DNA of 44,732 bases from Candidatus Woesearchaeota archaeon (lineage in GTDB: Archaea > Nanobdellota > Nanobdellia > CAZCWL01), in NCBI GenBank assembly GCA_964502435.1, contig CAZCWL010000001.1, positions 1 to 44,732 of the forward strand, given 5' to 3'. The translations under genes were made by a program, and so were the position numbers. The number at the start of each line of letters is the position of its first letter. Within the stretch, counting starts at the first letter, position 1. The notes beneath the pieces are model-generated. The model was given only the letters and a program-made list of their open reading frames with translations, was not told the DNA's origin and searched no databases. Below, piece by piece: positions 1-44,732 of the stretch.

Positions 1-2
1 TA

Positions 3-824
3 ACATTCAACTCAATAGCATTTGCGTTCAGAAAACACAGATCCAAACCATGGACGTTGCAAGAACTAGTAAAAAAAGGGATGATGGACTGGAAAGTGGC
101 GGGTTTAATATCATACCTTGTTAAGTCCGAGACAAGCATACTGATAACTGGTGCAAGAGGATCAGGAAAAACATCCTTGTTAGGTGCAACATTATTTCGC
201 ATACCTAAAAACCAAAGGATAATAGTAATGGAGGACACTAAAGAGCTTCCTATAGACCATCTAAAACAAAATGGATGGAATGTATTACACATAAGGACAA
301 CAGCAGAACTAGAAGGAGAAACCTATGAAAAAACATCAGAGTACGCGTTAAGAACAGCTTTAAGACTAGGGGAATCTGTTTTGGTTATAGGTGAAGTAAG
401 AGGCCACGAAGCAAAAGCACTGTTCGAGGCGATGAGAATCGGTGCGGCAGGAAATGCTGTGCTTGGAACTATCCACGGATCCAGTGCATACGACACATGG
501 GATAGAATAGTTAACGATATAGGTGTCCCTTCTACGTCGTTCAAGGCAACAGATGTGGTCATTGCATGTGGATACGTAAGAGAAAAAGTAAGATCAAGGC
601 GTGTATGGGCCATAACAGAAGTCAGGAAGCAATGGACAAAAGACCCATCAAAGGAGAAAGGATTCTACAACATCGCTGAATATAACGCAAAAACAAAAAA
701 ATTCAATGTAAATCTAAATAACTCAGAGATCATAAAAACCTTGGCAAAAAAGAAAGGGAAAACAATACCACAAATAAAGAAAGAGATAGAAAAAGAAATA
801 AGACAACTACGTTCTTCTCAGTAA
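3..824 (+). CDS. Type II/IV secretion-family ATPase (archaeal FlaI/ArlI/PilB-like), C-terminal part; the 5' end lies outside the window
   Basis: The frame is open from nt 3, with no stop before the tracked Met at 57. Motifs: Walker A GARGSGKT, Asp-box VMEDTKEL, Walker B-like LVIGEVRGHEA, His-box GTIHG. Confidence 0.8.
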   Translation, partial: TFNSIAFAFRKHRSKPWTLQELVKKGMMDWKVAGLISYLVKSETSILITGARGSGKTSLLGATLFRIPKNQRIIVMEDTKELPIDHLKQNGWNVLHIRTTAELEGETYEKTSEYALRTALRLGESVLVIGEVRGHEAKALFEAMRIGAAGNAVLGTIHGSSAYDTWDRIVNDIGVPSTSFKATDVVIACGYVREKVRSRRVWAITEVRKQWTKDPSKEKGFYNIAEYNAKTKKFNVNLNNSEIIKTLAKKKGKTIPQIKKEIEKEIRQLRSSQ

Positions 825-856
825 AGTTTAAAACGTATATGAACCTAGATTTTACA

Positions 857-928
857 GGGCAGGTAGCTCAGTGGGAGAGCGCACGGCTGAAGACCGTGAT
901 GTCGGGGGTTCGAATCCCCCCCTGCCCA
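857..928 (+). tRNA. tRNA-Phe (anticodon GAA)
   Basis: Cloverleaf folded by hand: acceptor GGGCAGG/CCTGCCC, D arm GCTC/GAGC, anticodon arm CACGG-CTGAAGA-CCGTG, T arm GGGGG-TTCGAAT-CCCCC, discriminator A. No CCA is encoded. An A/T-rich TATA-like box sits about 25 nt upstream. Confidence 0.93.
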
Positions 929-966
929 ATAAAAAAGTACATAAATCCGTAAGTTCTCAATTTGGC

Positions 967-1722
967 ATGGCAAGAGTTATCGTCGCTGCTTCTGGCAAAG
1001 GAGGAGTAGGAAAAACAACAGTAGCAGTGAATTTAGCTATTGCTCTGCATATGCTAGGTAGGCGTGTTTTACTGATAGACGCCAACCTAACCACACCAAA
1101 TGCAGGTATCCATCTTGGAGTATTTAACATCCCTGTAAGTTTACACGATGTTCTATCAGGGAAGGCAAAGCCAGAACAAGCAACGTATAAACATCCGTAC
1201 GGATTTTACTTTCTTCCAGCAAGCCTGGACATACGCAAACTTACGAAAACTATGGAAAAACGTTTGATACAGGTGATAAACAAGTTAATGGACAAGTTTG
1301 ATTACGTAATAATAGACGCTGCTCCTGGACTAGGGAAAGAGGCCCAACTAGCCCTTGAAGCAGGAGACGAATTAATAGTTGTAACAAACGCTGAGATGCC
1401 TGCTGTTGTTGACGCACTAAAAACAATAGAGCTGGCTAAAATCCACAACACGAGCATACTTGGTGTAGTGATAAATAAGCACAGTGGTAGAAATGAGATG
1501 ACAAAAGAAAATGTAGAAGAATTCCTAGAGACTCCAGTAATTGGTGTAATAAGAGAAGATCCTAAAGTTAAATTGTCCTTACGAAGAAAAGTTCCAATGA
1601 TCATATCCTCGCCAAGCAGCAAGTTCTCAAGAGACGTGATGAACTTAGCAAGGACAATAACAGGCATGGGTGCTGTAAAAGAATCTTTCTTCGGATCTAT
1701 ACTACGAAGACTAGGGTTTTGA
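967..1722 (+). CDS. MinD/ParA-family P-loop ATPase
   Basis: The deviant Walker A SGKGGVGKTT follows directly after the Met at 967. The tracked start at 871 would run through tRNA-Phe and is rejected. DAAPG Walker B region is present. Confidence 0.85.
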   Translation: MARVIVAASGKGGVGKTTVAVNLAIALHMLGRRVLLIDANLTTPNAGIHLGVFNIPVSLHDVLSGKAKPEQATYKHPYGFYFLPASLDIRKLTKTMEKRLIQVINKLMDKFDYVIIDAAPGLGKEAQLALEAGDELIVVTNAEMPAVVDALKTIELAKIHNTSILGVVINKHSGRNEMTKENVEEFLETPVIGVIREDPKVKLSLRRKVPMIISSPSSKFSRDVMNLARTITGMGAVKESFFGSILRRLGF

Positions 1723-1724
1723 AC

Positions 1725-2363
1725 ATGATCATATCACTTGGTGGATCAGTCATAACAAAGAATGGACTGAACGTAAAATTTCTTAAATCCATTCGGAAAT
1801 TGTTACCAAAGAAGTACGTTATTGTCTGTGGTGGTGGGACAACAGCGAGAGAGTACATCAAAGCAGGATCTCTCTTAGGATTATCAAAGAACAAACTTGA
1901 CGAACTAGGAATCGAAGCTACAATTCTAAATGCAAAACTAGTGTCTTACGCACTTGGTGCTAGGTTTGTTCAAGGCAATCCTTCGGTTACAGGAAAGCTA
2001 AGAGGGAAGATTGTCACAGGGGGGTACAAGCCAGGGCACACCACAGACTACGATGCAGTACTTGCTGCTATATCATCCAGAGACATAATTATCAATGTTA
2101 GCGACGTCAAAGGAGTTTATACCAGAGATCCAAAAAAATACAAGAATGCTAAGTTAATAAGAAAAATGACTTATGACGACTACCTTAATATGTTCAAAGG
2201 GTACAAGCCAGGAGAACACATCCCTTTTGATGTATCTGCTATGCAACTAGCAAAAAAATACAACATTAGGATAATTTTTGTTGACGAAACAAACTTCAAA
2301 CATTTACTGAACAATAAAGCTTTTATTGGAACTACGATAGCATCTAAACATGAAACACATTGA
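1725..2363 (+). CDS. pyrH: Uridylate (UMP) kinase, archaeal type
   Basis: MIISLGGSV, VCGGGTTAREYI, GGYKPGHTTDYDAVLAA and VKGVYTRDPKK align along the full length with archaeal PyrH. The ATG at 1725 is preferred over the TTG at 1719. Confidence 0.88.
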   Translation: MIISLGGSVITKNGLNVKFLKSIRKLLPKKYVIVCGGGTTAREYIKAGSLLGLSKNKLDELGIEATILNAKLVSYALGARFVQGNPSVTGKLRGKIVTGGYKPGHTTDYDAVLAAISSRDIIINVSDVKGVYTRDPKKYKNAKLIRKMTYDDYLNMFKGYKPGEHIPFDVSAMQLAKKYNIRIIFVDETNFKHLLNNKAFIGTTIASKHETH

Positions 2364-3213
2364 AGAATTAGGCTATGGTACTGACTGGATAAACAAAAGA
2401 TTGTATGACTCAATAAGGGTTAACACAATAAAGATAGATCCCTTAACTCTTAAGCAAAGGCTAGAATCACAAGGTTGGATACTAGAGCAGTTACCTTGGT
2501 ACAGTTATGGTTTCATTGTAAAGAACAGAACTACTGAACTTGGTAACACACTTGAACACTTTCTGGGGTATTACTACTCACAATCTGTGTCTAGTATGAT
2601 ACCTGTACTAGCATTAGAACCAAAGGGACTTATACTTGACATGGCAGCTGCTCCAGGCGGCAAAACTTCACAGATCGCACAACATTCTGGCGATCTTATA
2701 ATAGCTAATGACGTTAACAATGCAAGGCTAAACATTCTAGCTGCGAACCTACAAAGATTAGGAGTTAGCAACGTCATAATAACAAGAAAGCCTGGACAGA
2801 ACTTTCACAAAACAAGTATTAAATTTGATAGAGTTTTACTTGATGCGCCATGTTCATCACTAGGAACAGCAATGCATAACCCAAGAGTCCTAAAGCAATG
2901 GAGTCCAAAGTTCAGCGCAAAACTATCAAAACTCCAAAAGGCAATGGCAGAATCTGCGTTCCTATCTTTAAAGAAAGGTGGAATACTTGTGTATTCCACT
3001 TGTACTATAACTGTTGAAGAGAATGAAGAGATAATTAACCACCTAATCAGTCTTGGAGCCAAGGTTGAGGACATAAATTTAGACATTCCTCACCATGAGG
3101 GTATAACAGACTATAAAGGCAAGCACTACGATAATAGTATTAGCAAGTGCTGGAGAATACATCCAGATGATTTGGAATCAGAAGGATTTTTCATTGCGAG
3201 GTTGAGACGATGA
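2350..3213 (+). CDS. NOL1/NOP2/Sun-family RNA (cytosine-C5)-methyltransferase
   Basis: SAM motif DMAAAPGGKT and both catalytic Cys motifs (LLDAPCSSLG and VYSTCT). It overlaps the pyrH 3' end by 14 nt. Confidence 0.88.
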   Translation: MKHIEELGYGTDWINKRLYDSIRVNTIKIDPLTLKQRLESQGWILEQLPWYSYGFIVKNRTTELGNTLEHFLGYYYSQSVSSMIPVLALEPKGLILDMAAAPGGKTSQIAQHSGDLIIANDVNNARLNILAANLQRLGVSNVIITRKPGQNFHKTSIKFDRVLLDAPCSSLGTAMHNPRVLKQWSPKFSAKLSKLQKAMAESAFLSLKKGGILVYSTCTITVEENEEIINHLISLGAKVEDINLDIPHHEGITDYKGKHYDNSISKCWRIHPDDLESEGFFIARLRR

Positions 3214-3626
3214 AAAGGATAAAATCACGGGATGTCTATGCAATGCTTGAGTACTATGGCATCAAAAAAAGAATAAACGCCATATTCTTTGTCACAGAAG
3301 GCGGAAAAGTATTCATGATCCCGGAGTATATAGACATTCCTGCTAAAATCTACTCAGTAGGATTATGTATTGGTAAAATAGAAAAAGAAGGATTCAGGTT
3401 CACAATAGAAGGTGCACAAATATTTTACAATCTCGCAACTAAACAGATTCTAGAATTAAATGATGAACAATTGTATGACTGGGTTAGAGGCATAAATACA
3501 AAGGTAAATGTAAAAGATGGGTATTACATACTAAAATACAAAGACGATATTGTTGGTGGTGGAAAGGTAAAAAATGGGGTGCTCTGGAACTTCGTTAAGA
3601 AGAACAGGAGGATCAAAAAGCTATGA
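3210..3626 (+). CDS. Small putative RNA-binding protein, PUA/Nip7-like (tentative)
   Basis: ATGA overlap with the upstream methyltransferase. The C-terminal YYILKYKDDIVGGGKVKNGVLWNFVKKNRRI resembles the PUA-domain end of Nip7/UPF0113 proteins. This is pattern recognition only. Confidence 0.4.
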   Translation: MKRIKSRDVYAMLEYYGIKKRINAIFFVTEGGKVFMIPEYIDIPAKIYSVGLCIGKIEKEGFRFTIEGAQIFYNLATKQILELNDEQLYDWVRGINTKVNVKDGYYILKYKDDIVGGGKVKNGVLWNFVKKNRRIKKL

Positions 3627-4516
3627 TTGAAGTGCTACTATTTGTAGTCGGCTTAGGAGTATTAATTTATTCAGCAGAGTACTTAGTCAAATCAGTAGTT
3701 GGAACCTCTAAACTATCAGGAATACCTGTCTTTTTGATAAGTGTGTTATTTGTTGGGTTTGATCCAGAGAACTTAGCTACAGGTGTGATCAGCTCACTTA
3801 AAAACGCTTACAGCATAACAATGGGCAGCATAGTCGGTGCTGCAATGGTAGCTATCGGTTTAGCATTTGGTATCACAATACTTTTCTCTAATGTGAAATT
3901 TAAGCGTGTCTCATGGAAGGTAATGATTACACCCATACTTGCTACACTGTTGTTCTATACTCTAAGCTTAGATGGAGTATTGTCAAGGATAGATGGTATA
4001 ATTTTAGTTTTATCATTCATTGGCGCTATCTTTATTATGGTTAGGTCTAGAGTTGAAGTAGAAGCAGAACACATGGACATTAAATGGGGATTAGGCAAGT
4101 CTCTTGTGGTTCTAGCACTGTCTCTAATCGGAATTGTGGTAGGTAGTGAATTGTTAGTTAATGCCTCTAAGTCAGTAATGCACACAATTGGCATATCTGA
4201 GACATTCTTTGGTATGGTTATCGTCTCATTTTTGATAAGCATAGAAGAAATAGCAAGAGAATTGCCTGCTGCTATCAAAGGAAGATCGGACATAACATAT
4301 GGTAATGTGGTTGGGTCAATACTGCATTTCTTCCTCCTAAATGCAGGGTTAGTAGCTATAATTCATCCTGTTACAATCAGCAAACAAATACTTCAATACT
4401 TCCCTGTGATGCTGACTACAATCTTAGTTGCTTCTTTGATTCCAATTAAGAAGAAAGTCCCAAAATGGGCTGGATTAGTTTTAGTGTTGCTGTACATTAT
4501 TTTCATCTTAATTTAA
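3623..4516 (+). CDS. Ca2+/cation antiporter (CaCA, Na+/Ca2+ exchanger-like) membrane protein
   Basis: About 10 hydrophobic segments and two alpha-repeat-like motifs (GFDPENLATGV and IEEIARELPAAIKG...GNVVGS). ATGA overlap with the upstream gene. Confidence 0.6.
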   Translation: MIEVLLFVVGLGVLIYSAEYLVKSVVGTSKLSGIPVFLISVLFVGFDPENLATGVISSLKNAYSITMGSIVGAAMVAIGLAFGITILFSNVKFKRVSWKVMITPILATLLFYTLSLDGVLSRIDGIILVLSFIGAIFIMVRSRVEVEAEHMDIKWGLGKSLVVLALSLIGIVVGSELLVNASKSVMHTIGISETFFGMVIVSFLISIEEIARELPAAIKGRSDITYGNVVGSILHFFLLNAGLVAIIHPVTISKQILQYFPVMLTTILVASLIPIKKKVPKWAGLVLVLLYIIFILI

Positions 4517-4684
4517 TTTTAGGTACTAAGATGGAGACTCCTTACGATAACTAATGCTATAAACGTCGCCTTAACGCCTCTTCAAGAAGATTACGCAAAT
4601 AAAAAGTGCGTTAAATGTTTAGTCTAAAACATTTTCAAAAACTTTATAAACAAAAAATGACCTTAAACGTTAAGGGTTGATATT

Positions 4685-4864
4685 ATGGGTATAGATAGTT
4701 TCTTTAAAAAGATTGGAAGTTCAATTGGAAAGCAAGTAAAGAAATCTCAGATTAATTTGAAACAAAGAGGAGAAATAAGAACCATAAAAGAAAAGTACCT
4801 TTCCAAGCTTTCTCATCGTGAACTTGTCCAAATCTACAAAACATATTTGGGGAACGAAGCATGA
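4685..4864 (+). CDS. Small ORF (59 aa) with an N-terminal amphipathic motif, hypothetical
   Basis: Not in the ORF track because it is under 60 aa. Sequence: MGIDSFFKKIGSSIGKQVKK...TYLGNEA. TTTATAAA lies about 35 nt upstream. Its TGA overlaps the ATG of the next gene (ATGA at 4861-4864). Confidence 0.4.
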   Translation: MGIDSFFKKIGSSIGKQVKKSQINLKQRGEIRTIKEKYLSKLSHRELVQIYKTYLGNEA

Positions 4865-5748
4865 CAAGAAAAAAAACAAGAAAATCCGGAAGAAAGGGAA
4901 GCAGGAGAAAGGAAGACGCCTTTGGCCTTGGAATTCCTGAAATGGAGATACCATCTTTTAACCTCGGATTCTCACAAGAGAAAAAGACAACAAGAAGTAG
5001 AAAAAGAGAAAACCCCTTCAGTTTAGAAATACCAAAAATTGAAACACCTCCCTTAGACCTTAGCCTTGGTGTAGAACAGAGAAGGATAGATCCCAACAAA
5101 ATGCCAAAAGTTAAACTAATTGGCATTCTTTCAAAACAATTATCTACAAACCAGATTTACCAATCACTTATTCGTTTAGGTAAGCATAGGTTGGCAGATG
5201 AATTTTTGAATGAGGTAAGATATATGACAGAAAAGTACAATAAAATGACAATGGGAATAGATGGTAAAATTGAAGAAAGTAGAGAGGAGAGGCTCCTGAA
5301 AGAAATAATTGAAGAGATTATTGGTTACATAAAGAGAGATTTTTACAGGGAAGTATTACCAAAACTTAAACCTAAAGATGAGGAGGATTTTAGTAAACAG
5401 TCACTACCTTTTTTAGCAGGTGTCTTATCTCCAATAAAAAGTTCATTTGAAAGATTAGGGGTAGACATCAAAATAGAACGAGAAAAAATTATTTCTGAAA
5501 GAGAAAGAATTGACTTGTTGATAACTGTCGGAAAAACGAGAATTGGCATAGAGCTCAAATACAATCCAACTAAAATGTCCGAGTTTGACCATTTAATGTC
5601 ACAAATCGATAGGTATATCCCGTACATTGATTACCTAGTGATAGTATCTTATTTACCTTTAGAGCCTTGGTTGATTGGAAAAATAAAAGAAAAGGAAATC
5701 GAAAAAGGGAAACCGATAAAAATAGTTACTCCAGACAAAGTAATCTAA
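4861..5748 (+). CDS. Hypothetical protein: basic tandem-repeat N-terminus plus a C-terminal PD-(D/E)xK nuclease-like domain
   Basis: The core F-[GS]-L-[GE]-IP-x-x-E-x-P-x-x-x-L occurs twice (aa 21-36 and 53-68), each copy preceded by an R/K-rich run. The C-terminal RIDLLITVGKTRIGIELKY gives D218 ... E231-x-K233, the restriction-endonuclease-fold signature. Confidence 0.55.
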   Translation: MTRKKTRKSGRKGSRRKEDAFGLGIPEMEIPSFNLGFSQEKKTTRSRKRENPFSLEIPKIETPPLDLSLGVEQRRIDPNKMPKVKLIGILSKQLSTNQIYQSLIRLGKHRLADEFLNEVRYMTEKYNKMTMGIDGKIEESREERLLKEIIEEIIGYIKRDFYREVLPKLKPKDEEDFSKQSLPFLAGVLSPIKSSFERLGVDIKIEREKIISERERIDLLITVGKTRIGIELKYNPTKMSEFDHLMSQIDRYIPYIDYLVIVSYLPLEPWLIGKIKEKEIEKGKPIKIVTPDKVI

Positions 5749-5911
5749 ACTTCAGTGCCTCGCTCGTACTCAAGTACCATCGAAGCCTGCCACACCCAGT
5801 CGTTGGGTATTTCGCGAACATCTAAAGTTACTGAAGATTATACACTAACATCAAATCAGTAGAAGCAATTATAGAAACTAATAAAAATCATAAACACAGT
5901 GCTTTATTGTT

Positions 5912-6045
5912 GCCCTGGTAGCTCAGTTGGTCAGAGCGGCTGCCTCGTATCAGATGAGGAAAACCTTAAATGAGGAAACAATGAAATAAAGAAGGTTATC
6001 TGATGAGAAAGCAGCAGGTCGAGGGTTCGAATCCCTCCCAGGGCT
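5912..6045 (+). tRNA. tRNA-Thr (anticodon CGU) interrupted by a 60-nt intron at the canonical 37/38 position
   Basis: Acceptor GCCCTGG/CCAGGGC, D arm GCTC-AGTTGGTCA-GAGC, anticodon stem GCTGC (5939-5943)/GCAGC (6011-6015), loop CTCGTA|intron|A, T arm GAGGG-TTCGAAT-CCCTC. Confidence 0.85.
5950..6009 (+). other. tRNA intron with a bulge-helix-bulge-like junction
   Basis: Anticodon-intron helix C32-U33-C34-G35 pairs with 6004-6007 (TGAG). The 3' bulge is AAA (6008-6010) and the 5' bulge is T36/A37/T5950. The inner helix is 5951-5955/5998-6002, continued by AACCTT (5962-5967)/AAGGTT (5992-5997). The splice position can slide by 1 nt without changing the mature sequence. Confidence 0.7.
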
Positions 6046-6115
6046 TCAAACGTCACGCCAAATTGAGATGTCTCACAAAGCTTTTAAATAAAACAATGCT
6101 ATAAAAGACAAGGTT

Positions 6116-6214
6116 ATGATGACTAAAAATATCCAAAACGACCATATGAAATCCTCTAAAATTTCTACGGGTGTTTACTGGCTAAGTTTTAGTGAGGTGT
6201 TAAAAAATGCGTAA
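6116..6214 (+). CDS. Possible 32-codon upstream ORF (leader peptide) overlapping the start of the aaRS-like gene
   Basis: Sequence: ATGATG...GCGTAA, MMTKNIQNDHMKSSKISTGVYWLSFSEVLKNA. TATA-like CTTTTAAATAAA (6080-6091) would place the transcription start near this ATG. It ends 8 nt inside the downstream CDS in another frame. There is no homology evidence. Confidence 0.2.
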   Translation: MMTKNIQNDHMKSSKISTGVYWLSFSEVLKNA

Positions 6215-6235
6215 ACTCTCAACCTCACTAAAACT
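6185..6235 (+). promoter_or_regulatory. Stem-loop sequestering the SD and start codon of the aaRS-like gene
   Basis: AGTTTTAGTGAGGT (6185-6198) is the perfect reverse complement of ACCTCACTAAAACT (6222-6235). The 23-nt loop holds the ATG (6207). The GAGGTG Shine-Dalgarno lies in the 5' arm. Confidence 0.6.
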
Positions 6236-7307
6236 CCGTCGGCCACCAAATGCTGCTGCTAACACAATTAAAAAGATCAAAAATCTCTTTGCAACAATTA
6301 GACCATCAACAACAGTCAACCTCCATTTTTCCTTTCAGCTAAATGGCCCTCCTCATCTTGGAACGCTTTTCTCGCTGACGTCACTCTTCGCAATCGCACA
6401 AATGCTCGAAGAAAAAGGGCTAAAGCCCAAAATCTTTATCAATATCCTTGAAAATGCGCCTGCAAAAATCTTTACTATCAGTAACAGGAAGTATGCAATC
6501 AACTTCTCTCACTTGAGAGTAAACGGCGAGCCCCTCATAAAGCGCTACCTTAAGCCATACCAGTTTATCTTCGAACTTCTCGCGAAGTCTACAAATATCA
6601 AACAATCCTCTCTCTTGTGGTATTCAGAGCTCCAAGCCACGCCAGCGTTCCGAAAAAGACTAATTTATATGCTTGAGCACTACGAAAGCTTTAGCAAGGT
6701 GCTTTCGCCATACGACAATCGTTTAAAGATTAGAATCCCATGCCCTCATTGTGGACTTCTCAGCAAGGACTCAAAAGCCATAAAAATTAAAAAGCTCGGC
6801 ACAAACAAGTATCTCCTTAGTTCAAATTGCCCATATCATGGTGTGCACACGACTCTTCTTTCAACTACCAACAAAGATTTAGTCGATGTCAATACGATTA
6901 TCCGAAATGTCATCAAAGAGTCAATTTTTATAGAGAAGGCGCAAAGCACTGGAGCTGCCAACGCCATGATTGAGGGGAGTGATTGGATGTACATTGTGCC
7001 CCTTATCGAAAAAGGTTTGGGTCTCCTTGGACACAATGTTTTGGAGTTCCCTATAAGAGTCTTTACACCCCTCGTCGTCGACAAGACTGGTGCTAAGCTT
7101 TCTAAACACATCCACGTTAAAGGAGGCTACCCCGAATACTCAGATTTTATAAACCACATCGGCGAAGAGCCTTGGAAATTCAAAGAAGAAATCCAAAGGC
7201 TGTACGCGTTTAGTCAAAAACTGCTCGATGATGCATTTATGTTTTATCGTAACTTCTCTGCAGATGTACTGGAAATTCTTATGGCAGGAGGCGAGTTAAA
7301 ATGGTAA
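6207..7307 (+). CDS. Class-I aminoacyl-tRNA-synthetase-like catalytic-core protein (HIGH/KMSKS nucleotidyltransferase fold), no anticodon-binding domain
   Basis: NGPPH50-L-G-T53 is HIGH-like and GAK297-L-S-K-H301 is KMSKS-like, about 247 aa apart. Putative Zn knuckle: C179-P-H-C182 ... C208-P-Y-H211. At 366 aa it is too short for a full aaRS. The DNA is C-rich and atypical for the window. Confidence 0.5.
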   Translation: MRKLSTSLKLRRPPNAAANTIKKIKNLFATIRPSTTVNLHFSFQLNGPPHLGTLFSLTSLFAIAQMLEEKGLKPKIFINILENAPAKIFTISNRKYAINFSHLRVNGEPLIKRYLKPYQFIFELLAKSTNIKQSSLLWYSELQATPAFRKRLIYMLEHYESFSKVLSPYDNRLKIRIPCPHCGLLSKDSKAIKIKKLGTNKYLLSSNCPYHGVHTTLLSTTNKDLVDVNTIIRNVIKESIFIEKAQSTGAANAMIEGSDWMYIVPLIEKGLGLLGHNVLEFPIRVFTPLVVDKTGAKLSKHIHVKGGYPEYSDFINHIGEEPWKFKEEIQRLYAFSQKLLDDAFMFYRNFSADVLEILMAGGELKW

Positions 7308-7813
7308 TTCTACTCAGCATCTATGAAGAGTATGTTAAATCTATTAGGGACGGTAAGAAAAGATACGAATTTCGAAAGAGGTATCCACTTAACAAGGAAA
7401 CGCTTGCGTTAATCTACGTCCCTCGCCCTGTTAAAGCAATAACATCATGGGCTCTATTTGGCAAACCAATAACAGGCGGAGTAAGAAAAATGTTAGAGCT
7501 AAAAAGCCCAAAAACCTACGACGAGAAATTATCTCTAATAAAGTATTTTGAAGCCAATAAAAAATGCTACGCCCTCCCAATCCTTAAATTTGGCGATCTC
7601 CAACCACCAATCTTCCTAAACGAGATGGCTAATTATAACATTAAACCACCACAACATATTATTTACCTCCACAAACACCAACAGCTATTAGAACTCGCTG
7701 CCTCTCGATCTCCAGAGTTTTCAGATCTTCTCTCTAAAACTCTAAGAAATCACTACAATTCATCATCTTTCTCTTTTAATAGCGAAGTCAAACACGTCAG
7801 AAATTCTATCTAA
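7301..7813 (+). CDS. ASCH/PUA-like domain protein
   Basis: The N-terminal ILLSIYEEYVKSIRDGKKRYEFRKRYP...LALIYVPRPVKAITSWALFG matches the ASCH pattern (I-x-p-x-y-x-x-I-x-x-G-x-K-x-x-E-x-R ... beta strand). It overlaps the upstream stop by 7 nt (ATGGTAA). Confidence 0.5.
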   Translation: MVILLSIYEEYVKSIRDGKKRYEFRKRYPLNKETLALIYVPRPVKAITSWALFGKPITGGVRKMLELKSPKTYDEKLSLIKYFEANKKCYALPILKFGDLQPPIFLNEMANYNIKPPQHIIYLHKHQQLLELAASRSPEFSDLLSKTLRNHYNSSSFSFNSEVKHVRNSI

Positions 7814-8851
7814 AAAGTATCTATTGACATAGTTGACATGGGGATTATCAAGAGTGGATAAGATAAACTTGGCTCTTCTGATACGCTCATTCATATCTGA
7901 CTTACTACGTTTGATTGCTTCTGTTTTATCAACAATCATCAAAACCTTGTCAACATCTCCTTCTCGAAGGTGTTTTAGCACACTTCTATCCTTTTGAGCT
8001 GCAAGAAGTATAGGGTAAGTAAGTTTACCTTCCTCTATATCATTTTTCTTCTTAAGAAGCTTTTCTGGGCTCTCTAAACCCATAATATCATCCTTTATCT
8101 GAAAGGCTATACCTGCATGCAAACCAGCATAATAAAGTTGACTGTAGTATATTTCAGGAGCGTCTGCAAGTATTGAACCAAATACAAGTGGCCCGCTGAA
8201 GGTATAAACAGCTGTCTTGGATAAATGCACATCCTTAACCAACATGTATAAACTTCTGTATGGTCTTTTCTCTAGATTCATATGAGCAGTATGCACATCA
8301 ATAACTTGACCATAGCCAGTAGTCAGAAGCACATCTGTTACAAACTTAGCAGCTTTGATCCTTCGTTCAAGAGGAAAATCATCAGCTTCAAGTAGAGCCT
8401 TGTATCCAAGATGAGCTAAAATGTTTCCAGCTATCATTGCCATAGACTCCCCAAAATGTTTCGGTGCCCTAAAGCCTTTAGCTTCAGCCTCAAACCTTCT
8501 ATGCATAGAAGGTTCTCCTCTTCTCACATCATCTTCGTCCATAATATCATCATGAATCAGTAGATACGCATGGAAAAGTTCAAGAGACGCAAAAGCTGTT
8601 AAATCTACAGGAAATTCATAATCAAACGTGTAATATCCAAAAATTGAAAGAATCGGCCTTATTCTCTTCCCAGGGCCTTTCGTAAAGCGTGAAGCTTTAT
8701 TGTAGAAAAGGTCAGACTCATATGAGTGAAAGGACGGAAATTCCGAGCTATACATCGGGATAGTTGAAGAAGGGTGTGTAGACGCCAAAAAACGTTCCAA
8801 AGTCTCATCAATCTTCTCCCCATACTCCTTCAGTAATGCCTCAATTTCCAT
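7763..8851 (-). CDS. Polyprenyl (geranylgeranyl) diphosphate synthase
   Basis: First Asp-rich motif LLIHDDIMDEDDVRRG and second motif FQIKDDIMG. Confidence 0.88.
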   Translation of the reverse strand: MEIEALLKEYGEKIDETLERFLASTHPSSTIPMYSSEFPSFHSYESDLFYNKASRFTKGPGKRIRPILSIFGYYTFDYEFPVDLTAFASLELFHAYLLIHDDIMDEDDVRRGEPSMHRRFEAEAKGFRAPKHFGESMAMIAGNILAHLGYKALLEADDFPLERRIKAAKFVTDVLLTTGYGQVIDVHTAHMNLEKRPYRSLYMLVKDVHLSKTAVYTFSGPLVFGSILADAPEIYYSQLYYAGLHAGIAFQIKDDIMGLESPEKLLKKKNDIEEGKLTYPILLAAQKDRSVLKHLREGDVDKVLMIVDKTEAIKRSKSDMNERIRRAKFILSTLDNPHVNYVNRYFLDRISDVFDFAIKRER

Positions 8852-8975
8852 GGCAAATCACGAATATACAGATATAAAAAGATACTGCTAAAAAAAATAA
8901 TCACCAAAGGGTAGTACATACCCAACAACAAGATTTTTATACGTCAAAATTTAATAGTTTTACAAGGTGATAACA

Positions 8976-9251
8976 ATGGACATCCCAACACTTTGGACAA
9001 TGCCAGTGCTGGCCATTTTCTGGCTGTTAGTGGCATCAATGTGGCAGAAGCTAGGATTCAAGTCTAAGATGGGGCTTAAGGTTTTCGTGTTGGGCGCACT
9101 TTGGCTAGTGTTCTACAACACATTTGAAATAATAAACACAGTGTTCCCTAACACCTACTGGAACTACGGACTGCAGCTAGGTGGAGCATTAGCATGGATC
9201 CTAGGCTTGATAGGTGCGCTTTGGATGATGTACGAAGCCCTGTCAAAATAG
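8976..9251 (+). CDS. Small integral membrane protein (3 predicted TM helices), hypothetical
   Basis: Hydrophobic W/L-rich sequence. GGTGAT lies 5 nt upstream of the ATG at 8976 (the tracked start at 8967 is GTG). TTTTTATA lies about 36 nt upstream. Confidence 0.5.
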   Translation: MDIPTLWTMPVLAIFWLLVASMWQKLGFKSKMGLKVFVLGALWLVFYNTFEIINTVFPNTYWNYGLQLGGALAWILGLIGALWMMYEALSK

Positions 9252-9297
9252 AAATTTCTCTTTTTTTTATTTTGTACAATTAATGGCCTAACAAACC

Positions 9298-9633
9298 TCA
9301 AAATACAATGTAACTATCCTCTTCATCAACCAGCTTTTCTCGTGAAGGTTTAAGAAGTTTCTCAATGTCTCCAGCATTGTCATCATATTTGTCATAAAAC
9401 AGACAAACCTCAAGTTTACTCTTAAGCCCATCCTTAGTAGTACGCACTAAGACAGTGCTCTCCCAAAGATGATAAACATAAGCATCATGACAAGTGTCTT
9501 TACTCATTAATACAAGCGCCCCACCAAGAGTAGTAATAGAATTATGCAGTTTATTAGCATTATAATTAAGCAGCACAGGCCCTCTGTAAATCAGCTTCTT
9601 TAGTACATCTCCTCCGTGAATCGAATTTTCCAC
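9298..9633 (-). CDS. Hypothetical protein
   Basis: A long ORF with host-like composition. The only in-frame start near the 5' end is GTG (9633), about 30 nt downstream of TTTAAATAA. No motif recognised. Confidence 0.4.
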   Translation of the reverse strand: MENSIHGGDVLKKLIYRGPVLLNYNANKLHNSITTLGGALVLMSKDTCHDAYVYHLWESTVLVRTTKDGLKSKLEVCLFYDKYDDNAGDIEKLLKPSREKLVDEEDSYIVF

Positions 9634-9713
9634 GCTACAGTAGTCAATATTTAATTATTTAAACGTTTCTACAAAACAGCACTAGAAAGCTTTAAATATA
9701 GATAACATTAAGT

Positions 9714-10004
9714 ATGCTCACCAAATTAAAAGGGGTGAAAAAGTTGAGAAGATTTAGACAAAATGGAAACAGACCTGAGTTCAAAACCATGAAAATTTTT
9801 GAGAAGAAATACGGAGAGGAAGAGAAAAACTTCATAGAGGTTGCATTAAAGGAAGCAAAAACAGAAGAAGGATCCAATGTGTTCTTTTCGATAGCAAAAG
9901 GATACTATGACAGAGAAGGAAACAAGAAGTACAAGAACTCTCTTGGATTCAACGCAAGTGAAGAACTGAAAAAGTTTGTTATAGAATCCTTTAGCCAGCT
10001 GTAA
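9714..10004 (+). CDS. Hypothetical small basic protein (possibly PC4/YdbC-like ssDNA-binding fold)
   Basis: TATA-like TTTAAATA lies 23 nt upstream of the ATG, suggesting a leaderless mRNA. FIEVALKEAKTEEGSNVFFSIAKGYYDREGNKKYKNSLGF loosely resembles the PC4/YdbC core. The resemblance is weak. Confidence 0.35.
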   Translation: MLTKLKGVKKLRRFRQNGNRPEFKTMKIFEKKYGEEEKNFIEVALKEAKTEEGSNVFFSIAKGYYDREGNKKYKNSLGFNASEELKKFVIESFSQL

Positions 10005-10058
10005 TGGCTTTTTATTTTTATTAGTAAAGTATAAAATGGTTAAACAGCTAATAATATC

Positions 10059-11129
10059 ATGTTTTTAGACGCAATTAGGGGTAAAGGAAAAAAAAGCAAG
10101 AAGAAAAAAGAAGAAAAGAAAAAACCTGCTGAAAATAAGCATGATCACGCTGAAAAACAAAAAGTAGCTACCATAAATAAAAAGGTTGAAGATGTTGAGA
10201 AGAAGGTTGAAGATATTAAAAACAAACTGAAGGATATTATTTCTAAAGACGAACTTAAAGCTATAAAATCTAAACTGGAAAGCTTAGACAAGCAAGTAGA
10301 CAGAATAGAAGACATGGATAAAAAAATAAAAGAAAAGTATGAGGTTATAGAGTCCGCTGAAAGGAAACTTGGAAAAACAATAGAGGCAGTTGACAAACAG
10401 ATAGACAAGTTTGAAAAGCAGATAGATAAAATCATTGAAATAATTGAGAAGACAAAAGAAAGCGTTAAACGTGTGATAAAAGAGAACATTGAATTAAGAA
10501 AAGACATAGACCACATAAAAAAGGAGAATGAGAGAATACTAGAAGATCATTCAGAAATGAAGACATGGTACAAGGATTTAAAATCCAGAGGAAAAGAGTT
10601 AGACAATCTCATAGAGAGATACAAGAAAGAGATAGAGATGTTCACTCAAGAGGTAGCAGACACTAAAACGATGGTTAAAGAGTTAACAGAAAGAGTGGCA
10701 AAGAGCGAAACAGACATAAGATCAGACATGTATGGACTAAACCAAGCATTAAAGGACGAATTAAAGAAAGATCTAAGTAAGAAGATGTTAATGATGTATG
10801 ATGACGTAGTAAAAGCTGCAAAAAAGAACCTCGCAAAATCTTATTTTGCTGTGCTGATGTATGCCTTAACACTAATACGCCACGAAAAAAATTACGACGT
10901 CCTGCTATCCCAACTACAGTACATCGAATCGCTAGTTTACTCTCTAAAACACGAAGGCCTTATAGATAAGTACGTGCAAAAACAAATACTATCAGCCTAC
11001 GAAGGAATGAAAGCAAAGTACGAGAAAGATCCAAAGATGGAAAAGTTGTTTGACATAGCAATAAAAAGAATACTGATAATAATGGAAAAACTACACAGTA
11101 ATGAGACAGAATCTTTTCCTACATTCTAA
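10059..11129 (+). CDS. Lys/Glu-rich coiled-coil protein with a helical C-terminal domain, hypothetical
   Basis: The N-terminus is MFLDAIRGKGKKSKKKK, followed by about 230 aa of heptad-like K/E/I/D sequence. The last ~100 aa are non-repetitive. Confidence 0.5.
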   Translation: MFLDAIRGKGKKSKKKKEEKKKPAENKHDHAEKQKVATINKKVEDVEKKVEDIKNKLKDIISKDELKAIKSKLESLDKQVDRIEDMDKKIKEKYEVIESAERKLGKTIEAVDKQIDKFEKQIDKIIEIIEKTKESVKRVIKENIELRKDIDHIKKENERILEDHSEMKTWYKDLKSRGKELDNLIERYKKEIEMFTQEVADTKTMVKELTERVAKSETDIRSDMYGLNQALKDELKKDLSKKMLMMYDDVVKAAKKNLAKSYFAVLMYALTLIRHEKNYDVLLSQLQYIESLVYSLKHEGLIDKYVQKQILSAYEGMKAKYEKDPKMEKLFDIAIKRILIIMEKLHSNETESFPTF

Positions 11130-12744
11130 CAGCCCTGTAAAGCACACCTATGCCTAATCCCAATAGAAATAGTAGTAAGTACAAGACGTATGAATCTATA
11201 CCAAAAGATCTAGGGATTAACGGTTTATTTCTAATGTGAACTATAATCCCAAGATCATAAGCTATCTGTTCTGTAAAGTAAGCAAACTCTTTAGCGTAAG
11301 TTAAATAAACAACAGCATTGACGTAATCACCATTGTTATAGAATGACTGTGCATATTCAAGATAACTCATAGCCATGATAGGTATAATACCTTTGCGCTG
11401 TTCTTTACAGAGCTTCTCTCTTGTTACATTGATGTCATTGCTGACTTTAATCTTGAGCGTGTTATTATCTAATCCTACAGTCTCCATGTTTATACGGCAT
11501 ATAGCTGTAGCTTGATAAGATTTAAACATAGAATATATGTATCTTCCAGATTGTATCAACTCCTCAGACTGATCCATTAACTGGTCAGCTTTCTCTGGAA
11601 GGAAGGACAGAAACTGTGCGTAGCTACAAACTTCGCGAGCGCGGCTAAGAGCATAGTCTGCAGATGAATAAAGCTCATCTTCATCAAACGATAAATTCCC
11701 ACGGTTAACCATAGAGTACCAAGTGTACACTGTCATTAGTCTTACGTCTGCATATCCAAGACTCTCACATGCAGCAGACTTATTCAATGCATTTATAGCT
11801 TTAGAGGCTTCTTTTATCATCTCATCAGCCTCATACAACCGATCATAAGCAATGGCCAAAATCTCAAAGTCTGTTAAACTATCCACTCCAGACACACTAT
11901 CGAGATCATGTTTCAACTTAAAATAATCTTCAACCACTTTTGACTTATACTTTACTACCTCATCCCATGTGTAGTTCATACACTTATTCTGTTTATCAAG
12001 AATCATAGCTGAAACAGCGTAACTTGAAGCACTGTAATAGTGAGAGAGATTATATTCCTTAAACGCATTAAAAATCTTTTCGTCTGTCTCATTGTATGTT
12101 AAATTAGATAAAAGGTAATCAGCAGACTTTTGCATCACAGTATTAAAAACAGAATAATTTAGAGCACAATGAGTTGACAAATCAACACCAGTAAAGTACT
12201 TGTACGCAGACACGATATCACCAACAGTGTATATTTCTATACCAGTTATATTAGGGGCAGTGTTTATCTCGGGAATAATAAAGAACCTCATCCCAGCTTG
12301 TTTAGCCGCGTACACCTTACTCTCTATACCACCAACAGGACCAACACTTCCATCCAGATTTATAGTCCCTGTCATTACTCCATCTGTTCTCAACGCATCA
12401 CCGTGTAGTTGAGACATTATAGCTACTGTTATCATAGCTCCAGCAGAAGGGCCAGCAACAGCGTACTGGCTCTTATCAAACTTAACATAAATATCATAAT
12501 CAGAGCAGTCAACATTAAGTTCACTACAAGCCACAAAAGCAGCCTCTCTAACAGAAACTTGTGTACTAGGTTCAACCAGAGGATTAACGTCAACAAATAT
12601 AGACCCATTGCCTTGAGTTACAGATATATCTGCCATTATAAGTGTCCCGTTCCCAGAATGCATGTTAACTGCTGGCAAGTATACCTGGACAGCATAAGAA
12701 CTAGTTAAAACAAGCAGAGCCACGATCATAATTAACTTGCGCAT
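11119..12744 (-). CDS. Secreted/membrane-anchored Lon-type (S16) serine protease domain protein without an AAA+ module
   Basis: Signal-like N-terminus MRKLIMIVALLVLTSSYA. S16 motifs VAGPSAGAMITVAI (Ser) and TGTINLDGSVGPVGGIESKVYAAKQAG (Lys). C-terminal TM YVLYLLLFLLGLGIGVLY. GGTG lies 8 nt before the ATG at 12744. Confidence 0.75.
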   Translation of the reverse strand: MRKLIMIVALLVLTSSYAVQVYLPAVNMHSGNGTLIMADISVTQGNGSIFVDVNPLVEPSTQVSVREAAFVACSELNVDCSDYDIYVKFDKSQYAVAGPSAGAMITVAIMSQLHGDALRTDGVMTGTINLDGSVGPVGGIESKVYAAKQAGMRFFIIPEINTAPNITGIEIYTVGDIVSAYKYFTGVDLSTHCALNYSVFNTVMQKSADYLLSNLTYNETDEKIFNAFKEYNLSHYYSASSYAVSAMILDKQNKCMNYTWDEVVKYKSKVVEDYFKLKHDLDSVSGVDSLTDFEILAIAYDRLYEADEMIKEASKAINALNKSAACESLGYADVRLMTVYTWYSMVNRGNLSFDEDELYSSADYALSRAREVCSYAQFLSFLPEKADQLMDQSEELIQSGRYIYSMFKSYQATAICRINMETVGLDNNTLKIKVSNDINVTREKLCKEQRKGIIPIMAMSYLEYAQSFYNNGDYVNAVVYLTYAKEFAYFTEQIAYDLGIIVHIRNKPLIPRSFGIDSYVLYLLLFLLGLGIGVLYRAVRM

Positions 12745-12781
12745 ACTTAACACCTATAACAATGTAAACACTATTACAAAT

Positions 12782-12801
12782 TAAACGTTTCGAAACGTTT
12801 A
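12782..12801. promoter_or_regulatory. 20-bp perfect palindrome in a divergent promoter region
   Basis: TAAACGTTTCGAAACGTTTA equals its own reverse complement. It lies between the divergently transcribed genes starting at 12744 (-) and 12828 (+), and each half abuts an A/T-rich TATA-like run. Confidence 0.6.
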
Positions 12802-12827
12802 TTTAAATCGCGTGCTTATAATAAAGT

Positions 12828-13424
12828 ATGAACCCATTTGAGTCAGAGAAGATAAAAGACATAGTGTATGATGCAATAAATAAGTTTGCACTACCTGTAG
12901 ACAGAGAGAAAATGACCGCTGATGTAAGCAGGAGTATGAGTCAAGATCTTATGAGGACATTAAGCATGGTGTTTAAAAAGTACTTCACAACTCAAAGAAC
13001 AATGAAGGCGCTGATGTATATAGCTGAAAGATTAAGTAACCTCATCGAAGTACAGATAGTTCCAGAGATCCTAGAGATGGAAAGAAACGAAAATGCAAAG
13101 TTAAAAGTTTATATCCAGAACAGATCAGGTATACCCCTTAAGATCAGATTAAGAGTTGAACAAAAAACAGGAGACTCTCCTTTAATATTCGACGTAAAGA
13201 GAGGATTCTCAGACATAAACTATGTTAGAGAAGTACTTATGGACAACATGCAAACAAAACTATTCAGAGTGAACATAAAAACAGATATACTCGGTATGAA
13301 GGATCTAAAAAATCTAAAAGAAAAGGGATTAACAACGTCCACGCTACACATAATAGTCGAGTCACCAGACATAACAGGACTGAGAAAAGGTCCAATACCT
13401 TGCACCATAAATATACACAGGTAG
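12828..13424 (+). CDS. Hypothetical protein (helical N-terminal half, beta-rich C-terminal half)
   Basis: Long ORF with host-like codon usage and an upstream TATA-like TTTATTTAAAT. No motif recognised. Confidence 0.5.
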   Translation: MNPFESEKIKDIVYDAINKFALPVDREKMTADVSRSMSQDLMRTLSMVFKKYFTTQRTMKALMYIAERLSNLIEVQIVPEILEMERNENAKLKVYIQNRSGIPLKIRLRVEQKTGDSPLIFDVKRGFSDINYVREVLMDNMQTKLFRVNIKTDILGMKDLKNLKEKGLTTSTLHIIVESPDITGLRKGPIPCTINIHR

Positions 13425-13429
13425 TAGAA

Positions 13430-13819
13430 ATGGAAGAGCTTCTAATGCCAATGGAGGTAAAACATAAGAGTAGCAAGAAGTGGATTATACTAGTTATTTT
13501 GCTGCTAATTATAGCTGCATGGTACTTCTATCGATCAGAGCACAAAGTAGAATACAGCTTAGAGAGCTTTCACTGTACTAGAACAGGAGCAATCTCAGTA
13601 GTTATAGTAGGAGACATCCCTAATGATTTAACATGGACATTTGATGTGAGATACAACGGTAGTGTATACACAAGAAAGGTATCCCAACCAACAGTAAATG
13701 GTAACAGAGTAGTGCTCAGATGCATTGTAGAAGATTTAAATACAAACGTTGGGGACAAGATAGAGGTAACTCTCAAAAGTGCAATAGGAACAAAGAAGTT
13801 TGAGTGTACAGCGTCCTAA
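13430..13819 (+). CDS. Membrane-anchored small beta-rich protein, hypothetical
   Basis: The ATG at 13430 lies just after the upstream stop (the tracked start at 13400 is TTG and overlaps). TM segment WIILVILLLIIAAWYF, then a Cys-containing extracytoplasmic domain. Confidence 0.45.
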   Translation: MEELLMPMEVKHKSSKKWIILVILLLIIAAWYFYRSEHKVEYSLESFHCTRTGAISVVIVGDIPNDLTWTFDVRYNGSVYTRKVSQPTVNGNRVVLRCIVEDLNTNVGDKIEVTLKSAIGTKKFECTAS

Positions 13820-14073
13820 ACCTTGTAATCGTCTATTAAACACATCATTTTAAACAAAAATCTATTAAGCTCATCTGCTGTAGCCAGTCTAACAACCTTG
13901 TCTTTGTATGTATTAGAAGTTACAACATATGCTCCATCAGATAGCTCTATATCAAACTTTATACCAGATATATGATAAAGCTCAGCTCTATCTCTACCTC
14001 TTCTTCGGAATTGCCATCCTTCAACAAGATTTAAGTCAGGTATAACTTTGAGTCTAACATCTGAATTAACCAT
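13816..14073 (-). CDS. Hypothetical protein (85 aa)
   Basis: The ATG at 14073 is preceded by GGGGGTG 6 nt upstream (the tracked 14082 start is GTG). It overlaps the convergent neighbour by 4 nt. Confidence 0.4.
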   Translation of the reverse strand: MVNSDVRLKVIPDLNLVEGWQFRRRGRDRAELYHISGIKFDIELSDGAYVVTSNTYKDKVVRLATADELNRFLFKMMCLIDDYKV

Positions 14074-14158
14074 ACAACACACACCCCCTGTGATAAGGGC
14101 CTCTACTTATATAAAGATCGCAATTATTTATAAATCTTCCGAAATTACTCACTAGTAA

Positions 14159-14479
14159 TCATGCTTTCCTAAGGAACTCATAAAGATCAACGCCATCGTC
14201 AGGCTTTATCACTTTTTTCGGCTTTAGTACTCTCATTTTTCCGTATCCAAAGTCTGCCACAACATAAAACGGCCAAGATTCTATCTTTGGAAGCATATAC
14301 CCCTTATAATATATTGTACCTCCTGAAGTAGACTTTACCTCAACAAATATAACCTTATTATCCTTTACACAGACAAGATCTGCTATGCCAAAGCTACCAG
14401 TAGCTCTTACAACTAACCACCCATGATCCTCAAAGGCCTTTTTAACCTTCCTCTCAACGTAAGTACCTTTTGTTTTCAT
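14159..14479 (-). CDS. hjc: Holliday junction resolvase Hjc (archaeal PD-(D/E)xK resolvase)
   Basis: KGTYVERKVKKAFEDHGWLVVRATGSFGIADLVCVKDNKVIFVEVKS matches the Hjc signature G-x3-ER ... GS ... D-L ... E-V-K. The ATG at 14479 overlaps the endA stop (ATGA). Confidence 0.8.
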   Translation of the reverse strand: MKTKGTYVERKVKKAFEDHGWLVVRATGSFGIADLVCVKDNKVIFVEVKSTSGGTIYYKGYMLPKIESWPFYVVADFGYGKMRVLKPKKVIKPDDGVDLYEFLRKA

Positions 14480-14976
14480 AAGCTCACCCAATCACACTCA
14501 TAGTAAACAACATCCATCTCATCATCAACAATAGCAACCAACGCCTTCTTTTTAACAGAATGTGTTACCCTAATCATAGAAGCATACTGACTAAGAGGTA
14601 TCCTCTCACTCTCCTTAAAGCAGAACACCAACCAATCAGAATGATGCTTATCAGGCTTCCTACCCTTCTTGTAAACCCGAAAGTCAGCCCCATACTTAAA
14701 AGCTGTCTTAACAATGTAGCCTCTACTCTTCAAATCACTGTAAACAGTGTATTTAACAATGAACGCTTTGTCTGCAACTTTAGATAAAAACTCACTATCT
14801 GTTAACGTCTTGTCTTTGTATTTAACAACTAAACCCTTGCTCATAAGGTAAAAGGCCTCAACAAATGAGAGAACAAGCTTACCACTCATCATCGTGCCAT
14901 AATGCTTACTGTAAAGTCTATTAGCAGATTTACTATCAGTAACAACAACACCACTGCGAGTGAATAAAGCCTCCAT
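14476..14976 (-). CDS. endA: tRNA-splicing endonuclease EndA (short, homotetramer-size subunit)
   Basis: YSDLKSRGYIVKTAFKYGADFRVYKKG...HSDWLV...SVKKKALVA contains the catalytic Tyr/His/Lys context. The ATG at 14976 is preferred to the TTG at 14982. Confidence 0.85.
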   Translation of the reverse strand: MEALFTRSGVVVTDSKSANRLYSKHYGTMMSGKLVLSFVEAFYLMSKGLVVKYKDKTLTDSEFLSKVADKAFIVKYTVYSDLKSRGYIVKTAFKYGADFRVYKKGRKPDKHHSDWLVFCFKESERIPLSQYASMIRVTHSVKKKALVAIVDDEMDVVYYECDWVSL

Positions 14977-15010
14977 AAACAAAAATAAGAAGTAGCAAGT
15001 ATTAAAAGTT

Positions 15011-16378
15011 TTACATGAAGTAGTAACTAACCCGTCCGGCCGCGATCACTTTAAACAGCACCAACAGCACAACCACAAGGACCACAACAAAAACTGCTAC
15101 AGCTGAAGTATTCCCGCTGATAGCAAACGCCCCTGTAAACCTACTTCTAGTTACTGTTAAGTTAAATTCTTCTTCGTAACCAGAAGGTAATAACTTCACC
15201 TTCAGTGTGTACTTACCTAGCTCTGTATGGGTTAAGTTAGTGGTGTAATCAACATCACCACCAGCTGGAATCAAGTATTGCCGCTCGTCTGCAAACAGAT
15301 TGTGCCTGTCATGTGGGTAAAAGTAAACTAACAACTTTACTCTGCCCGAAAACTTACCCGTGTTCTTAATAGTAACTAAAAGAGATGTGGAGTTAGATGA
15401 AGTTTGCTCTGGAAAATTAACACTCACATCGTACTTCTCCAAAGGTGACTTTTCTATGTATATCTCATACGTAAGTGACTTCACAGTTTTCCCATCACTA
15501 ACCTTAACAGTAACCTCTTTTGTTTGTGGAAGTAAATCGTCTGCGTCTAAATTGATGTAAAATTTCCCACTCTCATTTGGGGACAAAGTTAAAGTCCTGG
15601 GTGAAATCCTATAAGAGCTCCAACCATCAATGTCAACAGAATAAACTGCTCCTTCGTTTCCTGTGTTCGTAACACAAACTTTCAATGTTCCTTTTGATCC
15701 TCTCTCTATGTAAAGTGGGTATCCACAAGACCTTACAGTAAAAGCGTATCTAGATTCTACAACTGATAAGGTCCACGAGTAAGTGTCACTTATCTCTCCA
15801 TCACTGACCTTCAATGTCACAGTATACTTGCCAGGCTTATCAGGAGCTTCGAACTCTATAACCCTATTAACACTGGAGTTGCGCTGAATGAAGAAATCGT
15901 CGCTGTATGTCTCACCATTAATAGTCAAATCAACCATAACCGGCTTCATGGCATTGTCATAGTTCCACACTGTGTACTTAACCTTACCGATGTAACCAGG
16001 ACTCACTCGTTCAGGGTAGTCTGTAGCATTAACAACCAATCCTCCCTCACAAGCAAGCGTAGCACTGATTGTGTACTCTGTCGGATTAGATGTCTTCACA
16101 ACATAAACCATATTGTAATCCTTAGCATACGTTCCTAAGTAAGAATCACTGTACATAGCATACCCTGATCCTGTAAGCTTCCATACCAAATGGCAATGTT
16201 CTGGTACCTCACCAGTAAACAAGTAGTACTGATGATCTCCGCACATACCTGATAGACTTATAGACTGTCCCGGCTGTAGAGAAAAGGTAAACGGTGCTGT
16301 TGTGTAACTTTCACTATCACACATGTAGCTAACACTCATTGCCAACAATGCTATCGGAACAAAAATCCACCATTTCAT
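15011..16378 (-). CDS. Surface protein with repeated Ig-like/CARDB-like beta domains, signal peptide and C-terminal TM anchor
   Basis: MKWWIFVPIALLAMSVS signal. Recurring GKYTVTLKVSDGE / KEVTVKVSDGK / GKYTLKVKLL strands. C-terminal VAVFVVVLVVVLLVLF anchor. Confidence 0.55.
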   Translation of the reverse strand: MKWWIFVPIALLAMSVSYMCDSESYTTAPFTFSLQPGQSISLSGMCGDHQYYLFTGEVPEHCHLVWKLTGSGYAMYSDSYLGTYAKDYNMVYVVKTSNPTEYTISATLACEGGLVVNATDYPERVSPGYIGKVKYTVWNYDNAMKPVMVDLTINGETYSDDFFIQRNSSVNRVIEFEAPDKPGKYTVTLKVSDGEISDTYSWTLSVVESRYAFTVRSCGYPLYIERGSKGTLKVCVTNTGNEGAVYSVDIDGWSSYRISPRTLTLSPNESGKFYINLDADDLLPQTKEVTVKVSDGKTVKSLTYEIYIEKSPLEKYDVSVNFPEQTSSNSTSLLVTIKNTGKFSGRVKLLVYFYPHDRHNLFADERQYLIPAGGDVDYTTNLTHTELGKYTLKVKLLPSGYEEEFNLTVTRSRFTGAFAISGNTSAVAVFVVVLVVVLLVLFKVIAAGRVSYYFM

Positions 16379-16458
16379 GATTAACCTCGTAGTTTCAGTT
16401 TTAAAAAGATTTTGAAGGGGCCCAGAAAGCATTTATTTAAAAGGAATGTAATAATTGC

Positions 16459-18129
16459 ATGGACTTCACAACAATGGTGAAAGTATTCAAAAAATTAGAG
16501 TCTACAAGAAAGAGACTCGAAATGGTTGACATAGTCTCCTCATTCTTAAAAACAGTACCAGTTGATCACATAGAGAACGTTGTCCTACTTCTCATGGGAA
16601 AGGTGTTTCCCGAGTACAGTGAGTACGAAGTAGGTATGGCATCACAGATGATAATAAAAACAATATCAAAAGCAACAGGCATTAGAGAAGAGGAGATAAA
16701 CAAGATGTGGGTAGACAAAGGGGATTTAGGTGACGTATGTGAAGAGGCGTTAAAGAAGAGAAAACAAGCTACATTGTTTGAAAGAAAAGGGTTAACTGTA
16801 GAAAAGCTTGTATCTAACCTCGAGAAGATTGCAAAGTTAACAGGTAAGGGAACAACAGAAAAGAAGATCATGCTAACAGCAGAGATACTCTCTTCTGCCA
16901 CACCAGAAGAGGCTAATTACGTGGTCAAGCTTCTTTTAGGTAAACTAAGAGTTGGAGTTGGAGAAGGTGTTGTAAGAGATGCTATTGCAAAAGCGTTTAA
17001 CATAGACACAAAAGACGTGGAAAAAGCATGGCAGCTGAGACCAAATTATGGCTACATCGCAAAAATGGCCAAACAAGGAAAAATAAAACAGATAAAGATA
17101 GAACTAGGAAAACCCATACAAGTACTTCTTGCTGAGAAGGCTCCAAATCTAGAGTACGCGATAAAAAAAGCAGGAAACCCAGGCATGGAGTACAAGTATG
17201 ACGGGATGAGAGCACAGATACACAAGGATGATAGTAACGTTTGGATATTCACACGTAGGTTAGAAAACGTAACAAAACAGTTCCCAGACCTGGTCAAGCT
17301 GGTAAGAGAACACGTGAAATGTAAAAAATGTATCATAGAAGGTGAAGTCCTAGCTGTGAAAAATGGTAAACCCTTACCATTCCAAACACTGTCTCAGAGA
17401 ATAAAAAGGAAATATAATATTAAGGAGATGGTAAAAAAGATTCCAATAAAAATTGAGTTGTTTGACATTGTTTACTTAGATGGAAAAACATTATTCAACA
17501 CGGTGTTGGAGAAAAGAAGATCCTTACTAGATTCAATAGTGCAACAGTCAAAAGACATCAAACTATCCAAAATGATAAGGACAAAAGATATTAAAGAAGC
17601 AGAAGAATTCTACAACCAAGCACTAAAAGACGGACAAGAAGGAGTTATGGTTAAAAACTTGGACTCGAAGTACGTTGCAGGAAGAAAAGAAGGATACTGG
17701 TGGAAAGTCAAGCCTGTCATGGAATCACTAGACTTAACCATAACAAGGGCAGAGTGGGGAGAAGGAAAGAGAAAAGGGTTCTTAAGCAGCTTTGTCCTAG
17801 CGTGTAGAGATGAGTACACAGGAGAGTTCTTAGAATGTGGCATGGTAGGAACAGGAATAAAAGAAAAAGAGGGTATAACATTCAAGTCCATGACAGAGCT
17901 ATTAAAACCACACATAATCGAGCAGCATGGAAAAACAGTCGTGATACGGCCAAGTATTGTAGTTGAAGTATCGTATCAGGAGATACAAAAATCGCCAAAG
18001 TATTCCTCTGGGTACGCTTTAAGGTTCCCAAGGTTCGTCAGGATAAGAGACGACAAAAGCCCTGATGAAGTTGACACCTTAGAGAGGATTGAAAGGCTGT
18101 ACAAGAATCAAAAGCACCGCAAAGGTTAA
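16459..18129 (+). CDS. lig: ATP-dependent DNA ligase
   Basis: Adenylation motif I EYKYDGMRAQIH, then EGVMVK and WWKVKP motifs. The 556-aa length is typical of archaeal Lig. Confidence 0.92.
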   Translation: MDFTTMVKVFKKLESTRKRLEMVDIVSSFLKTVPVDHIENVVLLLMGKVFPEYSEYEVGMASQMIIKTISKATGIREEEINKMWVDKGDLGDVCEEALKKRKQATLFERKGLTVEKLVSNLEKIAKLTGKGTTEKKIMLTAEILSSATPEEANYVVKLLLGKLRVGVGEGVVRDAIAKAFNIDTKDVEKAWQLRPNYGYIAKMAKQGKIKQIKIELGKPIQVLLAEKAPNLEYAIKKAGNPGMEYKYDGMRAQIHKDDSNVWIFTRRLENVTKQFPDLVKLVREHVKCKKCIIEGEVLAVKNGKPLPFQTLSQRIKRKYNIKEMVKKIPIKIELFDIVYLDGKTLFNTVLEKRRSLLDSIVQQSKDIKLSKMIRTKDIKEAEEFYNQALKDGQEGVMVKNLDSKYVAGRKEGYWWKVKPVMESLDLTITRAEWGEGKRKGFLSSFVLACRDEYTGEFLECGMVGTGIKEKEGITFKSMTELLKPHIIEQHGKTVVIRPSIVVEVSYQEIQKSPKYSSGYALRFPRFVRIRDDKSPDEVDTLERIERLYKNQKHRKG

Positions 18130-18153
18130 AAAATCCTTAAGATATACTCTCTT

Positions 18154-20925
18154 ATGGATTTTGTTAAAGTTGCGGAAAAATGGCAAAAAAAGTGGGAATC
18201 AAAAAAGGTCCACCAAGCAGACGTAAAGGAGAAGAAAAAATACTTTGTGACGTTTCCTTACCCATACATAAACGGAGAACCACACATTGGTCATGCATAC
18301 ACGTTTGTAAAAGCTGATATTCTTGCCAGATTTAAAAGAATGCAAGGTTACAACGTGCTATTTCCACAAGGGTGGCATGCTACAGGACAACCACTGTATG
18401 CTAACTGGACAAAGCTAGCAAACGGCGATAAAGAAGCAGAAGAAATGTACAGGAAAGCAGGAGCAACCGACAAGGACATCGAAAAAATAAAAAAAGACAT
18501 AAAAAACGCTGTAGAGTTCTGGGTTAAAAAATGGAGAGAAGGGTTCAATTCAATGAGTATAAGCGTTGACTGGAGGAGGGAATTCATAACTACAGAACTA
18601 AACCCATACTACTCTAAGTTCGTTGAGTGGCAGTTCAGAAAATTGAAGGATATGGGGTTAGTAGTGCAAAAAGAACATCCTGTTGTTTGGTGTCCAAAAT
18701 GTAAATCAACAACAGGAGACCACGACAGGTTAAAAGGTGAAGGTGAAACACCAGTAGAGTACATACTTATCAAATTCCGATACAATGACATGATACTTCC
18801 TGCAGCAACGTTTAGGCCAGAGACAGTGTACGGAGTAACTAACATGTGGATCAATCCAAAAGTAGAGTATGTAATAGCAGAAGTAGGAAAGGAGAAGTGG
18901 ATAGTAAGCAAAGAAGCATTTGAGAAGCTTAAACTCCAAAAAGAAGTAAAACAAGTTGGAAAGGTCAACGGTAGCGAGTTAATAGGGAAAAGTTGTACAA
19001 ACCCTGTAACTAAAGAGGATGTTCCAATACTGCAGGCAGAGTTTGTTGATCCAAACAATGGCACAGGTGTAGTGATGTCTGTACCAGCTCATGCTCCATA
19101 TGATTACATAGCATTAAAAGACATAGGTATGCTTGACAAGGTAAAAATAAAATCAATAATCCATACACCTGGGCTTGGTGAAGTTCCTGCCAAAGATATG
19201 ATAGAAGAGATGAGGATAGAGAACCAGAACGATCCAAAGTTGGAAACAGCCACAAAGGAATTGTACAAAAAAGAATTCCACATGGGCAGATTAAAAGATA
19301 ATTGCGGGTTGTACTCGGGCAAAAAAGTATCTGACTGTAAAGAAGATCTATCAGAAGCGTTTAAAAAAGAAGGAATAGCAGACTCTCTATGGGAACTAAC
19401 AGGTGAAGTGATATGTAGATGTGGAACAAGGTGTGTTATTAAAATAGTAAAAAACCAGTGGTTTATAAAATACTCTGACAAGTATTGGAAGGAGAAAACA
19501 AGATCCTGCTTAAAAAATTTGACTACCTGGCCAAAAGAAGTAAAAGGCATACTAGAAGAAGGTATAAGCTGGGTGAGGGACAAAGCTTGTACCAGAACAA
19601 CAGGACTAGGAACACACTTACCATGGGATAAAAAGTGGATCATAGAATCATTGAGTGATTCTACAATCTACCCTGCATTCTACGCCATTGATTACATACT
19701 AAAAACAATCGATGAAAACAAAGTAGATGATAAACTGTTTGACTATGTGTTACTGGGTGAAGGCAGCATAGATGAATTCGACGACGATATAAAAGACAAG
19801 ATCATAAAGATGAGAAAAGAATTCGAGTACTGGTATCCTGTAGACGCGAGGATCTCAGCAAAGGATCTTCTAAAGAATCATTTCCTATTCTACTTATTTA
19901 ACCACACAGCAATATTTCCAAAGGATAAATGGCCATTAGGAATAGGAGCCAATGGTGTTATAAAGGTTGGGGAATCAAAGATGAGCAAATCACTAGGGAA
20001 TTTCAGAACACTCAGTGACGTAGCAAAACAGTACGGTCCAGACATAGTAAGAATCGCCCTAGCAGGAGCAGGAGAAGGATTAGAAGACGCAATCTGGGAT
20101 GATAGAGCACCACTTGGATACAAATCAAGATTAGAGTACATCGAGTCCATAGTTGAAAAAATGGACAGCATCGGGGAAACAGAGAGACAGATAGACAAAT
20201 ACCTAATATCCAAAATGCAGACAATAATAAGAGACGTTGTAAAACATTATGAAAATCTGGAAACAAGAAGCGCTGTTCAAAAATCAATCTACGAAGCAAC
20301 AAATGATCTTAAATGGTACTTCCAAAGAGGAGGAAACAACAGAGCTGTTGTGAAATACGCTCTGGAAACGATAATAAAACTGTTAACACCAGTTGTGCCT
20401 CACTGGGCAGAGGAACTGTGGCACAAACTGAATAATAAAAAACTTGTTGTCACAGAGAGATTCCCAAGAGAAGACATAAGAAAGATAAACACAGCAGCAG
20501 AGAGAGGGGAAGAACTAGTCAAAAATGTAGCAGACGACATAAGACACATAATCAAAATAACAGGTAAAAAGCCATCTAAGATAAAGATAATAACATCACC
20601 TGCGTGGAAGTACTATGTTTATGACATGTTCCTTGTTCTGCATAAAGAAGAGGGGATAAAGGACGTCAAAAAATTGATAGATCGAATCCTGAAAAGAACT
20701 GAAATAAAACCGCATGCTAAAGAGGTAGCAATGATAGTAGCTAACCTGATAAAGAAATCAGTAATACCCCTAGATAGAGATCAAGAGATAATAACACTAA
20801 ATGATGCAAAGGATTACTTTAAATCCCAGTTCAAATGCGAAGTCGAAATAGAAAGTGGCGACGAATCAAAAGAAGAGAAAGCGTCAAAAGCCCTGCCAAT
20901 GAAGCCAGCAATAATTCTCATCTGA
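18154..20925 (+). CDS. leuS: Leucyl-tRNA synthetase (archaeal type)
   Basis: PYPYINGEPHIGHAYTF (HIGH), KMSKSLGN, and an inserted editing domain. 923 aa. Confidence 0.92.
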   Translation: MDFVKVAEKWQKKWESKKVHQADVKEKKKYFVTFPYPYINGEPHIGHAYTFVKADILARFKRMQGYNVLFPQGWHATGQPLYANWTKLANGDKEAEEMYRKAGATDKDIEKIKKDIKNAVEFWVKKWREGFNSMSISVDWRREFITTELNPYYSKFVEWQFRKLKDMGLVVQKEHPVVWCPKCKSTTGDHDRLKGEGETPVEYILIKFRYNDMILPAATFRPETVYGVTNMWINPKVEYVIAEVGKEKWIVSKEAFEKLKLQKEVKQVGKVNGSELIGKSCTNPVTKEDVPILQAEFVDPNNGTGVVMSVPAHAPYDYIALKDIGMLDKVKIKSIIHTPGLGEVPAKDMIEEMRIENQNDPKLETATKELYKKEFHMGRLKDNCGLYSGKKVSDCKEDLSEAFKKEGIADSLWELTGEVICRCGTRCVIKIVKNQWFIKYSDKYWKEKTRSCLKNLTTWPKEVKGILEEGISWVRDKACTRTTGLGTHLPWDKKWIIESLSDSTIYPAFYAIDYILKTIDENKVDDKLFDYVLLGEGSIDEFDDDIKDKIIKMRKEFEYWYPVDARISAKDLLKNHFLFYLFNHTAIFPKDKWPLGIGANGVIKVGESKMSKSLGNFRTLSDVAKQYGPDIVRIALAGAGEGLEDAIWDDRAPLGYKSRLEYIESIVEKMDSIGETERQIDKYLISKMQTIIRDVVKHYENLETRSAVQKSIYEATNDLKWYFQRGGNNRAVVKYALETIIKLLTPVVPHWAEELWHKLNNKKLVVTERFPREDIRKINTAAERGEELVKNVADDIRHIIKITGKKPSKIKIITSPAWKYYVYDMFLVLHKEEGIKDVKKLIDRILKRTEIKPHAKEVAMIVANLIKKSVIPLDRDQEIITLNDAKDYFKSQFKCEVEIESGDESKEEKASKALPMKPAIILI

Positions 20926-22414
20926 TATCAAACATCTTGTGTCTCTTTAGGTAGGACTTTGCCATGCTTAACTTAGCCTCGCTCGCACCATACAACGTTG
21001 CTATCACTTGCCCTTTTCTAACTTTTGCACCATACTTTTTATAGAATAACACGCCAGCTTCTTTTGTCTCAGGCGCACCAAGTATTCTACACACCCTAGC
21101 AACAACATGGTTATCTATATCAGATACAACTCCCTTTCTTTGGGACTTAATATCATAGCTTATCTTGGACGGCTTGAGTTTTTTGATGTTCACATTTGGG
21201 TCTCCGCCTTGAGCAGCAATAATCTCCTTCATCTTCTTCCAAGCTTTTCCTGTGCTAAGAGTCTTTGATGCTAGTCTGTAACCTTCATCTTCAGTATCAA
21301 CTCTGCCAACTAGAACAAGCAGTTTAGCTGCCATCCTGAGAGCCTTTTCACGCAAATCCTCAGGAGCTTTTGGATGGTTCCTAAGAACCTTTACCACATC
21401 CCTAGCTTCCAATAGTGGTCCTACTCCATCACCAATGGGCTGATCTCCATCACTAACCATAACAACTGTTTTCATCCCTAAACCTTCAGCAACCCTAACA
21501 AAGCTCTTCTCCAAAACTCTTGCTTCACCAATGTCCCTGGTTTTAGCATCCTGAGCTACAGGAATATCAATTATCAGATGTGTAGCTCCCATAGCGTACT
21601 TCTTCGCAAGTATAGATGATAACAGTAGTGGTTCTGGATCAAGAGAAAGCGGCCTTCTAACCCTTATCATTTTATCATCAGCAGAAGCAATATCAGAGCC
21701 GCCACCCCAAGCGATACAAGCACCAACCTTGTCAACTATTCGTTTTATCTCTGAAGATGAAAACGTAACAGGGGCGAGTACTTCCATAGTATCAGCAGTC
21801 CCAGCAGGAGAGGTTATAGCCCTGGAAGATATTTTTGGCATGGTGTAACCCAGTGCTGCCATAATCGGAACAATTATCATAGTTGTCCTATTACCAGGAA
21901 CGCCACCAACACAGTGTTTATCAACCACAATATCCTTACCAAACTTTAAAACAGAACCTGTCTCAGCAATAGCTCTAGTCAAGCACACAGTTTCGTTCAT
22001 TGTCATACCTTTCGTGTATACAGCTGCCACAAACATAGATATCTCAGTGTCAGTAAGCGTATCATTTACTATGTCCGCAACAATAGAATTTATTTCATCA
22101 CTAGTTAACTCCTCTCCGTCCATCTTTTTCTTTATAAAATCAAGGGATTGAGGCTTGGATATTATATCTATGTCAACTGTGTCTCCAGACTTGAGTTCTA
22201 ACCTTTCTGCTACCTCCTCAAAAACACCAACTGGATAATCATCGCTTTCCTTTGAATAATAATCAACGGTTGCAACAACAGAATTTCCTGCCTTTCTTAT
22301 AACAACACGGTCCATTGGCTGGACATCAAGATCTCTAGCAAAACTTGGCTCCAATACGATAATAGGGAGTCCACCTGTACGGATTGGGAGTACGTTTACT
22401 TTTGCCTTCATCAC
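20918..22414 (-). CDS. deoA: AMP phosphorylase (thymidine-phosphorylase family with an archaeal N-terminal extension)
   Basis: Collinear with archaeal AMP phosphorylase: DKHCVGGVPGNRTT, SSRAITSPAGTADTMEV, KVGACIAWGG, SILAKKYAMG, GKAWKKMKEIIAAQGGDPN. Confidence 0.88.
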   Translation of the reverse strand: MMKAKVNVLPIRTGGLPIIVLEPSFARDLDVQPMDRVVIRKAGNSVVATVDYYSKESDDYPVGVFEEVAERLELKSGDTVDIDIISKPQSLDFIKKKMDGEELTSDEINSIVADIVNDTLTDTEISMFVAAVYTKGMTMNETVCLTRAIAETGSVLKFGKDIVVDKHCVGGVPGNRTTMIIVPIMAALGYTMPKISSRAITSPAGTADTMEVLAPVTFSSSEIKRIVDKVGACIAWGGGSDIASADDKMIRVRRPLSLDPEPLLLSSILAKKYAMGATHLIIDIPVAQDAKTRDIGEARVLEKSFVRVAEGLGMKTVVMVSDGDQPIGDGVGPLLEARDVVKVLRNHPKAPEDLREKALRMAAKLLVLVGRVDTEDEGYRLASKTLSTGKAWKKMKEIIAAQGGDPNVNIKKLKPSKISYDIKSQRKGVVSDIDNHVVARVCRILGAPETKEAGVLFYKKYGAKVRKGQVIATLYGASEAKLSMAKSYLKRHKMFDIR

Positions 22415-22443
22415 AATATATATGGCACTTATTAAATATAATA

Positions 22444-23676
22444 CTACCGATTTTTAGGACCCCACTTCTCAAGTGCAGAAGCCAATTCTTTGTGGTCTTT
22501 GGCGTATGACACCAAAGAAACACCCTTCATAACAGCATCCACAGCTTGTCGCATAGCTGTAGCACCTGCCCTTGTACCATTAGGATGACCGTGCACACCG
22601 CCACCTGCCTGGATTATTACATCTGTACCAAGTAGAGAAATTAACTTTTCTACCATGCCAGGATGCAACCCACCAGAAGCAACAGGAAACACAGGTTTTA
22701 CATTCATCTTTTTTCTCAAAGCATAGTACACGTTCATAACCTCTTGCTTCGCACCTTCCATTTTGCCCACTATTGTGCCAGCATGTAGTTGATCAACGCC
22801 AACAAGGCGCAGCATCTTAGCCAACGCAAGCATAGTAATACCAAAGTCCTTACTTCTTGTGATTGCACCATGCATTGCTCTATGGGCATGAAGCACTAAT
22901 TTAACATGTTTCCTAACACTATGCAAAGCAGAAAAGCCAGCAGTAATCACGTCAACCATAACATACCTGCCACCATGAGCTGCAACAAACTCTGCTCTTT
23001 TCATCATCTCTTCATAAGGAGCTGTTATGTTAGGCATATACACCTTTCTCTCACCAGTTTCTTTCTCTGCCTTGTCCCTCATACGTAAAGTCGCCACAAC
23101 TCTTGTTTTGAATCTATTAAAACTCTGGTTAGTCAAATTTTCATCATCTTTAACAATGTCGATCCCACCAACCCATGCCTCGTATGCTACTTTAGCATGG
23201 TCTCTAGAGGAAAGGCCTATCTTTGGTTTTATGATAGTTCCAAGGAGGGGTCTATCAGAGATCTTTAGCAATTTCCTAACACCAAGTATACCATACCTTG
23301 GTCCAGGAAAGCTTTTCGTGATAGATTTTGGAAAGTTTACGTCGAGTAATCTAAGCGCACTAACTGATTTCATGCCAAAGATATTTCCAGCAATAGAACT
23401 CAGTATCTGCGGCATATTTCCAGGCTCAAAAAGTTTTGCTGGATATGCGACCTTTATTATCGCGCTTGTCTTTCTTGCTCCTGCTTCAATCTTAAAAACC
23501 CTTGCTCTCATGTTGTATATAGACTTGTTCATAGTGGAAATGTCTGTCCATGTACCTATAGAAGACTCAGCAGCAACTGCTTCAGCAGCCTGCTCGAGAG
23601 ACACACTAGATGATGGCTTTAAATAGAACGTGCAAACTACATCTGACTTCGGTCTGTAACTTGTGTCAATGTACAT
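22444..23676 (-). CDS. rbcL: Form III ribulose-1,5-bisphosphate carboxylase/oxygenase large subunit
   Basis: Catalytic signature is intact: GTIIKPKIGLS, GGIDIVKDDENL, LHAHRAMHGA, QLHAGT, VASGGLHPG, QAGGGVHGHPNG. Confidence 0.9.
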   Translation of the reverse strand: MYIDTSYRPKSDVVCTFYLKPSSSVSLEQAAEAVAAESSIGTWTDISTMNKSIYNMRARVFKIEAGARKTSAIIKVAYPAKLFEPGNMPQILSSIAGNIFGMKSVSALRLLDVNFPKSITKSFPGPRYGILGVRKLLKISDRPLLGTIIKPKIGLSSRDHAKVAYEAWVGGIDIVKDDENLTNQSFNRFKTRVVATLRMRDKAEKETGERKVYMPNITAPYEEMMKRAEFVAAHGGRYVMVDVITAGFSALHSVRKHVKLVLHAHRAMHGAITRSKDFGITMLALAKMLRLVGVDQLHAGTIVGKMEGAKQEVMNVYYALRKKMNVKPVFPVASGGLHPGMVEKLISLLGTDVIIQAGGGVHGHPNGTRAGATAMRQAVDAVMKGVSLVSYAKDHKELASALEKWGPKNR

Positions 23677-23706
23677 AAAAGTATAAAAAAAGAGTTCTAT
23701 TTAAAG

Positions 23707-23994
23707 TTATTCTTTCCAATCTTCTATAGGCCTACCCATGTCTGTAACAGTAAAGTCACTCACATGCTCCATAGATCTTATACCAGACTCTACTTTGTCC
23801 ATTAGTCCACCCTTGTCAGGAATCTTAAAGACGATTTCGAGAACGTTCAGACCAAACGCAACAGGTTTCTTAGCAGCTCTCAACAGATCCCCTTCTAACT
23901 CAGCTACTATGGATTTAATCTTGTCAACCCATGCAGCAACGTCTACCTCAGGCGAATCAGGCAAAATCCTCGCAGTTATAACTACTTCTCCCAT
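23707..23994 (-). CDS. Translation elongation factor aEF-1beta
   Basis: MGEVVITARILPDSPEVD...KPVAFGLNVLEIVF...HVSDFTVTDMGR. The Met at 23994 gives the canonical size of about 95 aa. Confidence 0.85.
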   Translation of the reverse strand: MGEVVITARILPDSPEVDVAAWVDKIKSIVAELEGDLLRAAKKPVAFGLNVLEIVFKIPDKGGLMDKVESGIRSMEHVSDFTVTDMGRPIEDWKE

Positions 23995-23998
23995 ATTA

Positions 23999-24166
23999 TC
24001 ACGGACCCTCAAATCCACAGTTTGGACATTTGTACTTCACGCCCTTCTTCCTACACATGCCACATCTAGCTACCACAAATTCCCCACAGTTTGGACAATT
24101 AAAAAACACAGCGTGGACATCATTTGTTATTTCCTTACCACAACTTACACAAAAAAGCTTATCCAT
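23999..24166 (-). CDS. Zn-ribbon RNA-binding protein (COG2888-type, usual upstream partner of aEF-1beta)
   Basis: [12 protein letters not shown]...[34 protein letters not shown] has four CxxC pairs. The start at 24166 is chosen over the longer tracked ORF. Confidence 0.8.
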
Positions 24167-24209
24167 GCACAGTGATAAAGTATATATGTTTTTAAACTTT
24201 ACTATTTTT

Positions 24210-24542
24210 ATGAAGCTGGTTATACTAATGCGAACAGACATAAAGATGGGAAAAGGTAAAATGATCGCCCAAGCAATTCACGCTGCTGTTGGAGCCACAT
24301 CGAAGAGAAACTGGAAATACTTAAAGTGGAGGTTGACAGGGGAAAAAGTAGTGGTACTCAAAGCAGACATAGAAACGATCAATAAAAAGATTAAGCAATG
24401 TAAAAAGCAAGGGATAAGGACGTACGAAGTAATAGACGCAGGAAGAACACAAGTAAAGCCTGGAACAAAAACATGTGTTGCTATAGGACCTGATGATGAT
24501 GAGAAAGTAGATAAAATATGTTCTGACCTTAAGTTGCTCTAA
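24210..24542 (+). CDS. pth2: Peptidyl-tRNA hydrolase, archaeal type (Pth2)
   Basis: [29 protein letters not shown]...[21 protein letters not shown]. The tracked N-terminal extension from 24030 is antisense to the Zn-ribbon gene and is rejected. Confidence 0.88.
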
Positions 24543-24577
24543 TAAAGTTTAAATATGAGACTATCCTAACATAAATT

Positions 24578-24946
24578 ATGAAAAGAGTTGAAGAGATAAT
24601 TCCAAAGATAGAACAGGAAATAAGCAAGATTCTAGGAAAGCCTAAGCAAAAACCGATATCAATTAATGAGCTGTTGAGATACATAAGAGAAAGCAGAATT
24701 AACCTAGAGAACGTTGACAAACTGCTTACACGTCTAAAGGCAAGCTATAGAGAAACACTTGGCTACTTCCCAGAGAACAGCAGCAGGACCATATTAGAAA
24801 TCCAAAACAAGGTTAAGGACTTAGTAACATTCCTTAGAGAGAACGAGAGTAAGTATCACACAGAAATAGAAGCATCACTTGAAAGGATAAAGAAAGAACT
24901 TGATGCTGAGCTTAAAGGCTTTCTTGAGAAAATAAGATCATTGTGA
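24578..24946 (+). CDS. Hypothetical all-helical protein (122 aa)
   Basis: ORF with host-like composition whose stop overlaps the alternative GTG start (24943) of the downstream DHH gene. No motif recognised. Confidence 0.45.
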   Translation: MKRVEEIIPKIEQEISKILGKPKQKPISINELLRYIRESRINLENVDKLLTRLKASYRETLGYFPENSSRTILEIQNKVKDLVTFLRENESKYHTEIEASLERIKKELDAELKGFLEKIRSL

Positions 24947-24951
24947 TAAGA

Positions 24952-25986
24952 ATGCAATGGATTAAAGACAGTAAAAAAATCTGTTTAGTATTTCATATAG
25001 ACGCTGACGGGATATGTTCTGCTTATATAATAGCAAAGGTTATTGAGAGGATAAAAGGAGAGCTCCCTTGTCTGTATGCATTATCTTCCACGTACGTGAA
25101 CAAAAATCTGAGAGCAAAGTTGAAAGATTATGACCTTGTCATATTCACAGACCTTGCTGTTGATTCTCACCCAGAGGCGATAAGAGAAATAGCAGAGACA
25201 AGCAAAGTCATAATATTTGACCACCATGAGCTAACACACAACCTAAACGGACCAAACGTAAAACACATCTCAACAAAGATGGAAACAAAGAGGTACTATC
25301 CGTGCTCCTACCAGGTGTATAACTACTTTAATAAAGAGATGGATCTAAGTGACATGGACTGGATAGCAGCTGTTGGGTTGATAGGGGACGTAGGAGCAAA
25401 GTTGTACAAGAACTTTGTGGAATCCACGTTGAAGAAATATGGCATGAAAAAATGTAAGGATCCAAATTACTTTGACACAGAACTTGGAGAGATGGCAATA
25501 ATCATAGGGGCAGCGAGAGTTTACAACAAGACAAAAGGAGCCCTAAAAGCTCTTAAAATTCTCCTAGAATGTGAATCTCCGAAGGAATTCTGGGAGAAAA
25601 CAGAATTACTACAAAAGTGGAGAAACAAAATCCAACCTTACTTAGACAAAAATATTAAGGAATTTGAGAAAGAAGCAGAAAAATGCAAAGACGTACTAAT
25701 TAAGAGAATAAAAGACCCAAAATACAACATAGGGAGCCCGTTATCAAGCATACTAAGTGAAAGGTATCCTAATAAGACAATAATCCTTGTAGTAGACAAG
25801 GGAAACATTGCCAAAGTCCATGCTAGGAGCAAAGTGAGAAATTTAGTAGAACTATTATCAAAGGCTACAAGTGGATTAAAGAACGTTTCCTGTGGTGGGC
25901 ACAAACAAGCAGCAGGTGCTAGCATAGAACCATCAGACGTAACAAAGTTCATAAGAAACCTGAAGAAAGAATTAGGGTGTAAGTAA
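24952..25986 (+). CDS. DHH/DHHA1-family phosphoesterase (RecJ/NrnA-like)
   Basis: Motifs HIDADGICSAY, FTDLAVD, IFDHHE and DHHA1 GGHKQAAGA. An alternative GTG start at 24943 overlaps the upstream stop. Confidence 0.8.
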   Translation: MQWIKDSKKICLVFHIDADGICSAYIIAKVIERIKGELPCLYALSSTYVNKNLRAKLKDYDLVIFTDLAVDSHPEAIREIAETSKVIIFDHHELTHNLNGPNVKHISTKMETKRYYPCSYQVYNYFNKEMDLSDMDWIAAVGLIGDVGAKLYKNFVESTLKKYGMKKCKDPNYFDTELGEMAIIIGAARVYNKTKGALKALKILLECESPKEFWEKTELLQKWRNKIQPYLDKNIKEFEKEAEKCKDVLIKRIKDPKYNIGSPLSSILSERYPNKTIILVVDKGNIAKVHARSKVRNLVELLSKATSGLKNVSCGGHKQAAGASIEPSDVTKFIRNLKKELGCK

Positions 25987-27211
25987 GAACCATAGCAACA
26001 CTAACAATGAGCATAGATACAAACACAAACCTCACAAGACGCTTGTCATTGGACCATTTAGACCAAAACGTCTTTGTTAAGGCGGACATAACCTCTGCAA
26101 CAAGGATAATCGAAGACGCAGTTAAAGGGGTTACAGCACCTTCCTTTGCCATTATTGCGGACGAAACTATAACTGCTGAAGAAGAGTAGATGCTGACAAT
26201 AGCAGCTATTGGTAGCAATGAGATATCACCAAAGTGTTGTTTAACAATAGCACTAACAAACAGGAGCGCTGTCATAATCAGCGCAAACTTCAGTGCAGGT
26301 AGTATAGCAAAAGGTGAGTCAAGCTTGATGTCAACACTCGTCTTTCCTTTGTCATATCTACAAAGTGCAATGAACAAAGCAGTGGCCATACCAACCAACT
26401 GGAACGGTACAACATACTTCAGTGTATTGTAAGATCCCACTAAAAATATTATGATGGGGTCAGCAAAGACAGTACCAACAAGGCTCATGAGTATGCCAGA
26501 TTCTACATACTTCCTGAGTCTCTTTGTTGACATACTTGCAAGTGAAAATGTAGTTGCAGCACTGTTTATTAGTCCTCCTAAAAATCCAGTTAGCAAGATA
26601 CCAACCTGTTTAAGTACTTTTAACATTATATAAGACAAGAAAGATATGCCAGAAACAGCAACAACTATATACCAAAAGGAGTAAGGATTAAAAACCCCCC
26701 AAGGATCTATCGTCCTGTTAGGTAATAAAGGAAGTATGACGACAGCAATTATAGCAAATTTTATAGCAGACATAATCTCCTCACGCTTTAGATGGAACAC
26801 AAATCTATCAACATTCCTCTTAACAAAAAGTAAAAAAGCTGTTATAACAGAAAGAGATAAAGCATAGACATAGTTATTAAGTCCTACAAGCATACCAGAT
26901 ACAAAAACAATCAACATAGCTATTGACGTCGTTGCACCTGTCCTCCTATGCACCATAGCATTAGCAAAGTAAACAGTTGTTACAAAAACAAAAGATAAGA
27001 TAAATCCCAGAGACAAAATAGTAGTGTCCTCAACAAGGACATACGTGTAAGCCAAGAGATAGCCTAAAATGGAAAATAGTATCGCAGTTCTGGCACCAAA
27101 TATTGGGCCATACTTATATTTACTTCTTATGTACCTACGCCAGTACTCTCTTTCCAAACCTACAAGAGCTCCCACAGCTATCGCAAGCACTAAACCAAAA
27201 ATAAAGTCCAT
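25949..27211 (-). CDS. MgtC/SapB-family plus DUF4010-like polytopic membrane protein
   Basis: MDFIFGLVLAIAVGALVGLEREYW is the MgtC N-terminal signature, followed by about 10 further TM segments. It overlaps the convergent DHH gene by 38 nt. Confidence 0.65.
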   Translation of the reverse strand: MDFIFGLVLAIAVGALVGLEREYWRRYIRSKYKYGPIFGARTAILFSILGYLLAYTYVLVEDTTILSLGFILSFVFVTTVYFANAMVHRRTGATTSIAMLIVFVSGMLVGLNNYVYALSLSVITAFLLFVKRNVDRFVFHLKREEIMSAIKFAIIAVVILPLLPNRTIDPWGVFNPYSFWYIVVAVSGISFLSYIMLKVLKQVGILLTGFLGGLINSAATTFSLASMSTKRLRKYVESGILMSLVGTVFADPIIIFLVGSYNTLKYVVPFQLVGMATALFIALCRYDKGKTSVDIKLDSPFAILPALKFALIMTALLFVSAIVKQHFGDISLLPIAAIVSIYSSSAVIVSSAIMAKEGAVTPLTASSIILVAEVMSALTKTFWSKWSNDKRLVRFVFVSMLIVSVAMVLTYTLILSSGFL

Positions 27212-27283
27212 AACAATATTAAACGTTGTGTTTTTATTACACTTACGGTAAAACATATAAGTCAAAGATTGATAAGTTTAGGC

Positions 27284-27514
27284 ATGTACAATTTAGAGAT
27301 AGAGAGAGTAAATAGGAAAATAAAAGAGATGGGTGCAAAAAAGGTACTAATCCAACTACCAGAAGGGCTAAAGCCAGTAGCTAACAAAATCGCTGACAGA
27401 TTAAATGCGATAGTTTACATTTGGGCTGGATCCTGCTTTGGAGCATGTGACATACCAAACGTAGACGTTGATCTTATTGTGCAATGGGGGCATTCAGAGT
27501 GGTTGCTGGAATAG
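27284..27514 (+). pseudogene. dph2: Truncated N-terminal remnant of diphthamide synthase subunit Dph2 (about 76 of about 330 codons)
   Basis: MYNLEIERVNRKIKEMGAKKVLIQLPEGLKPVANKIADRL...GSCFGACDIP...DLIVQWGHS aligns with the first ~80 aa of archaeal Dph2 (..GAKRVLIQSPEGL..YGACD..LIHLGHS..). It then stops, and rnhB begins inside it. Confidence 0.65.
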
Positions 27515-28110
27515 ATGAAGCAGGGAGAGGATCAGTATTAGGGTCAATGTACATAGGATATGTAGAGATAGACAGGCAGTCAAAATTAAAAAATATTGGA
27601 GTAAAAGACTCAAAGCTCCTGTCACCAAAAAGAAGAGAAAAAATAGCCAAACAGATAAAAAAGATAGCAAAATGGGACGTAATAAAAGTAACACCAAAGG
27701 AGATAGATCTAAGACAGGCAGTGAAACAATCACTAACATCACTAGAAGGCATAAAGATGGCTAAGTTAATAAACAAACACAGACCATCAAAAGTCATTAT
27801 AGACTGCCCTTCATCAAATCCAATAACATTTAAGCAATTTATAAAAACTTATCTCCAGTACAATCCAAAATTAGTCATAGAGCACAAAGCAGACTATAAG
27901 TACCCTGTAGTATCAGCAGCTAGTATAATAGCAAAGGTTGAAAGGGATAAAGAAATTAGATCAATATCAAAGCAGATAAAAATAGACCTAGGATCCGGAT
28001 ATCCATCAGATGAGAGAGCAGTTAAGGCTATCAGAAAACTAATGGCCAGTGGAGATGAGAAGTATATTCGAAGAACGTGGTATACTTACAAAAAAGAGGT
28101 GGAAAAATGA
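27484..28110 (+). CDS. rnhB: Ribonuclease HII
   Basis: VAGIDEAGRGSVLGSM active-site motif and AASIIAKVERD. The start is either the ATG at 27484 or the GTG at 27499 (which gives the canonical M-V-A-G-I-D-E-A-G-R-G). Both lie inside the dph2 remnant. Confidence 0.88.
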   Translation: MGAFRVVAGIDEAGRGSVLGSMYIGYVEIDRQSKLKNIGVKDSKLLSPKRREKIAKQIKKIAKWDVIKVTPKEIDLRQAVKQSLTSLEGIKMAKLINKHRPSKVIIDCPSSNPITFKQFIKTYLQYNPKLVIEHKADYKYPVVSAASIIAKVERDKEIRSISKQIKIDLGSGYPSDERAVKAIRKLMASGDEKYIRRTWYTYKKEVEK

Positions 28111-29276
28111 AGTTTGCCCATCTGGCAGATACACATTTAGGTAAAAGAAGTTTAAAACTAGCTGAGAGAGAAAAGGACTTCGAATCAGCATTTAAACAAG
28201 CAATAGACATAATAATAAAAGAAAATGTAGACTTTGTAGTTCATTCAGGAGATCTGTTTGACACCGGAAAACCAGATGTAAACTCGATGATATTCTGTGC
28301 TAAACAACTCTACAGATTAAAGGATAAGGGCATACCTGTGTACATAATACCAGGATCTCATGACCAGGGATATGGAGAAACGAAAAGCATACTATCTCTT
28401 TTTGAAGAGGCAGGCTTACTCATAAACGTAGGTGACAAGAGATACATAAAAGACAATAAGCTCTATGGAGAAATGTACAAAGATGTGTTCATATGCGGGA
28501 TTGGTGGTTGGAAGTCAAGGATATCTGAACTGTACAAGAGTATAGAACCGGTTATACCAAAAGAAGCAAAATACAAGATATTCATGCTTCACCAGACAGT
28601 TAGTGCAGTATCAAACATCTTCGCTGACATCGATACAGAGTTATTACCAAAAGGTTTTGACTACTATGCAGCAGGACACTGGCATGGAAGGGAGATTATG
28701 AAATACCATGGTAAGCCACTAATATACCCTGGTTCACTAGAAAACTGTGATGCAACAGAAATGGAAAGGAATGAGAAAAAAGGAATATTCATAGTAGAGA
28801 ATAATACTCCTCGATTTGTGCAAATAAAGAGCAGAAAAGTGGTTGTTAAGAAATTTGAATTCGATGATGGATCACCAGAAAGTATAACACAGAAGTGTAT
28901 AGATTTCATTTCTAGTAAAGTTGATGAAAAACCAATCTTAATATTGAGATTAACAGGATCTATTAACGGAAAACGTAGTGAGATAGATAAGGCTTTGATA
29001 AACAAGACAGCTATAGAGAATGGTTATCTCTACGCAAATGTTATGTTATCAGGTTTAAGAGAACCAGAAGAAGAAAAAATAAGCATAGAGAGTGAAAACG
29101 TAGACCAAATAGAAAAGGAATATCTAAAATCCAAGGGATACACTGACAAGCAGATAGACCTAGCAAAGAAGCTAATGTCTGTTTTAGGACAAGAGCTAAC
29201 TCCTTCAGAGATTGAAAGATTGTCACTAAAAATGTACAAGATGATTGAAAATGAGATTGAGAAGGATAAGACTTGA
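28107..29276 (+). CDS. mre11: Mre11 DNA double-strand-break repair nuclease
   Basis: Phosphoesterase motifs HLADTHLG, HSGDLFD, GSHD, MLHQ and GHWH. The ATG at 28107 overlaps the rnhB stop (ATGA). Confidence 0.88.
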   Translation: MKFAHLADTHLGKRSLKLAEREKDFESAFKQAIDIIIKENVDFVVHSGDLFDTGKPDVNSMIFCAKQLYRLKDKGIPVYIIPGSHDQGYGETKSILSLFEEAGLLINVGDKRYIKDNKLYGEMYKDVFICGIGGWKSRISELYKSIEPVIPKEAKYKIFMLHQTVSAVSNIFADIDTELLPKGFDYYAAGHWHGREIMKYHGKPLIYPGSLENCDATEMERNEKKGIFIVENNTPRFVQIKSRKVVVKKFEFDDGSPESITQKCIDFISSKVDEKPILILRLTGSINGKRSEIDKALINKTAIENGYLYANVMLSGLREPEEEKISIESENVDQIEKEYLKSKGYTDKQIDLAKKLMSVLGQELTPSEIERLSLKMYKMIENEIEKDKT

Positions 29277-31230
29277 AAACATAAGATCACACGTAAGAAC
29301 AGAGATAAACTTAGAGACAGGAATAACAGTTCTAACAGGGAGAACAGGGAGTGGAAAATCTTCAATACTTATGGCGTTAGAATATGCTCTATTTGGAAGT
29401 CAAGGCGTTAACAACTCAATGATATTAAGAAGGGGCGCACAGAAGGGTAGAGTAGAAGTAGAGTTTGAAGAGCAAGGTCATGTTTACACCATATCAAGAG
29501 GGTTAAAGAGAATTAAAGACGGGGTAAGAACAGATCCAAATGCTATATCTGTAAAAAAGGACAATGTTGAGCAGAACATAATGGGTAGAGACTCAGATCT
29601 CACAGAGTACGTACTAAATACGCTGAACTATCCAAGAGACAGTAAAGCAGTGAAATTGTTTGAAGTTACATCTTATTCCAAGCAGGATGAGTTACGAGCT
29701 ATAATACAGATGACGCCACAGGCAAGACAGGACTACATAGACGGGATACTCCAACTGTCACGGTATCAAAACACATGGAAGAATATGAAAGGGATTATAG
29801 ACAGAATGAAAGGAGTATTAGAGTCCGCAAAAGAGGCAGTAGAGGATATGAATAGAGCAAGAGAGGAAGCGATAGAGAAGCAAAAATCACTCTCTGAAAA
29901 GGAGAGCAAACTAAAACAGTCCAAGGAAAAGTTGTCTAAACTCAGAAATCAGCTTAACAACGTAAAGAAAGAGAAGCTGTCAAAGGAGAAAGAGCTAAGT
30001 GCTGTTGAGAAAAAGTACAGAGAAAGCATATCAACAAAATCTTCCATTGAGCAGGTAAAAAAAGAGATAGAATCACTGAAGTCATCAATAGAAGAAGAAA
30101 AGAAGGAGTTAGAATCAAAGAAAAAAATGTATGACTCAATAGAAGCAAAGGATGTAGAATCCACACAAAAAGAGTTAGGGGAAATAGATGGTCTCATCAC
30201 AAGCCTAAAGACAAAAGTAAAAAACCTACAAAAAGAGTTAGAGGATATACTATCACTAAAAGTTGGAGTATGTCCAAAGTGCAAGCAAAAGATAACAAAA
30301 GACCATCTAAAGACATTAGAAACAGCATACAAAGAGGACATAAGCAAAGTAGAAAATGAACTTAAGAAAATGGAAGATAAAAAGAGCGAAAAAGAAAAAG
30401 AACTAAAAGCAGCAAAGGACAAGTATGAGATAGGCAAGCATATAACACTGCTTGAACATAGCATAAAAGAAAAGTCGAAGCAGGTAAAAAACAAGGAAAA
30501 ACTTCTAGCTGGATTAAAATCAAAAGTTGCCCCTCATGTTGAAGAGCAGTACATAAAACTAAAGAGAGAACTAGACGAAATAAACAGCAGACTAGTTCGT
30601 GTCTCGTCTGAGAACTCATCGTTAGAGAAAGAGGTTATGATGTTGGAGAAAGATATAGAGGAGACAAAAAGAGACATAGAATCAGTAATGAATAGAATCA
30701 AAGACCTAGAGAAAAGAAATGAGAGAATAAAAAGGACAGAAGAGATGATGACATTATTAGTTAGAATGAGGGAGGACATAAGGAACATAAGAAATGTTGT
30801 AAGAAAGAGATTCATAGACGCGTTTAGAGTAGAGTTTGAGAAACAATTCGAGGCGATAAGACCAGAGGAGGAGTATGTGGTTGATATATCAAATGATTAT
30901 GAACCTGTAGCGTACGCTAATAATGTGTCCACGCCTATAAACCACTTAAGCGGGGGAGAAAAAACATCAGTAGCGCTGGCTTACAGGTTAGCATTAGCAA
31001 AGATAGCAGCACAGATAGCAAGTGTAACCCCATCTGAAATTCTTATACTAGATGAACCAACAGTAGGATTAGACAAAGAGGATATAAAAGTGCTGCCATC
31101 AGTACTACGCAACATAAAGACAATACCACAAGTTATAGTTGTAACACATGAAGATGTGTTAAAAGAAGCAGCTGACGTAAGGTATGTTATAACAAAAAAA
31201 GGAGGAGTGTCCTCTGTTAACCTTGAATGA
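29251..31230 (+). CDS. rad50: Rad50 ATPase (short coiled-coil version, about 659 aa)
   Basis: Walker A GRTGSGKSS, zinc hook CPKC mid-protein, signature LSGGE, Walker B LILDEPT and VVTH. The ATG at 29251 (M-R-L-R-R-I-R-L-E-N-I-R-S-H) overlaps the mre11 3' end by 26 nt. Confidence 0.88.
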   Translation: MRLRRIRLENIRSHVRTEINLETGITVLTGRTGSGKSSILMALEYALFGSQGVNNSMILRRGAQKGRVEVEFEEQGHVYTISRGLKRIKDGVRTDPNAISVKKDNVEQNIMGRDSDLTEYVLNTLNYPRDSKAVKLFEVTSYSKQDELRAIIQMTPQARQDYIDGILQLSRYQNTWKNMKGIIDRMKGVLESAKEAVEDMNRAREEAIEKQKSLSEKESKLKQSKEKLSKLRNQLNNVKKEKLSKEKELSAVEKKYRESISTKSSIEQVKKEIESLKSSIEEEKKELESKKKMYDSIEAKDVESTQKELGEIDGLITSLKTKVKNLQKELEDILSLKVGVCPKCKQKITKDHLKTLETAYKEDISKVENELKKMEDKKSEKEKELKAAKDKYEIGKHITLLEHSIKEKSKQVKNKEKLLAGLKSKVAPHVEEQYIKLKRELDEINSRLVRVSSENSSLEKEVMMLEKDIEETKRDIESVMNRIKDLEKRNERIKRTEEMMTLLVRMREDIRNIRNVVRKRFIDAFRVEFEKQFEAIRPEEEYVVDISNDYEPVAYANNVSTPINHLSGGEKTSVALAYRLALAKIAAQIASVTPSEILILDEPTVGLDKEDIKVLPSVLRNIKTIPQVIVVTHEDVLKEAADVRYVITKKGGVSSVNLE

Positions 31231-32455
31231 TACCCGGATACCACCAAACCCATGAATAATTAGGATAGTACTGCTGTATGTAACTGAGGACGTACGGCTC
31301 AGGTTCCTTACATTTATCTGACAAATACATCTTGTATCCAGGGCCATCACAACCAACCATCAAGACGTTATATCCTTTCTCAAGATAGGAACCAACTTGT
31401 GAGCAATCCGCAGGAGCTGCTGGGATTCCCTCGTTGTCTATCCATACCCAAACATTTGAAGCAACCATACAATCATCAACTCTATCAAGCGAACGTTTAA
31501 AAGTAGCGTGTTCATTTAATGACAAAGCAACGTATGGTAACAAAGCCAACGAACCAAACACGTAAAGCACTAGAGCGGCCTTTCTCAACTTTGCCATTGG
31601 TATCCTACGCTCAATAAACTGAGCAGAAATAACAGATATTGGTATAATCAATGGGAACATATAACGAGCAGCTTTTATTGGTGTGGTAATATAGATATAA
31701 AGAGGTATAAGTATGAAAACCAACCAAAGTTTCCAGTTCTCTGGAACCTTTAGGTCAGCAAATAGCGAGGCAATGAGTATGGAGAAGTAAAGTATAATAT
31801 GAACAAGGTTAACAGGCTGTACAATACTCTGCCTGTCTTGGACCCCAATAACGTAAAGATCACGCATACTGTAAAAAGGATCAGAGGTCTTAATATAATT
31901 ATAAGCTATCCAAGGGGAGATAGTGACAGCAAAGATAATTACACCAAGGATAATTTTGCGAAGGTCTATTTTACCAAGTAAAAGAAAAAGTGGAGCATAA
32001 AGCAACATGTTATACCTTGCAAGAACAGATAAAGCGAAGAAAAATCCAAAGTGTGGCTTTGGATAAAAGTAGAGTGCAAGCAATAAAAGTGACAAGGATA
32101 ATACCTCAGTACCATTGTGAAGACCATAGAGTACAAAAGCAGGCGAAAGTAGAACCAGATAAATAAAACTACTTTTAGCATACTTACTGAGGAACAATCT
32201 GACAGCTGAAACAAAAAGTATAAGAGATAATGCGACAAAGATCGGAACAGCCAGACTACCAAAAATAGAGAGTACAAAGAACATGAATGGAGCAAGTGGC
32301 GCCCTAGTCCACTCAAAGTACACACTTTTACCAGCCCACCAAAACCCATTCATCTTGTACACTGCAAGATCCCAAGAAGGAATAGCAATATTTCTTACCA
32401 AGATAAATATTAACATCGCTATAATGAGGTCATATTTTTTCAACACGTTTACCAC
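31217..32455 (-). CDS. Polytopic membrane protein, putative GT-C-fold (PMT/ArnT-like) glycosyltransferase
   Basis: About 11 TM segments followed by a Cys-containing soluble C-terminal domain. The assignment rests on architecture only. Confidence 0.35.
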
Positions 32456-32930
32456 GCTCTGAAGGTACTATCTTAATCTTGCCAGAGAAACTTGGCATAG
32501 GTAATAAGGAACGAAGCAAAACAGCCAGTGCAGCAACCTCTGAGTGAGGTTGATTACCTATAGCAACATTATAATCGGTAAGATCATAAACTTCCGCAGG
32601 AACTTTCTCAGACCCAATAATTACGAGTAGATTGCCTTTAAGCTTCGGCAGAAGCTTTTCGTATGGAATACCATACATTGTTAAGTGAACAATCTTAAAA
32701 CCCTTTGCTTTGTACTCCTTTATAACAGATTTCCAGGACTTCCTGTATTCTATATCAAACGGTCCGCCCCACTGGTCAACAACATTCTTTAATGATGAGA
32801 TAACATTCTCATCTTTTTCCCCAGAGAGGATAATCTTATCTGCGCCAAAAGCCCTAGCTACTAGCCCACAGTGTGTAGTTATCCTTTTGTCCCTCTTTAA
32901 CCTGTGTCCTAATCTCAACACAACAATCAT
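32430..32930 (-). CDS. tRNA (cytidine56-2'-O)-methyltransferase aTrm56 (SPOUT)
   Basis: [31 protein letters not shown] and [20 protein letters not shown] are near-identical to characterised archaeal aTrm56. Confidence 0.9.
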
Positions 32931-32949
32931 AAATTATTTTACAACAAGT

Positions 32950-33954
32950 ATGTATAAAAAGGTTATGTACTTTCCAAGAACATTGAACACAGGAGGAATC
33001 ATAAAAAGCAGGCCAGAAGACTTTATAGTAGAAGAGATAACTGAGAAGGTTTATCCAGTGAAGTATACATTGACTCAAAGAATATGGGATTCCTTACCTA
33101 AAATTAAAAAGAAATATCTACATTTCACAATGGTGAAAAGAAACTATGACACGTACAGAGCGATTAGAAGAATAGCAAAGGCGCTACATGTCTCAAGGAA
33201 AAGGTTCAGTTATGCGGGAAACAAAGACAAGCTTGCTGTAACATCTCAAAGAGTAAGTTTATACAATGGAGAGATTAAACAGTTAAAAAGACTAAGGCTA
33301 AAAGATATAATTCTAAAAGAATTTCAGTACAAAGATAGACCCCTGCATATAGGAGAACTAAATGGAAATAGGTTCACAATCGTTGTTAGAAACGCAAAGA
33401 GGATCGACATAGACGATATAAGATCTCTAAGGGTGCCAAATTACTTTGGAGAACAGAGATTCGGACAAAATGCAAGGATAGGGGAACTAATAATCAAAAA
33501 AAAGTACAAGGAAGCCTTCCAAGTCCTAACAAATAAGAAGATAAACAAGAACATGACCGTTGAAAGCACAGTAATAAATGAAGTAAAGAGAGGAAAAACG
33601 TACAAAGAAGCCCTTATGAAAACAGAGATGTGGAGGATGTTTATACACGCGTATCAATCGTACATATTCAACAGAACGCTAGAAAGACTAATACAAATGG
33701 ACTATGTCCCAGAGAAGATACCTCTAGTAGGGAAAAACACAAAATTAGAGGGGATAGTAGGAGAAGTGATAAAAAATACAATGAAGGATATAAAACCAAC
33801 AGACATACCTGAGAAAGGCAGTTTAAGAGAAACATGGATGAACATAAAATGGATAAGTATAAGGTACAAAGGGGAAGACCTTCACTTGAAATTTGAACTG
33901 AAAAAGGGACAATATGCAACAGTATTACTCAGTGCTATTACAGGTAATCTTTGA
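32950..33954 (+). CDS. truD: tRNA pseudouridine synthase D (TruD/Pus7 family)
   Basis: RPEDFIVEEI N-terminal motif and catalytic YAGNKDKLAVTSQ. The tracked start at 32710 is antisense to aTrm56 and is rejected. Confidence 0.85.
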   Translation: MYKKVMYFPRTLNTGGIIKSRPEDFIVEEITEKVYPVKYTLTQRIWDSLPKIKKKYLHFTMVKRNYDTYRAIRRIAKALHVSRKRFSYAGNKDKLAVTSQRVSLYNGEIKQLKRLRLKDIILKEFQYKDRPLHIGELNGNRFTIVVRNAKRIDIDDIRSLRVPNYFGEQRFGQNARIGELIIKKKYKEAFQVLTNKKINKNMTVESTVINEVKRGKTYKEALMKTEMWRMFIHAYQSYIFNRTLERLIQMDYVPEKIPLVGKNTKLEGIVGEVIKNTMKDIKPTDIPEKGSLRETWMNIKWISIRYKGEDLHLKFELKKGQYATVLLSAITGNL

Positions 33955-34617
33955 GCAGATATAATCTATAAGAACAGACTCGTTTACCAACCCTTTCTTA
34001 ACAGTAGATCCATCGATTATAACCGCTGGTACATCAGATATGTTGTACGCTAGAGTTATTGTCTTTATAAGCACAAGGTCCTCATTGACATCTACTGCTG
34101 AGACATAAAAGTTTTCCTTACCTACTTTGGACTGAACATGAGACAGGATATATCCTTGAGTTGTACAGTCATCACATTTGTCTTTTGTAGTATAAAAGAA
34201 TAAAGCAGTGGTTGTATTAGGATTACAACTAGACCTCAATTGCTCAGAAAGAAGCCAATACTTCAGTCTTGTAGAGATAAACCTCGTCTTTAACATGCGA
34301 TACATCTCACTGTTAACGTTTAGGTCTCTTTCCATCTTCACTATGCTTGGTTGTAAACGTTCAAGAGATTTGTCCACGTCCTGCAGCTTAATAGCAAGAT
34401 ACTTACACGTTAAATCTTTGTTTGAGTAAGGAAGATACATAGCAGACTCTAAATCTTCAAACTGAGACTGGATATAGTACAATGTCTTCTCAGCATCAGC
34501 TATGTACGACCTCTGTAAAGATGATCCTATTAACACGCCTACAAGGAACATAAAAACAGCTAATATAAAAGACATTATAGCTACTTTCAATACACGTCTG
34601 TCTTCTCGGTTAGCCAT
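33925..34617 (-). CDS. Membrane-anchored thioredoxin-fold-like protein (CxxC), hypothetical
   Basis: N-terminal TM MSFILAVFMFLVGVLIG, FFYTTKDKCDDCTTQG (C-D-D-C) and DVPAVIIDG (cis-Pro-like loop). The fold assignment is tentative. Confidence 0.4.
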   Translation of the reverse strand: MANREDRRVLKVAIMSFILAVFMFLVGVLIGSSLQRSYIADAEKTLYYIQSQFEDLESAMYLPYSNKDLTCKYLAIKLQDVDKSLERLQPSIVKMERDLNVNSEMYRMLKTRFISTRLKYWLLSEQLRSSCNPNTTTALFFYTTKDKCDDCTTQGYILSHVQSKVGKENFYVSAVDVNEDLVLIKTITLAYNISDVPAVIIDGSTVKKGLVNESVLIDYICSKITCNSTE

Positions 34618-35822
34618 GGTCTCCTCTCCCTAACAAATACGTTAACAATCGATGCAACCCAAAGCGCACCATAGAGTAAAGTTCCAACAAGCAGATAAAA
34701 TAAAGCTGAGACTACAAGACGAGATAAGTTACCCTTAAAGAATAGAGTGTAAACTAAGAATAACAGCATAATAAACGTTGAGAGTGATATAAGATTAACC
34801 ACGTCAACTAAACCTAAAACAGTTGGACCAAACTGCTGATCAAGATAAAACAAGAAGTCAAAATTCAAATAGCGAAGTATAGAGTACTGAAGAAGTGCAC
34901 TTGAAACACCTTTATAAAGTATTCTGGTAAAAAGGTACACAAACGCCCCTACCCACACTAACGACAATGGAATAGTAAAAAATCCCAACCCAGCAGAGTT
35001 CTTGTTAAAAAGTAGATGTCTATACTTAACAATATTCTCCAAATTTCCTGTGTACCATCTTAGTCTTTGTTTTACCAAATGAGTAAATTTAGTTGGAGCA
35101 TAGGTGCTAGATTTTACATCCATCACAGAAATAACTTTGTAACCATGGTCTATCAGCCTTAAAGCTATTTCCATGTCCTCAACAAGGTTATTTTCGTCAA
35201 AGTATCCAACTTTCCTAACATAATCTGTTCTGAAAAACGTAGCACCATGAGTGCTCAGAACACCGTTGAAAAATGAACTAACTCTCCTAACAAAAATAGT
35301 TATGTAGTACTCTATAGCCTGTAAAAGAGTTAACATGTTTTCCTTATTATAAACCTCAAGTGCTGTTAGAACTGCAGCAACCTTTTTATCACTGAAGTAC
35401 CTAACAGCCTTTCTAACAGCATCCTTCCCAACTAAGAAGGTATCTGCATCAAGAACACAAAATAAATCTGTTTTCACACCTTTGAGAACCTTATTCACAC
35501 TTGGTACCTTGCCTTCGCGCTCCTTTTGGATCAATTTCACATTCTTATACTTCTTAACGTACGAATTAACAATAGAAGCTGTGTTGTCTGTTGAACCATC
35601 GTCAACAACTATAGCTTCTAGAGGGTAATCTTGAGACACAACAGAATCTAAACACCTAGAAATCCTTGCTTGCTCATTGTAAGCTGGGATTATTATCGTC
35701 ACTGATGGTTTATAAGAAGATTTTTTCTTCTCCTCATCAATAAAAACGTAAAGCAGGAAATAGAAGATAGATGTGAATAATGAAATAAAAGACAAGGTCA
35801 GTATAAAATAATTAAATATCAT
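34587..35822 (-). CDS. Processive family-2 glycosyltransferase (polysaccharide synthase type, membrane-integrated)
   Basis: IIIPAYNEQARISRCLDSVVSQDYP, VLDADT, VEDMEIA and QRLRW (Q-x-x-R-W), with flanking TM helices. Its ATG overlaps the upstream TAA (TAATG). Confidence 0.8.
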   Translation of the reverse strand: MIFNYFILTLSFISLFTSIFYFLLYVFIDEEKKKSSYKPSVTIIIPAYNEQARISRCLDSVVSQDYPLEAIVVDDGSTDNTASIVNSYVKKYKNVKLIQKEREGKVPSVNKVLKGVKTDLFCVLDADTFLVGKDAVRKAVRYFSDKKVAAVLTALEVYNKENMLTLLQAIEYYITIFVRRVSSFFNGVLSTHGATFFRTDYVRKVGYFDENNLVEDMEIALRLIDHGYKVISVMDVKSSTYAPTKFTHLVKQRLRWYTGNLENIVKYRHLLFNKNSAGLGFFTIPLSLVWVGAFVYLFTRILYKGVSSALLQYSILRYLNFDFLFYLDQQFGPTVLGLVDVVNLISLSTFIMLLFLVYTLFFKGNLSRLVVSALFYLLVGTLLYGALWVASIVNVFVRERRPWLTEKTDVY

Positions 35823-36166
35823 TAAACCACCCTTATGCACAATGACAATGAAATGTTCTCCCCTGTGAAATTGCACGCACACCCAGGCTGCGTTCTTGAA
35901 TCAATCTCTTTTCTTCCGGTAAGACAATTTGCAAAGTCACATGATACATTGTACGGTGTGGTGTTACTACATATTGATTCATCGTTATACACCTGCATGC
36001 AGTGGGTGTAATTATGCGTTAATTGTGTTAAATCTTCTGCAAGCATATCACACTGTTTTTCTCTCTTCTCTATATAATTAGCAGTGTTATATTGCTGTAT
36101 TTGGAACACAGCATACACAGTTACTATAAACAAAAGTACGAACAGGATAATATAAATTTTGTCCAT
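35822..36166 (-). CDS. Small Cys-rich membrane-anchored protein, hypothetical
   Basis: N-terminal TM IYIILFVLLFIVTVYAVF, then 9 Cys in about 80 aa. It is translationally coupled to the GT2 gene. Confidence 0.5.
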   Translation of the reverse strand: MDKIYIILFVLLFIVTVYAVFQIQQYNTANYIEKREKQCDMLAEDLTQLTHNYTHCMQVYNDESICSNTTPYNVSCDFANCLTGRKEIDSRTQPGCACNFTGENISLSLCIRVV

Positions 36167-36220
36167 AATCCCACCTCTAAGGCAATGACATATAAGAAAA
36201 AAGAAGGTAAGGTTTTATCC

Positions 36221-38671
36221 TTACTCGGTGGATTCTTCTGTTGTTTCTGTTGTAACCTGCACATCCTCGTAGGATGTAGCAGATGTGTCAAGTAACACGT
36301 GGTTTCCTGTGAACGCGTAGTCCTTGTGTCCCAATAGCTGAGCTGCAATCACTTTTGCTGCAAGCCTTGTGTCCTTTGCATCGTAACCAGCAACTACAAG
36401 AGCTGTGTAGTCGCCAAATGCACTCTCCACAAGGTCTATTGTTGCCTTATCTTTGTAGTCTCTTACTCCTGGCGTTGTCTCTGTTCTCCACTTCTCTGCA
36501 GAGAATACTGTTGATCCGTCCACAGCTGCAAGGTCTGCAACCAATGTGTTTACCGCAGGACCACCGACCAAGATAACATTCTTATCTTGGTCATACTCTG
36601 TGTCAAGTAGACCTATACCTGGTGTTATCTTGTTTAGCTGTACTCCACCAGCACTCTTCAATGTTAATGTTGTGTCTCCAACTGTCTTTGTTTCATCCGT
36701 TGTTAGTGTAACTGTTGTAGGTGCAATTCCACCAACCTTAAATGCTGACGTGTAGGTTGGGTAGTAGACATACACTATGTCATTCGTGTTTGCTGCACTT
36801 TCCCAGTCGCTACCATACAGAGCAACGTATGACTTGTAGTCTGTGCTCTGAGCCTTGCTTGATGTTGGAGCTGAACCTGTCTCATTTTCTGCAGTTGTGG
36901 CAACACCATTTACAAGTATGCTAGACTTGTCAGTTATTAGAGCTGCACCATTTGAGGTATTCCAAGTGTACTTAACACTTATTGTTGTTCCGTCACCTTG
37001 TGTTAATGTTGCTGTGTCTTCTCCGTCCCATGTTATCTTTGCACCCTTTGGTGTGTAGTACTCATCGTATCCTTCAGTACTGTAAACCTTAGCCACACCG
37101 TCAGGTAGGATCAAGTTTGTTGATCCAGCCACATCAACTACTGCTGCTTTAAGCCAGATGTTGTCATCTCCATTCTTAGACTCAGCAATCATACCGTTTG
37201 GCATCGTGTAGTTAGCACCTTCACTTACCTCTGTCCATGGACCAGCGTAACTTGTCGTTTCGTTTGTGGACGTAGCTGGCTTGTACAAGTCAACCTCACT
37301 TCCATCACTGACTATCTTAAGATAGTAGTGTGGTGCTCCATCTACTTCCTGACCAAGCAAGATGTACTCTCCCTTTGATATGTTTGCTCCGCCACCAGAG
37401 TATACTGTAAGGTCGCTACCAGTGTACTTCCAGTATTTAACACCCGGAAGTAATACTGTAGTATTCTCAGCAACATTAGTGTCAGTGGCTACATCAAAGT
37501 TCATACTCTGCATACCAGACTCTTTGAATGCAATGTACTCACCGTTAGTTACAGATGTCCAGTCAGAGCTAGGAAGTGTCATACTCTGAGAGTAGTCGTC
37601 GTATACTATACCAACGTCTCCGCCGATTGTGACCTTGTCCTTCTTTGCATCTAGTGTGTTGTCTGTGAATGTGCTTGTAACCGTTATGCTACTTACGCAA
37701 TCACTACTTATAGGCAATGAAGTCACATTGTACCTGTCATCTATTGGGAATACTTTGTTGTTGAACAATACATAGTTAGACTCAGCTGTTGCTATCTTTG
37801 CTGAGTTTGTTGTAGCACCAGACCACACGCTCTCTAGCTTGTACCTCACATCTTCATATGTCTTCCATTCACCTGTGCTGACTTCAACTGTTGTGCCATC
37901 TGGGTTCTTTATAATTGCTTTGTTGTGTGTACCATCAACGTCCTGTAATGTAAATGTGTAGTCACCAACAGTAAATGTCTCACCAACTTTGTAGGTGTTT
38001 ATTTCTGTTGAACCAAGAACCACTGCTGAGCTGTTTACCTCAACAACGTCGTATGTTGTACCAAACCAGTTAATCTTGTCACCTTCACATATGTTCAAAT
38101 CAGTACCGTTGTTTACATCCATTGTAACCTGTATTGCTGACTCATTTATGAATAGAGATCTATCTGGTTTTATACTTATCTTAGATTTATCTATACTCAC
38201 ACTCACTGTAGCGTTGTACTTGTTTCCAGACTTCTCATACTCAACGTTTGCTAGACCTGTTATTGCATCGTCACCTCTAGCATCTGTGTCAGAGAATGAC
38301 GACGAACCACTACCTTCAACGTATATGTCGTCTGGTGTAAAACCGTTTGTAGCCCAAGAGCCCAAACTCTTACCCTGTGCTGTCAACACATCAACTGTTG
38401 CTGTTCCAGATGATCCGGACGCTGTTGCTACCTGAGCAAACGCTGCTGCAATGTCTACAGCTGCTAGAACGTCTGCTGGCTGTGCACTAGCGCCAACTAC
38501 CACATACGCGTCAAAAACACCATTGTCATTAACAAACGGCTGTGGTAAGTCAGCCAATGTTGCTGCCATTGCTGGTGTAGCTACTGTAGCACCTAAAACT
38601 ACGGCGCTACCGGCCAAAGCAGCTATCTTTTTGATAGCTTTCTTAGCCCTCAAGACAAATTTGTCTTTCAT
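36221..38671 (-). CDS. S-layer (surface array) protein, Methanococcus-type
   Basis: Signal KKIAALAGSAVVLGATVATPAMAATL. N-domain LADLPQPFVNDNGVFDAYVVVGASAQPADVLAAVDIAAAF. C-domain VILVGGPAVNTLVADL ... ALVVAGYDAKDTRLAAKVIA. Thr/Ser/Gly/Val-rich, with a strong SD. Confidence 0.75.
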   Translation of the reverse strand: MKDKFVLRAKKAIKKIAALAGSAVVLGATVATPAMAATLADLPQPFVNDNGVFDAYVVVGASAQPADVLAAVDIAAAFAQVATASGSSGTATVDVLTAQGKSLGSWATNGFTPDDIYVEGSGSSSFSDTDARGDDAITGLANVEYEKSGNKYNATVSVSIDKSKISIKPDRSLFINESAIQVTMDVNNGTDLNICEGDKINWFGTTYDVVEVNSSAVVLGSTEINTYKVGETFTVGDYTFTLQDVDGTHNKAIIKNPDGTTVEVSTGEWKTYEDVRYKLESVWSGATTNSAKIATAESNYVLFNNKVFPIDDRYNVTSLPISSDCVSSITVTSTFTDNTLDAKKDKVTIGGDVGIVYDDYSQSMTLPSSDWTSVTNGEYIAFKESGMQSMNFDVATDTNVAENTTVLLPGVKYWKYTGSDLTVYSGGGANISKGEYILLGQEVDGAPHYYLKIVSDGSEVDLYKPATSTNETTSYAGPWTEVSEGANYTMPNGMIAESKNGDDNIWLKAAVVDVAGSTNLILPDGVAKVYSTEGYDEYYTPKGAKITWDGEDTATLTQGDGTTISVKYTWNTSNGAALITDKSSILVNGVATTAENETGSAPTSSKAQSTDYKSYVALYGSDWESAANTNDIVYVYYPTYTSAFKVGGIAPTTVTLTTDETKTVGDTTLTLKSAGGVQLNKITPGIGLLDTEYDQDKNVILVGGPAVNTLVADLAAVDGSTVFSAEKWRTETTPGVRDYKDKATIDLVESAFGDYTALVVAGYDAKDTRLAAKVIAAQLLGHKDYAFTGNHVLLDTSATSYEDVQVTTETTEESTE

Positions 38672-38787
38672 TTTTCACCTGCCTCCTCGGAGTTTTATTA
38701 ATATTGGGGTTTAGCCCAAACCCTATAGGGTCACCCCTATTGCTAGCTAATTGTTAAACTATAATTAAAAATAAAGCTTTAAATAGT
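38672..38787 (-). promoter_or_regulatory. Promoter and long structured 5' leader of the S-layer gene
   Basis: On the minus strand: TATA-like ACTATTTAAAGC (about 38775-38786), then hairpin ATAGGG-GTGA-CCCTAT (38725-38740), then hairpin GGGTTT-GGGCT-AAACCC (38707-38723), then GAGGAGGCAGGTGA 5 nt before the ATG. Confidence 0.55.
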
Positions 38788-39234
38788 TTACTTAGAAGGG
38801 TTTTTTCGCGATTTTTCCCCAGATTTAAGCCCGGAAAGCTCTTTTCTGAGCTTTAAAATCTCTTTCTGGAGCATCTTATTTTGAGCAGCAGAGACCTTAA
38901 TAGCTTTGTCCATCTCGTGTAAAATAGCAGATACAGTGCCAACAGCCTTCTGAAGGTCAGCAGCACTTACCTTCAACTCAAGTGGCTCTATGATCTCTAC
39001 AGAAGATGGTCCATAGTCTATAATAATATCAAACAGATCAGTCAAATCCTTTGCTTCTGTCTCAAGCTCTATAAACGAAGAGTAATACTTATCTCCCACT
39101 TTCTCAGGCTCTGCAATGGTTAACTTCTTAGCTTTATGCCCTGTTTTCTCCAATTTTTTCGGTATTTCCTCTAAAAGCCCTAATATATATTCTACAGGAG
39201 AGCCCATCATCTGGACTATAATTCTCAACTTCAT
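38788..39234 (-). CDS. Hypothetical protein (alpha/beta N-domain plus C-terminal coiled coil)
   Basis: ORF with host-like composition immediately upstream of the S-layer promoter. No motif recognised. Confidence 0.45.
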   Translation of the reverse strand: MKLRIIVQMMGSPVEYILGLLEEIPKKLEKTGHKAKKLTIAEPEKVGDKYYSSFIELETEAKDLTDLFDIIIDYGPSSVEIIEPLELKVSAADLQKAVGTVSAILHEMDKAIKVSAAQNKMLQKEILKLRKELSGLKSGEKSRKNPSK

Positions 39235-39264
39235 AGCAATGAATAAACACTAGTATTTATAAAC

Positions 39265-40332
39265 TTATGCTTTGTAAAGTAGATAAACAAATGCTACTAA
39301 CGACAACAAAGGAATTAGCGGTGAAACTCGCTTCTCTGGAACAACAGCATAACCAGTCAAATTAACAGGCGAGTACACAGCAGTTATATTCCTGAACAAA
39401 AATAACCGATCCACAAGAGTATTATTCTTAAAAACAAAGAAGTAAACACTTCTTGTACTGGGATTAAAGGTTTTTATGAGTACACGATTTGGCGGCACTG
39501 TAACATTAAAATAACTAACATCATTTGACACCATCATAACTGTTACATTTTCTATTTGAGTACCTTTGTTCCTAATCTTAATAGTTAAAACATTGTTATA
39601 ATCTCCCTCAATAGACAGATTAGAAAGTGGTTTAAGATACATTGGCAAAACAGTATCCCACTTTCTACCGCCAGCATAAACTCTAACCTTCAACTTGTAC
39701 ATCCCATCACCTTTAGCCTTCTCTTTAAGGGGTATAACAATACTAGAATCTGGTTGGATATTTACTATGACTCTATTATGCGTCCAATTATCAGAAAGAC
39801 AGTTTGTTCCGTTATACACATAAGAATAAACAGATACTGGCCCACTTATGCCATGGCTAGTTAAATTTACATAGAACAGAAACTCTTCACCAGATAAAAC
39901 CTCTTTAGGGACATTGTAAACAGAAACTGACATGTACGATTCATCATCTCCATGGGAATAAACCACAATCCTATTATCAAAGCTGCATGGGCAACAGTAG
40001 TAGCCACGATTATACTGCCTGTTACACTCTTCCCAGTCGCAGCTAACATAAGCATATAGCTTGTAAACTCCTGGAGGCAAATCAACGTGAAAACTGCCGT
40101 TAAATCCGTTGGCTTTGTAAATTAATGTTCTATCGTTTAGATCAAAGTCATAACCTTCACCAAGGTTCAGAGGTACTCTGTAAAAATAAACTGTAGAATT
40201 ATACACTGAGGAATAAGACACCATAACTGATCCATCTGTCTGGTGTGGAGAAACACTAACATTTAGCTCTCCTGTCTCACACTGTAAAGAGAATGATACT
40301 GTGATAAACAACATCAGCGCTAGCCAACGCAT
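39265..40332 (-). CDS. Secreted beta-rich, Cys-containing surface protein with a C-terminal TM anchor, hypothetical
   Basis: Signal MRWLALMLFITVSFS, numerous N-x-S/T sequons, CCPC motif and C-terminal anchor LIPLLSLVAFVYLLY. Confidence 0.5.
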   Translation of the reverse strand: MRWLALMLFITVSFSLQCETGELNVSVSPHQTDGSVMVSYSSVYNSTVYFYRVPLNLGEGYDFDLNDRTLIYKANGFNGSFHVDLPPGVYKLYAYVSCDWEECNRQYNRGYYCCPCSFDNRIVVYSHGDDESYMSVSVYNVPKEVLSGEEFLFYVNLTSHGISGPVSVYSYVYNGTNCLSDNWTHNRVIVNIQPDSSIVIPLKEKAKGDGMYKLKVRVYAGGRKWDTVLPMYLKPLSNLSIEGDYNNVLTIKIRNKGTQIENVTVMMVSNDVSYFNVTVPPNRVLIKTFNPSTRSVYFFVFKNNTLVDRLFLFRNITAVYSPVNLTGYAVVPEKRVSPLIPLLSLVAFVYLLYKA

Positions 40333-40438
40333 AAAACATCAGCACCTAAAACGTATTTAAAATTACCGGAACAACGGCAAGAAGGTCTCAAATCTAATTT
40401 ATATTAACCATGACTATAAGTTGGTGGAGGTGATTTAG

Positions 40439-40564
40439 ATGGATTGGGATGAGGGTGCAAAATGGTATCTGGAAAGGTTGAGAATCCATGAAATCCTTAA
40501 CAACAACTACATAGAACTAATAGCAAGGAAAGACGCGATAAGAAAGAAGAAGTGGGCAAGATAA
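40439..40564 (+). CDS. Small ORF (41 aa), hypothetical
   Basis: MDWDEGAKWYLERLRIHEILNNNYIELIARKDAIRKKKWAR. GGAGGTGAT ends 5 nt before the ATG. Below the ORF-track cut-off. Confidence 0.35.
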   Translation: MDWDEGAKWYLERLRIHEILNNNYIELIARKDAIRKKKWAR

Positions 40565-40597
40565 CTATATAAAATAGAACCTTCTTATTTTATTTAT

Positions 40598-40729
40598 ATG
40601 AGAGGACATGATTATGCAGCTGCGATTGTTCTTATCATACTTGCTATAATAATTTTAGCTTACATAATACTAACTTATCCTACAGAGGTCACAAGACTCC
40701 TAACAGGAAAATTCACCAATGTTCCATAA
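40598..40729 (+). CDS. Small single-TM ORF (43 aa), hypothetical
   Basis: MRGHDYAAAIVLIILAIIILAYIILTYPTEVTRLLTGKFTNVP has a short charged N-terminus followed by a hydrophobic helix. Below the ORF-track cut-off. Confidence 0.3.
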   Translation: MRGHDYAAAIVLIILAIIILAYIILTYPTEVTRLLTGKFTNVP

Positions 40730-41149
40730 CTACTCCTCTGGTTTAACAAACGTTGACTCAAGAAACTGCAAAATATCAGATAGTTTGCTAGCAATGGCTT
40801 CTTCCTGTTCTATCTTACTATTTTCAGACGAATTTATACGCTTAAGCTCCTCTATCTCCATTTTCATCGACTCAAGCGTCTGCTTTAACTCGTCAAGCTT
40901 CTTAAGAACTTCCCGGTACTTGCTAACACGTATGTACATATGAGGTACAGGGGATGGTTCTGGTGGCGAAGGGACTTCTGGTTTAACATCCACTTGCTGG
41001 GGTTGAACTTGAGGATACGGTTGCTCCCGATACTGCATTGGCTCTTCAACTGGTTCAGGAAAATCACTTTCCTCTAGAGTTGGAAAACTAGGCATTCCAA
41101 GGAAACTGTCCTCACCGCGAACTTTCTTTTTAAGCACGTCAAACACCAT
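40730..41149 (-). CDS. Hypothetical protein: N-terminal amphipathic helix, Pro/Gln-rich linker, C-terminal coiled coil
   Basis: MVFDVLKKKVRG..., then PEPVEEPMQYREQPYPQVQPQQVDVKPEVPSPPEPSPVP, then YIRVSKYREVLKKLDELKQTLESMKMEIEELKRI. Confidence 0.5.
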   Translation of the reverse strand: MVFDVLKKKVRGEDSFLGMPSFPTLEESDFPEPVEEPMQYREQPYPQVQPQQVDVKPEVPSPPEPSPVPHMYIRVSKYREVLKKLDELKQTLESMKMEIEELKRINSSENSKIEQEEAIASKLSDILQFLESTFVKPEE

Positions 41150-41189
41150 ACCTTTTATTAAATGTGGCTATATTTAAAACTATCGCGAA

Positions 41190-42872
41190 TTACATAAATT
41201 CAGGAATCTCTATGCCAAAGAGTGATAGTCCTTGCTTAAGAGTTTCATACGTCCGCTGCACTAGGTACAAACGCACATGCTTCTTGCTCTCTTCAGCAGT
41301 TAAAACAGGACATTTTTCGTAGAATCTGTTAAACCTGTCAGCAAGTGAAACGAGATACTCTGCTAACTTACTTGCTGACATTTCTTTTGCACAATCCTCA
41401 ACAATGTGGCCAAATAGTGAAATGTGTTTAGCAAGAGAGTACTCTACATCATCTAAGTCAGAAGAAACTTTACTCTCAAAGTCAGCTTTATCCATTATCT
41501 TCTTAGCTCGAACAGCAGCGTACTGAATGTAAACAGAGGATTCTCCTTCAAAACTAAGTACTTTATCCCAATCAAACACTATCTGCTTTCTTGGGTTGTA
41601 CTTAGCAAGGAAAAACTTAACAGCCCCATGAGCTATCTTCTCTGCTACTTTCTCCGGAGAGCCATACTTCTGCCTGACCTCATCTCTAATCTTCTTAACA
41701 GCCTTCTCTAAAACAGTGTCTGCCTCATATCCTTGCCAATTCCCAGACCTACCAGAGAACTTACCACCAGGCAAAACAACTGTATTGTAGCTTAGGTGGA
41801 TGTAATCATTATTTATACCAATAGAGCGTAGTATATGTTTTATTATCTTCTGCTGGAGGTCTTGCTCATTAGATATCACAAGCACTATCTTATCTGCATT
41901 AGGAGTGTACAGTTCACCATTACTACACGTATGTTTGTAAGAATTATTACACACAGGGATAGAAGAGTACCCAAATCTCCATAGTTCCATGGCAAGATCC
42001 TTTGCAGTGTAAGTAGCAGTTCCATTAGACCTAACAAGTATTTTATAGTTTGTCTTAAGTCCTGCCTCAGGAATGTCAACAACAGTACAACCTTTGTCCT
42101 CACCATGCTCAACAACTCTAACAAGGCCCTTTGACTTTAAGTCAGACATAACACGATCAAACAATCCACTTTTAATGACGTCACTTTCCCAAACAAATAA
42201 ATCATAATTGATATTAAATTTACTAGCAGTATCAAGCTGAGAAGCTAAGCATTTTTCTGCAATGTTTCTGGAGAATTTGGCAATAGGATTATCACCCTGT
42301 TCTATGAGTTTCAAAGTAGAATCAACCTGCTGCTTAACAGTTGCGTCTGTCTCATACAAGGAGTTAGCTTTGATGTATATCTCACCTAACCAATGATCAT
42401 ACTTTTTATCTGCGTCTAAACCATGCTTAGATAAGTACCATACAACCATTGCCATCTGCTTACCAACATCGTTTATGTAATTTTGGACCTCAACATCGTA
42501 ACCAACATAACGGAGTATTCTTGACATCGTATCACCTAAACAAGCATTCCTAGCATGACCTATGTGCCATGGTTTCATAGGGTTAACACTTGTATGTTCT
42601 AACACGATTTTCCCTTCAAGTTTTGGTTTGTAGCTGTAAGTTAACACTTTGTCCTTTTTGAAAAACACATTGACATAGCCACCAACAACGTCTACATGAT
42701 CAATGTAATCATGCTTCAACTTAGAAGCAACACGTTTAGCATATTCCATAGGGCTAATTCCTTCCTTCTTGGCAGGCTCAAAACAAGTTATGGAAACATC
42801 ACCCATACCTTCTGGAGGTATGTCTAAGTAATCCTTCAAATCAGGTACAACTTCTTCCACAATCTTGTACAT
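41190..42872 (-). CDS. argS: Arginyl-tRNA synthetase
   Basis: HTSVNPMKPWHIGHARN (HIGH region), class-I core, C-terminal DALR-type anticodon-binding domain ending ...IPEFM. Confidence 0.9.
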   Translation of the reverse strand: MYKIVEEVVPDLKDYLDIPPEGMGDVSITCFEPAKKEGISPMEYAKRVASKLKHDYIDHVDVVGGYVNVFFKKDKVLTYSYKPKLEGKIVLEHTSVNPMKPWHIGHARNACLGDTMSRILRYVGYDVEVQNYINDVGKQMAMVVWYLSKHGLDADKKYDHWLGEIYIKANSLYETDATVKQQVDSTLKLIEQGDNPIAKFSRNIAEKCLASQLDTASKFNINYDLFVWESDVIKSGLFDRVMSDLKSKGLVRVVEHGEDKGCTVVDIPEAGLKTNYKILVRSNGTATYTAKDLAMELWRFGYSSIPVCNNSYKHTCSNGELYTPNADKIVLVISNEQDLQQKIIKHILRSIGINNDYIHLSYNTVVLPGGKFSGRSGNWQGYEADTVLEKAVKKIRDEVRQKYGSPEKVAEKIAHGAVKFFLAKYNPRKQIVFDWDKVLSFEGESSVYIQYAAVRAKKIMDKADFESKVSSDLDDVEYSLAKHISLFGHIVEDCAKEMSASKLAEYLVSLADRFNRFYEKCPVLTAEESKKHVRLYLVQRTYETLKQGLSLFGIEIPEFM

Positions 42873-42873
42873 A

Positions 42874-42948
42874 TGGGCCAGGAGGGATTTGAACCCCCGA
42901 TCTGCGGCTTAGAAGGCCGCCGCCTTATCCAGGCTAGGCTACTGGCCC
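42874..42948 (-). tRNA. tRNA-Arg (anticodon UCU)
   Basis: The reverse complement folds as GGGCCAG-TA-GCCT-AGCCTGGATA-AGGC-G-GCGGC-CTTCTAA-GCCGC-AGATC-GGGGG-TTCAAAT-CCCTC-CTGGCCC-A. The 3' end is 1 nt from the argS ATG. Confidence 0.9.
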
Positions 42949-42986
42949 TACAATGATTAACAAAACAGTGTTTTAAATATTTTATC

Positions 42987-43058
42987 TGGGCCTACGGGGA
43001 CTCGAACCCCGGTCAACCGGTCCGAAGCCGGCCGCCCTATCCACTAGGCTATAGGCCC
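42987..43058 (-). tRNA. tRNA-Arg (anticodon UCG)
   Basis: The reverse complement folds as GGGCCTA-TA-GCCT-AGTGGATA-GGGC-G-GCCGG-CTTCGGA-CCGGT-TGAC-CGGGG-TTCGAGT-CCCCG-TAGGCCC-A. Confidence 0.9.
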
Positions 43059-43095
43059 GTAAATTAATAATATTTCAAGTTTTTAATATGTTCCT

Positions 43096-44052
43096 ATGAA
43101 AGAGGCGATGTTCTGGGATGGAAGCAGATGCAATCTCTGCCCTAGAAGATGCATTATACCAGAAGAGGGTGTAGGAGTATGTAAAGTTAGAAAGAATGAG
43201 AACGGAACGTTATATAGCTTAAATTATGGTAAACTAACAGCAGTCCATGTAGATCCAATAGAGAAAAAACCTCTGTTCCATTTCTATCCAGGGTCAGAGA
43301 TACTCTCAATTGGCAGTTCTGGATGCAATTTCATGTGTAAAAACTGCCAAAACTGGGAAATATCTCAAAGATTTATAGACACAGAGTTTACACCTCCGGA
43401 AAAGATAGTAGAGATGGCCAAGCCGTATGGGATGATCGCATTCACTTACAATGAACCAACTGTGTTCTACGAATATGCGTACGATGTTGCAAAGCTTGCT
43501 AAGAAGAGGGGGTTAAAAACAGTTTGGGTAAGCAACGGCTACATAAATGACGAGCCATTGAAAAAGATAGCAAAGTACTTAGACGCAGCAAATATAGACT
43601 TCAAAGGGTTCAACAATAGAGTGTGGATGGAATTAGTTGGAGGAGTAAAGTTAGATACATTTCTTGATAGACTCAAAGCATGGGCAAAAACAAAGATACA
43701 TTTAGAGTTAACTTACTTGATAATACCAAACTGGAACGACAAGGACATAGAACCAGCTGTCAAATGGATTAAAGACAATGTAGGAGATGTGCCTCTCCAC
43801 TTCTCAAGGTACTTCCCAATGTACAAGCTTATGGAAAAACCAACACCAATACAAACATTAAAACACGCTTATGAGATCGGGAAAAAGTACTTAAGCTATG
43901 TTTACGTTGGGAATGCTCCAGAGTTAGATTTAGAGAACACATACTGTCCTAAATGTGGAGAGCTTGTAATAAAAAGATATGGATACATCGTAGAAAGTAG
44001 TCTAAAAGATGGAAAGTGTCCTAAGTGTGGAGAAAAGATAGCTACAGCCTAA
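43096..44052 (+). CDS. Radical SAM enzyme of the AmmeMemoRadiSam / PflA-like activase family
   Basis: N-terminal Cys cluster CNLCPRRC...CKV, radical-SAM CNFMCKNCQNWEIS, C-terminal CPKCG...CPKCG. Confidence 0.8.
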   Translation: MKEAMFWDGSRCNLCPRRCIIPEEGVGVCKVRKNENGTLYSLNYGKLTAVHVDPIEKKPLFHFYPGSEILSIGSSGCNFMCKNCQNWEISQRFIDTEFTPPEKIVEMAKPYGMIAFTYNEPTVFYEYAYDVAKLAKKRGLKTVWVSNGYINDEPLKKIAKYLDAANIDFKGFNNRVWMELVGGVKLDTFLDRLKAWAKTKIHLELTYLIIPNWNDKDIEPAVKWIKDNVGDVPLHFSRYFPMYKLMEKPTPIQTLKHAYEIGKKYLSYVYVGNAPELDLENTYCPKCGELVIKRYGYIVESSLKDGKCPKCGEKIATA

Positions 44053-44429
44053 TCACACTGTGAGCCCACATATTCTGTATTACACACGCCACTAAGCTTC
44101 ATAGTTCCACGCGTTGTGGTTATCTCTGGATCACTCAATGAGAGTACACCAGTAGGGACTTGCTCAGACGAATCTGCATTCGCATCTAGCATTGGCTTAC
44201 AATACTTACACCAATCACATATCTTACTATCAACATCAGCACTAAGATTTAGCGTATGCGTATTGTAATAAGCAGCAATCGATGAGGAAAGAACATTACA
44301 CTGTGAAACTGTGTAAGATTGTTCTGTCGGAGATTTAAACGATTTCACACCAACTACCACTAATCCTATAAGGATTGTTAAAGCAGCCAGTGCTGCAATG
44401 AAACTAACAACAGTTCCTGACGTAGCCAT
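44049..44429 (-). CDS. Small Cys-rich membrane-anchored protein, hypothetical
   Basis: MATSGTVVSFIAALAALTILIGLVVVGV TM segment, then 7 Cys in about 95 aa. The ATG at 44429 is chosen over the tracked start at 44504. Confidence 0.45.
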   Translation of the reverse strand: MATSGTVVSFIAALAALTILIGLVVVGVKSFKSPTEQSYTVSQCNVLSSSIAAYYNTHTLNLSADVDSKICDWCKYCKPMLDANADSSEQVPTGVLSLSDPEITTTRGTMKLSGVCNTEYVGSQCD

Positions 44430-44515
44430 ACACATAATAAACACTAGCAGGTATATAACAATTTCTACACACAGTGTCAAAAAATATTTAATAACACATA
44501 ACATGGATAGTCTAG

Positions 44516-44589
44516 GGGCTGGTGGTCTAGGTGGTTATGACGTCTGCCTCACACGCAGAAGGTCCCCGGTTCAACTCCGGGCCAGCCCA
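44516..44589 (+). tRNA. tRNA-Val (anticodon CAC)
   Basis: Acceptor GGGCTGG/CCAGCCC, anticodon arm TCTGC-CTCACAC-GCAGA, T arm CCCGG-TTCAACT-CCGGG, discriminator A. AAAATATTTAATA lies about 27 nt upstream. Confidence 0.88.
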
Positions 44590-44677
44590 GTACTAACTCT
44601 ATGTAATACATCGAAATTTTATACGTCAAAAATCTTATATACTCTGATGTATATAACATTGTATGAAAGGCGTTGAA

Positions 44678-44732
44678 ATGAGTATGAAATTCACTTCTGG
44701 ACTTGTTCTTGGCATTGTTATTCTTGCTGGTG
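44678..44732 (+). CDS. Start of a secreted or membrane protein, truncated by the window edge
   Basis: ATG AGT ATG AAA TTC ACT TCT GGA CTT GTT CTT GGC ATT GTT ATT CTT GCT GGT gives a signal-peptide-like MSMKFTSGLVLGIVILAG. Only 18 codons are visible. Confidence 0.3.
   Translation, partial: MSMKFTSGLVLGIVILAG

Follow-up and report, generated by a model that had tools for sequence, protein, structure and literature searches.

A truncated class I aminoacyl-tRNA synthetase-like ligase paired with an ASCH protein in a woesearchaeal contig and on mobile elements

Two overlapping genes in a 44,732-nucleotide stretch of Candidatus Woesearchaeota DNA (hereafter referred to as the window) encode a ligase resembling a truncated class I aminoacyl-tRNA synthetase (aaRS) and a protein of the ASCH superfamily. 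Together, they represent a widespread, uncharacterised family that moves horizontally on phages, plasmids and genomic islands. The probable activity of this ligase-ASCH unit is the joining of an activated acid to a nucleotide or nucleic acid, the ligase being most likely an ATP-dependent acyl- or aminoacyl-adenylate ligase directed by ASCH to a nucleoside moiety. The pairing suggests an unrecognised modification of nucleic acids or nucleotides used by mobile elements.

The ligase gene (positions 6207–7307, + strand) encodes 366 amino acids and the ASCH gene (7301–7813, +) encodes 170, according to the ORF list of the window. The two ORFs share seven nucleotides (ATGGTAA; 7301–7307, +), with the ASCH start inside the ligase stop region; this overlap, already reported in the first-pass annotation and reproduced by the ORF coordinates, indicates translational coupling. 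At its 3' end, the ASCH gene overlaps with the convergently oriented polyprenyl synthase gene. On its left, the module is flanked by an intron-containing tRNA gene (5912–6045, +), which was detected with Rfam (RF00005, 59.6 bits) and for which ARAGORN gave no call. Its anticodon loop was read by eye as CT-CGT-A, with the intron after position 37, and the anticodon CGT thus identifies it as a tRNA-Thr(CGU), as initially proposed. The LeuRS (18154–20925) and ArgRS (41190–42872) encoded elsewhere in the window are genuine, as had been stated, and both have full anticodon-binding domains (Anticodon_1 and DALR).

The ligase is built from a Rossmann catalytic core interrupted by a zinc ribbon, and ends in a short bundle of helices. 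Its HIGH-type motif, HLGT (aa 50–53, inside QLNGPPHLGT; 6354–6365, +), was assigned by conservation and by alignment of the family profile to GluRS: P49, H50 and G52 are invariant in 14 ligase homologues, and PH[LIFV]GT is the dominant form among 159 family members. The KMSKS-type motif, KLSKH (aa 297–301, inside GAKLSKH; 7095–7109, +), lies 247 residues away, and its G295, K297, S299 and K300 are invariant in the same 14 sequences. Between the Rossmann halves, in the CP1 position, lies a CPxC...CxxH zinc ribbon (aa 179–211; 6741–6839, +), in which C179, P180, C182, C208 and H211 are likewise invariant; this motif was present in 123 of the 159 family members, and its matches to known models in ligase profile and Pfam searches were weak. 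The second Rossmann half opens with GSDW (aa 257–260; 6975–6986, +), with G257, D259 and W260 invariant, a GxDW motif that we take to be the counterpart of the G-x-D-x ribose-binding motif of class I aaRSs. The invariance of these columns (n = 14) and the prevalence of the motifs (n = 159) indicate that they did not arise by chance, and we rejected the notion of a chance ORF. In the family profile alignment, PHlGT of the ligase corresponded to the HIGH motif of GluRS (PHVGT), and GAKLSKS to its G(T/A)KLSK(R). The motif positions given in the first-pass annotation, and their equivalence to HIGH and KMSKS, were therefore confirmed.

The AlphaFold (AF2) model of the ligase (pLDDT 88.3, pTM 0.87) has the fold of a class I aaRS catalytic domain, with a split Rossmann fold bearing the HIGH and KMSKS motifs. 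In this model, PHLGT (aa 49–53) comes after the strand at residues 36–44, the zinc ribbon (aa 176–219, with beta-strands at 184–219) is placed between the beta-strands at 134–138 and 251–257, and the residues after the KMSKS-type motif (aa 301–306, pLDDT <50) form a flexible, mobile loop. The 13 best Foldseek matches in the PDB were chains of class I LysRS or GluRS: the class I LysRS 1irx came first, followed by many GluRSs and then by CysRS, BshC, MetRS and ArgRS. Nearly all of the top 50 were class I aaRSs, with BshC and PyrN as the exceptions. This order is in keeping with the earlier placement of the protein in the Glu/Gln/Lys-I subclass. The protein stops 65 residues after KLSKH, and only a short helical bundle (aa 313–359) is modelled beyond the motif. 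No anticodon-binding domain was found in these 65 residues or in the AF2 model, and the earlier argument that there was no room for one therefore stands.

Single-sequence searches of Pfam, NCBIfam and the PDB with the ligase yielded no significant match, and none of the 14 family members reached the curated Pfam aaRS thresholds (PF01921, PF00749). Their best Pfam scores were obtained with tRNA-synt_1b (E 0.027, four members) and tRNA-synt_1f (E 0.15, one member), and tRNA-synt_1c was not among their matches. Neither Pfam nor NCBIfam describes the family, and the pairing was not found in the literature searched for ASCH together with aaRS-like proteins, LysRS-I, PDC-M11 or defence. A PHROGs entry exists (phrog_35625), labelled only "tRNA synthetase". 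The view that the protein could not be assigned to a named family thus holds in that no well-described family claims it, but PHROGs already lists it. The accompanying label "orphan" is incorrect for a family of hundreds of members: a sensitive homologue search recovered 539 clusters. A DNA motif scan with a hand-built degenerate pattern spanning GxDW...P...G[AG]K[LF]SK, for which the gene was present in all 120 returned stretches, showed it to be present in the genomes of at least 120 species, with Streptomyces (at least 71 species genomes) and other actinomycetes predominating. Members were also found in Bacillota, Patescibacteria (CPR) and DPANN, in Streptomyces phages, on 13 IMG/VR contigs and on plasmids from Streptomyces, Prauserella, Macrococcus and Pantoea. 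In Streptomyces phage Picard, the pair corresponds to gp28/gp29, beside the integrase and between the lysis and repressor genes. Genes for TrwB, ArdC, integrase and resolvase adjoin some family loci, and the window, phage Picard and many plasmids have the two-gene core only, without pathway genes or an exporter.

Coupling of the two genes is widespread in the family. Of 150 informative loci, 138 had an ASCH domain immediately 3' of the ligase, as anticipated if the two were to co-occur in other genomes, and the gap between the ligase and ASCH domain matches was 7–63 nt in most loci. In 36 of these 138 pairs, the two were fused into a single polypeptide, with independent fusions in P0007, P0026 and P0104. 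The type of partner tracks the ligase sequence clusters, and in one ligase clade ASCH is replaced by a radical SAM enzyme and HIT.

The 170-aa partner is a member of the ASCH superfamily, with a PUA-like beta-barrel, and is closest to ZmASCH. Its family profile matched ZmASCH with an E-value of 8e-27, and its AF2 model (pLDDT 90; last ~20 residues disordered) matched 5gus in Foldseek (E 2e-11, TM 0.79), in agreement with the earlier ASCH-type assignment, although its score for Pfam PF04266 was below threshold (E 0.008; 17.3 versus 21.2 bits). The homologues P0162, P0165 and P0170 carry PF04266. When the 170-aa protein was the sole query in a word-index homologue search, it recovered nothing but itself; a five-sequence profile search recovered 13 proteins. 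The TRIP4 ASCH domain bound to dsDNA and McrB N-terminal domains were also among the Foldseek matches. The protein matched PADLOC PDC-M11B (E 3.6e-17) and phrog_3136 (E 8e-16); the ligase had no PADLOC match, and neither it nor the neighbours tested matched any PDC-M11A model.

The octapeptide of this protein, GKKRYEFR (aa 19–26; 7355–7375, +, a span covering aa 19–25), belongs to the "GKER" class as defined for ASCH proteins (bioRxiv 10.64898/2026.02.27.708502; PMC6972931), and K20, E23 and R25 are invariant in the ASCH alignment. YqfB has a Thr-Lys-Glu catalytic triad, with the Thr inside the octapeptide GKxxTxR (PMC6972931). The window protein shares the ASCH fold and the octapeptide Lys and Arg with YqfB-type amidohydrolases, but lacks their triad: Glu23, an invariant Glu across the ASCH alignment, replaces the catalytic Thr24, and the fold similarity is weak (E 0.012–0.03). 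The resemblance to ZmASCH of Zymomonas mobilis (5guq/5gus) is closer, extending to the same subfamily (29% identity), the GKxxxExR octapeptide and the residues of the nucleic-acid cleft (Y47, K53 and Q127 in the window protein for Y39, K45 and Q118), but not to S128, which is a His in the window protein. ZmASCH, which has no reported ligase partnership, was studied as a stand-alone protein and is an Mg-dependent ssRNA RNase in vitro (PMC5615036); it does not deacetylate ac4C (bioRxiv 10.64898/2026.02.27.708502). The window ligase and ASCH protein are both basic (pI 9.7 and 9.8).

The islet is foreign in strand skew and GC3, with ordinary bulk G+C content. The GC skew was -0.15 for the ligase gene and -0.25 for the ASCH gene, versus +0.154 ± 0.068 for the other 36 ORFs (z -4.5 and -5.9). 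A coding strand with more C than G is found in these two genes but in no other of the 38 ORFs, and the GC3 of the ligase gene (0.452, z 3.3) was the highest in the window. The coding-strand C excess noted in the first-pass annotation was therefore recovered, but the G+C content of 43–50% was not, the computed values being 42% for the ligase gene (0.420, z 1.6, rank 34 of 38) and 37% for the ASCH gene (0.372). Nor are the proteins poor in Lys, Glu and Ile, as had been stated: these residues make up 0.237 of the ligase and 0.251 of the ASCH protein, close to the window mean of 0.247. The tRNA gene had been proposed as an insertion site. There was no convincing direct repeat of the tRNA 3' end (best, 17 nt at 76% identity) and no integrase gene near 6046–7813, and insertion at the tRNA is thus not demonstrated. 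No relative with an unoccupied site was available among metagenomic relatives of the polyprenyl synthase: the only close contig (L158, from the same strain) carries the pair, and none of the remainder exceeds 39% identity.

Several truncated aaRS paralogues, among them YadB, MshC, TmcAL and the cyclodipeptide synthases, have been a recurrent source of new chemistry. Glu-Q-RS (YadB), a shortened paralogue of GluRS, glutamylates queuosine-34 in tRNA-Asp; it has a class I core with HIGH and KMSKS motifs and a Cys/His zinc site in an inserted domain, is devoid of an anticodon-binding domain, and delivers its activated amino acid to a nucleoside acceptor that is non-canonical. The window ligase resembles it in that GluRSs ranked second among the fold groups and that both signature motifs, HIGH and KMSKS, could be aligned by profile, but it has no tRNA-synt_1c match, in sequence it is only marginally similar to GluRS (E 0.029), and YadB is chromosomal and without an ASCH partner whereas the ligase family is found on mobile elements. 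The class I LysRS of Pyrococcus horikoshii (1irx) gave the best Foldseek match (E 1.1e-9, TMq 0.54, 306 aligned columns), but the identity was only 13%, a tRNA-synt_1f match appeared in one of the 14 members (at the E-value given above), and about 190 C-terminal residues of LysRS (anticodon-binding and C-terminal domains) have no counterpart in the ligase. The CysRS-like ligases MshC and BshC, which act in mycothiol and bacillithiol synthesis, likewise have truncated or rearranged class I aaRS folds and use a small molecule as the acceptor of an amino acid; BshC (4wbd, E 4.9e-5) nevertheless ranked far below LysRS-I and GluRS, these enzymes have no ASCH partner, and the gene context of low-molecular-weight thiols is missing around the ligase. 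[quoted passage not shown] The modification written by TmcAL is the one that ASCH proteins bind and remove, which provides a functional precedent for the pairing. However, TmcAL has no detectable sequence relationship to the ligase, was absent from the top 50 fold matches, and is a housekeeping enzyme with no known ASCH pairing.

We propose that the two genes act as one functional unit that is transferred horizontally. The ligase would activate a carboxylate, probably an amino acid, with ATP, to give an acyl-adenylate; the ASCH protein would bind the nucleoside moiety and present the substrate to a ligase without an anticodon-binding domain; and the acyl group would then pass to the base or ribose of a polynucleotide. 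For a ZmASCH-type partner, the favoured acceptor would be RNA (tRNA or ssRNA), by analogy with Glu-Q-RS and TmcAL. Given carriage on phages, plasmids and islands, the most likely role would be in conflict between mobile element and host, through the protection or sabotage of nucleic acids, rather than in housekeeping translation. We infer the adenylate chemistry, which acid is used, its acceptor, the biological role and the action of the pair on RNA. The joint reading, a mobile unit combining an adenylate-forming ligase with ASCH recognition, a polynucleotide acceptor and a conflict role, has in our judgement about an even chance of being correct. Points against it include the failure of ZmASCH to deacetylate ac4C, the absence of T-boxes and riboswitches near the ligase at 17 loci, and the lack of a PADLOC match for the ligase.

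The acceptor might instead be a free nucleotide, nucleoside or small molecule, as for MshC, BshC or a nucleoside-antibiotic ligase, with a toxin, signal or chain terminator as the product. The role of ASCH would then be to bind the nucleoside portion or to hydrolyse it, in the manner of YqfB with free N4-acylcytidine; YqfB acts on free nucleosides (PMC6972931). Genes for NUDIX, HIT, an AAA_28 NadR-like kinase, LMW and His phosphatases and HAD lie near many ligase loci; the Pantoea plasmid ligase is beside genes for a SAM-MTase, LOG/TIGR00730, a DMT exporter and RdgB, and the Macrococcus plasmid ligase is accompanied by two ATP-grasp ligases and an MFS transporter. These neighbours fit a small-molecule acceptor, as do the clade with radical SAM and HIT in place of ASCH and the presence of BshC among the fold matches. 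The ASCH partners of the actinomycete and phage branch are acidic (pI 5.0–5.8), which argues against general polynucleotide binding. The bare two-gene core of the window, phage Picard and many plasmids is harder to reconcile with such a pathway, the window partner is basic, of the ZmASCH type and retains the cleft residues, and the best structural matches are tRNA-charging enzymes rather than MshC or BshC. We regard this alternative as possible but less than probable. A DNA base, such as cytosine or a hydroxymethyl-pyrimidine, is an unlikely acceptor. Here, the ligase would serve anti-restriction or epigenetic hypermodification, with ASCH as a base-flipping reader. A Vagococcus plasmid and a Terrisporobacter phage have ZmASCH-type genes immediately beside DNA C5-cytosine methyltransferase and restriction-modification genes, and AlkZ-like DNA glycosylase, ArdC and SAM-MTase genes are among the neighbours of some ligases; the C5-cytosine methyltransferases and the glycosylases point to DNA rather than RNA. 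The TRIP4 and McrB fold matches and a reported ASCH-like 5hmC DNA glycosylase are in the same vein. Nevertheless, neither phage Picard nor the archaeal window contains hydroxymethylase or base-precursor genes, and the neighbouring methyltransferases belong to small-molecule/RNA-type class I families rather than to DNA methyltransferase families. To our knowledge, the truncated aaRS paralogues described so far all have RNA, proteins or small molecules as their substrates.

A writer and eraser of the toxin-antitoxin or abortive-infection type, with mis-acylation of an essential RNA by the ligase as the toxic activity, and with ASCH as an antidote that undoes the modification or as an RNase that destroys the target, appears highly doubtful to us. 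An overlapping two-gene operon carried by mobile elements, the match of the partner to the defence candidate PDC-M11B and the position of the Picard pair beside an integrase all fit such a system, as do the N4-acyl erasure reported for ASCH proteins (bioRxiv 10.64898/2026.02.27.708502) and the RNase activity of ZmASCH in vitro (PMC5615036). However, the fusion of 36 of the 138 pairs would be unusual for antagonistic partners, the GKER-class ASCH protein lacks the Thr nucleophile of YqfB, and the PADLOC models do not include the ligase. Finally, a divergent housekeeping LysRS or GluRS of a reduced DPANN genome, for which the top fold match to class I LysRS and the streamlining of DPANN genomes would speak, is extremely improbable. 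We rejected it because the ligase has no anticodon-binding domain, its members score below the Pfam aaRS thresholds (0 of 14 reach them), the family is carried by mobile elements, and the composition of the gene is atypical for the window. The same family occurs in phages, on plasmids and in the Streptomyces species counted above, and Streptomyces genomes are expected to encode their own complete aaRS sets.

A broader reading, which we consider rather unlikely, is that these proteins are new nucleic-acid "writers": ASCH-guided, aaRS-derived ligases acylating or aminoacylating a nucleobase of RNA or DNA, such as at N4 of cytosine, after synthesis of the polymer. The adducts would be elaborated into hypermodified bases by the products of the AdoMet decarboxylase-like, AlaDH-like, SAM-MTase, radical SAM and NUDIX/HIT genes, and the ligases would be spread among Bacteria and Archaea by phages, plasmids and islands, serving as weapons or shields in virus-host conflict. 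The ligase family is common, yet without a Pfam or NCBIfam model and absent from the literature searched, and the biochemistry of ASCH proteins, comprising ac4C erasure, RNA cleavage and modified-base recognition, is only now emerging; the pairing gives both families a hypothesis that can be tested, for which phage Picard (gp28/gp29) and Streptomyces constitute a tractable system.

Two further observations concern the surroundings of the ligase genes. The two commonest unclassified neighbours are proteins of 326 and 493 residues; neither had a PDB or Pfam match, and the 493-residue protein is an NsdA-like regulator. A scan for T-boxes and riboswitches upstream of ligase genes at 17 loci found none near the ligase. 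In the window, a stable hairpin (6178–6247, +), identified by its inverted repeat and RNA fold, encloses a Shine-Dalgarno-like GAGGTG and the ligase ATG. It is not conserved in L001, the 60%-identical homologue in which conservation was checked. The hairpin contains a perfect 14-bp inverted repeat (6185–6198/6222–6235) and has a folding energy of -30.2 kcal/mol (z -5.8; none of 200 shuffled sequences equally stable), and could play a role in translational control or as an operator.

The motifs reported for the 366-amino acid product of the ORF called at 6207-7307 (+ strand; the ligase) in a first-pass annotation made from the sequence alone were all present at the positions assigned to them: HLGT (aa 50-53), KLSKH (aa 297-301) and the zinc knuckle C179xxC182...C208xxH211. 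The corresponding columns were invariant in an alignment of 14 homologues displaying 25-61% identity, as were Q44, N83, R176, D227, R233 and G257-x-D259-W260. Across a set of 159 members, the patterns PH[LIFV]G[TS], G.DW and G[AGS]K[LF]SK were the norm, and the CxxC...CxxH knuckle was present in 123. Judged from sequence, these motifs are therefore conserved rather than fortuitous. In the AlphaFold2 model (pLDDT 88.3, pTM 0.87), the HIGH loop at the N-terminus is accompanied by a strand and a helix, aa 176-219 form a zinc ribbon rich in beta structure that is inserted between the two Rossmann halves, and a low-confidence loop immediately follows KLSKH, as expected of a mobile KMSKS loop. A Foldseek search of the PDB with this model placed class I LysRS first (1irx, E 1.1e-9, TMq 0.54), ahead of a long series of GluRS entries, with CysRS, BshC, MetRS and ArgRS next; nearly all hits were class I synthetases. 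The family profile, compared with PDB sequences, aligned PHlGT with the HIGH motif of GluRS (PHVGT) and GAKLSKS with its KLSK(R), with an E value of only 0.029. The predicted Rossmann core is thus supported at the level of a fold match, the equivalence of HLGT and KLSKH to HIGH and KMSKS by the fold match and profile alignment together, and the proposed affinity with the Glu/Gln/Lys-I subclass by the ranking of the structures. Beyond KMSKS, the ligase has just 65 more residues, which provide no more than a short helical bundle, and it therefore lacks an anticodon-binding domain, as had been anticipated.

On the basis of its fold and its HIGH and KMSKS motifs, the ligase belongs to the catalytic superfamily of class I aminoacyl-tRNA synthetases (aaRSs). 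It lies outside every curated aaRS family, because no Pfam or NCBIfam model reached its threshold for any of the 14 family members and the anticodon-binding domain is absent. No relation to TmcAL, MshC or BshC was detectable beyond the common fold.

The description of the ligase as an orphan proved incorrect. A word-indexed search retrieved only 14 relatives; searching 1.84 billion cluster representatives exhaustively with an HMM yielded 539 matches at E≤1e-3, of which 199 reached E≤1e-30. The family is already represented in PHROGs (phrog_35625, "tRNA synthetase", E 6e-32), and this automatic label, also found in phage annotations, is the only one it has. In the Streptomyces phages Picard and Mojorita, the ligase is gp28 ("tRNA synthetase"); its gene adjoins that of the serine integrase and overlaps the gene for the ASCH protein gp29 ("RNA-binding protein"). 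Other members are borne on plasmids of Streptomyces, Amycolatopsis, Prauserella, Pantoea and Macrococcus, and 13 IMG/VR contigs carry the family. A degenerate DNA pattern spanning GxDW...P...G[AG]K[LF]SK, which recovered 21 of 31 collected loci, matched at least 120 stretches in GTDB species representatives, and the ligase gene was present in every one listed. The matches listed comprised 71 from Streptomyces and about 36 from other Actinomycetota, the remainder coming from Clostridia, Bacilli (including Laceyella), Patescibacteria (including Saccharibacteria), a Schleiferiaceae genome and one archaeon of the Nanobdellati (DPANN). Other ligase loci were set among genes for TrwB-type coupling proteins, ArdC, integrases, resolvases and HTH regulators. 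The ASCH pairing, the truncated core with its zinc ribbon and the distribution on mobile elements were not found described in Pfam, NCBIfam or the literature searched. Although not unique to the window, the pair there correctly drew attention to a large family of enzymes that is as yet uncharacterised and well suited to experiment.

The association of the ligase with an ASCH protein was assessed with HMMs of the ligase and of its two kinds of partner: T1, resembling the Zymomonas mobilis ASCH protein (ZmASCH; about 135-170 aa), as in the window, and T2, the classic PF04266 domain (about 115 aa). An ASCH domain lay directly 3' of the ligase, on the same strand, in 138 of 152 loci (87 separate T2, 36 fused T2 and 15 separate T1), with a gap between the domain matches of 7-63 nt in nearly all 138; 12 loci had no ASCH domain and two were cut by a contig end. 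Independent ligase-ASCH fusions were also found in protein databases (P0007, P0026 and P0104). Given this arrangement and these fusions, the co-occurrence of the two genes across genomes, proposed earlier as a test, is decisively established. Partner type tracked the sequence clusters of the ligase; the window ligase and its 60%-identical relative (locus L001) form a deep T1-associated branch of their own, with no more than 34% identity to the rest. In an alphaproteobacterial clade (P0012/P0013), a radical SAM enzyme and a HIT protein stand where ASCH is otherwise found; this exchange was seen in an ICE-like context in loci L005-L008 (about 9137-10715 in L005), and the radical SAM enzyme bears a weak likeness to pVip models, confined to the radical SAM core (E 1.6e-14). 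In a clade from Bacilli, an AdoMet_dc-family decarboxylase lies downstream and an AlkZ-like glycosylase upstream of the ligase, and P0066 is a ligase::AdoMet_dc fusion.

The window partner (170 aa, 7301-7813, + strand) gave only a sub-threshold ASCH match in Pfam (aa 5-30, E 0.008), together with full-length matches to the PADLOC defence-candidate component PDC-M11B (E 3.6e-17) and to phrog_3136. A profile of 13 homologues retrieved the crystallised ZmASCH (E 8e-27), on which the AlphaFold2 model (pLDDT 90) superposed with a TM score of 0.79 (E 2e-11, 29% identity); weaker fold matches were obtained with TTHA0113, TRIP4 ASCH bound to dsDNA, McrB N-terminal domains and YqfB. The earlier ASCH-type call therefore stands. 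The signature octapeptide, GKKRYEFR, is of the "GKER" class, and the Thr nucleophile of YqfB (PMC6972931) is replaced by Glu. The partner is a member of the ZmASCH subgroup of the ASCH superfamily and not a YqfB-type amidohydrolase. In vitro, ZmASCH degrades RNA in a Mg-dependent manner and is specific for ssRNA (PMC5615036); it did not deacetylate ac4C, unlike many other ASCH proteins, which strip ac4C from nucleosides and tRNA (bioRxiv 10.64898/2026.02.27.708502). Stand-alone ZmASCH-type proteins are frequent in phages (psiM2/psiM100, Streptococcus pyogenes prophages, SopEPhi) and on plasmids. In the two cases inspected, they directly adjoined DNA C5-cytosine methyltransferase and restriction-modification genes, lying immediately upstream of methyltransferases and an LlaMI-type restriction enzyme on a Vagococcus plasmid (L155, 3995-6429) and in a Terrisporobacter phage (L156, 3992-6732). 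This hints that the subgroup reads or regulates cytosine modification in DNA, and such a neighbourhood may lie behind the PDC-M11B label.

The window, an entire 44.7-kb contig of a DPANN archaeal MAG whose proteins are labelled "Nanoarchaeota archaeon" or "Candidatus Aenigmarchaeota" in the sources, otherwise carries ordinary chromosomal genes, among them those for LeuRS, ArgRS, Lon, RsmB, an ATP-dependent DNA ligase, a Rad50-like ATPase and an S-layer protein. The adjacent tRNA gene (5912-6045, + strand; Rfam 59.6 bits) is indeed a tRNA-Thr, with the anticodon CGT read from the sequence (CGU); ARAGORN in bacterial mode missed it because of an intron of about 60 nt after position 37. A spacer of 161 nt separates it from the ligase ORF, the end of which overlaps the ASCH ORF by 7 nt (ATGGTAA). 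At the other end, the ASCH ORF overlaps a convergent polyprenyl synthase gene (7763-8851; PF00348, E 4e-43). The 51-nt overlap (7763-7813) encodes a disordered C-terminal tail missing from the 150-aa orthologue of L001, suggesting a read-through extension after insertion.

The foreign composition attributed to the pair was confirmed in part. The G+C content of 43-50% counted by hand was an overestimate: bulk values at the pair were unremarkable, at 0.41-0.42 in 1-kb windows (contig range 0.32-0.44), with 0.420 (z 1.6) for the ligase and 0.372 for ASCH. The supposed paucity of Lys, Glu and Ile was not observed (0.237 and 0.251, versus a mean of 0.247). The excess of C on the coding strand was clear: GC skew was positive in each of the other 36 ORFs that reach 120 aa (+0.154 ± 0.068), and negative in the ligase (-0.15, z -4.5) and ASCH (-0.25, z -5.9). 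GC3 of the ligase gene was the highest among 38 ORFs (z 3.3). Skew and GC3 together support a recent foreign origin of the pair. Neither an integrase gene near the pair in the window nor a repeat of the tRNA 3' end was found, and the only close metagenomic contig was from the same strain, with the pair present; a putative insertion at the tRNA is plausible.

In a survey of neighbouring genes (621 ORFs clustered, cluster representatives annotated), class I SAM methyltransferases occurred in 25 loci, and an AAA_28 NadR-like P-loop kinase and an anti-sigma-like HATPase, both directly upstream, an NsdA-like regulator and an unknown 326-aa protein in 16 each. NUDIX (10 loci), AdoMet_dc (7), an AlkZ-like DNA glycosylase and an LMW phosphatase (6 each) and an AlaDH-like dehydrogenase (5) were less frequent. 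The shared theme is chemistry on nucleotides or nucleic acids. A Pantoea plasmid operon has the order SAM-MTase, ligase, LOG/TIGR00730, DMT transporter, RdgB, and on a Macrococcus plasmid the ligase is accompanied by two ATP-grasp ligases, a T1 ASCH and an MFS transporter. Several metagenomic contigs carry the ligase and T1 ASCH together with a class I SAM-MTase and two further enzymes, a pyruvoyl decarboxylase of the AdoMet_dc family and a dehydrogenase resembling AlaDH/PNT; a 2OG-Fe(II) oxygenase and the AlkZ-like glycosylase are optional members. This extended cluster, which looks like a multi-step modification or biosynthetic pathway, recurs (L028, 582-5021; L002, 3570-9658; L035/L143; P0066).

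The ligase is a truncated paralogue of an aaRS, for which ASCH would be a new type of targeting domain. The ligase core has every element for ATP binding and adenylate formation, an activity predicted from sequence and model. The ligase would activate a carboxylate as acyl-AMP, most simply an amino acid, given its affinities with LysRS-I and GluRS; ASCH would then take over from the lost tRNA-recognition domain, positioning a nucleoside moiety for acyl transfer. By analogy with two precedents, this scheme is chemically reasonable. Glu-Q-RS/YadB is a truncated GluRS that attaches an amino acid to a modified base of the anticodon. The aaRS-like TmcAL forms acetyl-adenylate and acylates N4 of C34 (PMC12514573), and it is precisely N4-acylcytidine that is recognised and hydrolysed by ASCH enzymes (bioRxiv 10.64898/2026.02.27.708502; PMC6972931).

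For the window pair, a polynucleotide acceptor, RNA first, is favoured on three grounds: the ZmASCH type of the partner, with its conserved cleft; the basic character of both proteins (pI 9.7 and 9.8); and the lack of accompanying pathway genes. The acidic ASCH partners of the actinophage branch and the nucleotide-enzyme neighbourhoods make a free nucleotide or small molecule a serious, though less probable, acceptor, and DNA, to which the links with DNA methyltransferases, AlkZ and ArdC point, is less probable again. An arrangement of writer and eraser as toxin and antitoxin is disfavoured by the frequency of ligase-ASCH fusions, and a housekeeping aaRS is all but ruled out. In the 17 loci scanned, no T-box or riboswitch that might name a ligand was found.

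Several further features were observed around the pairs. Both the start ATG of the ligase gene and its SD-like GAGGTG are sequestered in a very stable hairpin at 6178-6247 of the window (-30.2 kcal/mol, z -5.8), built on a perfect 14-bp stem (6185-6198/6222-6235). The hairpin may serve in translational control or as an operator; it is not conserved in L001. Just upstream of the tRNA, a 295-aa ORF (4861-5748) with a repetitive, Lys/Arg-rich N-terminus matched PD-(D/E)XK_4 (E 0.007), PADLOC PDC-S26 (E 7e-5) and phrog_5928 (E 1.5e-5) weakly, and could represent another gene of accessory or defence type next to the pair. In locus L026, a PolD large-subunit fragment with an intein and LAGLIDADG (2392-3924), which marks the contig as archaeal, adjoins an operon containing the ligase and both ASCH types, T1 and T2. 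Streptomyces pairs are enclosed in WhiJ-like regulatory cassettes (phage Picard gp24-gp29, L010 3499-7349; L068, L108 and L111) comprising an Xre-type HTH protein, DUF397, the anti-sigma-like HATPase and an NsdA-like TPR regulator, which suggests developmental or stress regulation. Finally, the L001 ligase (P0002, 467 aa) has an N-terminal extension of about 100 aa (6001-6303) absent from all other homologues; it is likely to be an annotation artefact, the true start probably being the ATG at about 6304, preceded by GGTGA.
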